A stretch of 64,000 nucleotides of DNA from an uncultured Candidatus Saccharibacteria bacterium. GTDB taxonomy: Bacteria > Patescibacteriota > Saccharimonadia > Saccharimonadales > 2-12-FULL-41-12. A model generated the notes under the pieces. It was given only the letters and a program-made list of their open reading frames with translations. It was not told the DNA's origin and ran no database searches. The DNA is taken from positions 121,004 through 185,003 of the forward strand of contig CAZNIK010000001.1 of the NCBI GenBank assembly GCA_964573095.1, given 5' to 3'. Below, in pieces: positions 1 through 64,000 of this stretch (positions within the stretch are counted from its first letter, which is position 1; each line of letters opens with the position of its first letter). The translations under genes were made by a program, and so were the position numbers.

Positions 1-114
1 TATCGTATTTACGGTAGTGGAGGCGAACCAATAAAATACTGCAAATTCCAACAAATTGAGCGCTTAGCCAAAGTACTCCAAGTGCCAGTAGAGGCCTTGC
101 CCATAGTCGGTTGA
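1..114 (+). CDS. 3' end of a gene cut by the window edge; tail resembles the C-terminal helix of an XRE/Cro-type HTH protein
   Basis: Frame 1 is open from base 1 to TGA at 112-114 (..GEPIKYCKFQQIERLAKVLQVPVEALPIVG*). The IERLAKVLQVPVEAL segment resembles the last helix of Cro/C1 HTH domains. Only 37 codons are visible. Confidence 0.3.
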   Translation, partial: YRIYGSGGEPIKYCKFQQIERLAKVLQVPVEALPIVG

Positions 115-140
115 TAGTAATCTGCCGAACTCGCCTGTTC

Positions 141-677
141 TTATTTACACAATTCGGCGAGCTTGTTGGTTGTGTTGGCATTTCGTATGGTCACCGATTG
201 ATAGGCTTTGGCGCCAACAATTTTGCTATATCTCGTGCGGCTAAAAGTCTTTATTGGCGCAGACCAGAATATTACTGGATCAAAGGCTGCAACCTTCTCG
301 TACTCGAGTTTTGCACCCCCGACTTCGTTCATAATTTCTTCTGCCTTTTTGGGTGGAATTACGAAGATTGCGTTATGCTTTGACACAGCATCCTTGTTCC
401 ACCAACTTGGGGCATTGTCTAGAGCTGCCCTCAGTTCATCCGCAGAGATGACCGAACAAACGACATGAAACCCAAATTGCTTTTCGATTGCGGCTTCGCA
501 CATTTGTACAAGCTTGGTCTTGTCTGTCTGGGCTGACTCAAAAATAACATTACCAGAATTAATGTAGGTAAAAACATTTTTGAATCCCATTTTTTCAAAA
601 CAGTTTTTTAGCTCTGGCATTGGTACTTTTTTATTGCCACCTACATTTATTCCCCGAAGTAGTGCGATATATTTCAT
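141..677 (-). CDS. DUF1697 domain-containing protein
   Basis: 178-aa ORF. The N-terminus MKYIALLRGINVGGNKKVPMPELK is the hallmark opening of DUF1697 proteins, and the length is typical. Confidence 0.8.
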   Translation of the reverse strand: MKYIALLRGINVGGNKKVPMPELKNCFEKMGFKNVFTYINSGNVIFESAQTDKTKLVQMCEAAIEKQFGFHVVCSVISADELRAALDNAPSWWNKDAVSKHNAIFVIPPKKAEEIMNEVGGAKLEYEKVAAFDPVIFWSAPIKTFSRTRYSKIVGAKAYQSVTIRNANTTNKLAELCK

Positions 678-768
678 GAGTTGCTTGTAATTATACGAAA
701 AGAAGTCCGATAACGTGAGCGATTGCCGAAGTTCTTATTGGAAACTAATAAACTTCTTAAAGTAGAAA

Positions 769-1260
769 CTATTTCTTCATAATAAATTGGCTACTGCCTG
801 GATCCGGTATGGAATTTTTAATACGATCAGCGAATTGTTTAGGGTTTGGTACTTCAGAGAACAAAAGGTCCGTTCCGAGCGTTGGAACAAAGACCGATAC
901 TGTTCCGGCGCCCACCAGTCTCTCCACTATTGACTGTCGAACGATCACAGACTGCATATTCCTATAAGGATAGGCTTTTTCTGTGCGCTTAAGAACGCCG
1001 TACCTCATAATTAACTCTTCGTCTTGTATCTCGTACGTTTCGCTGCTCCACTTTGTTAGCATAAATACCAGAACGCCAATTTGAATGGGCAATAAGACTA
1101 GCTGAGTTAATGGCGATATCAGCCTTATGTCATAACCAAGCTGCTCGCCAAGCAGTTGAGCAATTGCTCCGACAAGTAAATACACCAGCTCAATGAGCAC
1201 TTCCAATACGATTATTTTAAAAGCCAATAGGACGGGGCTTTTATGAACTATAGTGTTCAT
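769..1260 (-). CDS. bacterial PH-domain (bPH_2, YdbS/YdbT-like) membrane protein
   Basis: 163 aa. Two N-terminal hydrophobic helices are followed by YEIQDEELIMRYGVLKRTEKAYPYRNMQSVIVRQSIVERLVGAGTV, the DUF304/bPH_2 pattern. Confidence 0.7.
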   Translation of the reverse strand: MNTIVHKSPVLLAFKIIVLEVLIELVYLLVGAIAQLLGEQLGYDIRLISPLTQLVLLPIQIGVLVFMLTKWSSETYEIQDEELIMRYGVLKRTEKAYPYRNMQSVIVRQSIVERLVGAGTVSVFVPTLGTDLLFSEVPNPKQFADRIKNSIPDPGSSQFIMKK

Positions 1261-1308
1261 GCAGCAGCCTTGGCCCTATACTTAATCGCTCTCGCAGAAC
1301 AATTAACA

Positions 1309-1476
1309 TTAATGTGGATACCATACATTTCTATGTTTAGGCTTCCTAAGGTAGAGCGCGCCTAGATTCTTATACACACTTCTGCCAGTTATTTTTTTCT
1401 GGAGATATCTCATATCATCAAGAGCTAGTCGTTTACCTAATTTACTTCTTTTTGCGCCATGCTTTAGTGATTTCAT
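1309..1476 (-). CDS. small basic protein, 55 aa (below the ORF-track cutoff), unknown function
   Basis: ATG at 1476 is preceded by AAGGAGAG (complement of 1481-1488); stop TAA at 1309-1311. Translation: MKSLKHGAKRSKLGKRLALDDMRYLQKKITGRSVYKNLGALYLRKPKHRNVWYPH. No family recognised. Confidence 0.35.
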   Translation of the reverse strand: MKSLKHGAKRSKLGKRLALDDMRYLQKKITGRSVYKNLGALYLRKPKHRNVWYPH

Positions 1477-1497
1477 TTGACTCTCCTTATTAATTTA

Positions 1498-1547
1498 TTT
1501 GCACGAGAAGATTTGCATGTTATACTAGTAATTATTATTAACTAGTA
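1498..1547. promoter_or_regulatory. divergent promoter region with an operator-like inverted repeat
   Basis: TTTGCA (1498-1503), a 17-nt spacer, then TATACT (1521-1526) reads as a sigma70-like promoter toward 1562. It overlaps the inverted repeat TACTAGT (1523-1529) ... ACTAGTA (1541-1547). Confidence 0.3.
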
Positions 1548-1561
1548 AATAAAGTATACCA

Positions 1562-1867
1562 ATGCGTACAACATACAGTCAAGAACAAATTATTAAAACT
1601 AAAAGCATCGCCAAAGTTATTGGAGATGCTAGCAATGTGCTTATTCTCTACGAACTAATGAATTTCGGCGAAAAATCGTTTAATGAGCTAAAAAGGATGA
1701 CCGACATCAATGCTGTCACCCTTTCTAGAAAGCTCACACTACTCAAAGCAGAGGGACTGGTGGATAGTCGCAAGTGCGGCATTGAGAATCGTTATTTTGT
1801 TACTGATAAGTCAGAAGAATTTAGGCCCCTAATTAGGGATATAGAAAGTTTAGTAATTAATAAATAA
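1562..1867 (+). CDS. HxlR/ArsR-type winged-helix transcriptional regulator
   Basis: 101 aa. ILYELMNFGEKSFNELKRMTDINAVTLSRKLTLLKAEGLV matches the HxlR-type wHTH recognition region. Confidence 0.65.
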   Translation: MRTTYSQEQIIKTKSIAKVIGDASNVLILYELMNFGEKSFNELKRMTDINAVTLSRKLTLLKAEGLVDSRKCGIENRYFVTDKSEEFRPLIRDIESLVINK

Positions 1868-1876
1868 GGAGGATAT

Positions 1877-2098
1877 ATGGGATTATTTGATTCAATACAA
1901 AACATCATAGGTGGAGCTGCGGATTCAGCGCAAGGATCTATTGGAGACGCTGTTGGAGGTATAGCCGACAACCAAATCGTACAGGACTTACAAGATCAAG
2001 CAACAACTATTACCGATGGTGCAACTGAGGCTGTAACTTCAGTTACCGAGCAAGGCCAAACCGTGGTCGAAGACATCACTCAGAATCTGGGCCTATAA
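1877..2098 (+). CDS. small acidic Gly/Asp/Thr-rich protein, unknown function
   Basis: 73-aa ORF. AAGGAGG (1866-1872) lies 4 nt upstream of the ATG, 9 nt after the regulator's stop, so it is probably co-transcribed. No family recognised. Confidence 0.5.
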   Translation: MGLFDSIQNIIGGAADSAQGSIGDAVGGIADNQIVQDLQDQATTITDGATEAVTSVTEQGQTVVEDITQNLGL

Positions 2099-2122
2099 AA
2101 AGCCGCCAGACGCTTGGGGCGG

Positions 2123-2455
2123 TTACTTCTTCTTGTTTTTCTTGGGCTTGGGCATAGGAAGTGCCTTTGCTGTCTCGCGAGCGAGACTAGCCATAAATTC
2201 GTGATCATCAAACAATTCTTCGGACACAATAATTTGAGGTTTACCGCCTGGGTAGGCAGGACCATGCTTGGCTTGTCGCAGCAATGTAAGCCCAGCCTCA
2301 GTTGGCTTTAGGAACAAAGTGTCGTCACAGACCAGGGCAATTACTTTTTCGTTGCAATATATAGCATATTCACCAAACATCTTGCGATTTCGTAAATTAC
2401 CACCACCAGCCATCTGTTCGGTTATATAATCTACGAGTTCTTGTTTGCTTGCCAT
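2123..2455 (-). CDS. TfoX N-terminal domain family protein
   Basis: 110 aa. MASKQELVDYITEQMAGGGNLRNRKMFGEYAIYCNEKVIALVCDDTLFLKPTEAG is the TfoX_N pattern (KMFGeyaly..gk.fa.v.dd.L.lK). Confidence 0.7.
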   Translation of the reverse strand: MASKQELVDYITEQMAGGGNLRNRKMFGEYAIYCNEKVIALVCDDTLFLKPTEAGLTLLRQAKHGPAYPGGKPQIIVSEELFDDHEFMASLARETAKALPMPKPKKNKKK

Positions 2456-2548
2456 CTATAGAATAATTATATCAGCTAAACTATGTTGGTTTTATGAGGC
2501 GCGGTCACTGAAAGAGATGTATCCCTTTCACTGCTTGGTCCGTCTTTA

Positions 2549-2569
2549 GCTAGTCGGACGCTTGTAATT
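2549..2569. repeat. degenerate third copy of the 23-nt repeat (GCTAGTcGGACGC-TTG-TAA)
   Basis: Aligns with gaps to GCTAGTGGACGYACTTCGCAACT at 3010-3032 and 3636-3658. It lies 6 nt beyond the stop of the 2577-2954 gene. Confidence 0.35.
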
Positions 2570-2576
2570 CTAAAGG

Positions 2577-2954
2577 CTAATGATAGCCTTCCACAAAGCC
2601 TGGAGCAGCAGATGCCACCCTATACGACTCGCCCTTGCGAATAATAGAAATTGGGGCTTCGCCGTCGAACTGAGAGTTTTCGCCAAACATTACGGATTGA
2701 ATTAAGTCAGATGTGAAACCTTTAGTTTGTAGTACTTCGGCTACCTCAACCATATCTCTCAATCTGGTTTCTTGTTCAAAGCTAGGAGACGTGTCTCCGG
2801 AAGCAAAGTCATCAATTTGTGCTAAGTCTAGAGTCTCTTGAATTGCGTAGGCAACTATCCCTCTGCTATACGCTTCATTAAGAAATGGCATGATTTCTGG
2901 AATAGGTCTGTTTCTAAGACTTTCGTTACCTTCTTGAGATTGCGGTTTACTCAT
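2577..2954 (-). CDS. hypothetical protein with a DUF2384-like (Xre/MbcA/ParS antitoxin-type) C-terminal region
   Basis: The ORF-track start at 2963 is TTG; the first ATG is at 2954 (MSKPQSQ..). The C-terminus SVMFGENSQFDGEAPISIIRKGESYRVASAAPGFVEG resembles the DUF2384 consensus (W...p...LgG.tP..ll.t..G...V...L.ri..G). Confidence 0.45.
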   Translation of the reverse strand: MSKPQSQEGNESLRNRPIPEIMPFLNEAYSRGIVAYAIQETLDLAQIDDFASGDTSPSFEQETRLRDMVEVAEVLQTKGFTSDLIQSVMFGENSQFDGEAPISIIRKGESYRVASAAPGFVEGYH

Positions 2955-2959
2955 ATATA

Positions 2960-2987
2960 GCAAAGTACCATATTCATGGTACTTTGC
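2960..2987. promoter_or_regulatory. perfect 12-bp inverted repeat with a 4-nt spacer (operator or hairpin)
   Basis: GCAAAGTACCAT (2960-2971), attc, ATGGTACTTTGC (2976-2987). It sits between the two cassette genes, 5 nt upstream of the ATG at 2954. Confidence 0.5.
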
Positions 2988-3009
2988 ATATTGGTCGTGC
3001 TTGACTCTC

Positions 3010-3032
3010 GCTAGTGGACGTACTTCGCAACT
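3010..3032. repeat. 23-nt repeat, copy B (GCTAGTGGACGTACTTCGCAACT)
   Basis: 22/23 identical to 3636-3658. It abuts the stop codon (3033-3035) of the 199-aa gene. Confidence 0.8.
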
Positions 3033-3632
3033 TTAACGGTGACGATTCTCCAACTCTTTCAAATCATCTTCAGTTATTAGCTCAAAAGAGTCTTTCAAGT
3101 TAATGCCGTTTTCTCCATAAAGCTCTGTCATCTTATTCGATAGAGCAACTGACATTCTTCCTACCAGTCCGCCTGCCATTTTTAAGATATAAACAAAGTC
3201 ATCGGGCGGAATATAGTTAGTCAATATTACGGTCTGAGCTCGCGGAGCTACCTCTCCATTATCCATTGTGTCTCCCTCTGCATATATCATCACTCGTTCA
3301 TCGATATGATCAGCGTGACCAACCATGGTATTTCTTTGGCGCATTATTGCATCATGTGCTCGTTGATCCGAGGGGTCTTTAAATTTCTCCCATTTTGATG
3401 AGATTTTGCCCAGAGGCTTCATCTCAGAGAACGCTCTACCGTATGCGATGACCATAGCCGCATGAAGTGGACGGTATAAAGGGTTGTTATGGCTTACCTT
3501 CGTATCCATGGCGAGTTTTGCGCTTTCAGCAGCCTCTTCAATACTCGATCTCGCAATTGAAAGTTTATAAATCTCCGCTCGCCGAAGTATGTTTTCCAGA
3601 TCAGTCATTGTTCTAATCATACCAAAATGCAC
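3033..3632 (-). CDS. hypothetical protein with a HEPN-like R-N-x4-H motif (candidate RNase/abortive-infection-type toxin)
   Basis: 199-aa ORF. The start at 3632 is GTG; alternative ATGs are at 3620 and 3608. R100-N-T-M-V-G-H106 followed by ADH fits the Rx4-6H HEPN signature (RNxxAH-like), with an upstream helix AMVIAYGRAF. Family assignment not verified. Confidence 0.5.
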   Translation of the reverse strand: MHFGMIRTMTDLENILRRAEIYKLSIARSSIEEAAESAKLAMDTKVSHNNPLYRPLHAAMVIAYGRAFSEMKPLGKISSKWEKFKDPSDQRAHDAIMRQRNTMVGHADHIDERVMIYAEGDTMDNGEVAPRAQTVILTNYIPPDDFVYILKMAGGLVGRMSVALSNKMTELYGENGINLKDSFELITEDDLKELENRHR

Positions 3633-3635
3633 CTA

Positions 3636-3658
3636 GCTAGTGGACGCACTTCGCAACT
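3636..3658. repeat. 23-nt repeat, copy A (GCTAGTGGACGCACTTCGCAACT)
   Basis: 22/23 identical to 3010-3032. It lies 3 nt upstream (minus-strand sense) of the GTG at 3632. Confidence 0.8.
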
Positions 3659-4025
3659 GTTTTGAACTAGGAACAGAGGTAAATGTCCCCAGCACTTACT
3701 CTATCTCTATGCTTGCAAGCATGACCCCCCCCTGAGTTTCTGGCAACAGATTAGGGCGTTGTACAATGTCGAATATTGTGCGATCGTGCCTGTCGCAACC
3801 CGGATGTTGCACAAGAACATGTGCGACGTCTACTGGCGCAACTTGAAACCCAATATAAAATCTTCAATCTATTCATGTTGCCCCCCCACCTTCCTCTTTG
3901 TTCTTCGCTTTTCTGTACTTAGTTCGTGCACAAATTTTTTTCTTACAATTATTTCAATGTCATCAATGTGAAATCGTAAATACTGTCCCAAGAGAGGTAT
4001 ACTAGTCTCACAAGAGACTAAGCGC

Positions 4026-4310
4026 ATGAAAAAAATTGATTTTCATATCCATACTATTGCCACAGATGTTGATTCAAGGTTCGAGTTTGATATAGCCAAG
4101 TTGGTCGAATACATAGAAGGCATGGGCTTAGATGGCATAGCTATAACAAATCATAACGAATTTGATCGTGTGCAATATGAAGCCATTTGTAACAAACTTG
4201 TTTGGTTTCAATTCCAGTGCGGGCATACAAAAAGTCAGAACCAAATTAACAGTTCTGACTTTGTATGTTCCAGCTTGGCTCCGGGGAAAGGATTCGAACC
4301 TTCGACCTAG
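4026..4310 (+). pseudogene. truncated PHP-domain gene (N-terminal ~58 codons only)
   Basis: MKKIDFHIHTIATDV...GLDGIAITNHNEF carries PHP motifs I/II (HxH and ..TNHN). Recognisable sequence ends near 4200. The open frame then runs through the tRNA-Asn terminator and into the tRNA gene, so the tail is not genuine coding sequence. Confidence 0.6.
4227..4260 (-). terminator. intrinsic terminator downstream of tRNA-Asn
   Basis: On the minus strand, AGTCAGAAC (4260-4252) pairs with GTTCTGACT (4241-4233) and is followed by TTTT(G). Confidence 0.55.
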
Positions 4311-4350
4311 TGGTTAACAGCCACCCGCTCTACCGCTGAGCTACCCCGGA
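4276..4350 (-). tRNA. tRNA-Asn (anticodon GTT), CCA encoded
   Basis: The reverse complement folds as a cloverleaf: TCCGGGG/TA/GCTC-AGCGGTA-GAGC/G/GGTGG-CTGTTAA-CCACT/AGGTC/GAAGG-TTCGAAT-CCTTT/CCCCGGA/G/CCA. 75 nt. Confidence 0.95.
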
Positions 4351-4492
4351 ATATTGCCTCTTGGCTTACGTGGACAAATCTACAAATTTTCTCTTTTTAA
4401 GTCGCACAGAGAACGAATTCTATGCAAGAACTTCGAATTTTTCTAGATTTGGCACCCACCTATTCTAGCTTTTCTGGGGTGCAGTGTAAATA

Positions 4493-4963
4493 TTATTGAT
4501 TGAGTGAGCGGGCGATGTCGCGGTCGGTGTCGCGTTTTTTGATCACTTGGCGCTTGTCGTGTTGTTTTCTACCTACCCCGACCCCGATGCGAAGCTTTAT
4601 GTAGCGTCCTTTGGTGAGAAGTTCGGTCGGAATGATTGATTTGCCTTGTTTTTTGGCTTCTAGCAGCGCCTTGACTTCCCTCTTTTTAAGTAACAATTTT
4701 CGGCTTCTGCTCTGCTCTGATTCGGTAAGTTTTATGCCGTTAAACCCGGTAATTGTTGCGTTTAGAAGATAAAGCTCATCGTCTTTGACGGTTACGTAGG
4801 CGCCTTTTAGATGGCCGTGCCCCATACGTAGCGCCTTTGTTTCTGCCCCAGTCAATACCAAGCCAGCCACATAGTTGTCACTAAGTTCGTAGTCGAACGT
4901 GGCTCGCTTGTTTTGGATTCGTTTGGTGGGCTGCGCTCGCTTCTTTGGCATAACAGTTATCAA
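4493..4963 (-). CDS. smpB: SsrA-binding protein SmpB
   Basis: 156 aa. KRATFDYELSDNYVAGLVLTGAETKALRMGHGHLKGAYV and the basic C-terminal tail are the typical SmpB sequence. Confidence 0.95.
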   Translation of the reverse strand: MITVMPKKRAQPTKRIQNKRATFDYELSDNYVAGLVLTGAETKALRMGHGHLKGAYVTVKDDELYLLNATITGFNGIKLTESEQSRSRKLLLKKREVKALLEAKKQGKSIIPTELLTKGRYIKLRIGVGVGRKQHDKRQVIKKRDTDRDIARSLNQ

Positions 4964-4995
4964 GTATGGAGGATGTTGCTAAAAATTACAATATG

Positions 4996-5004
4996 TGCTA
5001 TAAT
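4996..5004 (+). promoter_or_regulatory. extended -10 promoter element (TGcTATAAT)
   Basis: TG at 4996-4997 and TATAAT at 4999-5004. The ATG at 5015 lies 10 nt downstream with no Shine-Dalgarno, suggesting a leaderless or near-leaderless mRNA. Confidence 0.45.
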
Positions 5005-5014
5005 AGACGTCATC

Positions 5015-6094
5015 ATGGTATACGAGACAATTGTCCCTCAGCTCGAGAGGCTGGTAGATCCAAAGGAGCTTGCTAGCCCAGCTACGATGAATGCAACAAT
5101 GCACACGCTTTCTGGTCTTAATCCCAAAAATGCGATTACGCAGTTGCCAGACATAAATATGCAACTGGGGGTTCCTAACTACTATAGACTACCAGCGTCA
5201 GACCCAAGGGCCGAGAATCGAGTGCTCTATATCCCGGATATTGGCTCACATTTAAGTGTGCATACATCTCTGACGATGCTGGCTTTGGACAGTTTAAATA
5301 ACGGTAACGCTGAGATCATTGGCGCGCAGATTCCAGAGATTCTTGATCGTTATAACTATGGTTCCTCTTGGAACAACAGCGAAAAAATTCTGCCAGATTA
5401 TCAAGTAATGCTGGAGCTTGAATCTGGCAAGTTTGCATTAGCTGCGCAAAAAATAATAAAAATTGCCCAAAACACTGACAATTCTTCGTCCCGTCTTCAC
5501 ATCGTTGGTGTGGGGGCTGGAGCGGCGATCGCGGCTTCGGTGATGCAACTATCGGAATTTATGTACGACAATAACCAGCTAACTTCACCTGCTGAATCGG
5601 TTACATTAATTGATCCACCAAATACAACTAAAAGAGCTGGGTTTGATGTTGAGTCGGATATGCGGCAGTCGCTTCGGAGTCTGCGGAGGGCTGCTAAGGA
5701 CGAAAATCTTGGATTCCTAGACTGGCACTATCGGGAGCATTTTGGAGCACATGGTCTGCTTGGTCGGGCCAAAAATTTGGCCGCTCATAACCAGCAATAC
5801 GCACTACCAATGAACCAAGCATTATTTCGAGGCTTTGGCAAAGGAAAGCTCAGTGACGATCTGGAGTATGCGCCCGGGGTTGAGAAGTTAATTGTGCGCA
5901 GTGTGGGCCATACGGTTTGCAGAAGCCTTGAGTCAGTGAAGGTTGCAGATGATGCGAGTTCTCCAGACGACGCAGACAGCAATGATTGTCGTAGGTTAGT
6001 CGAGATTGAAGGACTAGGTTATCCAATAGGGATGAGCCCGATTGCGGTGGCGGTGATCGCCAAAGCGGGCATTCAGTTGAGTGAGCGGGCTTAA
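5015..6094 (+). CDS. hypothetical protein
   Basis: The ORF-track start at 4913 overlaps smpB by 51 nt on the opposite strand. I prefer ATG 5015 (MVYETIVPQ..), just downstream of the TGcTATAAT box. It contains HIVGVGAGAAIAAS, a nucleophile-elbow-like turn without Ser. No family recognised. Confidence 0.55.
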   Translation: MVYETIVPQLERLVDPKELASPATMNATMHTLSGLNPKNAITQLPDINMQLGVPNYYRLPASDPRAENRVLYIPDIGSHLSVHTSLTMLALDSLNNGNAEIIGAQIPEILDRYNYGSSWNNSEKILPDYQVMLELESGKFALAAQKIIKIAQNTDNSSSRLHIVGVGAGAAIAASVMQLSEFMYDNNQLTSPAESVTLIDPPNTTKRAGFDVESDMRQSLRSLRRAAKDENLGFLDWHYREHFGAHGLLGRAKNLAAHNQQYALPMNQALFRGFGKGKLSDDLEYAPGVEKLIVRSVGHTVCRSLESVKVADDASSPDDADSNDCRRLVEIEGLGYPIGMSPIAVAVIAKAGIQLSERA

Positions 6095-6104
6095 GGCCTC
6101 TCAG

Positions 6105-7253
6105 CTACCTTCCTCGCAAGCTGTCTTCGAGCTGAATGCGAGTAATTTCGTCCTTGGCTGTATTCCACAGACTTGGGTCACCGGCTTTTACCTTGCGCCA
6201 ATACCACCACTCGCCTCCCCAAAGGTCAAATGTTCGCATGCCTGTCGCTCGCCCATATTCGATTCGATCTTTTAAGCGCTCTGGATTAAGCGACTTATTT
6301 TGCTCATCGATTGACGAGACACTGTTCATCTTAAAATTGCCGTTGTCGGGCAGCCAGGCTTCGGTCTGTAGTTCGTGAATAAATGAATTCTTGCCACGAG
6401 TTAATTCTACCCAACCCGCCCTAAAGCCGTAGTACCACGCCGGGATTGGATATTCGAAATAGCGCTTGGTAATGGTTTTGTCCCAGACCCTTTTGTACAC
6501 CGAAATTGCCCACATGTCTGGAGTGGGTTCTCCGATAGGCGTCCCGATGGCATTGTTGCTCATGCTCACAATCAGCGGTCGGTGTGGGTCGAGAGATTTC
6601 ACGAGATTATACTCACTAATCAATCTATCTCTGCTAAAGTCCGTACACTCTCCAAATACATCTAGAAAATACTCGTTTTCTAGTTGATAGCTTTGAAGGG
6701 CAGAGCTATCCTTGTAGCGATTGACGACCGCCTCTATGTATTTGTTGAGCTGGGGCGCCCATTCATCAACTGATTGGCCTGCGGCCCACTTTGGAAGATG
6801 ACATTCTGGCCACCTGGGTTGTCTGAGGCCGATTGCGAGACTTACTTTCACATCGTTTGCTTCGGCCAATTTCATTTGCCAGTCCAGGTCATTAAAGTTG
6901 TATGTCCCAGGCGTGGGCTCTCCTTTGTCCCAGTAACTGACCAGCCGCAATCTTTTTATGCCCAAATCATCAATAATTGCTTGCATAGTTTCTTTTGGAT
7001 CAAGCCCATAGTAGCGGGCATAAGACGGCACAAAGGTCATGCCAATTTGAAGCGGGTCGTTTCGGTGTTTGGCAATATACCACTGTGAAATGCCGTACAT
7101 GACCGATACAAAAAAGAAGACCACGCACACGACTATGAGCGCCAACTTATGCCAAATAGATTCGCGTTGAAATCGAGCCTTTAAAGATGCCGCATGCTTC
7201 TTTTTTTTGGCCCTCAGCCGTCTACCCACCGGTTTTCTAGTTTTTGCTGACAT
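6105..7253 (-). CDS. membrane-anchored glycoside hydrolase, clan GH-A TIM barrel (GH5/GH42-like)
   Basis: 382 aa. A basic N-terminus plus one TM helix, then GIKRLRLVSYWDKGEPTPGTYNFNDLDWQMKLA and YQLENEYF (an NE acid/base motif), typical of (beta/alpha)8 glycosidases. Confidence 0.6.
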   Translation of the reverse strand: MSAKTRKPVGRRLRAKKKKHAASLKARFQRESIWHKLALIVVCVVFFFVSVMYGISQWYIAKHRNDPLQIGMTFVPSYARYYGLDPKETMQAIIDDLGIKRLRLVSYWDKGEPTPGTYNFNDLDWQMKLAEANDVKVSLAIGLRQPRWPECHLPKWAAGQSVDEWAPQLNKYIEAVVNRYKDSSALQSYQLENEYFLDVFGECTDFSRDRLISEYNLVKSLDPHRPLIVSMSNNAIGTPIGEPTPDMWAISVYKRVWDKTITKRYFEYPIPAWYYGFRAGWVELTRGKNSFIHELQTEAWLPDNGNFKMNSVSSIDEQNKSLNPERLKDRIEYGRATGMRTFDLWGGEWWYWRKVKAGDPSLWNTAKDEITRIQLEDSLRGR

Positions 7254-7271
7254 CTGTTATGATCTGCTTGT

Positions 7272-8063
7272 ATGGTAAAAAAAATTAAACCATTAACGTT
7301 ATCCATAATCATACCAGTTTATAATGACGCACGCTACCTAAGAGATTGCTTGGAATCGATACAGGAACAATCAGTTGCTCCAGACGAAGTTATTGTAGTT
7401 GACAACAATTCCACAGACAGCAGTGCAGAGGTTGCGCGTGAGTATGATTTTGTAACGCTACTTAAAGAGAAAAAGCAAGGTGTTTTTTATGCGCGAAATA
7501 AAGGCTTTAACAGCGCCCATAGCCACATACTCGGCAGAATAGATTCGGACACAATTTTGCCAAAAGATTGGGTGGCGTTTGTCAAACATTTTTACACCGA
7601 TCCAAAACGCCAAGATGATGCGCTTACGGGCAGCGGGTATTTTTATAACATCCCGCTTAGGTGGATTCATCGACTGGTGGTCGGGCAAGTTACGTTTCGA
7701 ATGAATCGTTTTTTGCTTGGTCACTATATTGTCTGGGGCTCTAATATGGCAATTCCTAAGAAGATGTGGATCGCAGTAAGAGACGATGTATGTGAGCGCG
7801 AGGATATCCATGAAGATTTAGACCTGGCAATCCACCTGCATCAACACGCGTTTCAAGTAACCTATCGCTCGAAACTGGTTGTTGGGGTTGTGATGAGAAG
7901 AGTTTTGACCGATTTTGGTAGTCTGCGCCCCCGAATGCTTATGTGGCCAGATACCTTAAAAGCTCACCACAATCCTAAGTGGATATTTGGGTGGTTGGGC
8001 GCGTATGCACTTTTTATTTTTAGCCCACTACTAATTATTGCCAACAAAATAAGGGGTGGCTAG
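7272..8063 (+). CDS. glycosyltransferase family 2
   Basis: LSIIIPVYNDARYL, VIVVDNNSTDSS and GRIDSDTIL (DxD) are GT2 GT-A fold motifs. Confidence 0.85.
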   Translation: MVKKIKPLTLSIIIPVYNDARYLRDCLESIQEQSVAPDEVIVVDNNSTDSSAEVAREYDFVTLLKEKKQGVFYARNKGFNSAHSHILGRIDSDTILPKDWVAFVKHFYTDPKRQDDALTGSGYFYNIPLRWIHRLVVGQVTFRMNRFLLGHYIVWGSNMAIPKKMWIAVRDDVCEREDIHEDLDLAIHLHQHAFQVTYRSKLVVGVVMRRVLTDFGSLRPRMLMWPDTLKAHHNPKWIFGWLGAYALFIFSPLLIIANKIRGG

Positions 8064-8650
8064 AGATCGTTGCTGGTGTAGCCTCCAAAATCGTTGGTCT
8101 GCGGTTCGCAGGTGCTCCAAAGTCCTTGGCTTTGTTCTTGGGCTTGTCTCTGGAGCTCGCGGAACTCTTCTAGTTTCTGAAATGGAAAACTGGTGTATGC
8201 AAAGCCGTAGCCCTGCTTGATAAGCTCGCCATTTACGAGTCTTCCGTCCTGGAGGTAGACGTATCGAAGTAGTCGGTTGTAGCGATCACGGTTTTGGTTT
8301 GTGGGGTCAGCCTCGAGGCGCACCGGGTTATTGCCAATAAGATTCTTTGTGAATTCACTGGCTTGTTTTCCGTAGCACTGCACGCTCTTTCTGGGGTCAT
8401 GAGTTTCGGGGGTATCGACTCCAATCAGTCTAATTTTCTCGTTGGCGCCGTTCATGTCGACCGCAATCGTGTCGCCATCAAAAAACTCCACAACTCTGTA
8501 GTAGCCAGGTTGAACGTTGATCAATTTTGGGGCGGCACTGGGATCTAATTGGGATGCGCCTACCGCTAGTAATAGAATCGTTGCGATAAGCCATGGAATA
8601 AATTGTTTTCGAGTTCGTGGGAGCGAAAACGGGGTGCGTTTTTTTGGCAT
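8060..8650 (-). CDS. thermonuclease (SNase/micrococcal nuclease) family protein, membrane-anchored or secreted
   Basis: An N-terminal TM/signal segment, then DGDTIAV, IRLIGVDTPE, YGKQASEFTKNLI and RYNRLLRYVY..G..VNGELIKQGYGFAY are SNase motifs. Confidence 0.85.
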   Translation of the reverse strand: MPKKRTPFSLPRTRKQFIPWLIATILLLAVGASQLDPSAAPKLINVQPGYYRVVEFFDGDTIAVDMNGANEKIRLIGVDTPETHDPRKSVQCYGKQASEFTKNLIGNNPVRLEADPTNQNRDRYNRLLRYVYLQDGRLVNGELIKQGYGFAYTSFPFQKLEEFRELQRQAQEQSQGLWSTCEPQTNDFGGYTSNDL

Positions 8651-8662
8651 ACTTCTTTAGGT

Positions 8663-9253
8663 TTAGTAGTCGATTCCCGGATTTGCCAAAAATTTGTCGT
8701 CAAAATGGTGCTTGATCTTTGTCATGTCAGTGGCAATATCAACATGATCAAGTAGCTGTTTTGGAAAATTTCGGCCGGTGAGGCACAAACTGGTTTTGGG
8801 GTGTCGAGCTGCAAGAAGCTGTTCGAGCTGCTTGATGGTAAGTAGTCCATCGTGCACGGCGTTGTTAATTTCGTCACAAATAACCAGTTGGTAGTTTCCG
8901 CTTTTCACCGCATCGAGGGCAGTATCATAGGTTTCTATGGCCGCGGCCTTGTGCTGTTTTTTGGTTATCTTTTGAGCACTGAGTTCGGCGGCGTCATAAA
9001 AACCCTTGCCGCCTTTGTAAAAAAATAGCTTGTCTCCGTAGAGGGGCTGAATGTCTCTGATGAATGTATGTTCGCTCACTCCCCAATATTTTATGAATTG
9101 AATAAATGCAACCGCCCACCGATTTCCAAGCGCTCGGGCCATTAGGCCCAAAGACGCGCTGGTCTTGCCCTTTCCGTCACCGGTATAGACGATAACTACG
9201 GAGCTTTTTGTTTTATAGTCCTCGAACGCCATATTTCCCCATTCTACCGACAA
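8663..9253 (-). CDS. cob(I)yrinic acid a,c-diamide adenosyltransferase (CobO/BtuR) family protein
   Basis: P-loop YTGDGKGKTSA, then LVICDEINNAVHDGLL, CLTGRN.P and TDMTKIKHHFD match the CobA/CobO/BtuR family. Alternative start at 9232. Confidence 0.7.
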   Translation of the reverse strand: MSVEWGNMAFEDYKTKSSVVIVYTGDGKGKTSASLGLMARALGNRWAVAFIQFIKYWGVSEHTFIRDIQPLYGDKLFFYKGGKGFYDAAELSAQKITKKQHKAAAIETYDTALDAVKSGNYQLVICDEINNAVHDGLLTIKQLEQLLAARHPKTSLCLTGRNFPKQLLDHVDIATDMTKIKHHFDDKFLANPGIDY

Positions 9254-9267
9254 GTCCGCTACAAAGC

Positions 9268-9307
9268 AGTACTACAAAATTACTCGATCGCTTAAGTTTG
9301 TAGTACT
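9268..9307. promoter_or_regulatory. 40-bp three-part dyad element, left copy
   Basis: AGTACTAC (9268-9275), 9 nt, CGATCG (9285-9290), 9 nt, GTAGTACT (9300-9307); perfectly symmetric spacing. TACTAT (9303-9308) could serve as a -10 box for a leaderless ATG at 9317. Confidence 0.55.
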
Positions 9308-9316
9308 ATTTTTGTT

Positions 9317-9799
9317 ATGAGCAGGTTTCGCAATGAGACGACGCTGTCGTTTATCATCAAGGGACTTATACCTTACACGAGGCCGAATATGCTACTGGCC
9401 TTTAAGCCAGGTGCGTTTTTTGCAGAGCTTGAAAAAGTTTCCAATAAGAATACCCAGACTATTAAAAACGAATACTATAAAGCGATAAAACGAGGGTATG
9501 TTGAACTTACCGATGACGGCTCCCCAGTCGTTACCTCAAAAGGACTAGCAAGGCTTCAGAAATATTCACCGACCAAGCTGAAAGATTCGCAGCTTCTGGT
9601 AGTTTTTGATATACCAGAAGTTGATAAAAACAAAAGGCAGCAGTTCCGCCTTCTTCTGAAGCAGCTCAAGTTCCGACAGGTTCAGCGGAGCGTCTGGATA
9701 ACGAGTTACGACAGTCGAGATTATTTGAGGCAAGAAATAAAGCGTCTCAAGCTCTCGGATAATATTGTTATCTATGAAGCTCACGACCTAAAGCTATGA
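9317..9799 (+). CDS. PaaX/Cas2-like protein (N-terminal wHTH-like region plus C-terminal ferredoxin-like module)
   Basis: 160 aa. LLVVFDIPEVDKNKRQQFRLLLKQLKFRQVQRSVWITSYD resembles the Cas2/PaaX_C beta-alpha-beta core (v.fDip......R..l...L...gf..lQ.SVw). No CRISPR array or other cas gene is in the window. Confidence 0.45.
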   Translation: MSRFRNETTLSFIIKGLIPYTRPNMLLAFKPGAFFAELEKVSNKNTQTIKNEYYKAIKRGYVELTDDGSPVVTSKGLARLQKYSPTKLKDSQLLVVFDIPEVDKNKRQQFRLLLKQLKFRQVQRSVWITSYDSRDYLRQEIKRLKLSDNIVIYEAHDLKL

Positions 9800-9803
9800 G
9801 CAC

Positions 9804-9843
9804 AGTACTATTAATGTGCGCGATCGCTTAATAAAGTAGTACT
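9804..9843. promoter_or_regulatory. 40-bp three-part dyad element, right copy
   Basis: AGTACTAT (9804-9811), 9 nt, CGATCG (9821-9826), 9 nt, GTAGTACT (9836-9843). The blocks and spacing match 9268-9307 (32 of 42 aligned positions identical, with all three blocks conserved). Confidence 0.55.
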
Positions 9844-9900
9844 ACTGCTATGTGTGATTTTTTGGGGGAGGTTGGCTTGAGCGTGGCTTCTTGAGGGTAG

Positions 9901-9947
9901 CTATATGAAGCTATGTCTATATGAAGCTATGTTTTATGAAGTTATGT
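9901..9947. repeat. short tandem repeat, ~16 bp x 3
   Basis: CTATATGAAGCTATGT (9901-9916), CTATATGAAGCTATGT (9917-9932), TTTATGAAGTTATGT (9933-9947). The third unit overlaps the stop of the glutaredoxin-like gene. Confidence 0.8.
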
Positions 9948-10176
9948 TTTTTTCGCGTAGGGCGCCATCCAATCGCTCGCGGTTAAAGCCAACAATTATT
10001 TCGCCATCAACATCGATCACCGGCACGCCAAGTTGCCCAGATTTTTGGAGGAGTGTTTGAGGACCGTCCGGCGTCTCGTCTACTTTTACTTCCTCAAATG
10101 AAATCCCCTTGCCTTCAAGGTATTGCTTTGCAGCGTGACAAAAGGCACAGGTTCTTGTGCTATAGATTGTTACCAT
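9934..10176 (-). CDS. glutaredoxin-like protein (NrdH/Grx family)
   Basis: 80 aa. MVTIYSTRTCAFCHAAKQYL has a CxxC active site, and GVPVIDVDGEIIVGFN is the thioredoxin-fold cis-Pro region. Confidence 0.85.
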   Translation of the reverse strand: MVTIYSTRTCAFCHAAKQYLEGKGISFEEVKVDETPDGPQTLLQKSGQLGVPVIDVDGEIIVGFNRERLDGALREKNITS

Positions 10177-10180
10177 AGAT

Positions 10181-10864
10181 CTATTTTATCTTAAATAAGT
10201 CTCTAACGTAAGGAACAATCTCGCTCGCTTGGTGGACTACGTGGTCGGCACCTGCTTCCCATAGCGATTGGATATTTTCGTCATGCACATCGTGGTCAAT
10301 ACCAAGCGCATAAGTCCCCGCAGTCTTGCCCGCTTGCATATCGACGGTTTGATCACCAACCATCACCGCGTTCTTAGGTTCTATTGATAACTGGGATAGT
10401 GCGAGCAATACTGGCTCGGGATGCGGTTTGTGGTTGTCGGTATCGTCTCGGTTGACCACAATATCGATATGGTCACCAATACCAGATTTTATGACGATAT
10501 TGGTTGCCGAAGCGGCGTTTCGGTCGATATTGCCTCTGGTTGTGACAATCGCTTGTTTTAGGCCCAGTTCCCCAAGCTCGCCAATGACCTCGAGCATGCC
10601 TTCGAAAAGAGTAATTTCTTGACGGTAACGACGGTCCTGCTCTTCTAAAAAGCGATCTAATATTTTTGGATGGTTGGGATGGTTGTCGCTCAAGTGAGCC
10701 ACAAAGTCCTCCAGTTTTAGACCAAAGGCATTATGAATATCCTTTTTTGAGGGCGAGCGAACACCAAATTCTGGCAGAATTACTTCAAAAACTTCTCGGG
10801 TCAGCTCTTTGCTCGGAAGTAAGGTGTTGTCCAGGTCCCAAAGGACTGCTTTGTGTTCACTCAT
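10181..10864 (-). CDS. HAD-superfamily hydrolase (phosphatase, PGP-like)
   Basis: VLWDLDNTLL (DxDxT motif I), VTTRGN (motif II) and MVGDQTVDMQAGKTAG (motifs III/IV). Confidence 0.8.
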   Translation of the reverse strand: MSEHKAVLWDLDNTLLPSKELTREVFEVILPEFGVRSPSKKDIHNAFGLKLEDFVAHLSDNHPNHPKILDRFLEEQDRRYRQEITLFEGMLEVIGELGELGLKQAIVTTRGNIDRNAASATNIVIKSGIGDHIDIVVNRDDTDNHKPHPEPVLLALSQLSIEPKNAVMVGDQTVDMQAGKTAGTYALGIDHDVHDENIQSLWEAGADHVVHQASEIVPYVRDLFKIK

Positions 10865-11058
10865 ACGCTTTAAAAATAGTGTAGCACTGACAGTCAGAAA
10901 ATCGATAGGCGTTCGTACGCGATTCTAGAAGAAAAAATAACCTGGCAAATGGGTAAAATCGCAACCCGGCGAATGGACGACCAGGTATTTAAAATAACGA
11001 CCTAGGCCGAAGTACCTCTTGAATCTCTCAAGGTTTTCGTTGTACACTTAGGCAAGGA

Positions 11059-11322
11059 ATGACGACAAAACCCGCCGATATATCGACGAGTGATCAACAG
11101 TTAACACGCCGCGCCAGGCGTGCATTTTTTGTAGGCCTGTTTGATCTTACCTGGAGACTATCCGGCGCAATGCTCTTGCCGCTATTTGTTGGCATGGCTA
11201 TTGACTCAAAAATCGGAGGCAGCGGCCAGTCGTTTTCAATTATCGGGTTCTTTATAGGAATGATATTCGGTGTAGTGGTAATACGGAGTATTGTGAAAAA
11301 ACTAGGAGTGAGTGAAAAATAA
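11059..11322 (+). CDS. AtpZ/AtpI-like small membrane protein (ATP synthase operon leader gene)
   Basis: 87 aa with two hydrophobic helices. It sits at the head of the operon, with a 1-nt TAATG overlap with atpB. Confidence 0.6.
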   Translation: MTTKPADISTSDQQLTRRARRAFFVGLFDLTWRLSGAMLLPLFVGMAIDSKIGGSGQSFSIIGFFIGMIFGVVVIRSIVKKLGVSEK

Positions 11323-12104
11323 TGATAACGCTATTTGCTGCTGAAGATGGTCCGCATATTGCCATAGCGCCCGAAAAGCTGTTTGAAATTGGAGGCGTCG
11401 CGATCACAAACTCGATGTTGTACGGCTGGTTGGTGGCAACAGTGTTGATTGTTATGTTTCTTGTTGCCATGAAACGAGTTAAGATCACTGGCTCGAGAGG
11501 AATGGGCGCATTGCTAGAGGTTGGCAGCGAGTTTATTGTGAATCTTTTGCAAGGAACGCTTGGAAGTCGACGGCTTGCGGTGCGACTGGCGCCAATATTT
11601 GCAACAATGTTTTTCTTTATTATGCTTAACAACTGGCTTGGGCTGTTGCCAGGCGTGGGGCCGGCCATAGAGTACAACGGCAGTCCGCTGCTTCGACCGT
11701 TCACGGCAGACTTAAACGGTACTGTTGCGATGGCAGTGTTCGGCATGGTGCTGGTGCAGATTATTGCCATAAAAGAACAAGGTCCCAAAGCACATCTAAA
11801 ACATTATTTTCCACTCAAGCCAACGAACCCCCTCACCTATCTGATCGGTGCGTTTGAAGTATTTACAGAATTTACACGTTTGCTTAGTTTGGGGCTTCGA
11901 CTCTTTCTTAACGTGGCGATTGGTGAAATTTTGATTTCGGTGGCGGCCTATTTAGGAGGGACTTTTGCGGCCCCCATCGCGGCCCTTCCTTTTACGTTGC
12001 TTGAGATATTTGTCGGTGCCTTGCAGGCGTATATCTTTGTGGTTTTGTGTGCGGCTTACCTTTCGGCAACGCTTGCGGGGCACGGTAAAGAGGAGCACGC
12101 GTAG
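11322..12104 (+). CDS. atpB: F0F1 ATP synthase subunit a
   Basis: 260 aa, polytopic. LSLGLRLFLNVAIGE contains the conserved Arg of subunit a. Operon context supports the call. Confidence 0.9.
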   Translation: MITLFAAEDGPHIAIAPEKLFEIGGVAITNSMLYGWLVATVLIVMFLVAMKRVKITGSRGMGALLEVGSEFIVNLLQGTLGSRRLAVRLAPIFATMFFFIMLNNWLGLLPGVGPAIEYNGSPLLRPFTADLNGTVAMAVFGMVLVQIIAIKEQGPKAHLKHYFPLKPTNPLTYLIGAFEVFTEFTRLLSLGLRLFLNVAIGEILISVAAYLGGTFAAPIAALPFTLLEIFVGALQAYIFVVLCAAYLSATLAGHGKEEHA

Positions 12105-12150
12105 GCTATAATGGTAATTAAGAAGTTCTAACAACTAAAAAAGGAGTATT

Positions 12151-12381
12151 ATGGAACTACTAGCAGAAGCAGTTAATACGGCAGTGATTGCAAAAGGCAT
12201 CATCATTGGATTTGGTGGTCTAGGGCCAGCAATCGCCCTTGGCTTGATGGGATCGGCGTATATGAGTGCCGTCAGCCGAAATCCAGAGTCAGCGAAATTT
12301 TTGAGCACTTTGTTCATATTTGTTGGTATGGCTGAATTCTTTGGAATTGTTGCGATTGGTGCATTCTTTATTGTTAAGTAA
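12151..12381 (+). CDS. atpE: F0F1 ATP synthase subunit c
   Basis: 76-aa helical hairpin with an RNPE loop (SRNPES) and the carboxylate in GMAEFFGIVA. Confidence 0.9.
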   Translation: MELLAEAVNTAVIAKGIIIGFGGLGPAIALGLMGSAYMSAVSRNPESAKFLSTLFIFVGMAEFFGIVAIGAFFIVK

Positions 12382-12436
12382 GTTGCTTATTTAGGAGCTG
12401 ACAGACATTTTTTGAGGAGTTAGTTTAAAAGAGATA

Positions 12437-12976
12437 ATGACACACATATTTATTGGACAATTTGCGAGTGAGACGACCGAAAAGGAAGGTTTTGCGGCGC
12501 TTGGGTTCGACCCACGGGCGTTCATAATTCAGCTCATAACTTTTCTATTTGTGTTTTATATTCTCTATAAATTCGTGTTTCGCAGAATTGTGGTGATGCT
12601 TGAGGCGCGGCGTGACGCCATCGATGAAGGCTTAAGACTTACCACTCAAATGCAAGCCGAGCGCGATAAGTTGGAGCAAGAAGTGACAGAGGCTCGAAAA
12701 AGTGCGAGAAGAGAAGCCGACGAAGTACTCGCGTTGACCCACGAACGGGCGGGCGCAATCATTAAAGAAGCCGAGGATAGAGCTCAAGCCAAAGTCGATG
12801 GCATGATGAAGGACGCTACAAAGCGCATCACCGAAGAGTCAGCTCGGGCCAGGCGCAAACTCGAAGCTGAGGTCGTCGATCTCGTAATCGAGGCAACCGA
12901 AGTCGTTGCGGGCGAAAAGCTTGATGCCAAAAAGGATGCAAAACTACTAGAGAGTGCGTTAAAGGGACAGGTGTGA
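12437..12976 (+). CDS. atpF: F0F1 ATP synthase subunit b
   Basis: 179 aa. One N-terminal TM helix followed by a long charged coiled-coil; operon position supports the call. Confidence 0.85.
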   Translation: MTHIFIGQFASETTEKEGFAALGFDPRAFIIQLITFLFVFYILYKFVFRRIVVMLEARRDAIDEGLRLTTQMQAERDKLEQEVTEARKSARREADEVLALTHERAGAIIKEAEDRAQAKVDGMMKDATKRITEESARARRKLEAEVVDLVIEATEVVAGEKLDAKKDAKLLESALKGQV

Positions 12977-12983
12977 TTGCGGC

Positions 12984-13382
12984 ATGAATGATAAGTACTC
13001 ACAAACTGCAACTGCAAGGCATATTACCAATCAGTTGGCTGAGGAATCCGATGAGCGGGATCTTGCAATTGGTGTGGCTGCTTACCTAATCGACGAAGGG
13101 AAAACGGCAAACCTTGATTCTCTGCTCCGAGATGTTATGGAGTTACGAGCTCAAGAAGGCCTAGTAGAGCTTACAGCAAAAAGTGCCTTTCCTCTTACGG
13201 CGGACGAAAAAGCCTCTATCAAGCTCGTTGCCAAAAAGCAGTACCCCAATGCCCACAAAGTTATTATTCACGAAGTCATTGACGCCAATGTGATCGGCGG
13301 GGCGACCTTGTCGTTGGCAAACGCCAACCTCGATCTGACGATTAAGACCAAGTTAAATCAGCTAAAGGAAGCAGTTACGTAA
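12984..13382 (+). CDS. atpH: F0F1 ATP synthase subunit delta (short form)
   Basis: The C-terminal VIDANVIGGATLSLANANLDLTIKTKLNQLK is the OSCP/delta signature. At 132 aa the N-terminal domain is short. Confidence 0.75.
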   Translation: MNDKYSQTATARHITNQLAEESDERDLAIGVAAYLIDEGKTANLDSLLRDVMELRAQEGLVELTAKSAFPLTADEKASIKLVAKKQYPNAHKVIIHEVIDANVIGGATLSLANANLDLTIKTKLNQLKEAVT

Positions 13383-13405
13383 AACCAGGAGACTAAAGGA
13401 GATTC

Positions 13406-14938
13406 ATGAGCGAAGTTAGCATCAAAGTACTATCGGAGGACATTCGTAAGGCAATCCAAGAACTAAAGGATCAGCCCGAGATAAGCAATGTGGGGGTTGT
13501 TACTCGAGTTGGCGACGGGGTTGCCTGGATTTATGGACTCAGAGAGTGCGGATTTAACGAAGTTCTTGAGATCGAAGGGACCGAGGGGCAGACTATTTCT
13601 GCGTTTGCACTTAACTTAAGTGAAAACGAGATTGGGGCCGTTTTGCTTGGCAGTGACCTGCCGGTTCGGGCTGGGGCGAAGGTAAGACTCACGGGGAGGA
13701 GTTTGGAGGTGCCTGTGGGAACTGAGCTACTTGGCAGAGTTGTTGATCCGCTCGGAAACCCGCTCGATGACAAAGGGCCAATTAAAGCAAAGAAAACGGG
13801 TGCTATTGAACAAGCTGCTCCCGGTGTGCTCGACAGAAAAAGTGTTCATGAGCCACTTATGACGGGTGTTGCCGCGATTGATACGATGGTTCCTATTGGT
13901 CGTGGGCAGCGGGAGCTTATTATTGGCGATCGACAAACTGGTAAGACTGCGGTGGCACTCGACACTATGATCAATCAGCACCGCCAGAAAACCGGCGTCA
14001 TAAACATTTACGTTGCCGTTGGCCAAAAAGCCAGTAAGGTTGCTCGTTTAGTAGAGCGACTTCGCCGCGAAGGGGTGATGGATCAGACTATTGTAGTTGC
14101 CACTTCGGCGGCCGACCCTGCTTCTTTGCAATACCTCGCGCCTTACGCGGGCACAGCGATGGGCGAATATTTTCGGGACAACAAACAACACGCCTTAATA
14201 ATTCACGACGATCTATCGAAGCATGCCAACGCCTACAGACAGATGAGCTTGTTGCTGCGACGCCCTCCTGGTCGAGAAGCCTTTCCTGGTGATGTGTTTT
14301 ACCTGCACTCTCGTTTGCTTGAAAGAGCAGCAAAGCTATCTGACAGGTTGGGTGCTGGCAGTCTCACTGCCCTACCCATTATTGAAACCCAGGCTGGCGA
14401 TATTAGTGCGTACATTCCCACCAACGTTATTTCGATCACCGATGGGCAGATTTTCCTAGAAACAGATTTGTTTTATCAAGGAATACGTCCGGCTATTGCC
14501 GTCGGTACGAGTGTTTCCCGCGTTGGTGGATCGGCGCAAACAAAGGCCGTAAAAAGCGTCGCTGGTTCGCTGCGAATAAATTTGGCTCAGTTCCGAGAAC
14601 TCGCTGCCTTTGCGCAATTTTCGACCGATCTCGATGCCGATACCAGACACCGCATAGAAAGAGGGCAACGACTTACCGAGCTACTAAAACAACCACAATA
14701 TTCTCCGCTTTCGGTTTGGGAACAAACTTCACTACTTTTGGTTGCAACCGAGGGTGTGTTTGACACGGTACCAATACAAGATGTACGGCACGCCGGTGAG
14801 GCATTGTTTACCGAGCTTCGAAGAAGCCACAAGAAGCTTATTGATGTGCTGAACGAAGGAGACAAGCCAAGCGAGGAAGCCAAGCAGACAATTTTGGGTG
14901 TTGGCAAGAAAATAGCAAAAGAGTATGAGGTGAAATAA
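13406..14938 (+). CDS. atpA: F0F1 ATP synthase subunit alpha
   Basis: 510 aa with Walker A GDRQTGKT and full-length alpha-type sequence. Confidence 0.97.
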
Positions 14939-14948
14939 GTAGGCACCA

Positions 14949-15818
14949 ATGGCAAATACAACAGTTCTTAAGCGACGAATACACAGCGTCAAAAATACCA
15001 GGCAAATAACCAAGGCCATGGAGTTAGTTGCTGCGAGCAAAATGCGTCGTGCACAAGAACAAGCCCTCTCTTCTCGGGCATATCGGGAGGCGGCCCACAG
15101 TATTCTTAAAAGACTTGGTGGGGTGAGCGATGTATCCGTGCACCCGTTGTTTAACGCTCGACCGATAAAGAGTCACCTCATCGTTATCGTGACAAGCGAT
15201 AGAGGTTTGGCTGGAGCGTATAACAGCAATGTTATTAAGGAACTGCTTCGTGTGGTGCAGCAAAACCAAGACAACAAAGTCCAAACGGAGATAATCGCAA
15301 TTGGTCGCATTGGCTCTCAGTTTGTAGCTCGGATTGATGGAGTGGAGCTGCTTTCGGCGTATTCCATGTTTTCTGGTCAGCCGCACGGTTCAGAGGTCCG
15401 GCCAATCGTGAAGAGCATACTCGACTATTATGTCGCCAAGAAAGTTGATTCGGTGTCTATCCTCTACACAAGTTTTGTGTCTAATTTGACCCAGCAAGTT
15501 CAAAAAACTGACATTCTTCCCACCAAACTAGACGGTGAAAATGAGGTGTCAAAACTGGAGGTGGCAATCTTTGAGCCTTCGATCGAGGATATTGTTGAGA
15601 GTACGGTTTCTAGACTTATCGAGGTGCAAATATGGCAAGCAATATTGGAAAGTCTTGCCAGTGAGCACTCTATGCGGATGTTGGCTATGAAAAACGCAAC
15701 CGACAATGCCGGCGATATTATTGACGATCTCACACTCGAATTCAATACGGCTCGCCAAGCGGCTATTACTCAAGAAATTGCCGAAATTGTCGGCGGTGCG
15801 GAGGCCGTAAAGTCATGA
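14949..15818 (+). CDS. atpG: F0F1 ATP synthase subunit gamma
   Basis: 289 aa. The N-terminal RRIHSVKNTRQITKAMELVAASKMRRAQ and the C-terminal NTARQAAITQEIAEIVGGAEA are gamma signatures. Confidence 0.95.
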   Translation: MANTTVLKRRIHSVKNTRQITKAMELVAASKMRRAQEQALSSRAYREAAHSILKRLGGVSDVSVHPLFNARPIKSHLIVIVTSDRGLAGAYNSNVIKELLRVVQQNQDNKVQTEIIAIGRIGSQFVARIDGVELLSAYSMFSGQPHGSEVRPIVKSILDYYVAKKVDSVSILYTSFVSNLTQQVQKTDILPTKLDGENEVSKLEVAIFEPSIEDIVESTVSRLIEVQIWQAILESLASEHSMRMLAMKNATDNAGDIIDDLTLEFNTARQAAITQEIAEIVGGAEAVKS

Positions 15819-16282
15819 TACAGCACGAAAATCTAACCATTGCCCCCACCGAGAAGAGCTTTGAGTTTGCGGTGCAGGCCTTTGTCGCGCTGAGTGACTA
15901 CTCGAGTGGCCCTTCAAAAATAAGTATTGTGCGTTTTAGTAATGATGAGAATGAATACCTTACACGACTCGAGGCACTAGACAATCCTGCAATCTTGCTT
16001 GTTGATCGACCGTACAAGCCGACTGCCAAATATATCGCCAAGCAAACATTGGAAATTGCTCGAACGGTTTTGGAGCTGAGGCAGGCTGGTAATGAGGCTT
16101 ATCATAGCGTAATTATGCCAAGAGACGCCGAATCATATCATTTTCGGGATGCTGCAGAAAAAAGCCTTTTTGGTGAACTTGGAGCCATGAGCATGCAAGA
16201 TGTGTACGGACTGAGCTCGCGCGAGCTATTTCGTATTGACGAACCGCTGGTCCACATGAGGGCACACGCACTCGCAGCCTAA
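15815..16282 (+). CDS. hypothetical protein embedded in the ATP synthase operon
   Basis: 155-aa ORF. Its ATG (15815) overlaps the atpG stop (ATGA, 15815-18). It ends 36 nt before atpD. No family recognised. Confidence 0.6.
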   Translation: MIQHENLTIAPTEKSFEFAVQAFVALSDYSSGPSKISIVRFSNDENEYLTRLEALDNPAILLVDRPYKPTAKYIAKQTLEIARTVLELRQAGNEAYHSVIMPRDAESYHFRDAAEKSLFGELGAMSMQDVYGLSSRELFRIDEPLVHMRAHALAA

Positions 16283-16303
16283 GTAATTTATCTGGAAAAA
16301 TAA

Positions 16304-17704
<1,401 letters not shown>

Positions 17705-17710
17705 ACTGAT

Positions 17711-18142
17711 ATGCACCTCAACTTCATTACCCTATCCGGTCAGCTTGTAAATCAAGATGTATACGAAGTTATTGTGCCGACAATTGCTGGCGATATAGCA
17801 ATTAACGATGGACACGCTCCCCTGCTTGGTTCGGTTTCACCCGGAATTATGAGCGTGCGACAAAACAGAGGTGATAAGGACGACAGTCGCGTAGAGTACG
17901 GTGTTTATGAAGGCACAGTCGAGGTGCTAGACAACACTGTCCATGTTTTAGTGGACGACGTTGATCAGCCAGGTGACGTGAGCGAAACGGAAGCCCAAGC
18001 CGCATACGACAGAGCTCAAAAGCTTATCGATAACGCCAAAGACGCCGTTTCACTCTCTGAAGCCCAAGCAGTCATGGATCGTCAAGCTGTTCGCCTCAAA
18101 CTCGCCACCATCAAGAAGCGAACCAAGAAAAATCGATATTAG
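17711..18142 (+). CDS. atpC: F0F1 ATP synthase subunit epsilon
   Basis: 143 aa. An N-terminal beta-sandwich pattern (VPTIAGDIAINDGHAPLL) plus a C-terminal helical hairpin; last gene of the operon. Confidence 0.85.
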   Translation: MHLNFITLSGQLVNQDVYEVIVPTIAGDIAINDGHAPLLGSVSPGIMSVRQNRGDKDDSRVEYGVYEGTVEVLDNTVHVLVDDVDQPGDVSETEAQAAYDRAQKLIDNAKDAVSLSEAQAVMDRQAVRLKLATIKKRTKKNRY

Positions 18143-18334
18143 TCTTCGGTCGCAAAATAGGCTGTCAATAATCTAAGGACTTGGCTTTGTCGTGTGCGGC
18201 TGTATTGCAAAATTACGACGACAGGTGTATAGTTTTTCTTTGTTAATTAATTTTTAGACACATAAATTCGCTTTTCAAAAAACAGAGTTTATCTAAGATA
18301 GCTTTGACAGCGACTAGTAGCTATACGAAAGCCA

Positions 18335-19405
18335 ATGTACGGAGAAAAATACCCCATGCCAAAAGACGCCATCCAACAAGACACTCTTATCTTACAAGAG
18401 GTCGATGGCGGATATGTTGAGGTTGCCATGCGCGAATTGCAAGAAATGTCGAGAGAGCAGGGACAGATTTCTGTACTTGCTCCACTTTCGGCTCTGGCTC
18501 CCCACGCGATTTGGGATGGAAATATCTCTCGCGACAAAAGAGTACAAAGTGGCGAAGTCTCAAGTGCTGAACTTCATGACTTTAAGTTAAATATTCTGCC
18601 TGGTTTTTATGTAAGTACCACGCCTGGTGCGCCTATTCGCTGTGTTGACGGGAGAGCTCTCGTTGGATCGGATGATGAGGCCGAGATGCTTTTTCGGCCT
18701 TTAGGGCCACAGCTTGCGGGGGGAAGTCCTGGTGTTGCTGCTGCTTTGAGATTGACCCTAGGGGGAATGCAAGAGCTTAAAGAAGATGGAATTACGATTT
18801 TGCACGATGTTCGTCGCGCAAATCGGCTGTGCAGTTCGGCTGGATTTGGGCCAGGAGCACATACTGATTATAAAAACGCTCGCCTTGAGAACAATAAAAC
18901 GGGCTGCGGGGCAATCGATAGTTTGGATATGCAACTAAAGCGATTTAAAGAACCGTATGTCCAAGGCGTCATTGAGCTCACAAAAGCCATACTGCAAGAC
19001 GAATACTCGGAAGATGTGATGCAGGAAGTGGTACAGAATGCCCGAGCCCTAAGCGAAACAGATGGTAGCTACACGGGAAACAGACATAAAGCCCTCGAAG
19101 TCGTTAAGGATAATAATCCGGGCGCCGTTGAGACCCTTGGAAACGAGCACCGAGAGTTTGTTGTCGTATTAAACTACGTTTCGGGCACTACCCTTCATAG
19201 GGATTTGCTGGTGTATGCAACCGACGACAAACTACAAGCGTTTGGCGTAGATATATGGGCAATCAAGTTACTGGCGGATGAAGTTTCGGATGATCCACGC
19301 ACACGCTCGCAGTTCTTGCACTCAAAAATAGCACTCGATGCCGCTACTCTAATGGGGCTAACTGACGGCACGCCAAAGGCGCTACTACGAAAACCAGTGG
19401 CTTAA
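18335..19405 (+). CDS. hypothetical protein with a C-x-D-x-R / H...GCG motif pair
   Basis: 356-aa ORF (alternative start at MPKDAIQ). It contains IRCVDGR and, about 80 residues later, GAHTDYKNARLENNKTGCGAID. No family confidently recognised. Confidence 0.55.
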   Translation: MYGEKYPMPKDAIQQDTLILQEVDGGYVEVAMRELQEMSREQGQISVLAPLSALAPHAIWDGNISRDKRVQSGEVSSAELHDFKLNILPGFYVSTTPGAPIRCVDGRALVGSDDEAEMLFRPLGPQLAGGSPGVAAALRLTLGGMQELKEDGITILHDVRRANRLCSSAGFGPGAHTDYKNARLENNKTGCGAIDSLDMQLKRFKEPYVQGVIELTKAILQDEYSEDVMQEVVQNARALSETDGSYTGNRHKALEVVKDNNPGAVETLGNEHREFVVVLNYVSGTTLHRDLLVYATDDKLQAFGVDIWAIKLLADEVSDDPRTRSQFLHSKIALDAATLMGLTDGTPKALLRKPVA

Positions 19406-19475
19406 CAAGGCTCAAGTTGTGATTTTTAGTTAGGATTGTTACCCTATGGCTAGATAGCAACAATAAGGAGGGGTT

Positions 19476-20111
19476 TTGGCCATGGTAGATAAGATAACTA
19501 CGCAAAAGGCGGTCGCTGAGTTTTTGGGTACTGCGACATTATCAGCAGTTGTGCTTAGTGTGCTTGCAAGAACGACATTTCCGTTTTTTGTGGCACTTGG
19601 CGCAGGACTAAGCGTTGGATTAATGACGGTGGTCATTGGAAAAATATCCGGTGCACACGTGAACCCGGCAATTACGCTTGGGTTTTTAAGTAAAAAAATG
19701 ATTGAAGTGACAGACGCGATTATGTATATCGCCATGCAGTTACTCGGAGCATTCCTTGCGCTGGGTCTCTATCAGTATCTTAGTGACCGAGTAATTGCAA
19801 AGTCATACGACGATTTCGACTGGAGGACGCTTATTGCTGAGGCGGCTGGGGCGTTTGTGTTCGGCCTGGGGGTTATGGCGGCGGTTCGACAAAAGCTAAA
19901 TCAAGTTGCGCTTGGTTCGGTTATTGGACTATCGTTATTGCTCGGGTTGTTGGTTGCATCCGCAGGATCGAGCGGCATACTTAACCCAGCGGTCGCTCTT
20001 GGATTGAAATCGTTCACACTCGCCTATATTGTCGGTCCAGTTGTTGGTGTAATAGTCGGCATGTTTACGTATGATTATCTGGCTTCTGGGTCGAGCCAAA
20101 AGAAGAAATAG
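19476..20111 (+). CDS. MIP/aquaporin family channel
   Basis: Two NPA boxes (GAHVNPAITLG and GILNPAVALG) and six hydrophobic segments. AAGGAGG lies upstream. Confidence 0.9.
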   Translation: MAMVDKITTQKAVAEFLGTATLSAVVLSVLARTTFPFFVALGAGLSVGLMTVVIGKISGAHVNPAITLGFLSKKMIEVTDAIMYIAMQLLGAFLALGLYQYLSDRVIAKSYDDFDWRTLIAEAAGAFVFGLGVMAAVRQKLNQVALGSVIGLSLLLGLLVASAGSSGILNPAVALGLKSFTLAYIVGPVVGVIVGMFTYDYLASGSSQKKK

Positions 20112-20114
20112 CTA

Positions 20115-23100
20115 CTAGTTTTTTAGCAAATCCTCTTGGAACTTGACTATTCCTTGGTAGTCTTTGCTGTAAGCGTCCACCTCTGGAAGGCTGTAGGACA
20201 TAATTGCGCGCCACACCTTTTGAATTAAGGTCTCGAGGTGATCTATCTCCTTGTCCGTTGGCTCGTATTGCTTATACATCGCGTGCTTGGTTTCTGCATC
20301 AAGGTAAATCATCTGACCAACGACCGGCAGGTGTCGATATTTTTTGTACTGAGGACTATGCTTTATCAGTAAGGCATAGTAAATGAGCTGGGTTCTTTGT
20401 TTCCAGGCTCTGATCTGCTGAGTAGCATCCTTGGTTTCGAAGCCCGAAAGCGGGCGGCCGGTTTTATAGTCTGAAACCACTAATTTTTTGCCATCGATAC
20501 TCAACAAGTCAATTTTGCCATTCAGTCTTGCCTCGCCGACCCAAACATCGCGCAATTTTTGCTCCGGGATTACACCCTTCTCGAGCGTGACCAATTTTGA
20601 TCCAAAAAGCTCACGCAGCCGAAGCTCACCAGCTTTTACATACCTTTCGGTTTCCCTTCTTGGGAGGTGCTGCCTATGTATTGATTCGATGTACTGATTG
20701 ATCACTTTTGCAAGATCAAAACCGGTTTGATTTACAAGTTTTTGTGCAAGCTCTAGGGCATCGTGCATGGCGGTTCCGTGAGCGAGGGTTGCGGTCTTGG
20801 GCTCTGGTAGTCGAAGTAAATTACGCTCGTTAAAGTAGTGCGGGCCTCCTTTGCTGACATCAAGAAAATTCAACAAATGCGTCACGCTTAGGCTGTAATT
20901 TTCAAGTCGAGACTGAAGGGCTAGTTTCATGTCTGTCGAACCGAGAGAGGGCCAGCGTATGCTGTCTTCGATAACATCAATAATGTCCGTATCTGGGTTC
21001 GTCATGTCGGTTGGAGCGCATACTGATGCAATTAAACTCGAGGGAAGGGTCTCGTTTCCAGCTTGATCGTGCGTGTAGTAGCAGATAGTAAGGAAGCGCT
21101 TGGCGCGACTGGTTGCGACAAACATAAGACGGGCATAGTCATCCATTTCATCGCCAGGAGGTTGAAGCGGTAAATTGGCTGGCGGTTTCCTTCCCCCAAC
21201 GCGCGGTGTCCAGTTCTTTTCGATCGCGTCAATCACATAAACGCTATCAAACTCGAGTCCTTTGGCTTTGTGTACTGTGAGGAGCGAAACGGCGGTCGAA
21301 CCAGTTACAAACGCCGATTGGTCAGTAACAATTTTATTATTTTCCTTTTCAATTGCTACGAAGCTCATAAAATCCTGAAGGGTTGTTTGCTTTGTTCCGC
21401 TGTACTCATTGGCCATATGCCTTAGGTACGCAATAGCTGACAAACCAGACAGGTAGCCATTGGCGTCTCGCTCATTTCTTGTGTAGTAGTCTCTCAGCGG
21501 GCTCACGCCAGTTTTGAGTTCGCGTAAGCCGAGCACATACTCTAATAGTAGGCTGAGCGGCGAGTCCGCGCTTAGCCGGCTAATGTCTCTTAGCCAGTCT
21601 GCGATCCACTTGTGCGAAGAGTTATCTGATGTTTCGAGGCTGCTTAGCCAATCCGCCTGCCGATAATTTTTAAGTGCAATTTCCCATAATTCTTTAGGAC
21701 TAATGTTCCACATCGGATGCTGAAGTGCATTGGCTATAGCAATATTTACAGCTGCTTTGTCGCCCGCCCGTAGGGCCTCAGTGGCTTTGGAGATCCATAT
21801 CACTTGATTAACCACTGGATGGTCAAGCACATTCCTCTGTTGTTCGTAATGCACAGGCACTGCGAGCATATGTAATCGTGCTGCCAGCTGCCTAAGGCTT
21901 TCATGCCCTCTCGCAATTACGGCCACCGAACTTTTGCCATCAAAGGCCTTCTGTATCTCTTTGGCAACCGATGAAAGCTGATGTTCTCGTGACGGAAATT
22001 CGAGTAGTCGTACTTTTCCTTTGGGAACTTTTGACGTGGCTATTAATTTTTTATGTAAGCTGGGGTCTCTTTTTGTCAGCCGATCTTCGGCCTTGTCGAT
22101 TATTTTTTGGGCCGTATCCAAGATCTCTTGAGTAGATCGATAGTTTTCGACAAGAACAACGGTCTGTGTTTTTGGATACGTACGGCGAAACATCAGCATA
22201 TTGCTGAGCTCGGCCCCATTAAATTTGAATATTGACTGGTCGTCATCGCCGACAGCCATCAAGTTAGGGCTTCCATTGCTCAAGTGGTGGTCTGCAATGA
22301 GATGCGCCAGTCGGAGTTGGGCTGCGTTTGTGTCTTGAAACTCATCAATCATTACGTACATAAATCGTTCTTGTAGATCAGCTCGAATTTCTGGCCGAGC
22401 TTCGATCTGAGAAATAACCTCAACCAACATGTCTGAATAGTCATAGTAGCCACTTTGGTGAAGAGCGGCCCGGTATTGTTCGTACACTTCGGCGAGTGCG
22501 CTCCACCATTCATTTCGTTTTCTTTCTTGGTGCATACCAAGAGTACCGCCTACCGTTTGGACCCATCTTTTTTTCCATTTCCCAGAGTGCAAGGTGGTGC
22601 CCAGTACAGCGTCTTTTTCGACCGCCGAGTCGAGACTTTCTTTTAGCACTGTTGAGAGCGAGACTAAGGGCGCCAGAATGGCGTCGACAGATTGGCTAGG
22701 AAGTCTATTAATTTTGTGTTGCAAGTCCGCTAGTTTTTTATACGATAAGCGATCGCTTAGCGCCTCGACAACAATCGGTTCAACCTCGTCAAGATATGCG
22801 AAGTTGTGTGAGATAATCGCAGCCAGTTTCTGTGGGGTGAGACCAGCCTCTTTTGCTAACTTTAAGCCATTCAATACATCATCTGTGAGGGTGTATGTTC
22901 CCATAAACTTCAGTGCTAAGGGGTTATCTAGAGGTAGACTGGCTAATATGTCTTGCACGATCTCGAGTTGCAGTGCGTCTGGTGCCAGGGATAACTTGGC
23001 ACCGCTCCAGAAATAGTCTGGGTAGGTGTTCATGACTTCACTCGCAAAACTGTGAAAGGTTTTCACGACCACATCACTCGCTGCTTGATTTGTGAGTTCG

Positions 23101-23324
23101 AGGATGCGGCCGCGCATATTGGTGCTTGCTTTGTTGGTAAATGTCAGACACAAGATGCCACTGGCGTCGGTGTCAGTGCGGTGAAGGATGTTCGCAACCC
23201 GCATTGCCAGTAACTGCGTTTTCCCTGTACCTGGACCTGCAACAACTAAAAGTGGGCCGTCGATAGCATCGACCGCCAACCTTTGCGCCTTATTTAGGCG
23301 CAACAACTCTTTTTCAAAGCTCAT
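20115..23324 (-). CDS. UvrD/PcrA-type SF1 helicase fused to a C-terminal PD-(D/E)XK (RecB/Cas4-like) nuclease
   Basis: 1069 aa. Walker A AGPGTGKTQ, motif II VMIDEFQDTN and motif VI-like VATSRAK. The C-terminus has GKIDLLSIDGKKLVVSDYKTG and QLIYYALL (D..D/ExK, QxxxY). Confidence 0.8.
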   Translation of the reverse strand: MSFEKELLRLNKAQRLAVDAIDGPLLVVAGPGTGKTQLLAMRVANILHRTDTDASGILCLTFTNKASTNMRGRILELTNQAASDVVVKTFHSFASEVMNTYPDYFWSGAKLSLAPDALQLEIVQDILASLPLDNPLALKFMGTYTLTDDVLNGLKLAKEAGLTPQKLAAIISHNFAYLDEVEPIVVEALSDRLSYKKLADLQHKINRLPSQSVDAILAPLVSLSTVLKESLDSAVEKDAVLGTTLHSGKWKKRWVQTVGGTLGMHQERKRNEWWSALAEVYEQYRAALHQSGYYDYSDMLVEVISQIEARPEIRADLQERFMYVMIDEFQDTNAAQLRLAHLIADHHLSNGSPNLMAVGDDDQSIFKFNGAELSNMLMFRRTYPKTQTVVLVENYRSTQEILDTAQKIIDKAEDRLTKRDPSLHKKLIATSKVPKGKVRLLEFPSREHQLSSVAKEIQKAFDGKSSVAVIARGHESLRQLAARLHMLAVPVHYEQQRNVLDHPVVNQVIWISKATEALRAGDKAAVNIAIANALQHPMWNISPKELWEIALKNYRQADWLSSLETSDNSSHKWIADWLRDISRLSADSPLSLLLEYVLGLRELKTGVSPLRDYYTRNERDANGYLSGLSAIAYLRHMANEYSGTKQTTLQDFMSFVAIEKENNKIVTDQSAFVTGSTAVSLLTVHKAKGLEFDSVYVIDAIEKNWTPRVGGRKPPANLPLQPPGDEMDDYARLMFVATSRAKRFLTICYYTHDQAGNETLPSSLIASVCAPTDMTNPDTDIIDVIEDSIRWPSLGSTDMKLALQSRLENYSLSVTHLLNFLDVSKGGPHYFNERNLLRLPEPKTATLAHGTAMHDALELAQKLVNQTGFDLAKVINQYIESIHRQHLPRRETERYVKAGELRLRELFGSKLVTLEKGVIPEQKLRDVWVGEARLNGKIDLLSIDGKKLVVSDYKTGRPLSGFETKDATQQIRAWKQRTQLIYYALLIKHSPQYKKYRHLPVVGQMIYLDAETKHAMYKQYEPTDKEIDHLETLIQKVWRAIMSYSLPEVDAYSKDYQGIVKFQEDLLKN

Positions 23325-23360
23325 GTATGACTTTATTTTACTCTCGAAGCCGAGGTAGTC

Positions 23361-24614
23361 CTAGACCATTGATAATTCTTCAGTGCTAAGATGTTTTTTT
23401 GCCAAATCGACAAAGACACCGTTTGTCCAGCCAAACCCTAGTTGCGGGGGGTACACGCCAGCTTTGGGCTCTTTATCGTGATCAACTACGTTATAGGCCT
23501 CTCTAAAAACACCATGGCGTTCGTAGTAGCGTAGGTTTGTTTCTAGCCATTTGCGTACAATTGCGTTTGCCTCGGATGTAAACCCGTATTTTTGCAGTCC
23601 CTCAATAACGATCCAGTGAAGCGGTGCCCATCCATTCGGATAGGCCCACTGGTGAGGAACGTCGCTGTGTGGCAGTTCATTTGGTCTTGCGGTGGCTGTA
23701 AGTCCACCTAAATTGGTAAACTTATCAAGGTGAGCTGCGATCTGTTTCGCCTCTTGTGGGTTTGCAAGCTTTGTCCATAATGTGTAATAACCGGCAAGCG
23801 ACCAAATTTTCGACTTCTTCCCGTTGGTATAGTCGAGGTCAAAAAAGAAACCCTTCTCTTGATCCCAAAGCTCAGCTCGAACAGTGCGAGCGCGCTTGGC
23901 GGCCCTTCCCTTCCATATCACGACTGCCTCAGCGTCCTCAAATATTTCGTAGGCTCTTACAAAATCGGTTTCGTATTTGTAGAGTAAGCAGTTAAGGTCA
24001 ATTGGAATGTAGGATAAGCATCGTCTGTTAAAGCGGGTTGTCATGTCCCAGCCACTCTCAGCCTCAGCCAGGTCGTCGAGAACGTTTATGTCGTAGTAGC
24101 GACTGAGTCCTTTGTAGACTTGTCTCCAGTTTGGCTGTGAATCACCGAGCCAAATGGCGTGATACTCATTTTCTGCAACCCAAATATGCTCTTTTAGCCA
24201 GGCTTTACTCTTGTTTAGTTTTTCGTAAATGTCAAAGATTAAACTTGTCAAAAAAGGTGGCTGTGAACGGCTCGTAAAATAGTACCTACTGCCGTTTGGG
24301 ATCATGTGAAATCGCTTGGCCATGAATATCATGTTATCGAGCATACCCTCGGCGAGTTCGTATTGATCGGTCGCAAGCAGACCTTGAATAATAAAGTAAC
24401 TGTCCCAGTAATACATCTCATTGAACGCAAAACCAGATTCTGGGTCGTTGCTGGGGACAACGTACGGATATGGCAGTCCGATAAGTGTCGCCTCGTCAGC
24501 TGGCTTGTCGACAGTGAGGTCCGCCCATTTTTGTTCAATATGAGCAAACGCGTTGGCAACCCTTAGCGGTTCAAATGTAATAGATGGTTTGGTGTAGGTG
24601 TTTGTTTTGCCCAT
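23361..24614 (-). CDS. alpha,alpha-trehalase (GH37), cytoplasmic type
   Basis: FNEMYYWDSYFIIQGLL, RSQPPFL, ESGWDMTTRF and QWAYPNGWAPLHW match the trehalase signatures. No signal peptide. Confidence 0.9.
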   Translation of the reverse strand: MGKTNTYTKPSITFEPLRVANAFAHIEQKWADLTVDKPADEATLIGLPYPYVVPSNDPESGFAFNEMYYWDSYFIIQGLLATDQYELAEGMLDNMIFMAKRFHMIPNGSRYYFTSRSQPPFLTSLIFDIYEKLNKSKAWLKEHIWVAENEYHAIWLGDSQPNWRQVYKGLSRYYDINVLDDLAEAESGWDMTTRFNRRCLSYIPIDLNCLLYKYETDFVRAYEIFEDAEAVVIWKGRAAKRARTVRAELWDQEKGFFFDLDYTNGKKSKIWSLAGYYTLWTKLANPQEAKQIAAHLDKFTNLGGLTATARPNELPHSDVPHQWAYPNGWAPLHWIVIEGLQKYGFTSEANAIVRKWLETNLRYYERHGVFREAYNVVDHDKEPKAGVYPPQLGFGWTNGVFVDLAKKHLSTEELSMV

Positions 24615-24753
24615 GACTTACCCTATTGTAAAAACCGAGATGTGCTTTAGTCAAATAGGTTTACATTTGTATCAGTAAGTCGTGATTTTGCAGCCCAACT
24701 AGGCTCTTCGATTGTTCACAATTCGTGCATTGCGATTGTAGAATCCTGGTTTT

Positions 24754-25326
24754 TTGCCATTCATGGTATCTTATATAACTATGAATGCAACAGATGCAGC
24801 CACAGTTGCGCAATCTATTCGTGCTGGTAAAGTTGGAGTGATGCCAACAGATACGGTATACGGCCTGGTAGCTAGCGCACTTAACCCGTCGGCGATCGAA
24901 GAGGTGTATCGGATAAAAAATAGGCCATCAGCCAAACCGTGCGTCGTACTAATAGCTGACGTCAGTCAACTCGATAGTCTTGCAGTCGAACTTGAATATG
25001 AACTGCGTGAAGCGCTCGAAAACGTCTGGCCTGGGCCGAACAGTGTCATTCTTCCCAGCAGTGGGCCGCACTATCTTCATCGAGATACCTGGAGTCTCGC
25101 AGTGCGTTTGCCGGCGCTCGATTGGCTAAACGCAACAGTAGAATTAACTGGACCAATTATTGCAACCAGCGCAAACCCCAGTGGCGTTGTGGCTGTTCAA
25201 GATATGAACTGGATAAGAAAGCAGCTGCCAAATCTTGATTTTTATTACGAAGGCCACGTACAAACTCAACCTTCAACTCTGTACCGATACGATAACGGAA
25301 TTCTTGTTGAAACTCCTCGTCAGTGA
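24754..25326 (+). CDS. tsaC: L-threonylcarbamoyladenylate synthase (TsaC/YrdC domain)
   Basis: GVMPTDTVYGLVASA, KNRPSAKP and IATSANPSG are YrdC-domain motifs. The ORF-track start is TTG; ATG candidates are at 24763 and 24781. Confidence 0.8.
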   Translation: MPFMVSYITMNATDAATVAQSIRAGKVGVMPTDTVYGLVASALNPSAIEEVYRIKNRPSAKPCVVLIADVSQLDSLAVELEYELREALENVWPGPNSVILPSSGPHYLHRDTWSLAVRLPALDWLNATVELTGPIIATSANPSGVVAVQDMNWIRKQLPNLDFYYEGHVQTQPSTLYRYDNGILVETPRQ

Positions 25327-25871
25327 CGATGTTTGGCTTTTATTACGGCCCACTGGATGCTCGCGAGCAAGAATAGTAGCAGACAATAAAACAGCACTTC
25401 GCCGTAGAGTTCCAGCTTATATCCTTCGTTGAAGTAATGCACAAAATAGGCATTTGTGGTCAAAATGTACGCAATAATGCTGAGACCTGCCGTAAGGTAG
25501 ATCGCCCCTTTCCTTACAAGTATGGCCGACGAAATGATCGGGAGCGCGTAGAGGAGAACTGCTTTGCTGGCCATACCTCTCTCTAAATACACATACCAAG
25601 ATGCGAAGGCGATGTCAGTGACAATAAGAAGCCAAAAGAGTTTCTTGAGTCGGCGGCTGTCTTCTCGGGTTCGCGCTTGAAACCAACAAATACCAGCAAC
25701 TGCGGCCAGCACCCCCACTCCCAGCCAGCGTTTTAACACCACATCGGGCGTTATCAGCTTTCCGGCATCGAATATGATTATTTGCAGCGCTAAAACTGCG
25801 GCCAGCAAAAGATGAATCCTTGAAACCCTGGCCAGCGAGGGACCAAATGTATTTGTTTTATGCGCAGGCAT
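25320..25871 (-). CDS. hypothetical polytopic membrane protein
   Basis: 183 aa with about 5 hydrophobic helices. No family recognised. Confidence 0.5.
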   Translation of the reverse strand: MPAHKTNTFGPSLARVSRIHLLLAAVLALQIIIFDAGKLITPDVVLKRWLGVGVLAAVAGICWFQARTREDSRRLKKLFWLLIVTDIAFASWYVYLERGMASKAVLLYALPIISSAILVRKGAIYLTAGLSIIAYILTTNAYFVHYFNEGYKLELYGEVLFYCLLLFLLASIQWAVIKAKHRH

Positions 25872-25899
25872 GTATGGATGTATTAAAACATGAGCATAT

Positions 25900-26694
25900 T
25901 CAAGCGTCTAGTAGCGAGAGAATGAATTTGGCTGAGCGGCGCGAAATACCATGCATATCTGCCACGGTGTGGAAAGTAGTGTTGGGTTTATCTTTGAGCA
26001 GCTCGTCAATATTGGCCCGGGAGACAATTAAATCGAAGCGCCCATAAATAATATCGATCGGGATTGTCAGCTGACGTAACTCCTCTAATGACTCTTGACT
26101 AAGGATGGTATTTTTTAACGAACGCTCGAACGACACCCACACTTGATCGTTTATGCTTGCATGGCTGAGGCCGCGAATCATGTTGCTGCCAAGCTTTCCG
26201 TAAAACAGAGCGAGTTTGGGGTTATTCATTATGTGTTCGTAGACGGTAAAATACAGCCGTTTTCGATTTTTTATCGAAGTGTCTGTGGATTCCTGGCTAA
26301 AGAACGCGGGTTCATAGAGGATAAGCCTATTGACTTTTGTCGGGTAGGTTTTGGCAAAATGTGTTGCAATGATGCAGCCCATAGAATGGCCAATGAGCGT
26401 AATTTTTTGGCGTGGTCTTAGGCGCAGTGTCTTATGTATTGCGCGAACGTGCTCATCAACGTCGTAGCTGCTCCAGCTGGGCTTGGGTGATTTCCCAAAA
26501 CCGAGCAAATCAACACCAGTTACTGTCCATTTTGCTTTATTTATTAGCTTTACAAGTGGATTCCAGGTTTCAGCATTGTCGGCAATGCCATGCAAGAGAA
26601 CAAGAGTTTTGGCCCCCTCCCCTACGCGTATTCGTTTTTTTAATTTTATGGGACGTTTGAGCCAACGATACCAGAGCGTTTCAAATAGGTGCAT
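25900..26694 (-). CDS. alpha/beta hydrolase
   Basis: LVLLHGIADNAETW and the nucleophile elbow LIGHSMGC. Confidence 0.8.
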   Translation of the reverse strand: MHLFETLWYRWLKRPIKLKKRIRVGEGAKTLVLLHGIADNAETWNPLVKLINKAKWTVTGVDLLGFGKSPKPSWSSYDVDEHVRAIHKTLRLRPRQKITLIGHSMGCIIATHFAKTYPTKVNRLILYEPAFFSQESTDTSIKNRKRLYFTVYEHIMNNPKLALFYGKLGSNMIRGLSHASINDQVWVSFERSLKNTILSQESLEELRQLTIPIDIIYGRFDLIVSRANIDELLKDKPNTTFHTVADMHGISRRSAKFILSLLDA

Positions 26695-26717
26695 TGTTAC
26701 TCCACATTATAGGGCAT

Positions 26718-27578
26718 CTATTCTGTCAACGTGTCAGACCCGACCCACACATACTCCCACGATTCTGGTTCTGGGCCTTGTCTTGTAGCGCCGACTGGGT
26801 AGCTCGGTATCCAGCCAAACGTTTTTGCGTTTTTGTAGTTTTCGACGCTCAGCCACTGATAGCAGCTTGATCTGTCAAAAGAGACGAAGGGGTCGTTTTT
26901 GCAGGCAACGTCTATTGTGTAGCCGCTGTGGTGTCGAGAGTAGCCTGGAGGTGCCGTCGACGCCAGCACTCTTAAGACTTGTGCGTCATATGTGCCATTG
27001 CCAACTAATGAAGAAACAACCCCTTGAGCTTGGAGGCGATTAAGAAAAAGCTGTTTTTGATCTTCGGCGGAACGATATGCAGCCGTCAACTCTAATAACT
27101 GCCCAGATTGTTTCGCGCTGGCTTGCATCGATAGCCATGGTTGCACGGCTCTTTCTTGCAGCTGCATGCCTGGAGCAACGCTTCTAAAGGTGTCAGTGAC
27201 CGGTGCAGTTCTGATAGTGTAGCCACGAGTGGCTGCGAGTGACTTGATTCGCTCATCTGATACGGAAAAGCCAGTAATTGGTGTATGTTCATCTATTCTT
27301 TGGGTGTTCGGATAGGCAAATCGTTCGTAGAGTTCCCTAAATTGATCCCCAGTATATGTCTTAATAATGCCTGTCTTTTGTGGTGCTTGGACGCTGTTTG
27401 ACGAGGTGGTTGCATTGGTTGCGGGTGGTGCATCATTTGCCGTAAAAGCTCTATAAGCGACAAACCAAATAACACCTAGCAGTATGAGCAGTCCAATTGC
27501 TGCCAGCAGACTATCGCCCTCGTGGTGATTGTGGGATTTCTTGCGCGACTGCCTCGATCTGGGTTCTATAACTCTCAT
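26718..27578 (-). CDS. M15B (VanY-like) D-alanyl-D-alanine carboxypeptidase, membrane-anchored
   Basis: An N-terminal TM helix, then SRHHSGYTIDV (SxHxxGxAxD) and GWIPSYP...EPESWEYVWVG (the EPWHxRYVG equivalent). Confidence 0.8.
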   Translation of the reverse strand: MRVIEPRSRQSRKKSHNHHEGDSLLAAIGLLILLGVIWFVAYRAFTANDAPPATNATTSSNSVQAPQKTGIIKTYTGDQFRELYERFAYPNTQRIDEHTPITGFSVSDERIKSLAATRGYTIRTAPVTDTFRSVAPGMQLQERAVQPWLSMQASAKQSGQLLELTAAYRSAEDQKQLFLNRLQAQGVVSSLVGNGTYDAQVLRVLASTAPPGYSRHHSGYTIDVACKNDPFVSFDRSSCYQWLSVENYKNAKTFGWIPSYPVGATRQGPEPESWEYVWVGSDTLTE

Positions 27579-27626
27579 AATGTGCTTATGGCTATCATAG
27601 CACTCGGAAAAGATAACAGGTATACG

Positions 27627-28022
27627 CTAGATCTGGTGTTGTGGCGCGTCAATAAACGTCCCACCTTGAGAGTTTAGATCCTGGATAGTGATGACGCTTC
27701 CCTCGCGTCGAATAAGTGCGTGCAACTGCGAAACCGCTTCAGAAAATTCGAATCGCCCATGATCGTAGTCTTTACCAAGGCGCACCTCTTCACCATCGCC
27801 CAAGCCTTTAAAACCAATGTCCTCATAGCTATCAAAGGAACTTGGGTCAATTATTAGGCAGTCTCGCGTAAATGTACAACCGAGGTCACGTTCGGGCTGC
27901 ACAACTTTCAAGTGGTGGTCGCCAAGGTACACATCAACAGGACCTAGGCCTATATCCACTCTTTCTGCTAGTATCTCTCGTTTTTGTTCGTATGACGGAT
28001 AACCGTTGCGCTCAGAACTCAT
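27627..28022 (-). CDS. FHA domain-containing protein
   Basis: VRLGKDYDHGRFEFSEAVSQLHALIRREGSVITIQDLNSQGGTFID fits the FHA pattern (GR..SR.HA.i......DL.S.NGT). I prefer the start at ATG 28022 (MSSERNG) over 28103. Confidence 0.7.
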   Translation of the reverse strand: MSSERNGYPSYEQKREILAERVDIGLGPVDVYLGDHHLKVVQPERDLGCTFTRDCLIIDPSSFDSYEDIGFKGLGDGEEVRLGKDYDHGRFEFSEAVSQLHALIRREGSVITIQDLNSQGGTFIDAPQHQI

Positions 28023-28182
28023 AGTTTTAATAAACACTAAAGTAACATATTTTGTTTTCTTGGTGAATATTAGGTTGAAAAAATCGCAACATTGTACGGT
28101 CAAGTATCGTAGCTATTGTGTCGAGCTTGCGTTTCCGCTTGACCTTTGTAACTAACCGTACCATATACTAGCTGGAGTAAAT

Positions 28183-29358
28183 ATGAGCAACAATTCACAA
28201 ATACTGACAATAAATACCGGCTCTTCAAGTCTAAAGCTGCTTGTGTTTGAGGCGTCTGAAACATTTGTGCCGCGGATAAGGATAACAATTGACGGACTCG
28301 GGTTGCCGTCGAGCAAACTTGAGCTTACAACATACGACGGGGATCCACAGACGCTTTCCAAGCGATGCGGCTCGCTAGACCACGTTCATGCCTTGCATGC
28401 CGCCCTCGGCGAGTTAGACGAAAGGAGTATACTGAACGCGGTTGCAGCGGTTGGCTACAGAGTCGTGTTTGGAGGGCCTCATCTTAGAAGTTCACAACTA
28501 ATCAACGAAGATGTCTTGCGGCAGCTAGAGAGTTATGCGCAATTCGATCCAGACCACATGCCCTTTACTATCCAGATCATCAAGCTGCTACAAGAACGTT
28601 TTAGTGGCCAGGCGCATGTGGCATGCTTTGATACCGCATTCTTTTCGCAGTTGCCAAGCGTTGCTCAGACGCTGCCGCTGCCAAAGAGCATTCGGGACAA
28701 GGGAGTTCTTAAGTATGGTTACCACGGCCTTTCGTATACATACCTACTGTCTCGACTAGAAGAACTGGACACAGTACAAGATAAAAAAATTATTTTGGCA
28801 CACCTCGGTAGTGGTGCGAGTCTTGCGGCGGTCAAAAATGGCCAGCCAATCGACACAACGATGAGTTTTAGTCCGACGTCTGGCATTCCAATGAGTTCAA
28901 GGAGTGGCGATCTTGACCCCTCAATCGCGAGCTTTCTTATCAAACAAGAAGGCATGGATATAGAAAATTTTGCCTACATGACAAACAGAGAATCTGGGTT
29001 GCTGGGGATCTCCGAAACCACCGCCGACATGTACTCTTTATTGCAACAAGAAGACAACGACCCCAGATCAAAAGCAGCTGTCAATAGTTTCTGTTACCAC
29101 GTTCGCAAAGCGATTGGCGCGCTGTCGGCGAGTCTAAATGGACTTGATCTAATTGTGTTTTCGGGAGGGATTGGCGAGCAGTCTGCGCCGATTCGGGCTC
29201 GAGTTTGCGAAGGATTGAGCTACCTCGGCGTAGAAGTTGATAGCGAAAAAAATAATCAAAATAGTGAAATTATTTCAAAAGAAGGTACAATAACCATAAG
29301 GGTACTACACACAGAAGAGGAGCAAATAATAGCCCGCGATTCAGCTCGTTTTATTTAG
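28183..29358 (+). CDS. ackA: acetate kinase
   Basis: ILTINTGSSSLKL (acetokinase signature 1), YGYHGLSY and VFSGGIGE. Confidence 0.92.
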   Translation: MSNNSQILTINTGSSSLKLLVFEASETFVPRIRITIDGLGLPSSKLELTTYDGDPQTLSKRCGSLDHVHALHAALGELDERSILNAVAAVGYRVVFGGPHLRSSQLINEDVLRQLESYAQFDPDHMPFTIQIIKLLQERFSGQAHVACFDTAFFSQLPSVAQTLPLPKSIRDKGVLKYGYHGLSYTYLLSRLEELDTVQDKKIILAHLGSGASLAAVKNGQPIDTTMSFSPTSGIPMSSRSGDLDPSIASFLIKQEGMDIENFAYMTNRESGLLGISETTADMYSLLQQEDNDPRSKAAVNSFCYHVRKAIGALSASLNGLDLIVFSGGIGEQSAPIRARVCEGLSYLGVEVDSEKNNQNSEIISKEGTITIRVLHTEEEQIIARDSARFI

Positions 29359-29395
29359 ATGAGTCGTTTTGGGCGGTGCTTAAGCAAGGTGGGAT

Positions 29396-31765
29396 ATGTT
29401 TGAAGAAGACAAGCCATTATCAGATGAAATGTTGCGCAAAATCCATGCGTATTGGCGGGCCACCAACTATGTTTCGGTTGGGCAAATATACTTAAAAGAC
29501 AATCCGTTGCTTCGAGAGCCGTTGCAGCTTGAACATGTCAAAAAAATCTTGCTCGGCCACTGGGGCACGACGCCGGGCCAAAACTTTATTTATGTGCACC
29601 TAAATCGGATTATTAACAAACACAAAACAAATATGATCTATTTGTCGGGTCCGGGACATGGCGGTCCGGCACTGTTTGGAAATGTCTATTTGGAGGGCAC
29701 ATTTTCCGAATATTACCCCAATGTGCAACAAAACGAGGAGGGGTTACGAAACCTGTTTAAGATGTTTTCTTTTCCTGGTGGACTGTCAAGTCATGTGTCG
29801 CCTCAAGTACCCGGTTCGATTCACGAAGGCGGTGAGCTCGGTTATTCCCTTAGTCATGCGTATGGTGCGGTGTTTGATAATCCAGACCTCATTGCGGTGT
29901 GCGTGGTTGGTGACGGCGAAGCCGAAACCGGACCGCTTGCGACTGCGTGGCACTCGAACAAGTTTTTGAATCCGATTCATGACGGAGCAGTTTTGCCGGT
30001 TCTGCACCTCAATGGCTATAAAATAAGCAACCCCACAGTGCTCGCCCGAATCGAACGCGAAGAGTTAGAGCAACTTTTCCGAGGCTACGGCTACACGCCC
30101 TATTTTGTTGAAGGTGATGATCCAATGGAGATGCACCAACTTATGGCCTTTCAGTTAGAGTCGGCAGTTCAAGAAATTCAACGAATCCAAGAGAATGCAC
30201 GGCGACACAACAACACGACTCGCCCGAGATGGCCGATGATAATTCTTAATTCTCCCAAGGGTTGGACTGGGCCACAAGTGGTTGACGGTCACAAGATAGA
30301 GAACAATTTTCGCTCTCACCAAGTGCCAATACTGATTGACGAAGAAAATCGGGCAAACTTGACGCTGCTTGAAGAGTGGATGAGAAGCTATAAGCCGGAA
30401 GAGCTGTTTGATGAAGAAGGTCGACTTATTTCGGAACTTGCGGAGTTGGCGCCAAAGGGACATCATCGAATGGGAGCGAACAAGCATGCCAATGGCGGCA
30501 GTTTGCTTCGAGAATTACACCTCCCAGACTTCCGAGATTATGCGGTCGGAGTTCCCTACCCTAGCGGTGGGAAGGTTGGTAATGTTCATGCGCTTGGTCC
30601 GTATTTGCGCGATGTAATAAAACTGAATCAAGAACATCGCAATTTTAGATTGTTTGGCCCTGACGAGACCGTGTCGAATAGGCTCGAAGCGGTTTTTGAG
30701 GCTACAAATCGGCAGTGGGACGCTCGAATTCGAGAGTCTGATGAGTTCTTGGCTCCAGACGGTGCGGTGCTGGACTCGATGTTGAGCGAGCATCAGTCTC
30801 AAGGTTGGCTCGAGGGCTATTTGCTGACAGGTAGGCACGGTATACTCAACAGCTACGAGGCGTTTATTCGTATTGTCGACTCAATGGTGAACCAGCACGC
30901 CAAGTGGATCAAAATGTCCTCTGAGCTTGCCTGGAGAGAGCCCATTTCCTCGCTCAACTATCTGCTGACCTCTCATGTGTGGCGCCAGGACCACAATGGA
31001 TTTACCCACCAGGACCCTGGGTTTATTGATCATCTGGTCAACAAAAAGGCTGCCACCGCGCGTGTTTATTTGCCCCCCGATGCGAATACTTTACTTTCGG
31101 TTACCGAGCATTGTTTGCGCAGTCGTAACTACATTAATCTGACGATTTGCGGTAAGCATGACGGGCCCCAATGGCTCAACATCGAAGAAGCGACAATGCA
31201 TTGTACGGTTGGTGTCGGAGTGTGGGACTGGGCGAGCACCGACCAAGGCGGAGAGCCGGATGTGGTTATGGCGAGTGCGGGGGACGTACCGACGCTTGAG
31301 TCAATTGCTGCGGTTTCGATTCTTCGTAAAGCACTACCCCATCTTAAAATACGCGTAGTAAACGTGGTGGACCTAATGAGGCTAGAACCCGACACCGAAC
31401 ATCCGCATGGTTTAAGCGATGTTGAGTATAACGAGATATTCACCCAAGACAAAAACATTATCTTTGCCTTCCATGGTTATCCGTGGCTAATCCATCGGCT
31501 TACCTACAGAAGAAAAAACTCCAACATGCACGTTCGTGGATATGTAGAAGAAGGCACAATTACAACTGCATTTGACATGACTGTGATGAACAAGCTCGAT
31601 AGATTTCATTTGGTAATGGACGTCATCGACAGAGTGCCGCATCTTGGAGAAGCTGGCGATAGTCTGCGCGAAGAGATGGAAAAAAAGCTGATAGAACACA
31701 AAAACTACATCGCGCACCACGGGGTGGACATGCCAGAAGTGCGCGATTGGCAGTGGGATTTGTAA
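29396..31765 (+). CDS. xfp: xylulose-5-phosphate/fructose-6-phosphate phosphoketolase
   Basis: 789 aa. [24 protein letters not shown] and GDGEAETGP are XFP signatures. Confidence 0.95.
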
Positions 31766-31833
31766 AACCGCGGTCACTCTCTTTCAAACCAACTAGATAG
31801 TTGCTACAATTACATCTGTTAATCGCGAATCGG

Positions 31834-31884
31834 TGGGGAGTGGCCAAGTGGTAAGGCACCAGGTTTTGGTCCTGGCATTCGGGG
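31834..31884 (+). pseudogene. 51-nt exact copy of the 5' part of tRNA-Gln (acceptor 5' strand through the start of the T stem)
   Basis: 31834-31884 is identical to 32025-32075. No matching 3' acceptor strand (CTCCCCA) follows, so it cannot fold as a tRNA on its own. Confidence 0.85.
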
Positions 31885-32024
31885 TGAGATCCGCCCGTGG
31901 CGGATCGCAAGGGAGTCAACGCTTGCAAACTGGTTTGCAAAGATGTTGCGACGGGCTCGCCGAAGGTGAGTCGAGTCCTAGATTCGAACCACGATTTACA
32001 TTTACAAACATAATCGTCCGTTGA
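31885..32024 (+). ncRNA. candidate structured RNA / insertion between the tRNA-Gln fragment and the intact tRNA-Gln
   Basis: Consecutive stems: GATCCGCC/GGCGGATC (31888-31906); GCAAG/CTTGC; TTGCAAA/TTTGCAA (about 31922-31939); GGCTCGCC/GGTGAGTC (about 31953-31972). A T-loop-like GTCGAGTCC lies at 31970-31978. The strand is assumed from the tRNA context. Confidence 0.3.
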
Positions 32025-32099
32025 TGGGGAGTGGCCAAGTGGTAAGGCACCAGGTTTTGGTCCTGGCATTCGGGGGTTCGAGTCCCTCCTCCCCAGCCA
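32025..32099 (+). tRNA. tRNA-Gln (anticodon TTG), CCA encoded
   Basis: Cloverleaf: TGGGGAG/TG/GCC-AAGTGGTAA-GGC/A/CCAGG-TTTTGGT-CCTGG/CATTC/GGGGG-TTCGAGT-CCCTC/CTCCCCA/G/CCA. Confidence 0.95.
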
Positions 32100-32257
32100 G
32101 ATGCTGCAGTTGAAAATCAGACCTATCTCCCCATTGCTGAGCAGGAAAGAAGGCTTTATTTAGTATTTAGGTTACTCTACCAAGCCCGCAATTCTAGCCA
32201 ATTACTTCGAAAATGTTACAGTAGGAGAATACTGAATTTATCGACTATACTTTGAGT

Positions 32258-33217
<960 letters not shown>

Positions 33218-33256
33218 TTCTATTTGTTTCGTTTGATTCGACTTTTTTAGTCGGTT

Positions 33257-33892
33257 TTAGCTCACAAAACTAGTTTCTGATCGCCGTTGTAGCTCACTAT
33301 CAGCCGTATCACCTTTCAAGCCCTCGACCACGAGTCCTACTAAACGTTCAGCCTCGTCGTCAACAGAACGATCAAGTTGCTGCAGGACGTGGTATGGGTG
33401 GTGGTAATACACGGTGGAGCTGAAGACTGCCCGAGCTTCTTGTTCGGTGTCGCTTACATTGAATAGCCCGGCTTTATTGCCGTCTTCAATGATTTGCCTT
33501 ATTTGCCCAACCAGCTCATCAATATGCTCCCTAATCACGCTATGGGATCTCTCGGCAATCTGGTGGTATTTGGCGAACATTTCCGGGTCGCTTTTGGCAA
33601 CGTTGTGTTTAATGCGAATTAACGCCATAAGCCATTCGTGCAGGCGTTCGTCGGCTGGAGTATCTTTGGCCGCAATTGCTGGCAGGTTTCCGCTAAAAAC
33701 GGGGAGCCACCGGCGCATGACCGCGTCGAACAGGGCTGCTTTGTCGGGGAAATACCGATACAAGCTGCCGTGTGTGACGCCTAGTGCTTTGGCAACATCT
33801 ACAACCGACGTCTTATCCGGGCCGTAACGACGTAACAGCTCGGTAGTGGTGTCGAGTATTAGGTCGTTATTAAGTGATTCGGCCTTTGGCAT
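33257..33892 (-). CDS. TetR/AcrR family transcriptional regulator
   Basis: The N-terminal HTH is TSVVDVAKALGVTHGSLYRYFPDKAAL. Confidence 0.85.
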   Translation of the reverse strand: MPKAESLNNDLILDTTTELLRRYGPDKTSVVDVAKALGVTHGSLYRYFPDKAALFDAVMRRWLPVFSGNLPAIAAKDTPADERLHEWLMALIRIKHNVAKSDPEMFAKYHQIAERSHSVIREHIDELVGQIRQIIEDGNKAGLFNVSDTEQEARAVFSSTVYYHHPYHVLQQLDRSVDDEAERLVGLVVEGLKGDTADSELQRRSETSFVS

Positions 33893-34605
33893 TAGGGCTC
33901 CTGGATATCTAAAACGTCGTCCCCGGATTGGATAAGCTCACCAATCTTTTCGGCCACCGCTTCGGGCGATATGACGTGCGGTAGTAAACTGCCGTCCGGT
34001 GCGTGACGCAGGGCATCCGGCTCAGGAAAGTCCGTGTGTTGGCCAAAGCCGGTGTCAACAATACCAGGGCGGATTATGCTCACAACAATGTTGTCCTTAG
34101 TTAATTCCTCACGAGCGGTCAACGACAGATTGTTCAGCGCATATTTTGTTGAAGCATACCCGGCGATATAGGGGATAAACTTCAGTGAAGCTTGCGAGCT
34201 GATATTCAGAATCGTGCCACTACCCTGTTTGCGCATTTGTGGAATTACTAATTGCATCAGATTAAGTGGCGCTACGACGTTAAGCTCTAGTAGTTTACGG
34301 TACCCGTCGATGTTGATTTTCTCAACCGGCGCGGCCATCGCTTGGGCTGCGCCGTTGATGAGTATGTCAATTCGGCCGAATTTTTCAATGGTCTTGTCTA
34401 CCAGCTGTTTTGCTTCATTCGGCTTGGTAACGTCGGTCGGAACAGCAAATGAACCAGCAATTTCCTTTTCGAGTACCTGGAGCTTCTCTGCTTCGCGCGA
34501 AGCCAATACAACCTTCGCTCCTTTGCTAGCCAGATGTTTAGCGGTTGCCAGTCCTATGCCGGATGACGCGCCGGTAATGATAATAACTTTGTCTTCTATC
34601 TCCAT
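33892..34605 (-). CDS. SDR family oxidoreductase
   Basis: TGASSGIG cofactor motif and the catalytic YASTK (YxxxK). Confidence 0.88.
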   Translation of the reverse strand: MEIEDKVIIITGASSGIGLATAKHLASKGAKVVLASREAEKLQVLEKEIAGSFAVPTDVTKPNEAKQLVDKTIEKFGRIDILINGAAQAMAAPVEKINIDGYRKLLELNVVAPLNLMQLVIPQMRKQGSGTILNISSQASLKFIPYIAGYASTKYALNNLSLTAREELTKDNIVVSIIRPGIVDTGFGQHTDFPEPDALRHAPDGSLLPHVISPEAVAEKIGELIQSGDDVLDIQEP

Positions 34606-34607
34606 AA

Positions 34608-35288
34608 TTACCCCTTTACAACTTTAATGTTAAACATTGGGCTGTTGATTGCTCCCCACACACGCAGCCACAGCGGCAGGAACATCTCAGTGCCCCGGGC
34701 GGTGGTGATATCACCAAGATCAATGATATTCTCCCAGCCATAGCTTTTGATAATTTCGACTACCTTTGTTTTCGCTGATTCATCATTGCCGCTCACAAAG
34801 ATATGATGGTCTCCACTTGCCAGACTTTTCGGGTTTACTTGTACGAGCGCATTTGTGGTGTTGAAAGTTTTGACGATCTTAGCTTTGGGCAAGGCTTTTT
34901 GAGTCTGTTCACCTAGGCTGTCGGTGTTGCTTACAAATAATGAAGGCGGCATACCTTTGGAGAAATCCAAAGGATTGGCAATGTCGATCAGAACCTTATC
35001 TCCGATTGCCTCCTCTAGTCCTTTCAGAACCTCAACTGTCACATGACCGGCCAGTGCATTAAAAATAATTTCGCCCTGTGCGGCCGCTTCGGAAAAGGTT
35101 GCGAGCTTAACGGCTTCTTTTTCTTTGTGCCATTCACTGAAGGGTGGATTGCCGATGTTGTCGTTGTCTGTCTTTGCCATTGTCTTGACGACATCTTGAG
35201 TGCCCAGAACAACGTCATTGCCCAGCTCTGCTAGTCTTGTTGCGTGGGCTCGGCCGACCATGCCTGTGCCCAAAACTGCTATTTTCAT
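34608..35288 (-). CDS. NADP oxidoreductase, F420-dependent-type (Npd/ProC-like) Rossmann protein
   Basis: MKIAVLGTGMVGRAHATRLAELGNDVVLGT is an N-terminal GxGxxG fold. The length and remaining sequence are typical of the NADP_oxidored_coenzyme F420-dependent family. Confidence 0.65.
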   Translation of the reverse strand: MKIAVLGTGMVGRAHATRLAELGNDVVLGTQDVVKTMAKTDNDNIGNPPFSEWHKEKEAVKLATFSEAAAQGEIIFNALAGHVTVEVLKGLEEAIGDKVLIDIANPLDFSKGMPPSLFVSNTDSLGEQTQKALPKAKIVKTFNTTNALVQVNPKSLASGDHHIFVSGNDESAKTKVVEIIKSYGWENIIDLGDITTARGTEMFLPLWLRVWGAINSPMFNIKVVKG

Positions 35289-35324
35289 ATTAAACCCCTC
35301 TTTGCATTAGCTTGTACCAATAAT

Positions 35325-35350
35325 AGTAACATATTCTGTTTATTGTTACT
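35325..35350. promoter_or_regulatory. candidate TetR operator (inverted repeat) in the promoter of the 35288-33257 operon
   Basis: AGTAACA (35325-35331), 12 nt, TGTTACT (35344-35350). It lies 37 nt upstream of the first gene of a four-gene minus-strand operon that ends with the TetR gene. Confidence 0.4.
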
Positions 35351-35547
35351 CTGTCTTGATTCTAAACTTGGTCAGAACATTAAATTTTAGCTTCGTCTGG
35401 TCGGGTAGTTCGACGTTGCGGACTCGGGCGGCGGTGTAGTCCTCCTTTAGATCGAAGTTCATAGTCCAATATATCCCCTGGCCCTTGCGCAGAAGGACTA
35501 TAATATAAGTAGTAGTAACGCAGAGCGCGAAGCGCGAAGGAGGAGTT

Positions 35548-36060
35548 ATGGGAAATCTAACATCTAACTTGCCAAAGCTAGACATGAGCACGTCCACAAC
35601 TGGGTGCTGCCCTGTCTTTAATCCTGCCGAGTGGGACGGGAAACTGTTTGAATTTAATAATAAACCGTTCATTAAGGACCACATGGTGAGCTTCATGCAC
35701 ATTCCTTTGAACATGGGCAAAGTAATGAGTCGTCTGCAGAAACATGCCGAAGACAATGATGCCACAGCAGAGGACTTTATTCTGCTCAGTCAAGATGTTT
35801 CTCCGTGGCACGCAGATCATTACTATGCGGTGAGTAAGGAAGTACCTGGCGCCGAGATGGTTACGTTAAATGGTACGTTTTTTGCTAAAGTGTACGAAGG
35901 TCAGTTTAAGGACGTGGGAGCGTGGCACAAAGACCTCATTGCGACTGTCGAGAAAAGAGGCGATGAGCTAAAGCGTCTATTCTTTTACTACACAACCTGC
36001 CCAAAGTGCGCCAAGGTGTACGGCAAAAACTACGTGGTTGGTTTGGCCGAAATAAAATAA
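35548..36060 (+). CDS. hypothetical protein (conserved-looking, Cys-rich ends)
   Basis: 170 aa. GAAGGAGG lies 5 nt upstream. It has an N-terminal CCPVFNPAEWD and a C-terminal YTTCPKCAKVYGKNY. No family confidently recognised. Confidence 0.6.
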   Translation: MGNLTSNLPKLDMSTSTTGCCPVFNPAEWDGKLFEFNNKPFIKDHMVSFMHIPLNMGKVMSRLQKHAEDNDATAEDFILLSQDVSPWHADHYYAVSKEVPGAEMVTLNGTFFAKVYEGQFKDVGAWHKDLIATVEKRGDELKRLFFYYTTCPKCAKVYGKNYVVGLAEIK

Positions 36061-36099
36061 GCAATACATTTTAAGGTTGTCGTCGTATACACTTGAATA

Positions 36100-36507
36100 A
36101 TGCGCCTTGGTAAGCAAGAACTATTTCGAAGCATGACTTTGGGAGTCCTGCTGTATTCTGTGGTGCTTGGATTTTTTAATGACTACACTGATATTTTGGA
36201 CACCGGATCGTACTCTACTACGTTTGCTGTAGCGGTTGTGCTGCAGCTGCTGACATTTGTTACATTCGAGTTTAAGCGGAGGGTTGTAACGGCCTTTCGA
36301 AGTAAAGACAAGACCAGTAAGGTGGCCCTGGCGCTATCTGTATGGTTGATTATGTTTGTGTCAAAATTTGTCTTTTTGGCAGTGATAGATGTTATTTTTG
36401 GCAACAATGTAAGTGTTAGCGGGTTTGTTGGACTGCTTCTGATAATTGCCTGCCTCACACTCACCCAAAACCTGGTCGAACGGATAGATAAAAGTCTTGC
36501 GACATAA
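36100..36507 (+). CDS. hypothetical membrane protein
   Basis: 135 aa with four hydrophobic segments. Confidence 0.5.
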   Translation: MRLGKQELFRSMTLGVLLYSVVLGFFNDYTDILDTGSYSTTFAVAVVLQLLTFVTFEFKRRVVTAFRSKDKTSKVALALSVWLIMFVSKFVFLAVIDVIFGNNVSVSGFVGLLLIIACLTLTQNLVERIDKSLAT

Positions 36508-36614
36508 ACTTACCCTCGTCAATTTATCAGTCTTTCTCTAGGAGTGGTGTCTATCTTGCTACTGCTTGCTTATGCTGTTGATCCGCCTATATAATCTGTA
36601 AACCAGGAGACAAA

Positions 36615-37124
36615 TTGGACGAGAAAGCGATCAAAACGTGTTTTGAATATCAAAAGCTTGTTGAGCAGGCTGCACTGGGTGGATATTGTTCAGAGGACGT
36701 CAAGAGAATAAGTGAAGTAATCAAGTCCTTAGACCATGAGTCGAAGCTTGATATTTACAGATCAGCGTTTGACGAGGCTTATGAGACGGCTAGAGAGCTT
36801 TGCAGCAACAGTCTGAGTGGTGATAGTTTGAATGGCTGGCGATTTGATCTTACGGCGCATAATCTTGGTGTGGTGTGCATAAACTACGGGCCGCATAACA
36901 AACAAGAGTTTTCTAAAGATGTGCTTGATAGCACTGGCCTTAAAATGGTAAGTGTTGACGTTGAATCATTTAGGCAAAATATGGGTTCTCCTCAGACAAG
37001 TCTTTCGCTGTACAAATCTGAGGCCTATGATAGCGAGGATAACTCATATCAAGATATCGACCAGCAGTTACTAAGGGTGTTAGATGCATTAGAAACTCTC
37101 CATGTCGTAAAAGAGCACATCTAA
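36615..37124 (+). CDS. hypothetical protein
   Basis: 169 aa. TTG start with AGGAGA (36604-36609) 5 nt upstream. No family recognised. Confidence 0.45.
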   Translation: MDEKAIKTCFEYQKLVEQAALGGYCSEDVKRISEVIKSLDHESKLDIYRSAFDEAYETARELCSNSLSGDSLNGWRFDLTAHNLGVVCINYGPHNKQEFSKDVLDSTGLKMVSVDVESFRQNMGSPQTSLSLYKSEAYDSEDNSYQDIDQQLLRVLDALETLHVVKEHI

Positions 37125-37174
37125 AAGGAGGTGTCCTTCGCCTGCGGCCTTGCTCTACGCTATACTTAGCGATA

Positions 37175-38011
37175 ATGAGGCTAAAGAGTACGGAACCCGC
37201 AAGCAGAACGGTTATTATTACCGGTGCATCTTCGGGCATCGGTAGGGCCACTGCCCTTTACTTTGCATATCAAGGGTGGAACGTAGTTGCAACGTCAAGA
37301 AGTGGCAAAAGGCTTGAAGAATTTCGGGAATATGCTAATATTTCTTGTCAAAAACTGGATGTAACCAATCAAGAATCAATCCGTAGCGTGATAGAAAAAA
37401 CTGCAAAGAAGTATGCGTCGATTAATGTGGTTGTAAATAACGCGGGGTATGGAACTCTTGGGGCGTTTGAAGCATCAACCCCGAGTCAAGTTAGGGCGCA
37501 ATTTGACGTAAATGTGTTTGGGTTAATGGATGTCGTTCGTGAAGTTGTACCGGTTTTTCGAAAACAAAAACATGGGGTAATTGTGAACATTTCCTCGATG
37601 GGCGGTCGAATCACCTTCCCTCTGTATGGCGTGTATCACGCAACCAAGTGGGCTGTTGAGGGGTTTAGCGAATCGCTAGCGTATGAATTGCGACCATTTG
37701 GAATTACCGTTAAATTGATCGAGCCTGGAACAATCAAAACCGAATTTATTGGCAAGTCTGAGGTGCGGTTTTCTAAGCGTGGGCTGAAAGAATATAGTGA
37801 TTATGAAAAGATGGTCGTCAGTAATTTTCACAAATCCTATAGAGATGCTACAAATCCGATCGTGGTTGCAAAAAAGATATATCAAGCTAGTACTGATGGC
37901 AAAAATAAGCTTCGCTACCCCGTGGCAAAGCCGGCTTTATCACTCATATTGCTCAAAAAACTGCTGCCAGAGTCGGTGTTTTTTTGGTTTGTTCGTTCTC
38001 AGCTGAAATAA
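37175..38011 (+). CDS. SDR family oxidoreductase
   Basis: TGASSGIGRA, NNAG and the catalytic YHATK. Confidence 0.88.
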   Translation: MRLKSTEPASRTVIITGASSGIGRATALYFAYQGWNVVATSRSGKRLEEFREYANISCQKLDVTNQESIRSVIEKTAKKYASINVVVNNAGYGTLGAFEASTPSQVRAQFDVNVFGLMDVVREVVPVFRKQKHGVIVNISSMGGRITFPLYGVYHATKWAVEGFSESLAYELRPFGITVKLIEPGTIKTEFIGKSEVRFSKRGLKEYSDYEKMVVSNFHKSYRDATNPIVVAKKIYQASTDGKNKLRYPVAKPALSLILLKKLLPESVFFWFVRSQLK

Positions 38012-38017
38012 TTCGAG

Positions 38018-39238
38018 TTAATTGGAAAATAGGTCCAAGTCTTTGAGTTCGGGTGGCAAAAAACCATTTTTGTGCACAAACCCGGCTTCCCACTTGGTTC
38101 CCTCTCCGTAACCGAGATCCTTCATTAGTTTGGTCGGTGAATTTCTTAGATGAAGCGGCACTGGAAGATCTGAGTTTTCGGAAGCGGCTTTTTTGGCTCT
38201 ATTCATAGCGTTTGTCACCGCTCGAGATTTTTTGCATTTTGCCAAGACGGTCGCACAGTGATACAGATTATATTCGCACTCGGGCATTCCTATCCGCTCG
38301 ACAGCTAAAAACGTCGAAACAGCAATGTTGAGCGCTGCTGAAGCCTCGAGTCCAATATCTTCGCTTGCAAAGATTACCATTCGTCGTGCGATGAATTTTG
38401 GGTCTTCTCCTGCTTGTAGCATTCTGGCGAGATAGTAGAGCGCGGCGTTTGCATCGCTCCCCCGCAAGGCTTTAATAAAAGCGCTTATGACATTGTAGTG
38501 ATACTCGCCCTTCTTGTCGTAGCTGGGTAGTCTTTTTTGGGCCGCGGCCTCTATTTTTTCTTTGGACAAGGAGGTCGAATCGAGTGTGAGGGCAAGCTCT
38601 AGGTTTCCCAAAGCCACGCGGGCGTCTCCGTTCGCTAATTCGGCCAAATATTCTATGCTCTCTTTGGGAAAAACAGCCTGGGAAATGTGTAGCTGTTTGG
38701 CTGCTTGATTGAGTATCCTGACTAGCTCTCGTTTGCTTAATGGCTCTAAAACCAACACCTTGCTACGGCTGAGCAGCGGGTTGATCACTTCAAAGCTCGG
38801 ATTCTCCGTGGTTGCACCGATGAGGATAATTGTTCCGTTCTCGACGTGAGGCAAAAAGGCGTCTTGCTGAGCTTTGTTAAATCGATGTATTTCATCAACA
38901 AACAGGGTAGTTCTCTGTTTTAGTCGTTGGTTTTGTTTGGCGTGTTCAATCACCTTTGAAACATCTGCCTTCCCCGAGGTAACTGCGCTCAGTTCGATGA
39001 AATCAGTCTTTGTTTCCTGGGCGATTATTCGAGCAAGTGTTGTCTTGCCGCTTCCAGGAGGACCCCATAGTATGAGGCTCACCGGTTGTTTACTTTTTAT
39101 TATCTCTCGCACAAGCTGTCCTTTGCCGGTAAGGTGTGTTTGGCCGACAAACTGTTTGAGGCTTTTGGGCCGCATTCTTTCTGCAAGTGGCGTAGACATA
39201 CTACCCATTATACGCAGTTGTTTTGCTTGTGCTTGCAA
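38018..39238 (-). CDS. rarA: replication-associated recombination protein A (AAA+ ATPase RarA/MgsA)
   Basis: PLAERMRPKSLKQFVGQTHL, Walker A GPPGSGKTT, Walker B LFVDEIHRFNK and the MgsA C-terminal domain (YDKKGEYHYNVISAFIKALRGSDANAALYYLARM). The true start is probably ATG 39199 or 39208. Confidence 0.93.
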   Translation of the reverse strand: MQAQAKQLRIMGSMSTPLAERMRPKSLKQFVGQTHLTGKGQLVREIIKSKQPVSLILWGPPGSGKTTLARIIAQETKTDFIELSAVTSGKADVSKVIEHAKQNQRLKQRTTLFVDEIHRFNKAQQDAFLPHVENGTIILIGATTENPSFEVINPLLSRSKVLVLEPLSKRELVRILNQAAKQLHISQAVFPKESIEYLAELANGDARVALGNLELALTLDSTSLSKEKIEAAAQKRLPSYDKKGEYHYNVISAFIKALRGSDANAALYYLARMLQAGEDPKFIARRMVIFASEDIGLEASAALNIAVSTFLAVERIGMPECEYNLYHCATVLAKCKKSRAVTNAMNRAKKAASENSDLPVPLHLRNSPTKLMKDLGYGEGTKWEAGFVHKNGFLPPELKDLDLFSN

Positions 39239-39267
39239 ATACTACCCCAGTTACTCATAGTTGAGAC

Positions 39268-39861
39268 ATGAACGTTAATCGAACAGTCCAGATTATTGGC
39301 TTTGGAATAGTTGCGCTAATTGTTATTGCTTTTTCTGTTTTTGCCTTCAGTCGTATTCGAAATAACCCCTCCCCATCCAGCCAAAAACCCCAAGAACAAA
39401 GCACAAAGAAGCTTTCGGATTACTCCACAACGAATGCGGCAGTAAGTTTTATTGTCGAAGGCAAGACGAATGGCGGAGAGCAACATCGAGAAGTGAGGGT
39501 TAATGTTGATAAGTTCAATCGCTCACTGCTCATTTTTGAGGGATATCAAGGGAAAATTATTCGACAAGAGAATTTTCCTAATTCGGAGCAAGGGTATAAG
39601 GAATTTTTGGCAGCTTTGGAAAAAGCCGGGTTCTCGGTGCGACGCGAAGGAGCCAAAACCATAAGCCCAGACGGGCAGTGTTCTCTGGGAAAGCGATACT
39701 ACTATCAAGCAACTGAAGTCGCTGGTTTTCCAGCAGACTTGTGGAGTTCGTCATGTGGACGAGCTGTTGGCACATTTGGCGGCAACTTTTCTGTTGTTCA
39801 GCAGCTATTTCAACTTCAGATACCAGACTACTCAAAACTTACACAAGATGTGAAGTTCTAG
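39268..39861 (+). CDS. hypothetical membrane-anchored/secreted protein
   Basis: 197 aa with an N-terminal TM helix (IIGFGIVALIVIAFSVFAF). No family recognised. Confidence 0.5.
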   Translation: MNVNRTVQIIGFGIVALIVIAFSVFAFSRIRNNPSPSSQKPQEQSTKKLSDYSTTNAAVSFIVEGKTNGGEQHREVRVNVDKFNRSLLIFEGYQGKIIRQENFPNSEQGYKEFLAALEKAGFSVRREGAKTISPDGQCSLGKRYYYQATEVAGFPADLWSSSCGRAVGTFGGNFSVVQQLFQLQIPDYSKLTQDVKF

Positions 39862-39965
39862 ATAGAACCACGCAATCCACTTTTGCTTTGTTGACAATTG
39901 CTATATTAGCGCGTATAAAAATAAGCAAGAAGGGGTGGGACTAACAAAATAAGGAGGAACACCCT

Positions 39966-40382
39966 ATGGCTAAAAACATAGAACGTCCGTTTTCAGTAAC
40001 ATTAGTAATGGTTTACGCAGCCTTTATTGGCCTGCTGAATATTGGGTTGGGAATATTCACACTTGTAGACCGAAATGACTCGGTACTGATTCGTGAGTCA
40101 CTTCATTCGCCGGCCCAGCTTACTACCGCGGGGATTATTGCGATCGTATTTGGCTCGATTCAGTTGTTGCTTGCAGCAGCGCTTGGTCAAGGCAACAATC
40201 TTGTAAGAATGTTGTTTGCTGTTATCGCTGCGTTTAACTTGGCAGTCGGCGCGTGGGGTGCACTTGCGCTTTCTGGCGAACAGCGTGTAACAGGCGTGTT
40301 TGCAGTTGTGTTTGCAGTGCTTACGCTATTCCTGCTGTTCAACAAGAAGGCAGATGAGTATTTCGAACAAGCGAACTCTTAG
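39966..40382 (+). CDS. hypothetical membrane protein
   Basis: 138 aa with four hydrophobic helices. AAGGAGGA lies upstream. Confidence 0.55.
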   Translation: MAKNIERPFSVTLVMVYAAFIGLLNIGLGIFTLVDRNDSVLIRESLHSPAQLTTAGIIAIVFGSIQLLLAAALGQGNNLVRMLFAVIAAFNLAVGAWGALALSGEQRVTGVFAVVFAVLTLFLLFNKKADEYFEQANS

Positions 40383-40400
40383 TCGTTCGGTCGTAGTTAA

Positions 40401-40430
40401 AAGAGCGCCCACTAGCGGGCGCTCTTTTTT
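40401..40430. terminator. bidirectional intrinsic terminator between convergent genes
   Basis: GAGCGCCC (40403-40410) pairs with GGGCGCTC (40417-40424). It is flanked by an A-run upstream and TTTTTT (40425-40430) downstream. Confidence 0.8.
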
Positions 40431-40453
40431 GGGTATTCTTTAGGGTGAGTGTT

Positions 40454-42178
40454 TTATGCAGCGGCAAAATATACGTCGTCTAGATACGCAGTAATGCCAG
40501 ATCCCTTAGTAACTATCACTTGCACGCTTGCAGTCTTGACGTTTGTAGAAGTTGGTTTGTAGGTAAAGCTAATGGTACGCGCCCCTTTATTCCTTCTCTC
40601 ATAAATGTACTTTCCAGATATCCAGTTTCCAAGAGCATCATATTCGTCAACATAAAACGCGAACGCACCACTGGTACGGGTTTTTACGTTGGTGTAGGCC
40701 TTGAAGGTGTGTGTTTTTGTGGCGTCTACTGCGACCTTTGGCGAAAATAAATGTATGTTTTTTGTTGTTGAGGCGGTCAACTTGATAGAGTTTTGCTTTG
40801 TAGTTCCACCGTTGTTTAGTTGATCAAGTACCACATTGGTAGCTGAGTCTGTGGTCCAGCCTTGCGTGAGTCCCGCATCAAACGATGCATTGGCCAAAAG
40901 ATTTGGGCTTGGCGCTGGAGGGATTGGTGGTGGTGTTGGCGAGTTGCTTGACGTAGAAAACCACTTTACGTTATCGATGTATAGCTCAATATTTGAATTT
41001 GCGGTAACTATCACTTGAAGGCTTGAGGTATAGACACTAACACTACTTGGCTTGTATGTGACATTGAGACTTTTGGTGTAATCGTTTCTTACGGCGCCCA
41101 GATATATGCCAGATATCCATGTGCCGCTAAGGTTGTACTCATCAATATAGAACGCAACTTCCCCACCTTGGAGGGTGCTGGCATTCAAAAAGCCCTTTAG
41201 AACATAGGTTTCTGTTGGGTTTACCGACACTTGAGTAGAGTGAACGTGGATGTTTTGTGTCGATGAGGTGACGGCTAAGCTGTTGGTTGCGTCTGGCGAG
41301 CTCCCCTTGGATTGTGTGTTGACACTTACGTTGCTCGGCGCATCGGTCGTCCAACCCGTTTGTCCTTGATTAAAAGTTGAATTTGACAGCAAGTTTGTGT
41401 CGCTATTCACGAGTCCAGCAGTAATATTGGGTGTCGCCATATTAAGCGACTTTACGTACTGTGCGATAGATCTTAAGTCATTCGTGCCATATTCGTAATC
41501 TTGAGGATCAGAGCTTGGTACGTCTTTGATGTCATGGAATACCAAGATAAGCCAGGTGTTGTTTTGCTTTGCTGAATCGATATAGCTCTTTACAGTCTGG
41601 ACACTTACCCCAGTTTGCACTTGCTGAACCTTTAAAAGATAGTCTGAATAGGGCCACGCATTATAACCCTTATCATGAAATGGCCGATGTGACGTGTAAT
41701 GTCGAGCAATCGCCTCGATAACTTGACCATTATAATCGCCAAACGGTGTTGCGTAGCTCGTCGGCGTAAAACCGTGCTGGATAAGTGTTTGCTTGCAATT
41801 TGCAGCTTCGGTTTCCATCTGTTGGGGTGTAATCTGGGTTGATAGCGGATGAGTTACACTATGTCCGCCAATTTCCCACCCATATGTCGTCGATAGTTGG
41901 GTCACATCGGCCCACGTCATGTACTCTGCCGAACTACCAATAAAGCCGGTCGTCACATAGTTTGTGCCACTGATGCCGCTTTCGCTCAAGACAGGGGCCG
42001 CTTTTGTGAGCGCACTCTTATAGCCGTCATCAAAGGTGAAGCTTACCTTCCCTTGTGCGCTCAAACTTGTTGATGCAGCGCTGGCTTTTGGGCTGTAGCA
42101 TACGACACCGATTGCCATGATTAAGCCAACCACAAGCAGTGTGCGTTTTTGTGAACTGCTCCGTATTCGTGCGAACAT
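40454..42178 (-). CDS. secreted polysaccharide deacetylase (CE4/NodB) with two tandem CBM-like C-terminal modules
   Basis: Signal peptide (..SPKASAAST). NodB motifs FTFDDGY and GGHSVTHP. Then two ~150-aa homologous modules (NLLSNSTFNQGQTGWTTD... and NLLANASFDAGLTQGWTTD...) joined by the linker SPTPPPIPPAPSP. Confidence 0.85.
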   Translation of the reverse strand: MFARIRSSSQKRTLLVVGLIMAIGVVCYSPKASAASTSLSAQGKVSFTFDDGYKSALTKAAPVLSESGISGTNYVTTGFIGSSAEYMTWADVTQLSTTYGWEIGGHSVTHPLSTQITPQQMETEAANCKQTLIQHGFTPTSYATPFGDYNGQVIEAIARHYTSHRPFHDKGYNAWPYSDYLLKVQQVQTGVSVQTVKSYIDSAKQNNTWLILVFHDIKDVPSSDPQDYEYGTNDLRSIAQYVKSLNMATPNITAGLVNSDTNLLSNSTFNQGQTGWTTDAPSNVSVNTQSKGSSPDATNSLAVTSSTQNIHVHSTQVSVNPTETYVLKGFLNASTLQGGEVAFYIDEYNLSGTWISGIYLGAVRNDYTKSLNVTYKPSSVSVYTSSLQVIVTANSNIELYIDNVKWFSTSSNSPTPPPIPPAPSPNLLANASFDAGLTQGWTTDSATNVVLDQLNNGGTTKQNSIKLTASTTKNIHLFSPKVAVDATKTHTFKAYTNVKTRTSGAFAFYVDEYDALGNWISGKYIYERRNKGARTISFTYKPTSTNVKTASVQVIVTKGSGITAYLDDVYFAAA

Positions 42179-42327
42179 AAGTCTCTTTAATCTCCTTACT
42201 ATTAAGATAACTATACAATCTATTTGAATAATAGACTATCATATTACAAAGCGAATAAAAATTGCTTGTGTTTATATAGCCATTTTTTAACGAATCTAAG
42301 CTCAACCGTTAATAATATAAAATATAC

Positions 42328-42356
42328 TTTACAAAAATACATCAATAGTGTATATT
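42328..42356 (+). promoter_or_regulatory. sigma70-like promoter upstream of the LPNTG mini-ORF
   Basis: TTTACA (42328-42333), a 17-nt spacer, then TATATT (42351-42356), within an AT-rich divergent intergenic region. Confidence 0.5.
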
Positions 42357-42370
42357 TGTTAATTAGATAA

Positions 42371-42412
42371 AGAGAGGGTATTTCGGGTCTAACCCGAAGA
42401 CTCTCTTTTTTT
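42371..42412 (+). terminator. terminator-like hairpin plus U7 in the leader of the LPNTG mini-ORF (attenuator or tiny sRNA)
   Basis: AGAGAG (42371-76) pairs with CTCTCT (42401-06), and TCGGGT (42383-88) pairs with ACCCGA (42392-97), followed by T7. There is no upstream plus-strand gene for it to terminate. Confidence 0.5.
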
Positions 42413-42437
42413 ATCTTTAAGATAACGAGGAGTTAAT

Positions 42438-42626
42438 ATGTACGAAGGCGGACGTGGTGCAGGTTTTGTGCCGGTGGCAAGTACTTCAGCAGGTGTGCTC
42501 ATTCTTCCCAACACGGGCGGAAGCATTGCCCTAACAGTCCTTTCTATTCTACTCATCGCAGTAGGTGGATTAGTGATTGTTTCTACTGCTGCAAGATTTC
42601 TTGCAAAGAAAATGTTTAAGGCTTAG
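42438..42626 (+). CDS. 62-aa LPNTG sorting-signal mini-protein (candidate dedicated sortase substrate)
   Basis: GAGGAG lies 6 nt upstream, and an in-frame TAA 15 nt upstream excludes a longer N-terminus. MYEGGRGAGFVPVASTSAGVLI-LPNTG-GSIALTVLSILLIAVGGLVIVSTAA-RFLAKKMFKA has the motif, a hydrophobic span and a basic tail. Confidence 0.65.
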   Translation: MYEGGRGAGFVPVASTSAGVLILPNTGGSIALTVLSILLIAVGGLVIVSTAARFLAKKMFKA

Positions 42627-42655
42627 AAGGCAAGAAGCTAGGTACATTCGGTTAA

Positions 42656-42700
42656 AGAGGGTGAGCATTTAATAAAATTTAAGTGTTCGTCCTCTTTTTT
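42656..42700 (+). terminator. strong intrinsic terminator between the mini-ORF and the sortase gene
   Basis: A continuous 17-bp stem (42656-42672 with 42679-42695, including G-U pairs), loop TAAAAT, then TTTTT (42696-42700). Confidence 0.75.
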
Positions 42701-42725
42701 AACGTCTTTAGCAAGGTGGATATTT

Positions 42726-43322
42726 ATGAATATTAGATTCAATCTGAGCGTCGGTGTGCTGTTTATTGCCGCCGGTCTTTTGGTAGGGCAAGGCTCCGTT
42801 GTGGAGCTTGCAAAGGGGTTAGTCGAAAAAGACCGAGTTGTTTCTACAGCGCAAGAAAAGAGCGCCGAAACACAAACACCGCAACAGCACCAAAATTCGG
42901 TGCCTGTAATTGAAGGGCGCCCAGTGCGCATCGTGATTCCGTCGCTAGGAATAGACCTTCAAGTGATTGATGGGAGCTATCGGCAACCAAACTTCGAATG
43001 GACGCTCAGCAAGGATAAAGCCCAGTTTGCAACAAACACCCAGCAACCAAATAACATATCTGGCAATACGTTTATTTACGGACACAACAACAAATATGTT
43101 TTTTCCAAACTGCCAGCCATAAAACCAGGCGAACAAGCGATCGTGTACACCGATAATGGCCACAGATTCACCTATTCCTATAAAAGCGCGCAAACGGTCA
43201 AGCCCCAATCGACCGAGATTTTTAACTATCGAGGTGGTCCACGACTCACGCTTCAAACATGCACTGGATTTTGGTACGAAAATCGAAGCTTGTATCGATT
43301 TGATCTGGTTGAGGCTCAATAA
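42726..43322 (+). CDS. sortase family transpeptidase (class E/F-like), membrane-anchored
   Basis: An N-terminal TM helix, catalytic His in FIYGHNN, Cys in LTLQTCTG (TLxTC), and Arg in ENRSLYRF. RBS AAGGTGGA. Confidence 0.85.
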   Translation: MNIRFNLSVGVLFIAAGLLVGQGSVVELAKGLVEKDRVVSTAQEKSAETQTPQQHQNSVPVIEGRPVRIVIPSLGIDLQVIDGSYRQPNFEWTLSKDKAQFATNTQQPNNISGNTFIYGHNNKYVFSKLPAIKPGEQAIVYTDNGHRFTYSYKSAQTVKPQSTEIFNYRGGPRLTLQTCTGFWYENRSLYRFDLVEAQ

Positions 43323-43324
43323 TA

Positions 43325-44590
43325 ATGCTGTACGACTTTCTATTCTATCTATTTGTTACCGTCAGCGTGGTTAATATTGCTCATCTGGGCATGTATTTGG
43401 TGGGTGCCAATATCTACGATATTAAATCCTATAAAGACACGCAAAAATCGAATCGTAGGAACCGCAGGAAACTTGCACCTCTCGTTAGCATACTAATTCC
43501 AGCTCATAATGAAGAAGAATCGATTATTCGATGCATTGACTCTGTTCGAAGAAATACTTATCGAAAGATTGAAATTATTGTTATCGATGATGCTTCGACC
43601 GACAATACGAAGCAGCTTGTAAGGGATTACATATCTAAATATCCAAATAGGTCAATAACGCTTACTTTCCGACGGATAAACCAAGGGAAGGCCCAGGCCT
43701 TAAATCACGCCCTAAAAAGAAAAGCTAGGGGCGAGTTGGTAATGACACTGGACGGAGACTCTGTGCTGGACAGGTTTGCCATAAAGCGGGCGGTTAACTA
43801 CTTTTCGGACCCAAAAGTTGTTGGAGTTGCGGCAAACGTCAGAGTGATGGAAAGCATGACAGTTCTTGGTTTATTGCAAAGGTTCGAACATATGGTCGGC
43901 TATCGCTCAAAGAAGTTTTATTCGGTTTCGAACAGTGAGTATATTATTGGAGGTGTTGCGTCTACCTATCAACGTGAGGTAATAAAGAAAGTTCGGTACT
44001 ACGACCACGATACTCTTACTGAAGATATTGGGCTTAGCCTTAAGGTCGCTGCCCTCGGAAATAAGGCAAACAGACTCGTGTATGGGGTGGATGTTATGGC
44101 GTCAACTGAGGGGGTGCACTCGTTTAAGGCACTTCTTAACCAGCGCTACAGATGGAAAATGGGTGGTTTACAAAACATTGTAAAGCACCGACAACTGGCA
44201 CTGCGTACGCCCAAAACGCACAGCATGGGGTTGAGTTACTATCGTATACCGATGGCCTTTATTGGAGAAGCAATGTTGCTGGCGGAACCATTGCTTCTGG
44301 CATACGTCATTTATTTGAGTATCATAAGCGGCAACTTTGCAATGTTCGCCGGTGCGTATATGATAGTTTCGCTATATATTATGTTGGTATTAGCTCACGA
44401 TGAACATACGAGATTTCGAGATAAAACAAGATTAGTTGGCTACATACCTATTTTGTATTTCGTATTTTTTATTATGAACGTGGTGCAGCTGATTTCAATT
44501 CTTCGCTGTGCTGCCAACTACAAGCTCATTAGCGGGAAAAGAAAAGTTTCTGGTACATGGATTTCTCCCGAGAGGCTCAGAACGACGTAG
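43325..44590 (+). CDS. processive family-2 glycosyltransferase (PgaC/IcaA/cellulose-synthase-like), polytopic
   Basis: SILIPAHNEE, VIDDASTDNT, TLDGDSVL (DxD), TEDIGLS (TED) and QRYRWKMG (QxxRW), with N- and C-terminal TM helices. It starts 2 nt after the sortase stop. Confidence 0.85.
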   Translation: MLYDFLFYLFVTVSVVNIAHLGMYLVGANIYDIKSYKDTQKSNRRNRRKLAPLVSILIPAHNEEESIIRCIDSVRRNTYRKIEIIVIDDASTDNTKQLVRDYISKYPNRSITLTFRRINQGKAQALNHALKRKARGELVMTLDGDSVLDRFAIKRAVNYFSDPKVVGVAANVRVMESMTVLGLLQRFEHMVGYRSKKFYSVSNSEYIIGGVASTYQREVIKKVRYYDHDTLTEDIGLSLKVAALGNKANRLVYGVDVMASTEGVHSFKALLNQRYRWKMGGLQNIVKHRQLALRTPKTHSMGLSYYRIPMAFIGEAMLLAEPLLLAYVIYLSIISGNFAMFAGAYMIVSLYIMLVLAHDEHTRFRDKTRLVGYIPILYFVFFIMNVVQLISILRCAANYKLISGKRKVSGTWISPERLRTT

Positions 44591-44626
44591 TCCTATTCTC
44601 CGCAAAGTGGCGGAAATGCCTTGCCG

Positions 44627-44857
44627 CTATTTTTTGAAGCGGGCGAGAATACTTGCAATTGCGGTTAGTGGACTTGCAACTTTTTTGGCGGATTCACTTA
44701 TGCTTTGAAAGTTTCGGGCGGCGTGCTCAATGTGGTCAACAGCCCTGTTGATCTTTTTTATTATGGCTATTACCAAGCTCAGCGCAACAATACCAAGAAG
44801 CAGAAATACTCCTAGAAATATCGAGAGAATAATTACTAAAGTTTCGTAGGCATCCAT
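44627..44857 (-). CDS. small membrane protein, DUF948-like
   Basis: 76 aa. One N-terminal TM helix followed by an amphipathic helix (KKINRAVDHIEHAARNFQSISESAKK). Confidence 0.4.
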   Translation of the reverse strand: MDAYETLVIILSIFLGVFLLLGIVALSLVIAIIKKINRAVDHIEHAARNFQSISESAKKVASPLTAIASILARFKK

Positions 44858-44888
44858 TGTTAGGCTTATTATATAACATAAACTCTAT

Positions 44889-45608
44889 TTATCGCAAACT
44901 TTTGGTCGATTGCTTCTTTGCAAATAAGACGGCAACCACTCCCCCGGCGTTGATCGTCCAGTGCAGAAGCCAAGGAGCAATAATGGTGTTTGAGATAATT
45001 CGCAAATGACAGAACACGACGCCAGCGAGCGCTGTTGCCATAACAGTTGCGGCTACAAAGGCAGTTTTGTTTGTGAGATTTTGGTTACTCCGTCGGTAAC
45101 TATTCACATTCATGCCATTAATCGCCGGAAATATATGCCACAAGCCAAAAACAAGCGAACTTAACACCACTGCTACACCGGTCTGGTGGTACGCGAGGAA
45201 TAAGGCCAGTAAAAAGCCGCGAAACAGGAATTCTTCAAACAACGCTGTTATTAAGGGTATTCGAAAAAGAGTTTCATATAAAATTCGACTAGTTTTTGTT
45301 TTGAGAATCGAAGTTTGCGACAGAAAATAGCCGTGGAGAAGCGGTAAGTGCGCAAGCCCGATCGCAATGATGAGCAACGCAAGCGATGCCATAGCCGCGA
45401 TCAACACTCCCTTCGGAATGTAGGTAATCCCCAGTCCCAGCTCGCCTATACTTAGACCAATCAGATGCGCGATCCCAAGAACGACTAGGGCAAAAGCGCC
45501 GTTGGTTAGCCAGTGAATTTTTGTGGGAATAACCCGCGAAAGAAGGATGCCGTACGCCAGCACGACGATAGATAGCCCTAGTTGTGTGATGAATGCGCTC
45601 CCCAGCAT
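44889..45608 (-). CDS. CPBP family intramembrane glutamic endopeptidase (CAAX protease/Abi-like)
   Basis: ALFEEFLFRGFLL (EExxxR), FGLWH and LLHWTINAGG motifs in a polytopic protein. Confidence 0.8.
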   Translation of the reverse strand: MLGSAFITQLGLSIVVLAYGILLSRVIPTKIHWLTNGAFALVVLGIAHLIGLSIGELGLGITYIPKGVLIAAMASLALLIIAIGLAHLPLLHGYFLSQTSILKTKTSRILYETLFRIPLITALFEEFLFRGFLLALFLAYHQTGVAVVLSSLVFGLWHIFPAINGMNVNSYRRSNQNLTNKTAFVAATVMATALAGVVFCHLRIISNTIIAPWLLHWTINAGGVVAVLFAKKQSTKSLR

Positions 45609-45630
45609 AGGCGCTAGTATAAACTATTTA

Positions 45631-47559
45631 TTATTTCCGAACCTGGTCTTCGATAATTCCTAAGTCAATTTTATTTGCTCGGTCAATTTCATTTCGACGG
45701 AGTTGCTTTTCGATTGATTTTAGTTGTGCGGGTGATACGTCAAATCGGTAGGTGAACTTAATGAAGCGCGCCAGATCAGCTCTGTAATCGTGTCCGCTTG
45801 CGACAAACTTGCCTGGTACTGGCCGAAGCGCGTTTTTCATTCCAAAGAGCATCTGGACAAAAAGTGTTGGAGTACGATACGCCAACTTCCCTTGCATCTC
45901 AGCAGGACGCTTATTGGGGTCGTCAATCCATTCGGGCTGCTTTAAGAGCAAGTCTAAGCTAAATTGAGGTATTGGGTCGTTGTGATGCGTAAGCAAGACG
46001 TAGCGTATGCGGGAGCGCTCGGACGCGCGTAGCTTTTTGGTGTCATTAATGTTATCGAAGCTACCAACAAGACTTGACTCGACGTTGAGCATCTTTCCCG
46101 AAAGTACTTGCTTCTTCCATTTGCTGCCAGCCGGTGTTCCAATCCACAGAGCGCTGTCAATCGCTAAATACTGGAGACCGTCTGTGCCTTCGTTTATAAA
46201 TGCATTTTGCGACGTCCAAGCACCTAAACTTTCTCCAAAGAGAATAATCTTTGGGCGTTTCTTTGCAGGCAATGTGTCGAGCTTGCGCTTGATGCCGTTT
46301 AGCAACATTCTGTATTGGCGAAATCCTTCGTCGACCCTGTCAAGTGACATCGGTGACGGTCGTTTTGAATACTGAATAGCCACCGAGGCGACATCACCTC
46401 TCGTCATGTACTCTATTGATTCGCTCATCACATAGTTTATATAGCCCGTCCCCGTTGGCGACACCACCACAATATGAGAGCGACTAAATGCCTGCGTTCT
46501 GTCGAGTTCGTGCAATGCCAGGGCTACTCTTTCTTCTTCTGAAGAAGCACTATCCAACCCAACAAAAATTCGTACCGGCTCAAGCGCGCTTTCCTTCATT
46601 ACGTCTGCAATGTGAGCCGAGGATAACTTGGAACCAATATGACGCCTTCCCTGGATAGTTAGGGTTTGCCAGTTTACCGCACTGCCTTTACCGCCGCTCG
46701 ATAACCTTGTTTTTGGCGATGCATGATAGCCCTCTTCAATATTCTCAGAATTATCTTCAATTTGCTTATAGATACTTTCTACAGCTTTTGCCAAGCCAAA
46801 GACCATTATTCCCGCGGTAAGCACATGTCCTACCGGCAGCCAGCTACGTTTTGCAAACGGCGCGTACTCCTCCATAGTCGCGTCAACTATTTTCGCCGCT
46901 TCTCGCTCTAAGTGCGCAAAGCCAAAGAGCGCTGCAGTTACCACAGCACCTAGCGCAACGATTTTAACTGGCCTGGTGTCCTTGAGGGTTTTTCGCAGGA
47001 GTACTCCTCGATCTTGGTCAGTTCGCCTAAGATCGTCGAGCAAGCTAAAAATAAGACCGGCGCCGATGACATAAGGTATCAAATTTCTGTCTTGGGCGTG
47101 AGTCTTCGACCTACTCAGTTTATTGTTTATGGCCTCGATACAGCCATACACCAAATTGGCTAAACCAATGTTTTTTAACCAGTAGCCACCCGTTCTTTTG
47201 ACCGAAACCGTGAGCCTTTCCTCGGTTTTATACGGGAATTTTGATTGCAGCCAGTAACCAAGAACCAGTGACAAAAATCCAATAACCGCTGAGTCGTTTA
47301 GTCGAGTATCATTAATTTGAATATTTTTTCTGTGTTCGCCTTCAACGACAGAGTCCAGACCAAGTTCGGTTACGTCTTGCAGCACTGTAGAGAGCATATA
47401 GACAAGTGCGATTGTTATTCCTGTGATTAACGCTTGATCAACATCGCTCCTGGGCATCAATGAGCGCTGAAATGTTTTGGGTATTGAAGCCGACGCGAGT
47501 AGCAATCCAACTGCCTGCGCTCTATTTCTTTTATTCTGAATAGTTTCTTTATGTCGCAA
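45631..47559 (-). CDS. membrane-bound alpha/beta-hydrolase family protein (Abhydrolase_9-like)
   Basis: 642 aa. An N-terminal polytopic half, then a C-terminal hydrolase half with VVVSPTGTGY and ILFGESLGAW (nucleophile elbow). Confidence 0.6.
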   Translation of the reverse strand: MRHKETIQNKRNRAQAVGLLLASASIPKTFQRSLMPRSDVDQALITGITIALVYMLSTVLQDVTELGLDSVVEGEHRKNIQINDTRLNDSAVIGFLSLVLGYWLQSKFPYKTEERLTVSVKRTGGYWLKNIGLANLVYGCIEAINNKLSRSKTHAQDRNLIPYVIGAGLIFSLLDDLRRTDQDRGVLLRKTLKDTRPVKIVALGAVVTAALFGFAHLEREAAKIVDATMEEYAPFAKRSWLPVGHVLTAGIMVFGLAKAVESIYKQIEDNSENIEEGYHASPKTRLSSGGKGSAVNWQTLTIQGRRHIGSKLSSAHIADVMKESALEPVRIFVGLDSASSEEERVALALHELDRTQAFSRSHIVVVSPTGTGYINYVMSESIEYMTRGDVASVAIQYSKRPSPMSLDRVDEGFRQYRMLLNGIKRKLDTLPAKKRPKIILFGESLGAWTSQNAFINEGTDGLQYLAIDSALWIGTPAGSKWKKQVLSGKMLNVESSLVGSFDNINDTKKLRASERSRIRYVLLTHHNDPIPQFSLDLLLKQPEWIDDPNKRPAEMQGKLAYRTPTLFVQMLFGMKNALRPVPGKFVASGHDYRADLARFIKFTYRFDVSPAQLKSIEKQLRRNEIDRANKIDLGIIEDQVRK

Positions 47560-47709
47560 AATATATCCTTCTCCAAAGCCGGCACCACAGGATATATATT
47601 CTAGTAGAATAATTACAGTTATGCAACAAGATGGCCTAAATTATTGAGTAATAATTTATCGATATCGCAACCGTGGGCACACAAATGGTCAAACGTGGGT
47701 TTTTTGGTG

Positions 47710-48972
47710 CTATTTGTTGCTTATCTGTGGTGGAGATCCGCCGAGAACGAATAGCACAAAGATAACAGCAAGCGAAATAAGGGCTGCAGTGATGAATGAT
47801 GTGAGACTTATAGAAATAAACAATAGTGACAGCAAAAAACCTAACAACACAACAAAAATGAGTAGTTTTCTTTGACGACGTAGCCATTTACTAAGGGTTG
47901 GATCTTGATTGTTGAAAATAGCCTTGTGAGCATTTCCCCCAATGAGCGCTTGAAGTCGGGCTCGTGTTTTGGTTGCAGTTTGGGTGGTGTCACCTATCCA
48001 CGCGACAAAAGAAAGGCTAAACCCAAACAGTACTTGTCCCCATAAGATTTGAGTGTATGGTTGAAAGACAATTTTCCAGGTCTCAACAGCGGCCTGCCGA
48101 AATGAGGGTTGGGTGTTGCTGGCTAAAACCGCTTGGCCAATTTTAAGAGCAATAAGCAACGCAATTGAGAGCACCACAACTAGCATTCCTATATGAATTA
48201 TGGTTTTGCGTCGGTTGTCACTTAGATATATCGAGAGCGAAAAAAGACCGAGCACGAGCATGATCGAGATCACGCGGGCAATTGACATGTTGCTGACTAT
48301 AGCGTGAGCGACCGGCAAATAGTCAGCTTGGATTATCACAATCTCGCCAATATTATTCGGTAATTGTTTTCCAGCTAGAAAGTTAAGTTTTGTGTTTTCC
48401 AGTTGTGCTGAAAGCTGATTATATACATCGCTAACCGAAATGGTGCCATTACCCTTATATGACTTAAGGTTGTCAATGAGATTTTGGTGGGCAGTCCGAA
48501 GAGTCTTTTCCCAAACGGTTTGGAATGAGGGTGAGGCAAGAATTTTTTGTGCTTCCTTTGTTGCTGCGTTTTGGATTTCGGTTGCAACTTGTGGAGCTAA
48601 AAAGTCTATCTTGTCTGGAAGGACTTCAGTAGCAAGCTGCAGGGTGTCTACTTGAGCGAACAGTGCGTTAGTGGTTTTCTTGGCAACTGCTTCTTGAATC
48701 GCACCTTGCTGGATTAATGGTCCCACTGACTTCATGAATCTATCAGTATTAGTCAGCGTCATGCCTGCGTAAAAGATCACGCTGGCTGCCACAAAGATAC
48801 CCCCGGCAAGGCTAAAGCTGATCCATTTAAGAATTGTCTTGCCGCTGCGCTTTGGGGTAACAGTTTTGCCGCGAAGCCTGGACACCTCCTTCTTTAGGCG
48901 TTTATTTTCCTGTTGCAGTTCAATAATTTTCACTTCTTGCTTAGTAGCCATGCACGTATCCGCTATCCACAC
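47710..48972 (-). CDS. hypothetical membrane protein
   Basis: 420 aa. A short N-terminal coiled-coil (IIELQQENKRLKKEVSRLRG) and several TM helices at both ends. No family recognised. Confidence 0.5.
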   Translation of the reverse strand: MWIADTCMATKQEVKIIELQQENKRLKKEVSRLRGKTVTPKRSGKTILKWISFSLAGGIFVAASVIFYAGMTLTNTDRFMKSVGPLIQQGAIQEAVAKKTTNALFAQVDTLQLATEVLPDKIDFLAPQVATEIQNAATKEAQKILASPSFQTVWEKTLRTAHQNLIDNLKSYKGNGTISVSDVYNQLSAQLENTKLNFLAGKQLPNNIGEIVIIQADYLPVAHAIVSNMSIARVISIMLVLGLFSLSIYLSDNRRKTIIHIGMLVVVLSIALLIALKIGQAVLASNTQPSFRQAAVETWKIVFQPYTQILWGQVLFGFSLSFVAWIGDTTQTATKTRARLQALIGGNAHKAIFNNQDPTLSKWLRRQRKLLIFVVLLGFLLSLLFISISLTSFITAALISLAVIFVLFVLGGSPPQISNK

Positions 48973-49078
48973 TATTTAGTAAAAATATAGTATAAGAATT
49001 TGGTTAACCCAGCAAACCATCGACAAAACAACTACTTTATATTTTGGGTTTTTATGATATAATTTATAAAAATTTATT

Positions 49079-50218
49079 ATGAAAAACTTAATCAAGGTTG
49101 ATAAATCTCAACGCACTGCCCTAGCGATTGCAATGGTGGCGGCTATAGTTGTGGCAGTGTTTTTTCTGCAGCGATACTTACTGCTTGTTGTTGTTGCAGC
49201 TATCGTCGCATTCATTTTTAATCCTGTCTATAAAAAGCTACTGACAAAAGGACGCAGTCCCTCCAGTGCAGCTTCGATTACCTTGCTTGTAACCATTTTG
49301 TCATTTGTGATCCCAGTTTCACTGTTAGTTGCTATCACAAGCGTTCAAGTTGTGACGCTGCTCGACACCATAAAGCAGAGTGCAGATGGCTTTGATCTTG
49401 GAAATATTGGTCAGCGAGTAGTAAATTCTGCAAATGACGTGTTTACAAGTCTTGGCTTAAATATTCATATTACCTCACAGAGCATTACATCAGCGGCTAC
49501 CAAAGCGGTTGAAGGCTTGGGAGAGACATTGCTAAAAAATGCCTGGGCATCAATTAACGGTATATTTGGATTCATTACCATTGCGATCATTTATATATAC
49601 GTGTTTATATCCTTGCTCAAGAACCAGGATGCTATTTTCCGGATTTTTCATAAGATTAATCCATTAGGAAGGCAAATTAGCGAACTGTATGTCGCAAGAA
49701 TGGGCAGCATGACGAAGGCCATGGTAAGAGGACAGTTCATTATCGCGACACTTCAAGGCCTCACCGATGCCGCATTGTTATATATTGGCGGTATTCATAC
49801 GGCATTTTTCTTTTTTGCGGTAGTACTTATTGCTCTATCTATTATTCCACTCGGTGGTGGAATTTTGGTGCTACCGATCGGCGTGGTAATGCTTTTGACC
49901 GGGAATATTGTAGGAGGGCTAATTGTTATTTTGGGACATCTTTTGATTGTGACAAATATTGACAACATTATGCGCCCACGGTTGGTGCCAAAAGAAGCGA
50001 GACTTGACCCTGCCCTCACTTTATTAGCTGTATTTTCTGGAGTAACACTTTTTGGTTTCATAGGCATTATTCTTGGCCCTGTACTAATGATTGTGCTGGT
50101 AACTACGCTGCAGGTTTATCTCGAAGTCTTTAAGGGAGAAAATGCCGTCCAAGATGGCGAAACTCAAACAAAAGTAAGTTTATCTAAGAGATTTGGCAAA
50201 TTTTTTGCAAGCAAATAA
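49079..50218 (+). CDS. AI-2E family transporter (PerM/UPF0118)
   Basis: 379 aa with 7-8 TM helices. The conserved C-terminal region is ...NIMRPRLV...L.P.L.LLAVF.G...FG..G...GP. Confidence 0.8.
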   Translation: MKNLIKVDKSQRTALAIAMVAAIVVAVFFLQRYLLLVVVAAIVAFIFNPVYKKLLTKGRSPSSAASITLLVTILSFVIPVSLLVAITSVQVVTLLDTIKQSADGFDLGNIGQRVVNSANDVFTSLGLNIHITSQSITSAATKAVEGLGETLLKNAWASINGIFGFITIAIIYIYVFISLLKNQDAIFRIFHKINPLGRQISELYVARMGSMTKAMVRGQFIIATLQGLTDAALLYIGGIHTAFFFFAVVLIALSIIPLGGGILVLPIGVVMLLTGNIVGGLIVILGHLLIVTNIDNIMRPRLVPKEARLDPALTLLAVFSGVTLFGFIGIILGPVLMIVLVTTLQVYLEVFKGENAVQDGETQTKVSLSKRFGKFFASK

Positions 50219-50268
50219 AAGCAAAAAGATTTGCGATCCTGTAGCTTGTTAGCTACATTATTTGAACG

Positions 50269-51186
50269 ATGGAAGCCTCACACAAAATAAAAAAGCACAT
50301 TGCGCCCCTCCATGTGAATGGCTTAAATGGACGATTGCTACGACTTCCAGCGCCCAAAAATAAGAACCGAGAAATTTTGTTGCTGTATGGGCATCACTCA
50401 AGTTTAGAAAGAATGTCGGGATTCGCTGAGGTTATGAACCGATATGGTGCGGTAACGATGCCGGATTTACCGGGCTTCGGAGGAATGGACAGCTTTTATA
50501 AGATTGGTGAAAAGCCCACCCTCGATAACTATGCCGACTACCTGGCATCGATTATTAAGCTAAGGTACAAACGTAGACGCGTCACAATTGTTGGAATGTC
50601 CTTTGCCTTTCCAATTATTGTAAGAACCCTTCAAAAATATCCAGAACTAGAGTCAAAAGTTGACATATTGGTAAGCACCGTTGGGTTTGTGCACTATCAA
50701 GATTTCAAGTTTGGGCCAATAAATTACTGGGGACTACGAAGTCTTGGATGGCTTGGTTCGTTTCGATTTACCTCATATATCATTGAGAAGGTACTATTAC
50801 GCGGTCCGTTCATTCGGGCCACCTACAACTTGGTGAAAGATAAGCATTCGAAGCTTTTCGACGCAAACGAAGCGGAGCGAAGAAAAAGAATCGATTTTGA
50901 AGTGCAGCTGTGGCAGATGAATGATCTTCGAACCAGGATGTTTACGATTCACATGATGATGAAGTTAGACGTCTGTGCGGCGCAGCTGCCGACCAAAACC
51001 TACCACGTAGCCCCAGACTACGACCGATATTTTGACAATCACACCGTAGAACAGCACATGCGTGTCATTTTTGATAATTTTGAGGTGGTGCCCACAAAAA
51101 TGCCGGCTCACGCACCAAGTATTATTGCGAGCGCAAAAGAGGCGATGCCTTACGTTCCTCTCCGGCTTAGAAGACTCCTGTCTTAA
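50269..51186 (+). CDS. alpha/beta hydrolase fold protein
   Basis: ILLLYGHHSSLERM, MPDLPGFGG and an elbow-like IVGMSFAF. The serine context is atypical. Confidence 0.55.
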   Translation: MEASHKIKKHIAPLHVNGLNGRLLRLPAPKNKNREILLLYGHHSSLERMSGFAEVMNRYGAVTMPDLPGFGGMDSFYKIGEKPTLDNYADYLASIIKLRYKRRRVTIVGMSFAFPIIVRTLQKYPELESKVDILVSTVGFVHYQDFKFGPINYWGLRSLGWLGSFRFTSYIIEKVLLRGPFIRATYNLVKDKHSKLFDANEAERRKRIDFEVQLWQMNDLRTRMFTIHMMMKLDVCAAQLPTKTYHVAPDYDRYFDNHTVEQHMRVIFDNFEVVPTKMPAHAPSIIASAKEAMPYVPLRLRRLLS

Positions 51187-51220
51187 ATTAAGCTGATATA
51201 ATTAAAAGTAAAGAGATTGT

Positions 51221-52348
51221 ATGAAAATTGGAATTGTTTGCCCTTACAACATATTCATCGGTGGTGGCGTACAGGAAGTTGCGCTGGCGCTTCGAGACGG
51301 GGCTGAAAAGCGAGGACACGAGGCCTACATTATCACGCCACAACCCAAGGAAGTACCCCAGCGTATTCCCAAAAATGTATTAATTGTAGGTGGCAGCAGG
51401 CCCGTAAGAACTTTCGCGACTGTTTCTCAATTTTCGGCGAGCGTTGATACAGATCGATTGGACGAGATGCTCGACGAACACAACTTCGACATTATTCATT
51501 TTCATGAACCATGGGTTCCAATCCTGTCTAGGCAAATAATGATTCGATCGAATGCTATTCATATTGGGACGTTTCATGCAGCGATGTCCGAGAGAGCGTC
51601 TGTGCGGACGATAGAAAGAGTAATTACCCCTTACACAAAATCAATACTAAAGTATCTTGATGTCATGACAGCTGTATCCCCTGCCGCTACAAACTACGTC
51701 AAGACGATTTCGAAGCGACAATTATTAATAGTCCCCAACGGCATTGACCTTTCAAAATATAAAGTAGGTACCGGCACGCACGATACGGATACCGTTACCA
51801 TCCTCTACGTTGGGCGCTTAGAGAAAAGAAAAGCTGTAAAATACTTGATTGCGGCGTTCTCTGAGGTGAAGCAAAAGCATCAGAACTATAGGTTACTTAT
51901 TGCCGGGAATGGACCGGACAGAGAAAAACTTGAAGAATTAGTCAAGGAGCTCAACGTAAAGGATGTTGAGTTTTTAGGATTCATCTCGGAAGAAGAAAAA
52001 CTAAGATTGTTGCAGCGATCGAGTGTATTTTGTTCTCCCGCCATGTACGGAGAAAGTTTTGGAATTGTGCTTCTTGAGGCTATGGCCAGTGGCTGTGTCA
52101 CCGTTGCCGGCAACAATTCTGGCTACGAGGGCGTACTAACGGGTACTGGACAAATATCGCTCATTGATCCAAAAGATACGAAGGAATTTGCACGAAGGTT
52201 GGTGCTATTGGCGACAGATGAAAAAATTAGAGCCGCTTGGCTGGATTGGGCGAAAGAAAGCGTCGAGAAATATGAGTACAGTAAGGTAATCGACCAGTAC
52301 TTAGCAATTTATAAGGCGGCCTATGCCAAAAAAAATTCGAAAACTTAA
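51221..52348 (+). CDS. glycosyltransferase family 4 (GT-B)
   Basis: MKIGIVCPY.., ILYVGRLEKRK and the E-x7-E motif ESFGIVLLEAMASG. Confidence 0.88.
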   Translation: MKIGIVCPYNIFIGGGVQEVALALRDGAEKRGHEAYIITPQPKEVPQRIPKNVLIVGGSRPVRTFATVSQFSASVDTDRLDEMLDEHNFDIIHFHEPWVPILSRQIMIRSNAIHIGTFHAAMSERASVRTIERVITPYTKSILKYLDVMTAVSPAATNYVKTISKRQLLIVPNGIDLSKYKVGTGTHDTDTVTILYVGRLEKRKAVKYLIAAFSEVKQKHQNYRLLIAGNGPDREKLEELVKELNVKDVEFLGFISEEEKLRLLQRSSVFCSPAMYGESFGIVLLEAMASGCVTVAGNNSGYEGVLTGTGQISLIDPKDTKEFARRLVLLATDEKIRAAWLDWAKESVEKYEYSKVIDQYLAIYKAAYAKKNSKT

Positions 52349-53468
52349 GATTGGGTATGTGCTTGATGACGGTCTTGATCGTCTTGATGGCGTTCAACAG
52401 TACGTACTTACAATCAGTCGGTGGATGAAACAACAAGGTCATGAAGTGCATTACCTGTGTGGTGAAACGTCGACGACGGATATCGAGAACCTGCACTCCC
52501 TATCGAGAAATCTAAAGGTTCAATTTAATGGAAACGGGCTTACCTCTCCACTTCCAGCGTCAAATAAGAAAATAAAAAGGCTTCTTGCGCGCGAAATGTT
52601 TGATGTGCTGCACATTCAAGTGCCATACAGTCCGTTTATGGCAGCAAAAGTCATAAAGTTCGCACCCCCACATACGGCAATAATTGGTACGTTTCACATT
52701 CTGCCATATAACTTCTTAAGTAGGTACGGGAATAGAGTTTTAGGATTTATGCTTCGAAGGAACTTAAGACTGTTCGATGCACATATTGCAGTTTCCAAAC
52801 CGGCCCAGAATTTTGCAAAGCAGTCATTTGGTATACAGACCATCGTCTTGCCAAACGCCGTTGATGTCTCATTGTTCTCTGGCAATCAGCCAACTCGCCG
52901 TGTGTCGAGGGTTATCCAGTTGTTGTTTTTGGGTCGACTGGTTGAACGAAAAGGCTGTAAGCAGCTTCTATTTGCCGTTAAGCAGTTGCGAGCTTTAGGC
53001 ATTGAAAACTTCCAATTGTCTGTTTGTGGTGATGGACCACAACGACAAAGCCTAGAGCAGTTCGTAACGGATAATGGCTTGGAGGGATTTGTGAATTTCA
53101 AAGGATTTATTGACGAGGCGGATAAGCCCGCCACGCTTGCTGCGGCAGACATTGCGATATTTCCATCGATCTCTGGTGAAAGTTTCGGCATTGTGTTGAT
53201 TGAGGCAATGGCGGCGGGAGCGGGAGTTGTCATCGGAGGCAACAATCCGGGCTACATGTCGGTTCTGGAAAGCGACGAAACCATTTTTGATCCACGCAAT
53301 ACAGAAGAACTGACTTCACTACTCAAAAAGCTTGTTGCGGAAGAGGGGTTACGGGCACAGCTTCATGCCAGGCAACAAAAGCTTATACGAAAATATGATG
53401 TTGGTGATGTGGCGCCAAAAATATTAAACATATATACAGATTGCATTGCGTCAAAAGAGTCGCGATAA
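52323..53468 (+). CDS. glycosyltransferase family 4 (GT-B)
   Basis: LKIGYVLDD, LLFLGRLVERKG and ESFGIVLIEAMAAG. It overlaps the previous GT4 gene by 26 nt. Confidence 0.88.
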   Translation: MPKKIRKLKIGYVLDDGLDRLDGVQQYVLTISRWMKQQGHEVHYLCGETSTTDIENLHSLSRNLKVQFNGNGLTSPLPASNKKIKRLLAREMFDVLHIQVPYSPFMAAKVIKFAPPHTAIIGTFHILPYNFLSRYGNRVLGFMLRRNLRLFDAHIAVSKPAQNFAKQSFGIQTIVLPNAVDVSLFSGNQPTRRVSRVIQLLFLGRLVERKGCKQLLFAVKQLRALGIENFQLSVCGDGPQRQSLEQFVTDNGLEGFVNFKGFIDEADKPATLAAADIAIFPSISGESFGIVLIEAMAAGAGVVIGGNNPGYMSVLESDETIFDPRNTEELTSLLKKLVAEEGLRAQLHARQQKLIRKYDVGDVAPKILNIYTDCIASKESR

Positions 53469-53480
53469 TATGAGCACAGC

Positions 53481-54563
53481 ATGAGAAAAACAACCGACAA
53501 CCACATTGACATAAGGATAGATTCTAGAACTATTGTCCGTATTCTTGTATTGGTGGTTATCGCACTTTTAGCGTTGGCCTTTTTACGAAATATTTCCAAA
53601 CCGCTTATATTGATACTTATCTCGACGTTTCTGGCTCTGGCGTTGAATCCTGCCGTGTCTTGGATTGCCTCAAAGCTAAAGAGTAAAAATAGAGCCGTGG
53701 CAACAGGTGCTGCATACATTATCGTAATCGCGTTTTTGATTGGGTTTGTCTCATTTATCACTCCACCTTTAATCCGTCAAAGCGCAGACTTCGTGAAGGA
53801 GGTTCCTAGCAAAATAAACAATCTTACTTCTGAGGGCTCGTCGACACAGCGTTTTATCGAACGCTATCAACTGCAGGACGAACTGAAGAACGTATCTGAT
53901 GGCTTTAAGAACAGATTTTCTGATGTCAGCCAGCCTGCCTTATCTACTGCAAATGCGGTGCTCACCGCAATCTTAAGTGCGATCATTGTGTTTGTGCTGA
54001 CGTTTATGATGCTTATTGAGGGGCCTATGTGGCTAGAAAGAATTCTCTCAATCATGCCAGAAGAAAAACGAGAGCATAGGCGACGTCTGGCGAGAAAGAT
54101 GTATAGGGTTGTCGTTGGCTATGTAAACGGACAGGTGTTTGTGGCCGTTCTTGGAGGTATTTTTGCCACAATTGCTCTTTTTATCATGAGTCAAATATTT
54201 AACGCACCGATCAATCCCATTGCGCTAGGTGGTATTATCGGACTATTCTCTCTTCTTCCGCTGATAGGGTCTTTTATTGGTGCCACAATTGTCGTTTTAG
54301 CCTGCCTACTCGTCTCGCCGCCTCTCGCGCTGGCTGCAATTGCCTATTTTATTGTGTATCAGCAAATCGAGAACGTAACCATCCAGCCGATAATACAAGC
54401 AAAAACGAATGATCTTACGCCTTTGATCGTGTTTGTTGCGGCATTACTAGGCGTTGGTTTTGGCGGCTTTTTGGGCGCTTTCTTGGCAATACCTACCGCT
54501 GGTTGCATAAAAGTCTTGATAGAAGATCACTTTCAAAGCAAGCAACAAGAATCGAAGAGTTAG
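53481..54563 (+). CDS. AI-2E family transporter (second copy)
   Basis: 360 aa, polytopic. YFIVYQQIENVTIQPIIQAK...L.PLIVF.AALLG...GG.LGAFLAIP is typical of the family. Confidence 0.8.
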   Translation: MRKTTDNHIDIRIDSRTIVRILVLVVIALLALAFLRNISKPLILILISTFLALALNPAVSWIASKLKSKNRAVATGAAYIIVIAFLIGFVSFITPPLIRQSADFVKEVPSKINNLTSEGSSTQRFIERYQLQDELKNVSDGFKNRFSDVSQPALSTANAVLTAILSAIIVFVLTFMMLIEGPMWLERILSIMPEEKREHRRRLARKMYRVVVGYVNGQVFVAVLGGIFATIALFIMSQIFNAPINPIALGGIIGLFSLLPLIGSFIGATIVVLACLLVSPPLALAAIAYFIVYQQIENVTIQPIIQAKTNDLTPLIVFVAALLGVGFGGFLGAFLAIPTAGCIKVLIEDHFQSKQQESKS

Positions 54564-54566
54564 CGG

Positions 54567-55964
54567 CTAAGTCCTCCTCCATAGTGGGCCAATTGGAGTA
54601 TCGTTGATAATGATGTTTTCCAACAATAACTCTTGGCGATACTGATCCGCTGACTTCCAGTCATTGTTTTGGCGGGCCGCTTCGCGCTCTGCAATATTCT
54701 TTTTTTGAGCTGGGGTAATGTCGCTCGAAGCACGTAGATCTAGTCCTAATAGGTCGTCGACTGTAGCCAGGAGCGCCTCAAACTGATTGGCATTCTCTGA
54801 TGTAATTGGCATTGTCGCTTCATCAACTAGCTTTGATAATGCGGCGAGTGCGCTGGGAGAGTTAATATCATCTTGCATACTATATACAATCGAACTACCA
54901 ACTTCCTCAAGCAGGTCCTTTATGTCTTTGCCCCGCGAATCATATTGGAATCGTAAATCTGCCATGGCTTGTAGTGTGGTTCGCCGGTGTTTTGCAGATT
55001 CGAGTCCAGTCCACGTAAAATTTGTTTCGGAATGATACGAACTTTGTAGTACAAATAAACGAAAATCTAGCGGCGAGAAACCTTTTTCGCGAAGATCAGC
55101 CAGCGTATAGCCGTTCCCCAAGCTTTTTGAAAATTTTTGGCCGTTCACTTTCATAAAATTACTGTGTACCCAGTAGCGAACAAACTTCTTGCCTGTTGCA
55201 GACTCGCTTTGCGCAATCTCATTGGTGTGATGAATCGGAATATGGTCTATGCCGCCGGTGTGTATGTCGATGGTTTCGCCAAGGTACTTCATGGCCATAG
55301 CAGAGCACTCTATATGCCAGCCTGGAAACCCCTTTCCCCAGGGACTGTCCCACTCCATATCTCTTTGCTCGTTGTTTGCGGAAAATTTCCACAGGGCAAA
55401 ATCGGTTGGGTGTCGTTTTTCACCCATTTCGACCCGCACACCAGCTTTTAGTCCAGAAATATCAAGTTGCGCGAGCTTACCATACTCTGGAAATGTCGAG
55501 CTGTCAAAATACACGCCGTCATCGGTTACGTAGGTGTGACCGCCGCGCTCCAATCTTTGAATAAGCGCTATTTGTTCCGGAATATTGTCGGTAGCTTTTA
55601 CCAAATGAGTCAAGTCTAGAGTAATGTTAAGCTGTCGTAAGCCATCTTCAAATTCGGCTGTATATTTACTCGCGACAACCCACGCGGTCGTATTTTCCCG
55701 TCTGGCGCCCTTTTGCAGTTTATCTTCTCCGCTGTCTTCATCGCTGGTGAGGTGTCCAACGTCTGTAATATTCATATACCACACCAAGTTGTAGTGTAGG
55801 TAGACGAGCGTTCTCGCAAGCGTGTCCCATCGAACGTAGGCGGTCCAGTTGCCAATGGTTTGTGAGTCATATACGGTCGGGCCACACGAATACATTGTGA
55901 CCTTATTGTCATTTCCGGGAACGAATTTCTCAACTCGTCTTGTGAGGGTATTGGAAAGGTTCAT
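54567..55964 (-). CDS. cysS: cysteine--tRNA ligase
   Basis: MYSCGPTVYD, NITDVGHL..D.DSGEDK, PGWHIECSAM, GGIDHIPIHHTNE and KFSKSLGN (KMSKS). I prefer the start ATG 55964 (MNLSNTLTRR), which forms an ATGA overlap with the upstream gene's stop. Confidence 0.92.
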   Translation of the reverse strand: MNLSNTLTRRVEKFVPGNDNKVTMYSCGPTVYDSQTIGNWTAYVRWDTLARTLVYLHYNLVWYMNITDVGHLTSDEDSGEDKLQKGARRENTTAWVVASKYTAEFEDGLRQLNITLDLTHLVKATDNIPEQIALIQRLERGGHTYVTDDGVYFDSSTFPEYGKLAQLDISGLKAGVRVEMGEKRHPTDFALWKFSANNEQRDMEWDSPWGKGFPGWHIECSAMAMKYLGETIDIHTGGIDHIPIHHTNEIAQSESATGKKFVRYWVHSNFMKVNGQKFSKSLGNGYTLADLREKGFSPLDFRLFVLQSSYHSETNFTWTGLESAKHRRTTLQAMADLRFQYDSRGKDIKDLLEEVGSSIVYSMQDDINSPSALAALSKLVDEATMPITSENANQFEALLATVDDLLGLDLRASSDITPAQKKNIAEREAARQNNDWKSADQYRQELLLENIIINDTPIGPLWRRT

Positions 55965-56953
55965 GTTTGGTTTGATCTCAAAAGTTCTGTAGCGATTTTG
56001 ATGCACTTTTCTTGTAGCTCGTTAATATTAGGGGTATCTAGTAACTTGAAGCCGGCGGCATACTTATGTCCACCTCCATTAAAGTGCTCTGCGAGCTTAT
56101 CCGCAACCCCAAAGCCGTAGTTTGCTCTAATTTTCCCAGTAACTTTGCCACCGGGATATGACTTTAGGACAATCGCAATCTTCACTTCTTCAACCATCCT
56201 CATTTCATCAATTACGAGGGCGGCTGGATTGTATTGGTGGGAATATTTTTCAATCTCCTCCCACGGTATATGCACAAATGCGATCGCCCCATCCTCACTA
56301 TATGAAATACGCAACAATAACCGACCTTTATATTCCAAAATTTCTGGAGACTTTTTTTGCAGCGCTTTGCGCTTATCATCAAGTGCTGCAAGCGAAACAC
56401 CAGCGTCAACTAATTCAGCGATCATGCGAATTGTCTTAGAGGTCGTCGCTTCACTCATGAGCCCTAAGCTGTCAGACAGAACGGAGATTGCGAGCAGTTC
56501 GGACGTAGTCTTAGAGATTGGCCAATTGTTCTCTTTTGACAAAGAATATACTATCTCTCCAGTTGCCACTGCGGGTCGGACAATAATTTCCTCGGCAAAA
56601 TCTATGGTAGGTTCGGTTTGATGGTGGTCAATTATGGCGCACGGTTTTGACTTTAACCAAGCCAACTCCCCACTTTTAGATAACGACTCAAGTAAAATAA
56701 TCGCACTTGTATCAACCACAATTGACATGTCAAAGTTTCGTGGCAACCCATGGACTACTCGGTCCCAGCCGTCAATATATCGAAGGTAGCCTGGTACCTC
56801 GACTCCAGAATACATGATGACGTTCTTGCCGATATCTCCAAGCATACTTTCGAGCGCCAGTGCCGAGGCAAGACTATCGCCGTCAAGATTATCGGCTTGG
56901 ATTACTACAATTGTGGTTGATGCTTCAATTAAATTTTTTAGTGTCTGGCTCAT
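55961..56953 (-). CDS. DHH/DHHA1 family phosphoesterase (NrnA-like)
   Basis: DNLDGDSLASALAL, IIDHHQT and GGGHKYAAGF motifs. Confidence 0.85.
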   Translation of the reverse strand: MSQTLKNLIEASTTIVVIQADNLDGDSLASALALESMLGDIGKNVIMYSGVEVPGYLRYIDGWDRVVHGLPRNFDMSIVVDTSAIILLESLSKSGELAWLKSKPCAIIDHHQTEPTIDFAEEIIVRPAVATGEIVYSLSKENNWPISKTTSELLAISVLSDSLGLMSEATTSKTIRMIAELVDAGVSLAALDDKRKALQKKSPEILEYKGRLLLRISYSEDGAIAFVHIPWEEIEKYSHQYNPAALVIDEMRMVEEVKIAIVLKSYPGGKVTGKIRANYGFGVADKLAEHFNGGGHKYAAGFKLLDTPNINELQEKCIKIATELLRSNQT

Positions 56954-57558
56954 TATAAGGTTCTTCTACCCTCTAACGCTCGGCCCAAGGTAATTTGATC
57001 CGCGTACTCCAGATCTAGTCCTATCGGAAGGCCTTGAGCAAGCCTGGTTATGTTTGCAGATGAGTGTTCGAGCAGTTTTGCAATATGCAAGGCGGTAGAT
57101 TCCCCTTCAACACTAGCATTTGTCGCAATGATGACCTCAGAAACCTTATCTTCCTTGACTCGCAGCGAGAGCTCCCTAAGATGTAGTTGCTCGGGGCCAA
57201 CGCCATCGATAGGTGATATCAGCCCTCCGAGTACATGATAGGTGCCATCAAACTTGCCGGTTCTCTCTAGAGCGAGTATGTCAAACGGATCCTCGACAAC
57301 GGCTATCAGCTTCTTATTGCGCCGGGGATCTTCGTATAATGGAGATATGTCCAAATCAGCATCAATAAGCGCGAATGTTCTGGGGCAATACTTAACTTTG
57401 GTGTGTAAATCTTCAAGTGCCTTTGCAATCTGAAGCGACTTGCTCGCCGGTGCACGCAATAAATAGTAGGCATATCGTTCGGCGCTTCGAGGACCGACTC
57501 CAGGAAGAACGCCAAGCGCATCCATCGCCGACAGAAGTGCTTTGGGAAGTACACGCAT
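56953..57558 (-). CDS. recR: recombination protein RecR (zinc-finger cysteines absent)
   Basis: The N-terminal HhH LPGVGPRSAERYAYYLL, the Toprim region VVEDPFDILALERTGKFDGTYHVLGG, and ATNASVEGESTALHIAKLL. Confidence 0.9.
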   Translation of the reverse strand: MRVLPKALLSAMDALGVLPGVGPRSAERYAYYLLRAPASKSLQIAKALEDLHTKVKYCPRTFALIDADLDISPLYEDPRRNKKLIAVVEDPFDILALERTGKFDGTYHVLGGLISPIDGVGPEQLHLRELSLRVKEDKVSEVIIATNASVEGESTALHIAKLLEHSSANITRLAQGLPIGLDLEYADQITLGRALEGRRTL

Positions 57559-57572
57559 ATTAAAACAACTAC

Positions 57573-57869
57573 CTAAAGACCGAGATTACCAAGCATACCC
57601 ATCATGGGTTGCATTTTTTCGGCAGCGACTTTCTGGCTCTCAGAGATTGCTTGTTTAACCGCTTCCTCTACGTACTTTTCGGTTGGTCGCATGTCTTCAA
57701 GATCAACTCGGTCGGGATCAATATGGATTCGTTTGATTTTTTGATCAGCCGTAATTTCTACAATGACTGCCTCATCGCCTGCCGACACGGTGATTACTTG
57801 CTTCTGCAGCTCTTTCTGCATTTTTTTTACCTTCATTAACATCTTTGCTTGATCAAATTTACTCATCAC
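57573..57869 (-). CDS. ybaB: YbaB/EbfC family nucleoid-associated protein
   Basis: 98 aa. KMQKELQKQVITVSAGDEAVIVEITADQKIKRIHIDP is the YbaB pattern, next to recR. Confidence 0.88.
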   Translation of the reverse strand: MMSKFDQAKMLMKVKKMQKELQKQVITVSAGDEAVIVEITADQKIKRIHIDPDRVDLEDMRPTEKYVEEAVKQAISESQKVAAEKMQPMMGMLGNLGL

Positions 57870-57889
57870 TTCTCCTCTTTCAAGTCTTA

Positions 57890-59062
57890 TTATTGTACCA
57901 CTGATAGCGTTGATTGAGTCGTCTTAATGCTTGGCCAGGCGTCATAGTATCGAATTACGTGGTATCGAGCAGTAAGGAGTACCGCGGCTATGATAATTAC
58001 CAGTCCAATATTTCTTGCAATCGGGTTGCGTGGAAATACAACAAACCAGCTCTGCAGCATGTTTGCTATGCCATTGGCGGCAAATATATAGATAACCGGC
58101 ACAATGAGTCCTAGTGTTGCGATGCCAAGCGCGACAAGTAAGGATGACAATACTAGGTAGCCAACCAGTAGTCGCATACGCAACGGATGATGACCTCTTG
58201 TGTAGGCAATGAGTCCAAGCAAAAACATGGTTGCGGTAAATATATCTACTATCGGTGTACCCACAACCCAAGTGCCTGGTGTATTCGGACCGTTAATAAA
58301 TATATCGGCCGGGATAGTTATAAGATTCTTGCAAATCTGTAGAAGCGTCAAGTCGTTGGAGTATCCTGCCAGTGCCACAACCTGGTTTGGATATTTGAAA
58401 ACAGCAAAAAAAAGCGGAAGTAAAGGCCCAAAAAACATTAGTATGGTCGCTAGCTGCAAACGCGTGCCTACAAACCTCCATGCAAGCAAAAGGCGTTTTC
58501 TAAAGACAATTGCGGAAGCACCGACAAGTAAGCATACCCCGGGACTATAGAGTAAAAGCGCAACAAGGAACGCGGCAATAGGTAGTTTTTTGACATTTCT
58601 TTTTGATTTGAGCCAAGTGCCAACAAGTAAAAGAAGTGGGATTACTGCAAGATAAGCCACTTGTTGGTTGGCGTCGCGTGCATCGTGAAGCACATAACTT
58701 GAAGTAATAAACAGAAAACAACTAGCAAATGCGACCCGTTTGGTGTGCCACTTTGACAATACAGAAAATAGAGCTACCAAGCTAATAACAACAATCAGTA
58801 CCGATGAAGCTCGAAGTAACGTGACATTCCCTTCGTCTATTTTGTGTAATCCAAATTGGACAACTTTTTGTGGCAAAAATGCTACCTGTCCCAATAGTTG
58901 ATCCCGAGTACTAACTCCTATGATGTGTGCCCGCTCAGAATTAGTCGGCACAAGGCCGCCAAGCCTCGGCAAAAGGATGAGTCCGACAACCAACAAAGTC
59001 ATCAATACAGTCAAGACCACCACTCCGTATTGAGCGGCAAACTTCTTAAACTTTCGTATCAT
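57890..59062 (-). CDS. hypothetical polytopic membrane protein
   Basis: 390 aa with about 10 hydrophobic helices. It may be a GT-C-like or O-antigen-ligase-like fold, but no motif was confirmed. Confidence 0.5.
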   Translation of the reverse strand: MIRKFKKFAAQYGVVVLTVLMTLLVVGLILLPRLGGLVPTNSERAHIIGVSTRDQLLGQVAFLPQKVVQFGLHKIDEGNVTLLRASSVLIVVISLVALFSVLSKWHTKRVAFASCFLFITSSYVLHDARDANQQVAYLAVIPLLLLVGTWLKSKRNVKKLPIAAFLVALLLYSPGVCLLVGASAIVFRKRLLLAWRFVGTRLQLATILMFFGPLLPLFFAVFKYPNQVVALAGYSNDLTLLQICKNLITIPADIFINGPNTPGTWVVGTPIVDIFTATMFLLGLIAYTRGHHPLRMRLLVGYLVLSSLLVALGIATLGLIVPVIYIFAANGIANMLQSWFVVFPRNPIARNIGLVIIIAAVLLTARYHVIRYYDAWPSIKTTQSTLSVVQ

Positions 59063-59096
59063 ATAGCTGATAGTTTAACAGAAACCAAAAAACTGT

Positions 59097-60461
59097 TTAA
59101 GCATCAAATGGTGTTGTGTGCTTTGTTTCCAGGCTCCTAAATCGTTGCTTTTCACGGTCAAAATACAGCTCGACGGCGCCGGTTGGACCATTTCGATGCT
59201 TCTTGATAAATATGTCCGTAATATTTTTCCTCTGCGTATCGGGGTTATAGTACTCCTCGCGGTACAAAAAGGCCACGACGTCGGCGTCTTGCTCGATTGA
59301 GCCAGATTCTCTTAGATCGGCCAGTTGGGGTATTTGTGGGTTTCTGCTTTCAACCGATCTACTCAACTGACTTAAAGCAATTAATGGTACGTTTAGCTCT
59401 CTTGCTATACCTTTTAGCCCGCGAGAGATTTCTGATATTTCTTGAACTCTGTTTCCTTCGCTACCGTAGCGGGCGCCACCGCTCATTAATTGAAGATAAT
59501 CGACAATAATAAGACCAATTGGCCGCTGGTGAGCCTCTCGGCGGGCTTTTGTTCGCATGTCAGCTACCGTTATTCCAGGACTATCATCAATATAAATTGG
59601 TGCTTCACTTAGGGTGCCCATGGCGTGCGCAATTTTTTCAAAATCCGAATCGGTGAGATTCCCCGTTCGAAGGCTCCAGGCATCAACGCCAGATTCCATC
59701 GCAAGAAGCCTATCAACCAATTGCTCTTTGCTCATTTCAAGACTGAATAACAGTACCGATTGCCCAGATTTGATAGAGATGTTATGAGCCAAGTTAAGCG
59801 AAAAGGCCGTTTTGCCCATACTCGGACGAGAGGCAATAATAAACAGGTCGCTCCTTTGTAAACCAGCGAGCACATTATCAAGATCCTTAAACCCAGTGGG
59901 AATGCCTCGAATAGTGCCCTTATCTTTATGGAGCTCATCAAGACGTTCAAAGCTTTCATTCAATATTTTTTCAAGGCTTACTACGTCTTGACGAATATGG
60001 CGGTTGCTGACATCAAAAAGTCTTGCCTCCGCTTGCTCAATAATAGATTGAAGGCTCTCAGCTTCGTCGTAGCCGATCTTGGTGATGTCGCGACTGGCTT
60101 TTATAAGCCTCCGGCGCATTGCCTTGGTTGCAACAATATCAGCGTATTCATTTACGTGAGAGGCCGTGGGAACGAAGTTAGTAAGCTCGGTTAAATATGC
60201 GGCGCCCCCGACCGACTCAAGCAAGTTGTCATTCTTTAGCTGATCACTTAGTGTAAGTACGTCGATCGGGCTGTGTTTATTGTAGAGCTTATGTATGGCG
60301 GCATAGATGTGGGCGTGTTTTGGGTCGTAAAAATCATCCTCTGAAACCGTATCGGCAACTTTTACGATTGCGTCGGCGTCAATCAGAAGTGCGCCGAGCA
60401 GACTCGCTTCTGCCTCGATATTTTGAGGTGGTACTTTCGCGTTATCGCTTACATCGTCCAT
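59097..60461 (-). CDS. dnaB: replicative DNA helicase DnaB
   Basis: PPQNIEAEASLLGALL, Walker A ASRPSMGKTAF and IIVDYLQLM. Confidence 0.96.
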   Translation of the reverse strand: MDDVSDNAKVPPQNIEAEASLLGALLIDADAIVKVADTVSEDDFYDPKHAHIYAAIHKLYNKHSPIDVLTLSDQLKNDNLLESVGGAAYLTELTNFVPTASHVNEYADIVATKAMRRRLIKASRDITKIGYDEAESLQSIIEQAEARLFDVSNRHIRQDVVSLEKILNESFERLDELHKDKGTIRGIPTGFKDLDNVLAGLQRSDLFIIASRPSMGKTAFSLNLAHNISIKSGQSVLLFSLEMSKEQLVDRLLAMESGVDAWSLRTGNLTDSDFEKIAHAMGTLSEAPIYIDDSPGITVADMRTKARREAHQRPIGLIIVDYLQLMSGGARYGSEGNRVQEISEISRGLKGIARELNVPLIALSQLSRSVESRNPQIPQLADLRESGSIEQDADVVAFLYREEYYNPDTQRKNITDIFIKKHRNGPTGAVELYFDREKQRFRSLETKHTTPFDA

Positions 60462-60465
60462 GTAG

Positions 60466-61935
60466 TTAAGATTCTAACATCTCTGACGCACCAAATATAT
60501 TGGTAATGGTTGATATTTCGGGGGCGCTCGAGTCCTCAATTTGATGACTATTCTGGGGACTAGCCGACGGCGTGGCTGAATTATCAAGCACAACTTCTAT
60601 TTTTATATGTGTATATCCAAGCTCGCCAAGCACAGATTTAATGATTTCCTTACTCTTGGCGTCTTCCATTTTTTTGTAATGAAATGGGAATCGAAACGCC
60701 ATACGCAGTGTCGTGTCAGTACACTCGGCGCGTGCCATTCTGGCGACGCCGTATAGCGTATTGTGTTTTGCCTTCAGCTGGTTCAGCACTCGCTCCCAAA
60801 TTTCATTATTGCCTGGCAGCGCGTTCTGAGCTGACGTATTTTTTACGGGCCTGGGTTTAGTGGTCGCAAGGGGTTCTTGAATATTTTCAATAGGCACGTG
60901 ATTTTCGACTCTTGTGTCTTGTGTAGCTTGAGGGCTTGGAGGATTGTGTGGTTTTGGGTCCTTGGTTGAAGTATTTTCAATACACGCGCTAAACAAAACT
61001 AACTCCAGCTTTGCTGAGGGCATGTACGCGCTCGGTACCTCTAAAAGGTCGCTGAGGACGTCTAGGGCTTGCTCTGTCTTTAGGATCGCTTGATTATCGC
61101 GTAGAAGGCCATTTCTAATAGCGTGACTGATCTGAGACGCAAGGATAATATCGCTGACACCAAACACTTTTGCGTCAGTGAGCGTTTCGCTAAGGCCACG
61201 TAAATCCCCGTTGGCGATAGATAGCAGTAGACCGTTGAGTACGTCGTCAGACGCGAGTCCCATCATGCGCTCAACATCTTTTACCGTCACACTGTCGTTC
61301 ACGTTTTTTACTTGATCCAGTAACGAAATGGCATCTCTCACGCTGCCGCCACTATGTTCAGAAATTAGACGCAGAGCATCATCGTCAATTGAAAGCTTCT
61401 CTCTTTTCGCAATGTCAGCCAGATGTTTCTGAATTTGTTCGGCTTGAACGGGTTTGAACGAAAACCTTACACAACGACTGACGATGGTTTCGGGAAGCTT
61501 GCCCACTTCTGTGGTGGCGAGGATAAAGATTACGTGGGCTGGCGGCTCTTCTAATGTTTTTAACAGGGCATTAAAGGCTTCTTTAGTTAGCATATGCACC
61601 TCGTCGACTATATAAACTTTGTACGCTGCCGATACCGGGGAAATATTCACTTTATCCCTCAGTGATCGTATCTCCTCAATACGTCGATTCGAAGCTGCAT
61701 CAATTTCTATTATGTCAAGATGTTGAACGTCTTCGGTGTAGTCGAGTTTATTCACGCCAAACGCAAGCAGTCGAGCAACGCTCGTCTTTCCTACCCCTCG
61801 TGGGCCCGTGAGAAGATAGGCGTGCGAAATAGAGCCTTTTTCTAGACTATTTTTTAACGTTGTCGTAACGTGTTCTTGGCCCAGTATCTCGTCAAATGAT
61901 TTTGACCTATACCTGCGATATAGTGCTTTCCCCAT
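60466..61935 (-). CDS. dnaX: DNA polymerase III subunit gamma/tau
   Basis: LYRRYRSKSFDEILGQEHV, GPRGVGKTS, IVDEVHMLT and LKTLEEPP. Confidence 0.95.
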   Translation of the reverse strand: MGKALYRRYRSKSFDEILGQEHVTTTLKNSLEKGSISHAYLLTGPRGVGKTSVARLLAFGVNKLDYTEDVQHLDIIEIDAASNRRIEEIRSLRDKVNISPVSAAYKVYIVDEVHMLTKEAFNALLKTLEEPPAHVIFILATTEVGKLPETIVSRCVRFSFKPVQAEQIQKHLADIAKREKLSIDDDALRLISEHSGGSVRDAISLLDQVKNVNDSVTVKDVERMMGLASDDVLNGLLLSIANGDLRGLSETLTDAKVFGVSDIILASQISHAIRNGLLRDNQAILKTEQALDVLSDLLEVPSAYMPSAKLELVLFSACIENTSTKDPKPHNPPSPQATQDTRVENHVPIENIQEPLATTKPRPVKNTSAQNALPGNNEIWERVLNQLKAKHNTLYGVARMARAECTDTTLRMAFRFPFHYKKMEDAKSKEIIKSVLGELGYTHIKIEVVLDNSATPSASPQNSHQIEDSSAPEISTITNIFGASEMLES

Positions 61936-62041
61936 TCAGCTAGTCATTATAGTGACTAGCTTACTCAAGAGCGAGTGTATTAATTACGTCAAGCGGCAGC
62001 TGCTTGGAAACATCACAGGTTCTTTGCCGCGGGAATGTGCG

Positions 62042-62551
62042 CTAGAGTGCCGCTTCTAGAGCTGCCCACTCGGCATCAACTTCGTCTTGGGGAATATTGA
62101 CGCTCACTTGATCACCAGGTTTTGCCTTGAAGTAAGTAACACTCGCAAGCAGCACCCGATACTTCTTATCGCCCACATGTACAAAGTAGTGCCCATCAAC
62201 AAGCTCTAATGAGCCAACAACCTGCTTACGAGGTATTGGACCAATCTGCTTATATAAAAACGTGCCATCATCAGCAATTGTCAGCTTTAAAATATCGCCT
62301 TGCACGAGTTTTGACTTGCTGGCGTAGTTGGCAGGAACAGGATATGTTTTACTGTCACTCCCGACCATATTTTGGCCGTCAAACACACCCTCGATCACTT
62401 TACCGATGTTCTCTTCTTTTGCGATCGTAGTCGCCACGGGGTCGTCGCCTAAAAGACTCATCAATAACTCTTTTGCAGCCGCAAGAGAAGTCTCTGCTTC
62501 TGCAATTAGAGATCTAAGTCGCTTTACCTGTTTATCTGGAACATCTGCCAT
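62042..62551 (-). CDS. hypothetical protein
   Basis: 169 aa. An N-terminal helix, then a beta-rich region (GDILKLTIADDGTFLYKQIGP..). No family recognised. Confidence 0.5.
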   Translation of the reverse strand: MADVPDKQVKRLRSLIAEAETSLAAAKELLMSLLGDDPVATTIAKEENIGKVIEGVFDGQNMVGSDSKTYPVPANYASKSKLVQGDILKLTIADDGTFLYKQIGPIPRKQVVGSLELVDGHYFVHVGDKKYRVLLASVTYFKAKPGDQVSVNIPQDEVDAEWAALEAAL

Positions 62552-62639
62552 TTGTATCGTCTCTGTTGAAGTGTTTGTTGTACATTACACTTATCGCAAG
62601 CGTACCATGAAAAATATAAGAAGTAAATATTAGCTGTGG

Positions 62640-62674
62640 ATAAAGAACCCACCAGGGTTACTTCTGGTGGGTTC
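62640..62674 (-). terminator. intrinsic terminator of the rplJ-rplL operon
   Basis: On the minus strand, GAACCCACCAG (62674-62664) pairs with CTGGTGGGTTC (62655-62645), an 11-bp perfect stem followed by TTTAT. Confidence 0.75.
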
Positions 62675-62706
62675 ATTCGTAGAAACGTAATCTAGATCCA
62701 ACTAGC

Positions 62707-63117
62707 TTAGGTAAGCTCTACTGTGGCTCCTGCCTCTTCGAGGGCTTTCTTGGCAGCCTCAGCCTCTTCCTTTGGTGCCTTCTCCTTAATTGTTCCGGGG
62801 GCGCCATCAACTAAAGCCTTCGCTTCGCCGAGGCCCAAGCCCGTAATATCCTTTACAGCTTTGATGACTGCAACCTTTTGGGTTCCAGGGTCCTTAAGTA
62901 CGACATCATATTCGCTCTTTGCTTCCTCGGCGGGCGCATCACCCCCACCAGCTGGTGCCGCAGCAACTGCTACAGCTGGAGCGGCTGCACTTACACCCCA
63001 ATATTCTTCTAGAAATTTAACAAATTTGCTAATCTCAATGGCGCTCAGCTTATCGAGCTCAGCCACAAGCTTTTCAAATTCTTTTGGTACAGTTACCTTC
63101 TCTTCTTTATCAGACAT
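62707..63117 (-). CDS. rplL: 50S ribosomal protein L7/L12
   Basis: The start at ATG 63117 (MSDKEEK..) follows AAAGGAGAAG; the ORF-track start at 63153 overlaps rplJ. The Ala-rich hinge and the C-terminal [22 protein letters not shown] are diagnostic. Confidence 0.95.
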
Positions 63118-63130
63118 ACTTCTTCTCCTT

Positions 63131-63658
63131 TTATAAACTTTCTGCTCTCGCATTTAGGACATTTAATACGCCCCGCACATTACCGTTCAGCACATTGATA
63201 AACCCACTTAGCGGGGCCGCAATGGTACCAACCAACTGCGCTCGTAGCTGATCCTTGCTTGGTAGATTTGCGAGCGTTGTTACGTCCTCTGCCGACATAA
63301 ATGATCCGTCCGCAGCGTACGCACCTACAAACTTGATGTTTGGGTTCGTTTTTGCAAACGCAGCGAGTACTTGCGCCGGTGCAACTTCATCATGCTCATT
63401 GAACACATAGAGTAGTTGGCCGCTCAGCGCTGAGACGTCTGCGTCCTTAAAGACATCATTGCTTGAGAGGGCTTGCTTTACCAGTCTGTTCTTGACAACT
63501 TTGACTGTCGTAGCCTGTTCTCTCGCAGCTGCTCTTAGGCTTTGCATAGCCTTTACGCTGGTGCCTTGATACTCCGCAACAACTGTTAGCTTCGATGTCG
63601 CCAACAATGCGCTGACTTCGCCTACAACTTCTTGTTTTTTTACTTTTGCTAAAGCCAT
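63131..63658 (-). CDS. rplJ: 50S ribosomal protein L10
   Basis: 175 aa. [22 protein letters not shown] and the position upstream of rplL support the call. Confidence 0.93.
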
Positions 63659-63710
63659 ATTTTGACCTTTATTACATAGTTACATTAATTCCAGAAACTG
63701 TATCGACCAT

Positions 63711-63739
63711 AAAAAAAGTCCCTGGATGAAACCAAAGAC
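63711..63739 (-). terminator. attenuator-type hairpin plus U7 in the rplJ leader
   Basis: On the minus strand, GTCTTTGG (63739-63732) pairs with CCAGGGAC (63725-63718) across a TTTCAT loop (including two G-U pairs), then TTTTTTT (63717-63711). It lies 52 nt upstream of the rplJ start. Confidence 0.5.
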
Positions 63740-64000
63740 CAATATAAGCACGCTTGCTAAATATTTGCTCCTCGGTAGCATTCTTAATCTCGCTTTTCGA
63801 GACGCTACTGTCTTCGGTAACTAGTGACTTATTTTATCAGAATACGACGAACAGAGCAACTACTCTAGTGGCGCGAGCATCGCGTATCTATCCGGCGAGA
63901 AGATTCCAGAAATATTTAGTGACATATCGCCGAGTTTTGTGGCTACTTCTTGCTCACGACTGCCGTTATGTGTAGCGTCAAGGTCGGCTGGCGCCCCTCC

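Follow-up and report, generated by a model that had tools for sequence, protein, structure and literature searches.

The tRNA-Gln locus described here, from an uncultured Candidatus Saccharibacteria bacterium (CPR, Saccharimonadales), is more interesting than a plain att scar, in that it ties a duplication of the 5' side of a tRNA gene to a covarying hairpin element. In the window, as we call the whole stretch of 64,000 nucleotides that was analysed, the first 51 nt of a tRNA-Gln (UUG) gene occur twice, the left copy abutting an 88-nt element of three hairpins (the A element) and the right copy belonging to the intact gene; relatives carry an empty site, the breakpoint can be placed to the base, and A elements with sharp ends and a conserved fold recur at other loci. 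CPR bacteria have tiny genomes, usually with one gene per tRNA, and for that reason breaking a tRNA gene is risky in them. Rebuilding of a tRNA gene from its 5' side is rarely seen, and a second case is found here in another Saccharibacteria species. If the A element is a recombination site, it would represent an undescribed route of DNA insertion beside tRNA genes in CPR bacteria, and should it be an RNA, tRNA-Gln transcripts would have a new motif associated with them; at a practical level, short-k assemblies break at partial tRNA copies and repeats of this sort, which can also cause tRNAs to be misannotated in metagenome-assembled genomes. The history that we favor, and that we hold to be as easily right as wrong, is that a 191-bp module with no ORF entered tRNA-Gln bringing its own nt 1-51, in which case the 51-nt copy would be the orphaned 5' two-thirds of the original gene.

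The tRNA-Gln locus and its empty site

The features of the locus are collected in Table 1. The exact 51-nt duplication that was the core of the original prediction stands, with 51 of 51 positions identical between 31834-31884 and 32025-32075 and exact identity ending at both borders, and a weaker repeat reaches 14 nt farther upstream (31820-31884 vs 32011-32075, 91% identical, with TAATCG in both). The repeated part spans the acceptor 5' strand, D arm, anticodon arm, variable loop, and four G of the T stem, and no second copy of the tRNA-Gln 3' end occurs in the window with up to 3 mismatches allowed. ARAGORN calls the intact gene alone, while the left copy goes uncalled and scores 21.6 bits against RF00005, under the gathering score of 29; with this score and no acceptor 3' strand, the left copy is ruled out as a functional tRNA gene. 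The stems noted earlier between the two copies are all present (an 8-bp GATCCGCC/GGCGGATC stem, TTGCAAA/TTTGCAA, and an 8-bp stem with a GAA loop that includes two G-U pairs), as are the T-loop-like GTCGAGTCC at 31970-31978 and the two copies of GGTGAG at 31883-31888 and 31965-31970. GTCGAGTCC corresponds to tRNA nt 53-62 minus one T and pairs as a 7-bp hairpin with TAGATTCGAACC, an inverted T-loop fragment.

Table 1. Features of the tRNA-Gln locus, in window coordinates.
Feature	Position	Strand	Basis
Promoter-like site TTCAAA-16-TACAAT with TG extension, upstream of orphan 5' fragment	31783..31810	+	Consensus scan
Orphan tRNA-Gln (UUG) 5' part, nt 1-51	31834..31884	+	Exact repeat; L003 synteny ends at 31884
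A element, 88 nt, three hairpins	31885..31972	+	Homologous copies, covariation, covariance model R1, fold
T-loop fragment pair, GTCGAGTCC then TAGATTCGAACC	31970..31990	+	Sequence, inverted-repeat list, fold
Substitute leader of intact gene	31991..32024	+	Repeat comparison, promoter scan
Intact tRNA-Gln (UUG), encoded CCA	32025..32099	+	ARAGORN, Rfam (63.2 bits), flank comparisons

The leader of the orphan fragment is conserved in the two alternative loci considered below (L003 and L166), and its promoter-like site is the sole one on the + strand from the phosphoketolase gene to the intact tRNA (consensus scan). Apart from TAATCG and a TTACAT-like stretch, which it shares with the native leader, the substitute leader of the intact gene has diverged, and the same scan finds no full promoter-like site in it. 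Co-transcription of the orphan, the A element and the intact tRNA is therefore plausible from the arrangement of these signals, and since the only promoter-like site lies upstream of the orphan, the intact tRNA would probably be cut by RNase P from a precursor with a leader of roughly 210 nt (orphan plus A element). In the minimum-energy fold of this precursor the orphan acceptor strand is able to pair with the true tRNA 3' end, which suggests a possible cost to tRNA maturation.

The phosphoketolase gene, itself preceded by acetate kinase, lies upstream of the tRNA locus and served to find its counterparts. Scans of genomes and metagenomes with the phosphoketolase gave a sole close locus, in the Candidatus Saccharimonadales MAG L003, where the protein is 98% identical in amino acids and the flanking DNA 85% identical; many other Saccharibacteria phosphoketolases stand at 76-84%, and no tRNA follows the phosphoketolase in the more distant Saccharibacteria. 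By blastn, L003 1-6489 matches window 25399-31884 and L003 7709-10367 matches window 36038-38673, the first block stopping at the final base of the 51-nt fragment. L003 has a single intact tRNA-Gln behind the same leader, with one T-loop base different from the window gene, and L166 and L191, from the same species as the window, have one intact tRNA-Gln where the window has the 51-nt fragment. As in classical integration, relatives (L003, L166) thus have an empty site and the breakpoint falls within a tRNA gene. Since synteny with L003 ends where it does and an intact gene stands there behind the same leader, the fragment is the 5' part of the ancestral gene in its original place, and since the native trailer is retained behind the intact copy, the tRNA locus differs from the empty site, on balance, by 191 inserted bp that the 51-nt direct repeat bounds. 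The 3' flank of the intact gene (GATGCTGCAG...) also follows the last tRNA 3' repeat in L166 and resembles the L003 trailer. The left copy is accordingly a former tRNA-Gln interrupted in its T arm, as had been proposed, at the same position and behind the same leader as the single gene of L003 and L166. Of the decayed 3' acceptor also proposed there is no sign: after 9 nt of T loop the sequence turns to the inverted T-loop fragment and the substitute leader. The A element is missing from the sister species L003, and hence dispensable.

A second allele within the species is represented by L166, L167, and L191-L198, whose aldo-keto reductase is 99% identical to that of the window and whose flanks are identical or near-identical. 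First in these loci stands the intact tRNA-Gln behind its native leader. Next are a terminator-like hairpin, an inverted T arm in degenerate form, and a homologue of the window spacer that finishes in a perfect copy of the tRNA 3' end (TCGAGTCCCTCCTCCCCAGCCA); then come a terminator, an M23 peptidase gene, the last 49 nt again (hairpin 3 plus tRNA 3' end), and the common trailer. The whole amounts to an insertion of 1291 bp at the tRNA 3' end, made of tandem units of 185 and 1106 bp that each close with a 22-nt repeat, and is the classical 3'-end pattern. Because the L166 A element lies inside this repeat-bounded insertion, A is part of the material that recombines at the tRNA site. After the L166 element come a terminator-like hairpin and then a T run, and before it stands ...GATAGATTCGGGG, which runs directly into TGAGA and includes the 8-nt ATTCGGGG that occurs also in the tRNA (nt 44-51). 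The window stretch to the right of A resembles the L166 stretch to the left of A, where a sequence like window 31970-31990 (GGAGTCGGAGCCCCGATAGATTCG) is found. At the start of the M23 peptidase insert (L166 4008-4036), CCCGAGTGGGCATTCGGGATGAGAT looks like a decayed version of the window junction of tRNA 5' fragment and TGAGA. A stretch ahead of the last repeat in L166 was considered as a further full A copy and rejected (covariance model R1 E = 0.034, fold z = +1.8).

Window and L166 are about 100% identical in the flanks and 95-96% identical across the 700 nt just upstream of the tRNA (31136-31833), so that the two alleles are old or were imported by recombination; this tract, which takes in the end of the phosphoketolase gene together with the leader, has the look of a recombination tract adjoining the tRNA locus. 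Counting the species and its sister together, no fewer than three states of the locus are known.

The adjoining DNA is variable in its own right. Downstream, window 32100-36040 is a 4-kb block with genes for an aldo-keto reductase, a TetR protein, an SDR and an NADP oxidoreductase and a hydrolase-like ORF of 170 aa; it stands in place of three small unrelated ORFs of L003, is present in both alleles of the window species, and forms a separate variable region relative to L003. A donor was sought through relatives of the aldo-keto reductase, which came from the same species only and then from Bacteroidota at 80-82% identity; since these are the nearest outside the species, horizontal acquisition of the reductase is suggested. 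A 157-aa ORF of L003 and one of the same length in another Saccharibacterium (L199) were compared and are not homologous. Far from the locus, window 63703-63835 on the - strand carries a ribosomal protein L10 leader (63 bits, above the Rfam gathering score).

A covarying hairpin element beside tRNA fragments

The A element consists of UGAG(A), hairpin 1 (31885-31909), UCGCAAGG, hairpin 2 (31912-31952), CGG, and a GAA-looped hairpin 3 (31954-31972). That the spacer between the tRNA copies is densely structured is borne out by folding, the 140-nt spacer being more stable than its shuffles on the + strand (z = -3.19) and the 88-nt core likewise (z = -3.23, with 0 of 200 shuffles equally stable). 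Homologous copies exist outside the window: the spacer matches the L166 element by blastn with 72.5% identity over 102 nt (E = 2e-10), and a third copy occurs in L208, a different Saccharibacterium. From an almost gap-free alignment of these three copies RNAalifold derives three hairpins with 34 pairs, 14 of which keep pairing with changes on both sides; slid controls, with partners moved by 1-3 columns, give 1-4 compensatory pairs. In the named structure 91% of cells are paired, and the observed values were reached by 0 of 500 column shuffles. The joints UGAG, GCAAGG, and CGG are invariant, and in no copy is hairpin 1 related in sequence to hairpin 3. Folded alone, each copy takes the same shape (z = -3.2 to -3.5), the + strand being stabler than the - strand in 3 of 3, and G-U pairs occupy seven cells of the alignment against at most one for A-C. 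The fold has been kept by compensatory changes among independent copies.

Covariance model R1 matches the window A element at E = 7e-22 and, over 242 kb of Saccharibacteria loci, returns only the known copies plus a fourth distinct one in L197, so that family-level statements are based on few sequences (4 distinct copies from 2 species). No further copy was found in the 64-kb window by blastn-short or by R1 with filters off; a very weak R1 match at 36002-36078 (7.9 bits, E = 4.4), on the right border of the variable 4-kb block, is probably due to chance. The structured stretch of roughly 82-88 nt that had been singled out is nonetheless a discrete unit with sharp ends that recurs at other loci. 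In the four-way alignment its left end is fixed between G and TGAG, while the flanks of the four copies on that side are unrelated to one another (tRNA-Gln nt 51; an inverted T arm, degenerate; an inverted fragment of a foreign tRNA; tRNA-Gln (CUG) nt 17), and its right end is the foot of hairpin 3. Every copy adjoins a tRNA fragment and lies on the tRNA sense strand: after nt 51 of tRNA-Gln, in the T arm, in the window; after nt 17 of tRNA-Gln (CUG), in the D loop, in L208; and upstream of the tRNA-Gln 3' repeat in L166 and L197. The L197 copy is identical to that of L166 from TCGCAAGG onward and has five changes in hairpin 1, all of which keep the pairs; as its hairpin 1 and left flank are nevertheless different, A copies evidently recombine or exchange parts. 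That flank (L197 1-28, where the contig ends) matches, in reverse complement, another tRNA at its 3' end (CCCAGTTCGAGTCTGGGAGGAGCCACCA), so A elements are not limited to tRNA-Gln.

The copies have neither a target-site duplication nor terminal inverted repeats in common. GGTGAG, which the original prediction had likened to a target duplication, is repeated in the window alone, where hairpin 3 has the second copy as its 3' strand, and not in L166, L197, or L208; it is therefore not a target duplication. The three aligned copies each have AAGG(R) with TTG or ATG 7 nt on, opening 19, 26, and 24 codons as counted by eye, and a small protein was rejected, in that the 2-nt length difference of L208 shifts the frame and substitutions follow pairing rather than codons.

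Could the element be a functional noncoding RNA, acting as a processing, stability or regulatory module of tRNA-Gln transcripts, with the tRNA fragments incidental to it? We consider this unlikely, if not markedly so, and it would be compatible with either of the DNA-level histories weighed below. The covarying hairpins with their constant single-stranded joints are what such an RNA would be expected to display, but folded single-stranded DNA sites, for example integron attC, would yield the same covariation. Also in favor of an RNA are the excess of G-U over A-C, the better folding of the + strand in all three copies tested, and the uniform orientation of the copies, all in the sense of the tRNA; in the window and L208, moreover, A lies between the sole promoter-like site and the tRNA, and in L166 it is followed by the terminator-like hairpin and T run. 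Its position relative to the tRNA varies, however, being upstream in two loci and downstream in two, no known family matches it, and its absence from L003 marks it as dispensable. As for a functional tRNA-half hybrid, the other reading first put forward, what is conserved between the window and L208 copies is the hairpin element and not the tRNA half (51 nt vs 17 nt).

The layout of L208 repeats that of the window with another isoacceptor. This contig, in which an M23 peptidase gene precedes the acetate kinase-phosphoketolase pair, has in order a leader, nt 1-17 of tRNA-Gln (CUG), the A element, the 7 bases of nt 20-26, 35 nt that read as an inverted D-arm fragment plus a substitute leader, and an intact tRNA-Gln (CUG). 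Its tRNA copies are 144 nt apart and have leaders that are alike but not identical; the topology is that of the window, with the break in the D loop instead of the T arm. The earlier comment that att sites are not normally marked by a duplicated 5' part was a fair one, and the finding of the same atypical layout at another isoacceptor indicates that the window architecture is not a one-off accident.

Two further species (L199, L210) have a different set of hairpins downstream of tRNA-Gln, which the tRNA 3' end, repeated in inverted form, closes and which ends in a copy of that 3' end, an exact 23 nt in L199 (z = -6.45) and degenerate in L210 (z = -2.9); in L199 the tRNA 3' end repeats bound a 176-nt unit. 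In this group, then, tRNA-Gln genes are a general hotspot for small gene-less insertions rich in hairpins. Other irregularities lie near the same genes. Downstream of tRNA-Gln in L199 there are two small ORFs, each with a copy of a 22-nt repeat, GTTCTAACTTCGTCGRTRAYCC, behind it (2369-2390 and 2889-2910); the second copy lies within a hairpin ending in CCCCAGTCA, which is like a tRNA 3' end, and the layout is suggestive of single-gene inserts in an array. One sample lacks the body of tRNA-Gln (CUG) (L206 ~440-470 vs L208 688-790), a UUG-type 3' end (GTCCTGTCTCCCCAGCCA) being fused to the trailer of the CUG gene, which is another rearrangement of tRNA-Gln. In L210, a decayed copy of tRNA-Gln may occupy 1206-1297, 43 nt upstream of the intact gene, with which this stretch has TGGGGA at its start and CTCATCCCCA at its end in common; its structure is not a strong one (z = -0.9). 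Four different Saccharibacteria (L166, L199, L205-L209, L210) have homologous M23 peptidase genes no more than a few kb downstream of tRNA-Gln, in one of them between tRNA-Gln and the acetate kinase-phosphoketolase pair.

Possible histories of the locus

The proposed module would comprise the 88-nt A element, the T-loop fragment pair, and a substitute leader with its own tRNA nt 1-51, and one of its ends would adjoin the T arm after G52. Recombination in the common 5' sequence would strand the old 5' part upstream, fused to the A element, and leave a rebuilt gene made of nt 1-51 of the module and the resident nt 52-76 and trailer, the outcome being a mirror image of the usual 3'-side att duplication left by integrative elements. 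Such a module would belong to a family of gene-less insertions of 144-191 bp that flank Saccharibacteria tRNA-Gln and are bounded by direct repeats of tRNA segments. Its appeal lies in the same topology recurring in L208, in another species and at another isoacceptor, in a left end of A that stays fixed beside four unrelated flanks while the right end stays fixed at hairpin 3, and in the L166 copy within a repeat-bounded 1291-bp insertion, together with the mosaic relation of the L197 and L166 copies. It also draws on the empty site in L003 and in L166 and L191, the native trailer behind the intact copy, the conserved fold of A, and the fall in identity between the window and L166 alleles upstream of the tRNA. 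That a module, rather than a deletion fusing two genes, brought the 5' part is an inference, as are the involvement of an enzyme, co-transcription, and a fold that acts either in RNA or in single-stranded DNA. Several points weigh against a module. A 191-bp module is not able to move alone, and among the genes called in the roughly 5 kb to each side of loci of the window and L166 types there is no integrase or other recombinase; the crossover at nt 52 in the window vs nt 17 in L208 is unexpected with one site-specific enzyme; and searches for a free or independent donor copy of leader, 5' part, and A gave none. In addition, ATTCGGGG, the 8 nt that the tRNA has in common with the sequence to the left of A in L166, permits a simple deletion or microhomology join instead.

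Such a join is the main rival, and one that we hold to be rather improbable. It supposes an ancestor, or imported DNA from a relative, with tRNA-Gln, a spacer, ATTCGGGG leading into A, the substitute leader, and a second tRNA-Gln, in which recombination between the two copies of ATTCGGGG dropped the 3' end of the first gene. As a second full gene would already have stood downstream in the ancestor or donor, no mobile module carrying a 5' part is needed. L166 offers exactly such geometry downstream of its intact gene, with GATAGATTCGGGG running into TGAGA and the same 8 nt as in the tRNA, and the likeness between the stretch right of A in the window and left of A in L166 hints at former tandem units; the tract of 95-96% identity upstream points to imported DNA, and the possible decayed copy just upstream of the intact gene in L210 would fit as well. 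Yet no locus with two complete tandem tRNA-Gln genes was seen, and a break exactly at the left end of A in two species would be rare by random deletion unless that end is a preferred break site.

Two further explanations carry little weight. An assembly artefact, in which two strain variants were joined through their common tRNA sequence, is highly unlikely as the source of the window junctions. Short-k Logan contigs from several samples do end or start in the tRNA (L002 at nt 36 of tRNA-Gln; L163, L164, and L167 from nt 28), as expected with a repeat or mixed alleles, so that short-k assemblies cannot separate the alleles, and two alleles do coexist in sister samples; but both junctions are present also in the JGI metagenome contig Ga0490024_001745 (L001), which differs from the window by ~1% in the downstream genes, and L208 has the same layout in another species and sample. 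The 51-nt repeat is shorter than the large k values usual in metagenome assemblers.

An intervening sequence, whether intron or excised insert, in a working tRNA-Gln gene is close to refuted, and we give it hardly any credence. The insert does lie in a loop closed by the arm's own stem (the T loop in the window and L166, the D loop in L208), but a complete interrupted copy is nowhere seen, the window having no acceptor 3' strand, L208 only 7 nt after the insert, and L166 no 5' part. An insert of 88 nt is too short for a group I intron, and Rfam gives no match to Intron_gpI at thresholds as loose as E = 10. Introns in tRNA genes abound in Patescibacteria, but those described are of group I and lie in the anticodon loop (PMC13011429).

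Comparison with known systems

Searches of databases gave no counterpart. Rfam 15, run on the window, L195, L199, L208, and L210 with gathering and E-value thresholds, returned only tRNA matches and noise; at the spacer, as the check suggested for it would have it, tRNA-Gln alone is called by cmscan and ARAGORN and the spacer falls in no Rfam family. The blastn search against phage and plasmid records gave no match, nor did IMG/VR contain the tRNA 3' end, the 5' part, or the A-specific pattern. A looser pattern had 19 matches in IMG/VR, all of them unrelated and lacking any hairpin or tRNA context, and chance alone, roughly estimated, would give a number of that order or above; a phage or plasmid end was rejected. 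By these searches the A element appears to be an undescribed hairpin element, present in no database searched here.

Integrative elements at tRNA genes usually leave an att duplication on the 3' side, and their integrase-less remnants are known as CIME-like. The insertions at tRNA-Gln are like att-site duplications, these remnants included, in that a direct repeat of a tRNA segment bounds the inserted DNA, in that the gene is rebuilt from the element's own copy, and in that different insertions occupy the same site (tandem units in L166, the 176-nt unit in L199). They are unlike them in that the window repeat is the 5' part (nt 1-51), that the 191-bp insert is gene-less with no integrase nearby, that the window junction lies at the end of a covarying three-hairpin element, and that the second case breaks in the D loop. 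A classical integrative element in the window was rejected, as the repeat there is not the tRNA 3' part, which is the part repeated in L166 (22 nt) and L199 (23 nt); the 191 bp leave no room for an integrase, and the Pfam lists of the neighbouring genes contain no recombinase. A parallel from the 5' side is provided by the integrases specific for dusA, which target the 5' end of that gene and restore it (PMC4482086). There too the 5' end of the target is replaced, so that the element needs a start and leader of its own, but dusA elements are large islands with an integrase and a protein gene as target (PMC4482086), while the window insertion has no integrase and a substitute leader without a clear promoter.

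Small structured intergenic repeats and MITE-like elements (BOX, RUP, and REP types) form another point of reference. The A element resembles them in its size of about 100 nt, its wealth of hairpins, its lack of ORFs, and its several diverged and mosaic copies, but has no terminal inverted repeats or target duplication, occurs once in 64 kb, and is always at a fragment of a tRNA arm. A usual transposon (MITE or IS) was rejected, in that no target duplication is shared and the element ends are not inverted repeats. Hairpin elements derived from IS200/IS605 would be recognised by subterminal hairpins that resemble each other at the two ends and by a transposase elsewhere in the genome; of A it can be said that hairpins 1 and 3 have unrelated sequences.

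Integron attC sites are recombination sites formed by folded single strands, and A is like them in keeping its structure while its sequence drifts and in lying, in L166, at the left border of a one-gene insert, that of the M23 peptidase, whose right border has only hairpin 3 and the tRNA 3' repeat. It differs in that R''/R' boxes were not recognised by eye, no integron integrase was seen, and the element is tied to tRNA 3' repeats. The group I introns of Patescibacteria, which are longer than 200 nt, sit in the anticodon loop and leave both exons intact (PMC13011429), share with A the phylum and the interruption of tRNA genes by structured RNA, and differ from its 88-nt insert in the T arm with no 3' exon after it. 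Against this background the A elements might be a new kind of small structured element of CPR bacteria, a folded-single-strand recombination site or a mobile RNA-like module, that enters the T or D loops of tRNAs while a supplied or adjoining fresh copy keeps the gene working. This tentative reading, which we rate as rather doubtful, would account both for 5'-side duplications and for arrays of single-gene inserts downstream of tRNA-Gln with no local integrase.

Follow-up and report, generated by a model that had tools for sequence, protein, structure and literature searches.

Canonical sortase substrates are exported by Sec and carry a passenger domain, and the long chaplins of Streptomyces, which are sortase-anchored (class E), combine signal peptides with a chaplin domain of ~40 amino acids. 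We know of no sortase substrate that does without a signal peptide. The Pf3 coat protein, a small protein with N-out/C-in topology, inserts into the membrane independently of Sec and with the help of YidC. PNAG synthases normally require a small membrane partner (e.g., IcaD or PgaD), and no PNAG locus is known to combine sortase and LPXTG genes. SafA is a single-span actinobacterial protein of ~50-60 amino acids that is linked to a sortase gene and found phylum-wide; its topology is N-in/C-out and its motifs are PGP and FPW, LPXTG being absent, and it shields the sortase from signal peptidase (PMC9282373). The PEP-CTERM/exosortase (EpsH) system is an exopolysaccharide-associated sorting system with substrates rich in Ser, Thr and Asn (PMC1569441).

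The Saccharibacteria locus described here is a cassette of fixed order, consisting of a gene for a mini protein with an LPXTG-type sorting signal, a terminator-like hairpin, a sortase gene and an abutting gene for a family-2 glycosyltransferase (GT2), with a gene for a CE4 deacetylase near by. Like canonical LPXTG substrates, the mini protein has the tripartite C-terminal signal (LPXTG pentapeptide 30-40 residues from the C-terminus, hydrophobic segment and basic tail), its gene adjoins that of a sortase with an intact catalytic triad, and a version with a signal peptide fills the same slot in a sister clade. It differs from them in having neither Sec signal nor passenger, with 9-30 residues before the motif, and in a tail that is conserved in sequence (AKKAYKA) and not merely basic. 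With the Pf3 coat protein it shares small size (44-62 aa), a short and sparsely charged N-tail, a single TM span, a basic C-tail and the lack of a signal peptide; however, Pf3 coat is a phage capsid protein without a sortase motif, and YidC would only presumably insert the mini protein. SafA is likewise a small single-span protein with a sortase-linked gene conserved across its phylum, but the mini gene lies 5' and not 3' of the sortase gene, its product is predicted to be N-out/C-in, and neither PGP nor FPW appears in the alignments.

The remaining likenesses concern polysaccharides and surfaces. As in ica/pga PNAG loci, a processive GT2 that aligns with PgaC/IcaA occurs with a secreted CE4 deacetylase (cf. 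IcaB/PgaB), although the cassette GT2 scores under the equivalog cut-off and IcaD/PgaD and IcaC are absent from the cassette. PEP-CTERM systems also tie a motif-TM-basic signal and its processing enzyme to exopolysaccharide glycosyltransferases; they differ in that exosortase and the PEP motif are unrelated to the proteins seen here, the systems are Gram-negative, and substrates are many per genome, generally with signal peptides, whereas the cassette has one mini substrate. The long chaplins are, as the processed mini protein would be, small hydrophobic G/A/V/T-rich surface polypeptides that are attached by sortase and alter surface properties, but no homology between chaplins and the mini protein was detected and the cassette sortase does not appear to belong to class E.

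The mini gene and its family

A preliminary description of this DNA had read from it the SD of the mini gene, the in-frame stop ahead of it, the position of LPNTG, the hydrophobic span and the basic tail; all were re-read and hold (Table 1). The mini gene is the sole ORF with an LPXTG-type sorting signal in the six frames of the window (the whole 64-kb stretch of DNA analysed), which contains one sortase gene. The 22 N-terminal residues of the product include one Arg and one Glu, with no AXA site and no h-region of the usual hydrophobicity; judged by charge, hydropathy and cleavage site, the N-terminus therefore lacks the features of a Sec signal peptide, as had been claimed. The AF2 model predicts a helix (residues 10-22), a loop (23-29, LPNTGGS) and a second helix (30-60), and no folded passenger. 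The short helix of the N-tail could pack on the TM helix, so that an N-in hairpin is possible for longer N-tails. If the mini protein is a substrate, the sortase would be expected to cut peptides of its motif region such as GVLILPNTGGSI and the FRET peptide Abz-AGVLILPNTGGSIA-Dnp.

Table 1. Features of the cassette and its upstream region (positions in the window).
Feature	Position	Strand	Details
Secreted CE4 polysaccharide deacetylase gene	40454..42178	-	divergent from the mini gene
Sigma-70-like candidate promoter	42328..42356	+	TTTACA-17 nt-TATATT; divergent intergenic region, 5' of the mini gene
Stem-loop followed by U-run	42365..42416	+	predicted 5' UTR, between promoter and SD
In-frame TAA	42423-42425		15 nt ahead of the mini-gene ATG
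SD of the mini gene	42427-42432	+	GAGGAG; ATG 5 nt further on
Mini-LPXTG gene	42438..42626	+	ATG 42438; stop 42624-42626; 62 aa; product MYEGGRGAGFVPVASTSAGVLILPNTGGSIALTVLSILLIAVGGLVIVSTAARFLAKKMFKA
N-tail of the mini protein	42438-42503		residues 1-22
LPNTG of the mini protein	42504-42518		residues 23-27
TM segment (hydrophobic span) of the mini protein	42525-42593		I30-A52, 23 residues
Basic tail of the mini protein	42594-42623		R53-A62, RFLAKKMFKA
Intrinsic-terminator-like hairpin and T-run	42651..42703	+	between mini and sortase genes
SD of the sortase gene	~42713-42719	+	AAGGTGG; beyond the hairpin
Sortase gene	42726..43322	+	198 aa; begins 99 nt 3' of the mini gene
Processive family-2 glycosyltransferase gene (PgaC/IcaA-like)	43325..44590	+	2 nt past the sortase stop

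Upstream of the mini gene, a candidate promoter recognised by consensus match (10 of 12 positions) is kept in the related locus L001. Between it and the SD, in the predicted 5' UTR, lies a stem-loop of -25.3 kcal/mol (z = -4.7; equal fold in 0 of 200 shuffles), also kept in L001 with substitutions that preserve the stem. It could act as a 5' stabiliser or an attenuator, and it is not a family-wide feature (median z of the upstream region across family loci, -0.8). An Rfam scan of the window returned only two tRNAs and an L10 leader, leaving both hairpins that flank the mini gene unmatched.

Looking up contigs by the exact sequence of the mini protein gave no record, and a single-sequence word-index search returned only the query; the family was revealed via the sortase neighbourhood, an exhaustive phmmer search and a profile search. 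This family, which has no name, is large, consists of proteins of 50-65 aa and is specific to the Saccharibacteria (TM7). Its profile matches at least 733 clusters (90% identity), the top 120 of which are 56-64 aa long, and phmmer against 1.84 billion (1.84e9) proteins found 33 representatives, all of 53-98 aa and none of them a long LPXTG protein. A mini-ORF lies 5' of the sortase gene in ~60 independent loci, at one copy per locus. Its products are “hypothetical protein” in the source databases. That this is not a described system, as had been surmised, is in line with Pfam and NCBIfam scans, in which no model scored above its cut-off on the mini protein, and with full-text literature searches, which found no description of the family. 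NCBIfam reported no LPXTG-anchor model at E ≤ 0.1. A relationship to type IV prepilins or pseudopilins was rejected: the HpsB match covers the TM segment only (E = 0.01, 15.8 bits vs. 150), and there is no G↓F...E5 leader.

The stand-alone gene proposed in the preliminary description is real and under selection. It is intact in relatives and evolves under purifying selection (dN/dS 0.07-0.25 in close pairs), with 7 synonymous and 2 conservative non-synonymous changes between the window and L001, and nearly all family members have an AGGAG-type SD 4-11 nt ahead of a conserved ATG. These data bear directly on the reading of the ORF as non-functional, either a chance ORF or the 3' remnant of a full-size LPXTG gene. 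The remnant idea had been raised at the outset, and one part of it stands, in that larger LPXTG proteins with a similar tail occupy the slot in the sister clade; the mini form itself, however, makes up a stable family that runs to hundreds of sequences. That so many independent copies are intact, with conserved start, SD and length, and evolve under purifying selection makes a non-functional ORF barely credible. Nor does a coding remnant lie upstream of the gene in the window, where an AT-rich spacer with the candidate promoter separates it from a divergent gene.

The family consensus runs M-Y, a G/A/V/T-rich tail of 9-30 aa with 0-1 basic residue, LPNTG, a TM segment and AR..AKKAYKA. Of 198 unique members, 176 have exactly LPNTG, and LPxTG is retained in most others. 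The N-tail (median length 19 aa, range 9-30; rich in Thr/Ser/Gly/Ala) has no or one K/R in 197 of the 198 members; its GRAVY has a median of +0.8. The TM segment is universal (median GRAVY +2.25), and the last 14 residues contain 3-4 K/R in 189 of 198. This charge pattern (0-1 in the N-tail, 3-4 in the C-tail) is compatible with the N-out/C-in topology that had been proposed. Besides LPNTG, the most sequence-specific conserved part is the tail, (S/T)(T/S)vaR(F/L)vAK(K/R)AYKA. Several observations sit awkwardly with a cargo or substrate role. The presumed cargo is tiny, variable (9-30 aa) and of low complexity. At P1', Ser stands in for Gly in 6 members (7 if one LPNAS is counted) and one lineage has His there, and PF00746 scores 14.7 bits on the mini protein, under its gathering score of 20. 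The conserved AKKAYKA tail, and the way in which the sortase and GT2 genes adjoin, suggest interactions at the membrane for which a pure cargo role has no need.

Sortase, terminator-like hairpin and the nature of the presumed substrate

The adjacent gene had been called a sortase, and this proved right (Pfam Sortase, 72 bits vs. a cut-off of 26.6), with the invariant His120, Cys179 and Arg187 kept in the window sortase. The protein consists of an N-terminal TM helix, a linker of ~25 aa and the catalytic barrel, and its AF2 model (pLDDT 88) has the canonical sortase fold. All NCBIfam class models score far under their cut-offs: SrtD is best with 45 bits vs. 140, and classes C, D, E, F and GN reach 26-34 bits vs. 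158-166. In Foldseek comparisons, class C, E and A structures are alike in similarity (17-28% identity), favouring no class, and class C pilin sortases are among the solved structures nearest to the enzyme in sequence and fold. By sequence and modelled fold, the enzyme thus appears to fall in none of the described classes A-F, and we leave it unclassified. An LPXTG gene lies directly 5' of the sortase gene in every locus with enough upstream DNA, and reverse look-ups from the mini proteins lead to the same order (mini, Sortase, GT2, with CE4 adjoining). One locus, L094, has a second, different sortase without a mini gene. We propose that the cassette sortase is dedicated to the mini protein.

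The mini gene is directly upstream of the sortase gene, as the preliminary description stated, but the terminator-like hairpin between them had been overlooked. It folds at -22.7 kcal/mol (z = -6.0) and is kept in L001; a T-run-anchored fold test found a hairpin and T-run at the same site in 38 of 51 unique loci, and the median z of the mini-sortase intergenic region across family loci is -4.3. A strong hairpin with T-run placed between a small ORF and the envelope-enzyme genes directly after it is the classic layout of a leader peptide or monitoring substrate that governs read-through, here into the sortase and GT2 genes (cf. attenuation, MifM/SecM). We consider such a role highly improbable. 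The hairpin begins 25 nt past the stop codon, outside the footprint of a terminating ribosome, and does not contain the SD of the sortase gene, while the full tripartite signal is conserved at the protein level with low dN/dS. Moreover, a 62-aa chain presumably cannot be inserted co-translationally, so that events at the membrane should give no feedback on its own translation.

In a nested sister clade, the slot of the mini gene holds an LPXTG protein of ~175-190 aa with a signal peptide, and the outlying locus L008 has a signal-peptide LPXTG protein of 293-301 aa in the same slot (tail RRVLSRRI, lacking the family tail motif). Several tails of the long clade share (A/S)(R/Q)F..AY(K/R) with the mini proteins when read by eye. 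In 643 kb of related loci, true LPXTG sorting-signal ORFs of ≥110 aa occur only as first genes of the cassette. The gap from long substrate to sortase gene is about -2 to 47 nt, mostly 17-30, and this close spacing, set beside the terminator of the mini gene, is compatible with bulk production of the mini peptide.

A terminator of its own is also common for the gene of a major structural subunit, and the motif of the mini protein is constant while the spacer varies. With the conserved N-terminus (Tyr2 in 177 of 198 members, from which Met1 is predicted to be kept) and with class C pilin sortases among the nearest solved structures, these features would suit a minimal pilin, in which peptides are polymerised via a Lys of the N-tail, or head-to-tail via the N-terminal amine, into a thread of 20-26-aa units. 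Lys before the motif is, however, absent in 124 of 198 members, and elsewhere K and R swap (the window has Arg), which excludes a lysine isopeptide as a general mechanism. Head-to-tail linkage meets an N-terminus that is not uniform, since the ~8% of members that begin MS or MT would lose Met1, and we know of no sortase that uses an N-terminal Met as nucleophile. Neither the Pfam scan nor the AF2 model contains a pilin or Ig-like (CnaB/CnaA) domain, and the sortase fold is no nearer to class C than to A or E; polymerisation is thus very unlikely. The Pam pili of Saccharibacteria are built of donor-strand-exchange pilins and are unrelated (bioRxiv 10.64898/2026.03.03.709456).

Glycosyltransferase, deacetylase and the membrane

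The pairing with a sortase noted in the preliminary description stands, but the unit is larger: a four-gene module that includes the GT2 and CE4 genes. The GT2 (Glycos_transf_2, 113 bits) has the motifs DDAS, DGD, TED and QRYRW, with TM segments at its N- and C-termini in the translation, and aligns with 392 of the 407 positions of the PgaC_IcaA model; its score of 163 bits falls short of the 422 set for equivalogs. A GT2 homologue is present in 79 of 90 loci, directly 3' of the sortase gene in most of those with enough flank. The CE4 protein (Polysacc_deac_1, PF01522, 66 bits vs. 23.1) contains TFDDG and HSVTH and ends in two repeated CBM_4_9-like domains, for which the CBM_4_9 match is weak in homologues. 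Almost every mini-type locus with long flanks has a CE4 homologue in them, at positions and on strands that differ among loci, a looser linkage than that of the GT2 gene. In several genomes, murA-like and murB genes border the cassette and place it in a cell-wall context, and the loci compared conserve no other small partner in it. A CPBP (Rce1-like) protease and a 76-aa TM ORF are common to the window and L001 only and were rejected as parts of the module.

These enzymes suggest a coupling of peptide and glycan, in which the LPNT-acyl intermediate would be resolved on a glucosamine amine made by CE4 on the GT2 polymer, or in which the wall-linked peptide would be an anchor or primer for the polymer; both routes would yield a PNAG/chitosan-like capsule that is tagged with peptide or tethered to the wall. 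The sortase gene adjoins or overlaps the GT2 gene (by 4 nt in L092), the GT2 has all motifs of a processive synthase with end-to-end PgaC/IcaA alignment, CE4 recurs in the mini-type loci, and N-tails rich in Thr/Ser/Gly/Ala would fit. PEP-CTERM/exosortase systems, which are exopolysaccharide-associated, provide a precedent in concept (PMC1569441). The looser CE4 linkage speaks against this reading, as does the long-substrate clade, which retains the GT2 and has no CE4 in its flank, and the PgaC score of 163 vs. 422 does not name the polymer. To our knowledge, no natural sortase uses a sugar amine as acceptor. We therefore regard the coupling itself as unlikely. The same holds for a complete Sec-signal-free pathway built on it, in which a peptide of ~20-26 aa would cross the membrane N-terminus first and a sortase of a new class would ligate it to the glucosamine amines of a PNAG/chitosan-like polymer or use it to tether the polymer.

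The conservation of the cytoplasmic tail raises the alternative that the mini protein, or the C-peptide left by cleavage, acts in the membrane and not as cargo. It could serve the sortase as pseudo-substrate, regulator or SafA-like protector, activate the GT2 as a subunit resembling IcaD/PgaD, or signal as a C-peptide. Besides LPNTG, that tail is the most conserved part and is similar in several members of the long clade, and the short and variable exported part argues against a function of its own. The GT2 may need an IcaD/PgaD-type partner, for which the cassette offers no other small conserved candidate, and SafA is a precedent for a small TM protein linked to and regulating a sortase (PMC9282373). 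Yet the hallmarks of SafA are missing, and a SafA-like protector was rejected on motifs (PGP, FPW), gene order and topology. A mere TM partner would have no need of the nearly invariant LPNTG; the terminator of the mini gene suggests a large molar excess over the enzymes, which stoichiometric subunits or regulators do not usually show; and canonical surface proteins hold the slot in the sister clade. A membrane-resident role is, in our assessment, unlikely, if the least so of the alternatives to a substrate joined to an envelope amine. The roles listed in the preliminary description (a wall- or glycan-linked peptide decoration, a priming or regulatory pseudo-substrate, a signalling C-peptide) all keep some probability; a pilin-like lysine polymer, disfavoured above, was not among them.

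Proposed processing and its implications

We propose, with a confidence a little short of even, that the mini protein is an abundantly made, N-out/C-in sortase substrate without a Sec signal, whose N-terminal peptide would be joined to an envelope amine by the sortase dedicated to it. From the sequences we infer its topology, cleavage, abundance, acceptor and physiological role as follows. The mini gene would be transcribed from its own promoter and most transcripts would stop at the hairpin terminator, so that far more peptide than sortase or GT2 would be made. As the protein is so short and its TM segment lies near the C-terminus, that segment would clear the ribosome only after termination, and insertion would have to be post-translational. 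The nearly uncharged N-tail of 9-30 aa would come to lie outside and R..AKKAYKA inside, in a manner similar to Pf3 coat and with no need for a Sec signal. Since no sortase substrate free of a signal peptide is known, this key export step would be without precedent.

The sortase would then cut LPNT↓G and move the short, G/A/V/T-rich peptide that starts with Met-Tyr onto an envelope amine; from the 62-mer of the window this would give a 26-mer and a C-peptide of 36 aa. The acceptor would most probably be a peptidoglycan stem peptide or lipid II, as with non-pilin sortases, with a deacetylated glycan as the alternative. Peptides attached in this way would decorate the envelope densely, give it a mildly hydrophobic character and act together with a partly de-N-acetylated GlcNAc-type polymer, the latter made by the co-inherited GT2 synthase and de-N-acetylated by CE4.

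If the mini protein is processed as proposed, sortases can act on proteins that get to the outer face of the membrane without a signal peptide, and sortase “cargo” may be a bare linker peptide. If the glycan reading were true, the product would be a sortase-built peptide-polysaccharide conjugate, with the first natural glycan acceptor and the first signal-peptide-free substrate of a sortase. The system is compact (the catalytic domain comprises ~130 aa, residues ~60-198 of the sortase), and an orthogonal pair of LPNTG sortase and mini-tag could interest protein engineers. The family is missed or labelled “hypothetical” in current annotation, and a family model would improve the annotation of CPR genomes. 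Saccharibacteria rely on surface contact with host bacteria, and the chemistry of their envelope is almost unknown; the fixed linkage of sortase, GT2 and CE4 points to a previously unrecognised envelope-building module in these organisms.

The mini gene and its family

The 62-aa LPXTG ORF (hereafter the mini gene) encodes MYEGGRGAGFVPVASTSAGVLILPNTGGSIALTVLSILLIAVGGLVIVSTAARFLAKKMFKA, as established by re-reading window positions 42000-43800 with all ORFs listed. An in-frame TAA at 42423-42425 makes a longer N-terminus impossible, and the preliminary description of the ORF (Shine-Dalgarno sequence, stop, motif, hydrophobic span, tail and adjacent sortase) was right on all points. The mini gene holds the single LPXTG-type sorting signal of the whole 64-kb window, in which there is also a single sortase. 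An AF2 model built on a 78-sequence alignment contains no folded passenger: a helix of low to moderate confidence (residues 10-22) leads into a loop formed by LPNTGGS, and a TM helix (30-60) is predicted with confidence.

Features of the four-gene cassette, with nucleotide positions in the window and residue positions in the mini protein
Feature	Position	Strand	Details
CE4 polysaccharide deacetylase	40454..42178	-	Pfam Polysacc_deac_1; TFDDG and HSVTH motifs; divergent from mini gene
Predicted promoter, sigma-70-like	42328-42356	+	TTTACA-17-TATATT; consensus match, 5' of mini gene
Strong stem-loop + U-run	42365-42416	+	predicted 5' UTR; z = -4.7
Shine-Dalgarno sequence	42427-42432	+	GAGGAG; read from sequence
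Mini gene	42438..42626	+	62 aa
Sortase motif LPNTG	residues 23-27		mini protein
Hydrophobic span	I30-A52		mini protein
Basic tail	R53-A62		mini protein
Intrinsic-terminator-like hairpin + T-run	42651-42703	+	3' of mini stop; z = -6.0
Sortase	42726..43322	+	Pfam PF04203, 72 bits; His120, Cys179, Arg187 invariant
Family-2 glycosyltransferase (GT2), multi-TM	43325..44590	+	begins 2 nt past sortase stop

Nine genome loci and 80 metagenome loci were collected by way of the sortase; the closest genomic relatives of the window are Candidatus Saccharimonadales/Saccharibacteria MAGs. An LPXTG gene lies directly 5' of the sortase in all fetched loci with sufficient upstream DNA, and ~60 loci (54 unique sequences) each have one mini ORF of 49-68 aa, whose ATG is conserved and preceded by an AGGAG-type SD. 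When the window protein was compared exhaustively by phmmer with 1.84 billion representative proteins, 33 matches reached E <= 1e-3; every one has 53-98 aa, and no long LPXTG protein is among them. A profile built from 59 minis matched at least 733 clusters at 90% identity, the best 120 of which are 56-64 aa long, nearly all named ‘hypothetical protein’ and of Saccharimonadales/Saccharibacteria origin. Reverse look-ups from three minis on large contigs, which remove the bias of sortase-based locus finding, recovered the gene order mini, Sortase, GT2 each time, with the CE4 deacetylase adjacent. A few family members or their sortases (minis P0098, P0136 and P0140, and entry P0209) carry the NCBI labels Limnocylindria, Verrucomicrobiae, Pedobacter and Nitrosopolaris; these contigs are probably mis-binned, since their gene neighbourhoods look Saccharibacteria-like.

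The mini gene is intact across relatives, with dN/dS of 0.07-0.25 for close pairs (Nei-Gojobori, codon alignments); relative to L001, the nearest related locus, the window copy has seven synonymous and two conservative non-synonymous changes (omega 0.10). The earlier proposal is supported in part, for a genuine gene and for its pairing with a sortase. The mini gene is under selection and is strongly conserved only in its sortase motif, TM segment and basic, sequence-specific tail.

Family anatomy was compiled from 198 unique sequences (median length 59 aa), of which 177 have Tyr as their second residue and a minority begin with MS or MT. The N-tail (9-30 aa, median 19; GRAVY +0.8) is mostly G, A, V and T and contains no basic residue in 109 members and one in 88; K and R are interchangeable at this position, and 124/198 have no Lys before the motif, statistics that exclude a lysine-linked pilus as the general mechanism. 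Head-to-tail polymerisation of mini peptides is possible but unlikely. The motif is LPNTG in 176/198 (variants LPSTG, LPATG, LPNTS, LPKTG, LPVTG, LPFTG and LPNAS), the TM segment spans ~24 aa (GRAVY +2.25), and the tail follows the consensus (S/T)(T/S)vaR(F/L)vAK(K/R)AYKA, with 3-4 K/R in 189/198. The P1' glycine is substituted (LPNTH, LPNTS or LPNAS) in two loci, L082 and L083 (LPNTH; L083 mini ORF end ~4900), and in entries P0033, P0034, P0026, P0031 and P0046; if these minis are cleaved, this sortase clade accepts unusual P1' residues.

The sortase and its long substrates

The cassette sortase has the generic sortase domain but matches none of the NCBIfam class models (best, SrtD, 45 bits vs. 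a cut-off of 140), and its PDB sequence matches are weak (<=28 bits). Its AF2 model (pLDDT 88) shows a TM helix at the N-terminus and, after a disordered linker, a canonical barrel as close to class C as to class E and class A structures (17-28% identity). The enzyme, to which the mini gene is obligatorily linked, is apparently active. It is a dedicated rather than a housekeeping sortase, because one genome (L094) carries another sortase, of a different type, that lacks a neighboring mini gene. At L094 584-2610 that second enzyme (208 aa) sits beside a second GT2, on the opposite strand, with an N-terminus like that of the cassette GT2. As this pair has no mini-LPXTG gene upstream, sortase-GT2 pairing may extend beyond the mini family.

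In ~12 loci the position of the mini gene is taken by an N/T/S/G-rich LPXTG protein of ~175-190 aa with a signal peptide; the version in L008, an outlying locus, has 293-301 aa. These long genes lie about -2 to 47 nt from the sortase, mostly 17-30, and in a crude NJ tree of catalytic domains their sortases group, one outlier apart, in a single clade that is nested within the mini-linked enzymes. Several of the long proteins end in tails resembling that of the mini (e.g., QFAKSAYRRR, HFGAKAYRF, RFGSAAYRQF), and from this by-eye likeness the sorting signals of mini and long proteins appear to be related. Adjoining the long-substrate cassettes of two loci are 705-712-aa proteins with SGDA...NTNGG.ATSG repeats (L005 7568-9706, -; L007 3061-5178, +) and a C-terminal TM segment with a shared G-E-R-L motif (…LLMLLGERLISRFRLIS and …LVLLGGERLFTLIRSRQLA), which may be a different sorting or anchoring signal.

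Expression layout and glycan genes

The 5' UTR stem-loop, which follows the predicted promoter, precedes the SD and looks terminator-like, is conserved in L001 and similar in L071, L078, L080 and L087, but is not family-wide; it has no Rfam match and may act as an attenuator or protect the 5' end of the mRNA. In the window Rfam recognises only a ribosomal protein L10 leader (63703-63835, -) and two tRNAs (4279-4350, -; 32025-32096, +). A hairpin and T-run separate the mini gene from the sortase in 38/51 unique loci (median spacer fold z = -4.3). Leader-peptide attenuation by the mini ORF is unlikely, as the hairpin is outside the footprint of the terminating ribosome and leaves the sortase SD free. 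Such a layout, with a terminator between substrate and enzyme genes, is typical where a structural precursor is produced far in excess of the enzymes that process it, and the mini protein may be such a precursor.

The GT2 aligns end-to-end with the PgaC/IcaA model (163 bits vs. a cut-off of 422) and has the processive-synthase motifs DDAS, DGD, TED and QRYRW. Its gene fusion-like spacing from the sortase makes glucosamine amines of the CE4-modified glycan an attractive candidate acceptor, a reading ranked second and without known precedent. The window CE4 deacetylase has two C-terminal repeated CBM_4_9-like domains (residues ~263-418 and the second copy, 41% identity); weak CBM_4_9 matches of these domains in homologues suggest that it binds the polymer it modifies.

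In the three reverse look-ups, murA-like, murB and SHMT genes were often near the cassette. Unusual regulator/cell-wall enzyme fusions of 506-520 aa, joining an XRE-type HTH (HTH_3/HTH_31) to a MurA-like EPSP_synthase domain (L090 3499-5019, L092 10207-11745, L094 10225-11787), recur beside it along with murB and SHMT. The outer window neighbors (RarA, SDR, DUF7144, CPBP protease, Abhydrolase_9, AI-2E transporter) are unrelated and common only to the nearest relative. Immediately 3' of the cassette are a 76-aa single-TM ORF (44627-44857, -) and a CPBP/Rce1-like intramembrane protease (44889-45608, -), from a family that includes other C-terminal sorting proteases; conserved only in L001, they are probably not module members.

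Proposed mechanism and relation to known systems

The charge distribution of the mini predicts an N-out/C-in topology. The TM segment stops 10 residues short of the C-terminus in a chain of 62 aa, so it would emerge from the ribosome only once translation had terminated. Insertion would therefore be post-translational, and the N-tail, being short and almost without charge, would cross the membrane as in Pf3 coat protein. The sortase would then cut LPNT|G and pass a 10-30-aa peptide to an amine. The acceptor ranked most likely is peptidoglycan or lipid II, which non-pilin sortases use by default; murA/murB lie nearby. Ranked third is action of the uncleaved mini, or of its C-peptide, at the membrane level: the AKKAYKA tail is conserved and the cassette has no IcaD/PgaD-type partner, but a near-invariant LPNTG and a layout that suggests excess expression argue against a pure membrane-partner role.

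The mini would work like an LPXTG substrate. It is equivalent to canonical substrates in position and apparently related to them in its sorting signal, but it lacks two features that define the class, signal peptide and passenger domain, and falls under curated model thresholds. In its synthase and CE4 enzyme the cassette parallels ica/pga PNAG loci; we know of no PNAG locus containing a sortase and an LPXTG gene. Full-text literature searches on sortases with Saccharibacteria, Patescibacteria, CPR, PNAG or ‘no signal peptide’ returned no description of such mini proteins, in agreement with the initial view that this is not a described system. The exopolysaccharide-associated PEP-CTERM/exosortase system (PMC1569441) is a parallel in concept. 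SafA (PMC9282373) was rejected as a counterpart, differing in gene order, motifs and topology.

The hypotheses are directly testable with small reagents. A conserved sortase substrate without signal peptide or cargo, working by the mechanism we infer, would surprise specialists: this would be a sortase system whose putative dedicated substrate is reduced to a signal-less sorting signal, and it is part of a glycan-synthesis module in a phylum that is poorly understood.
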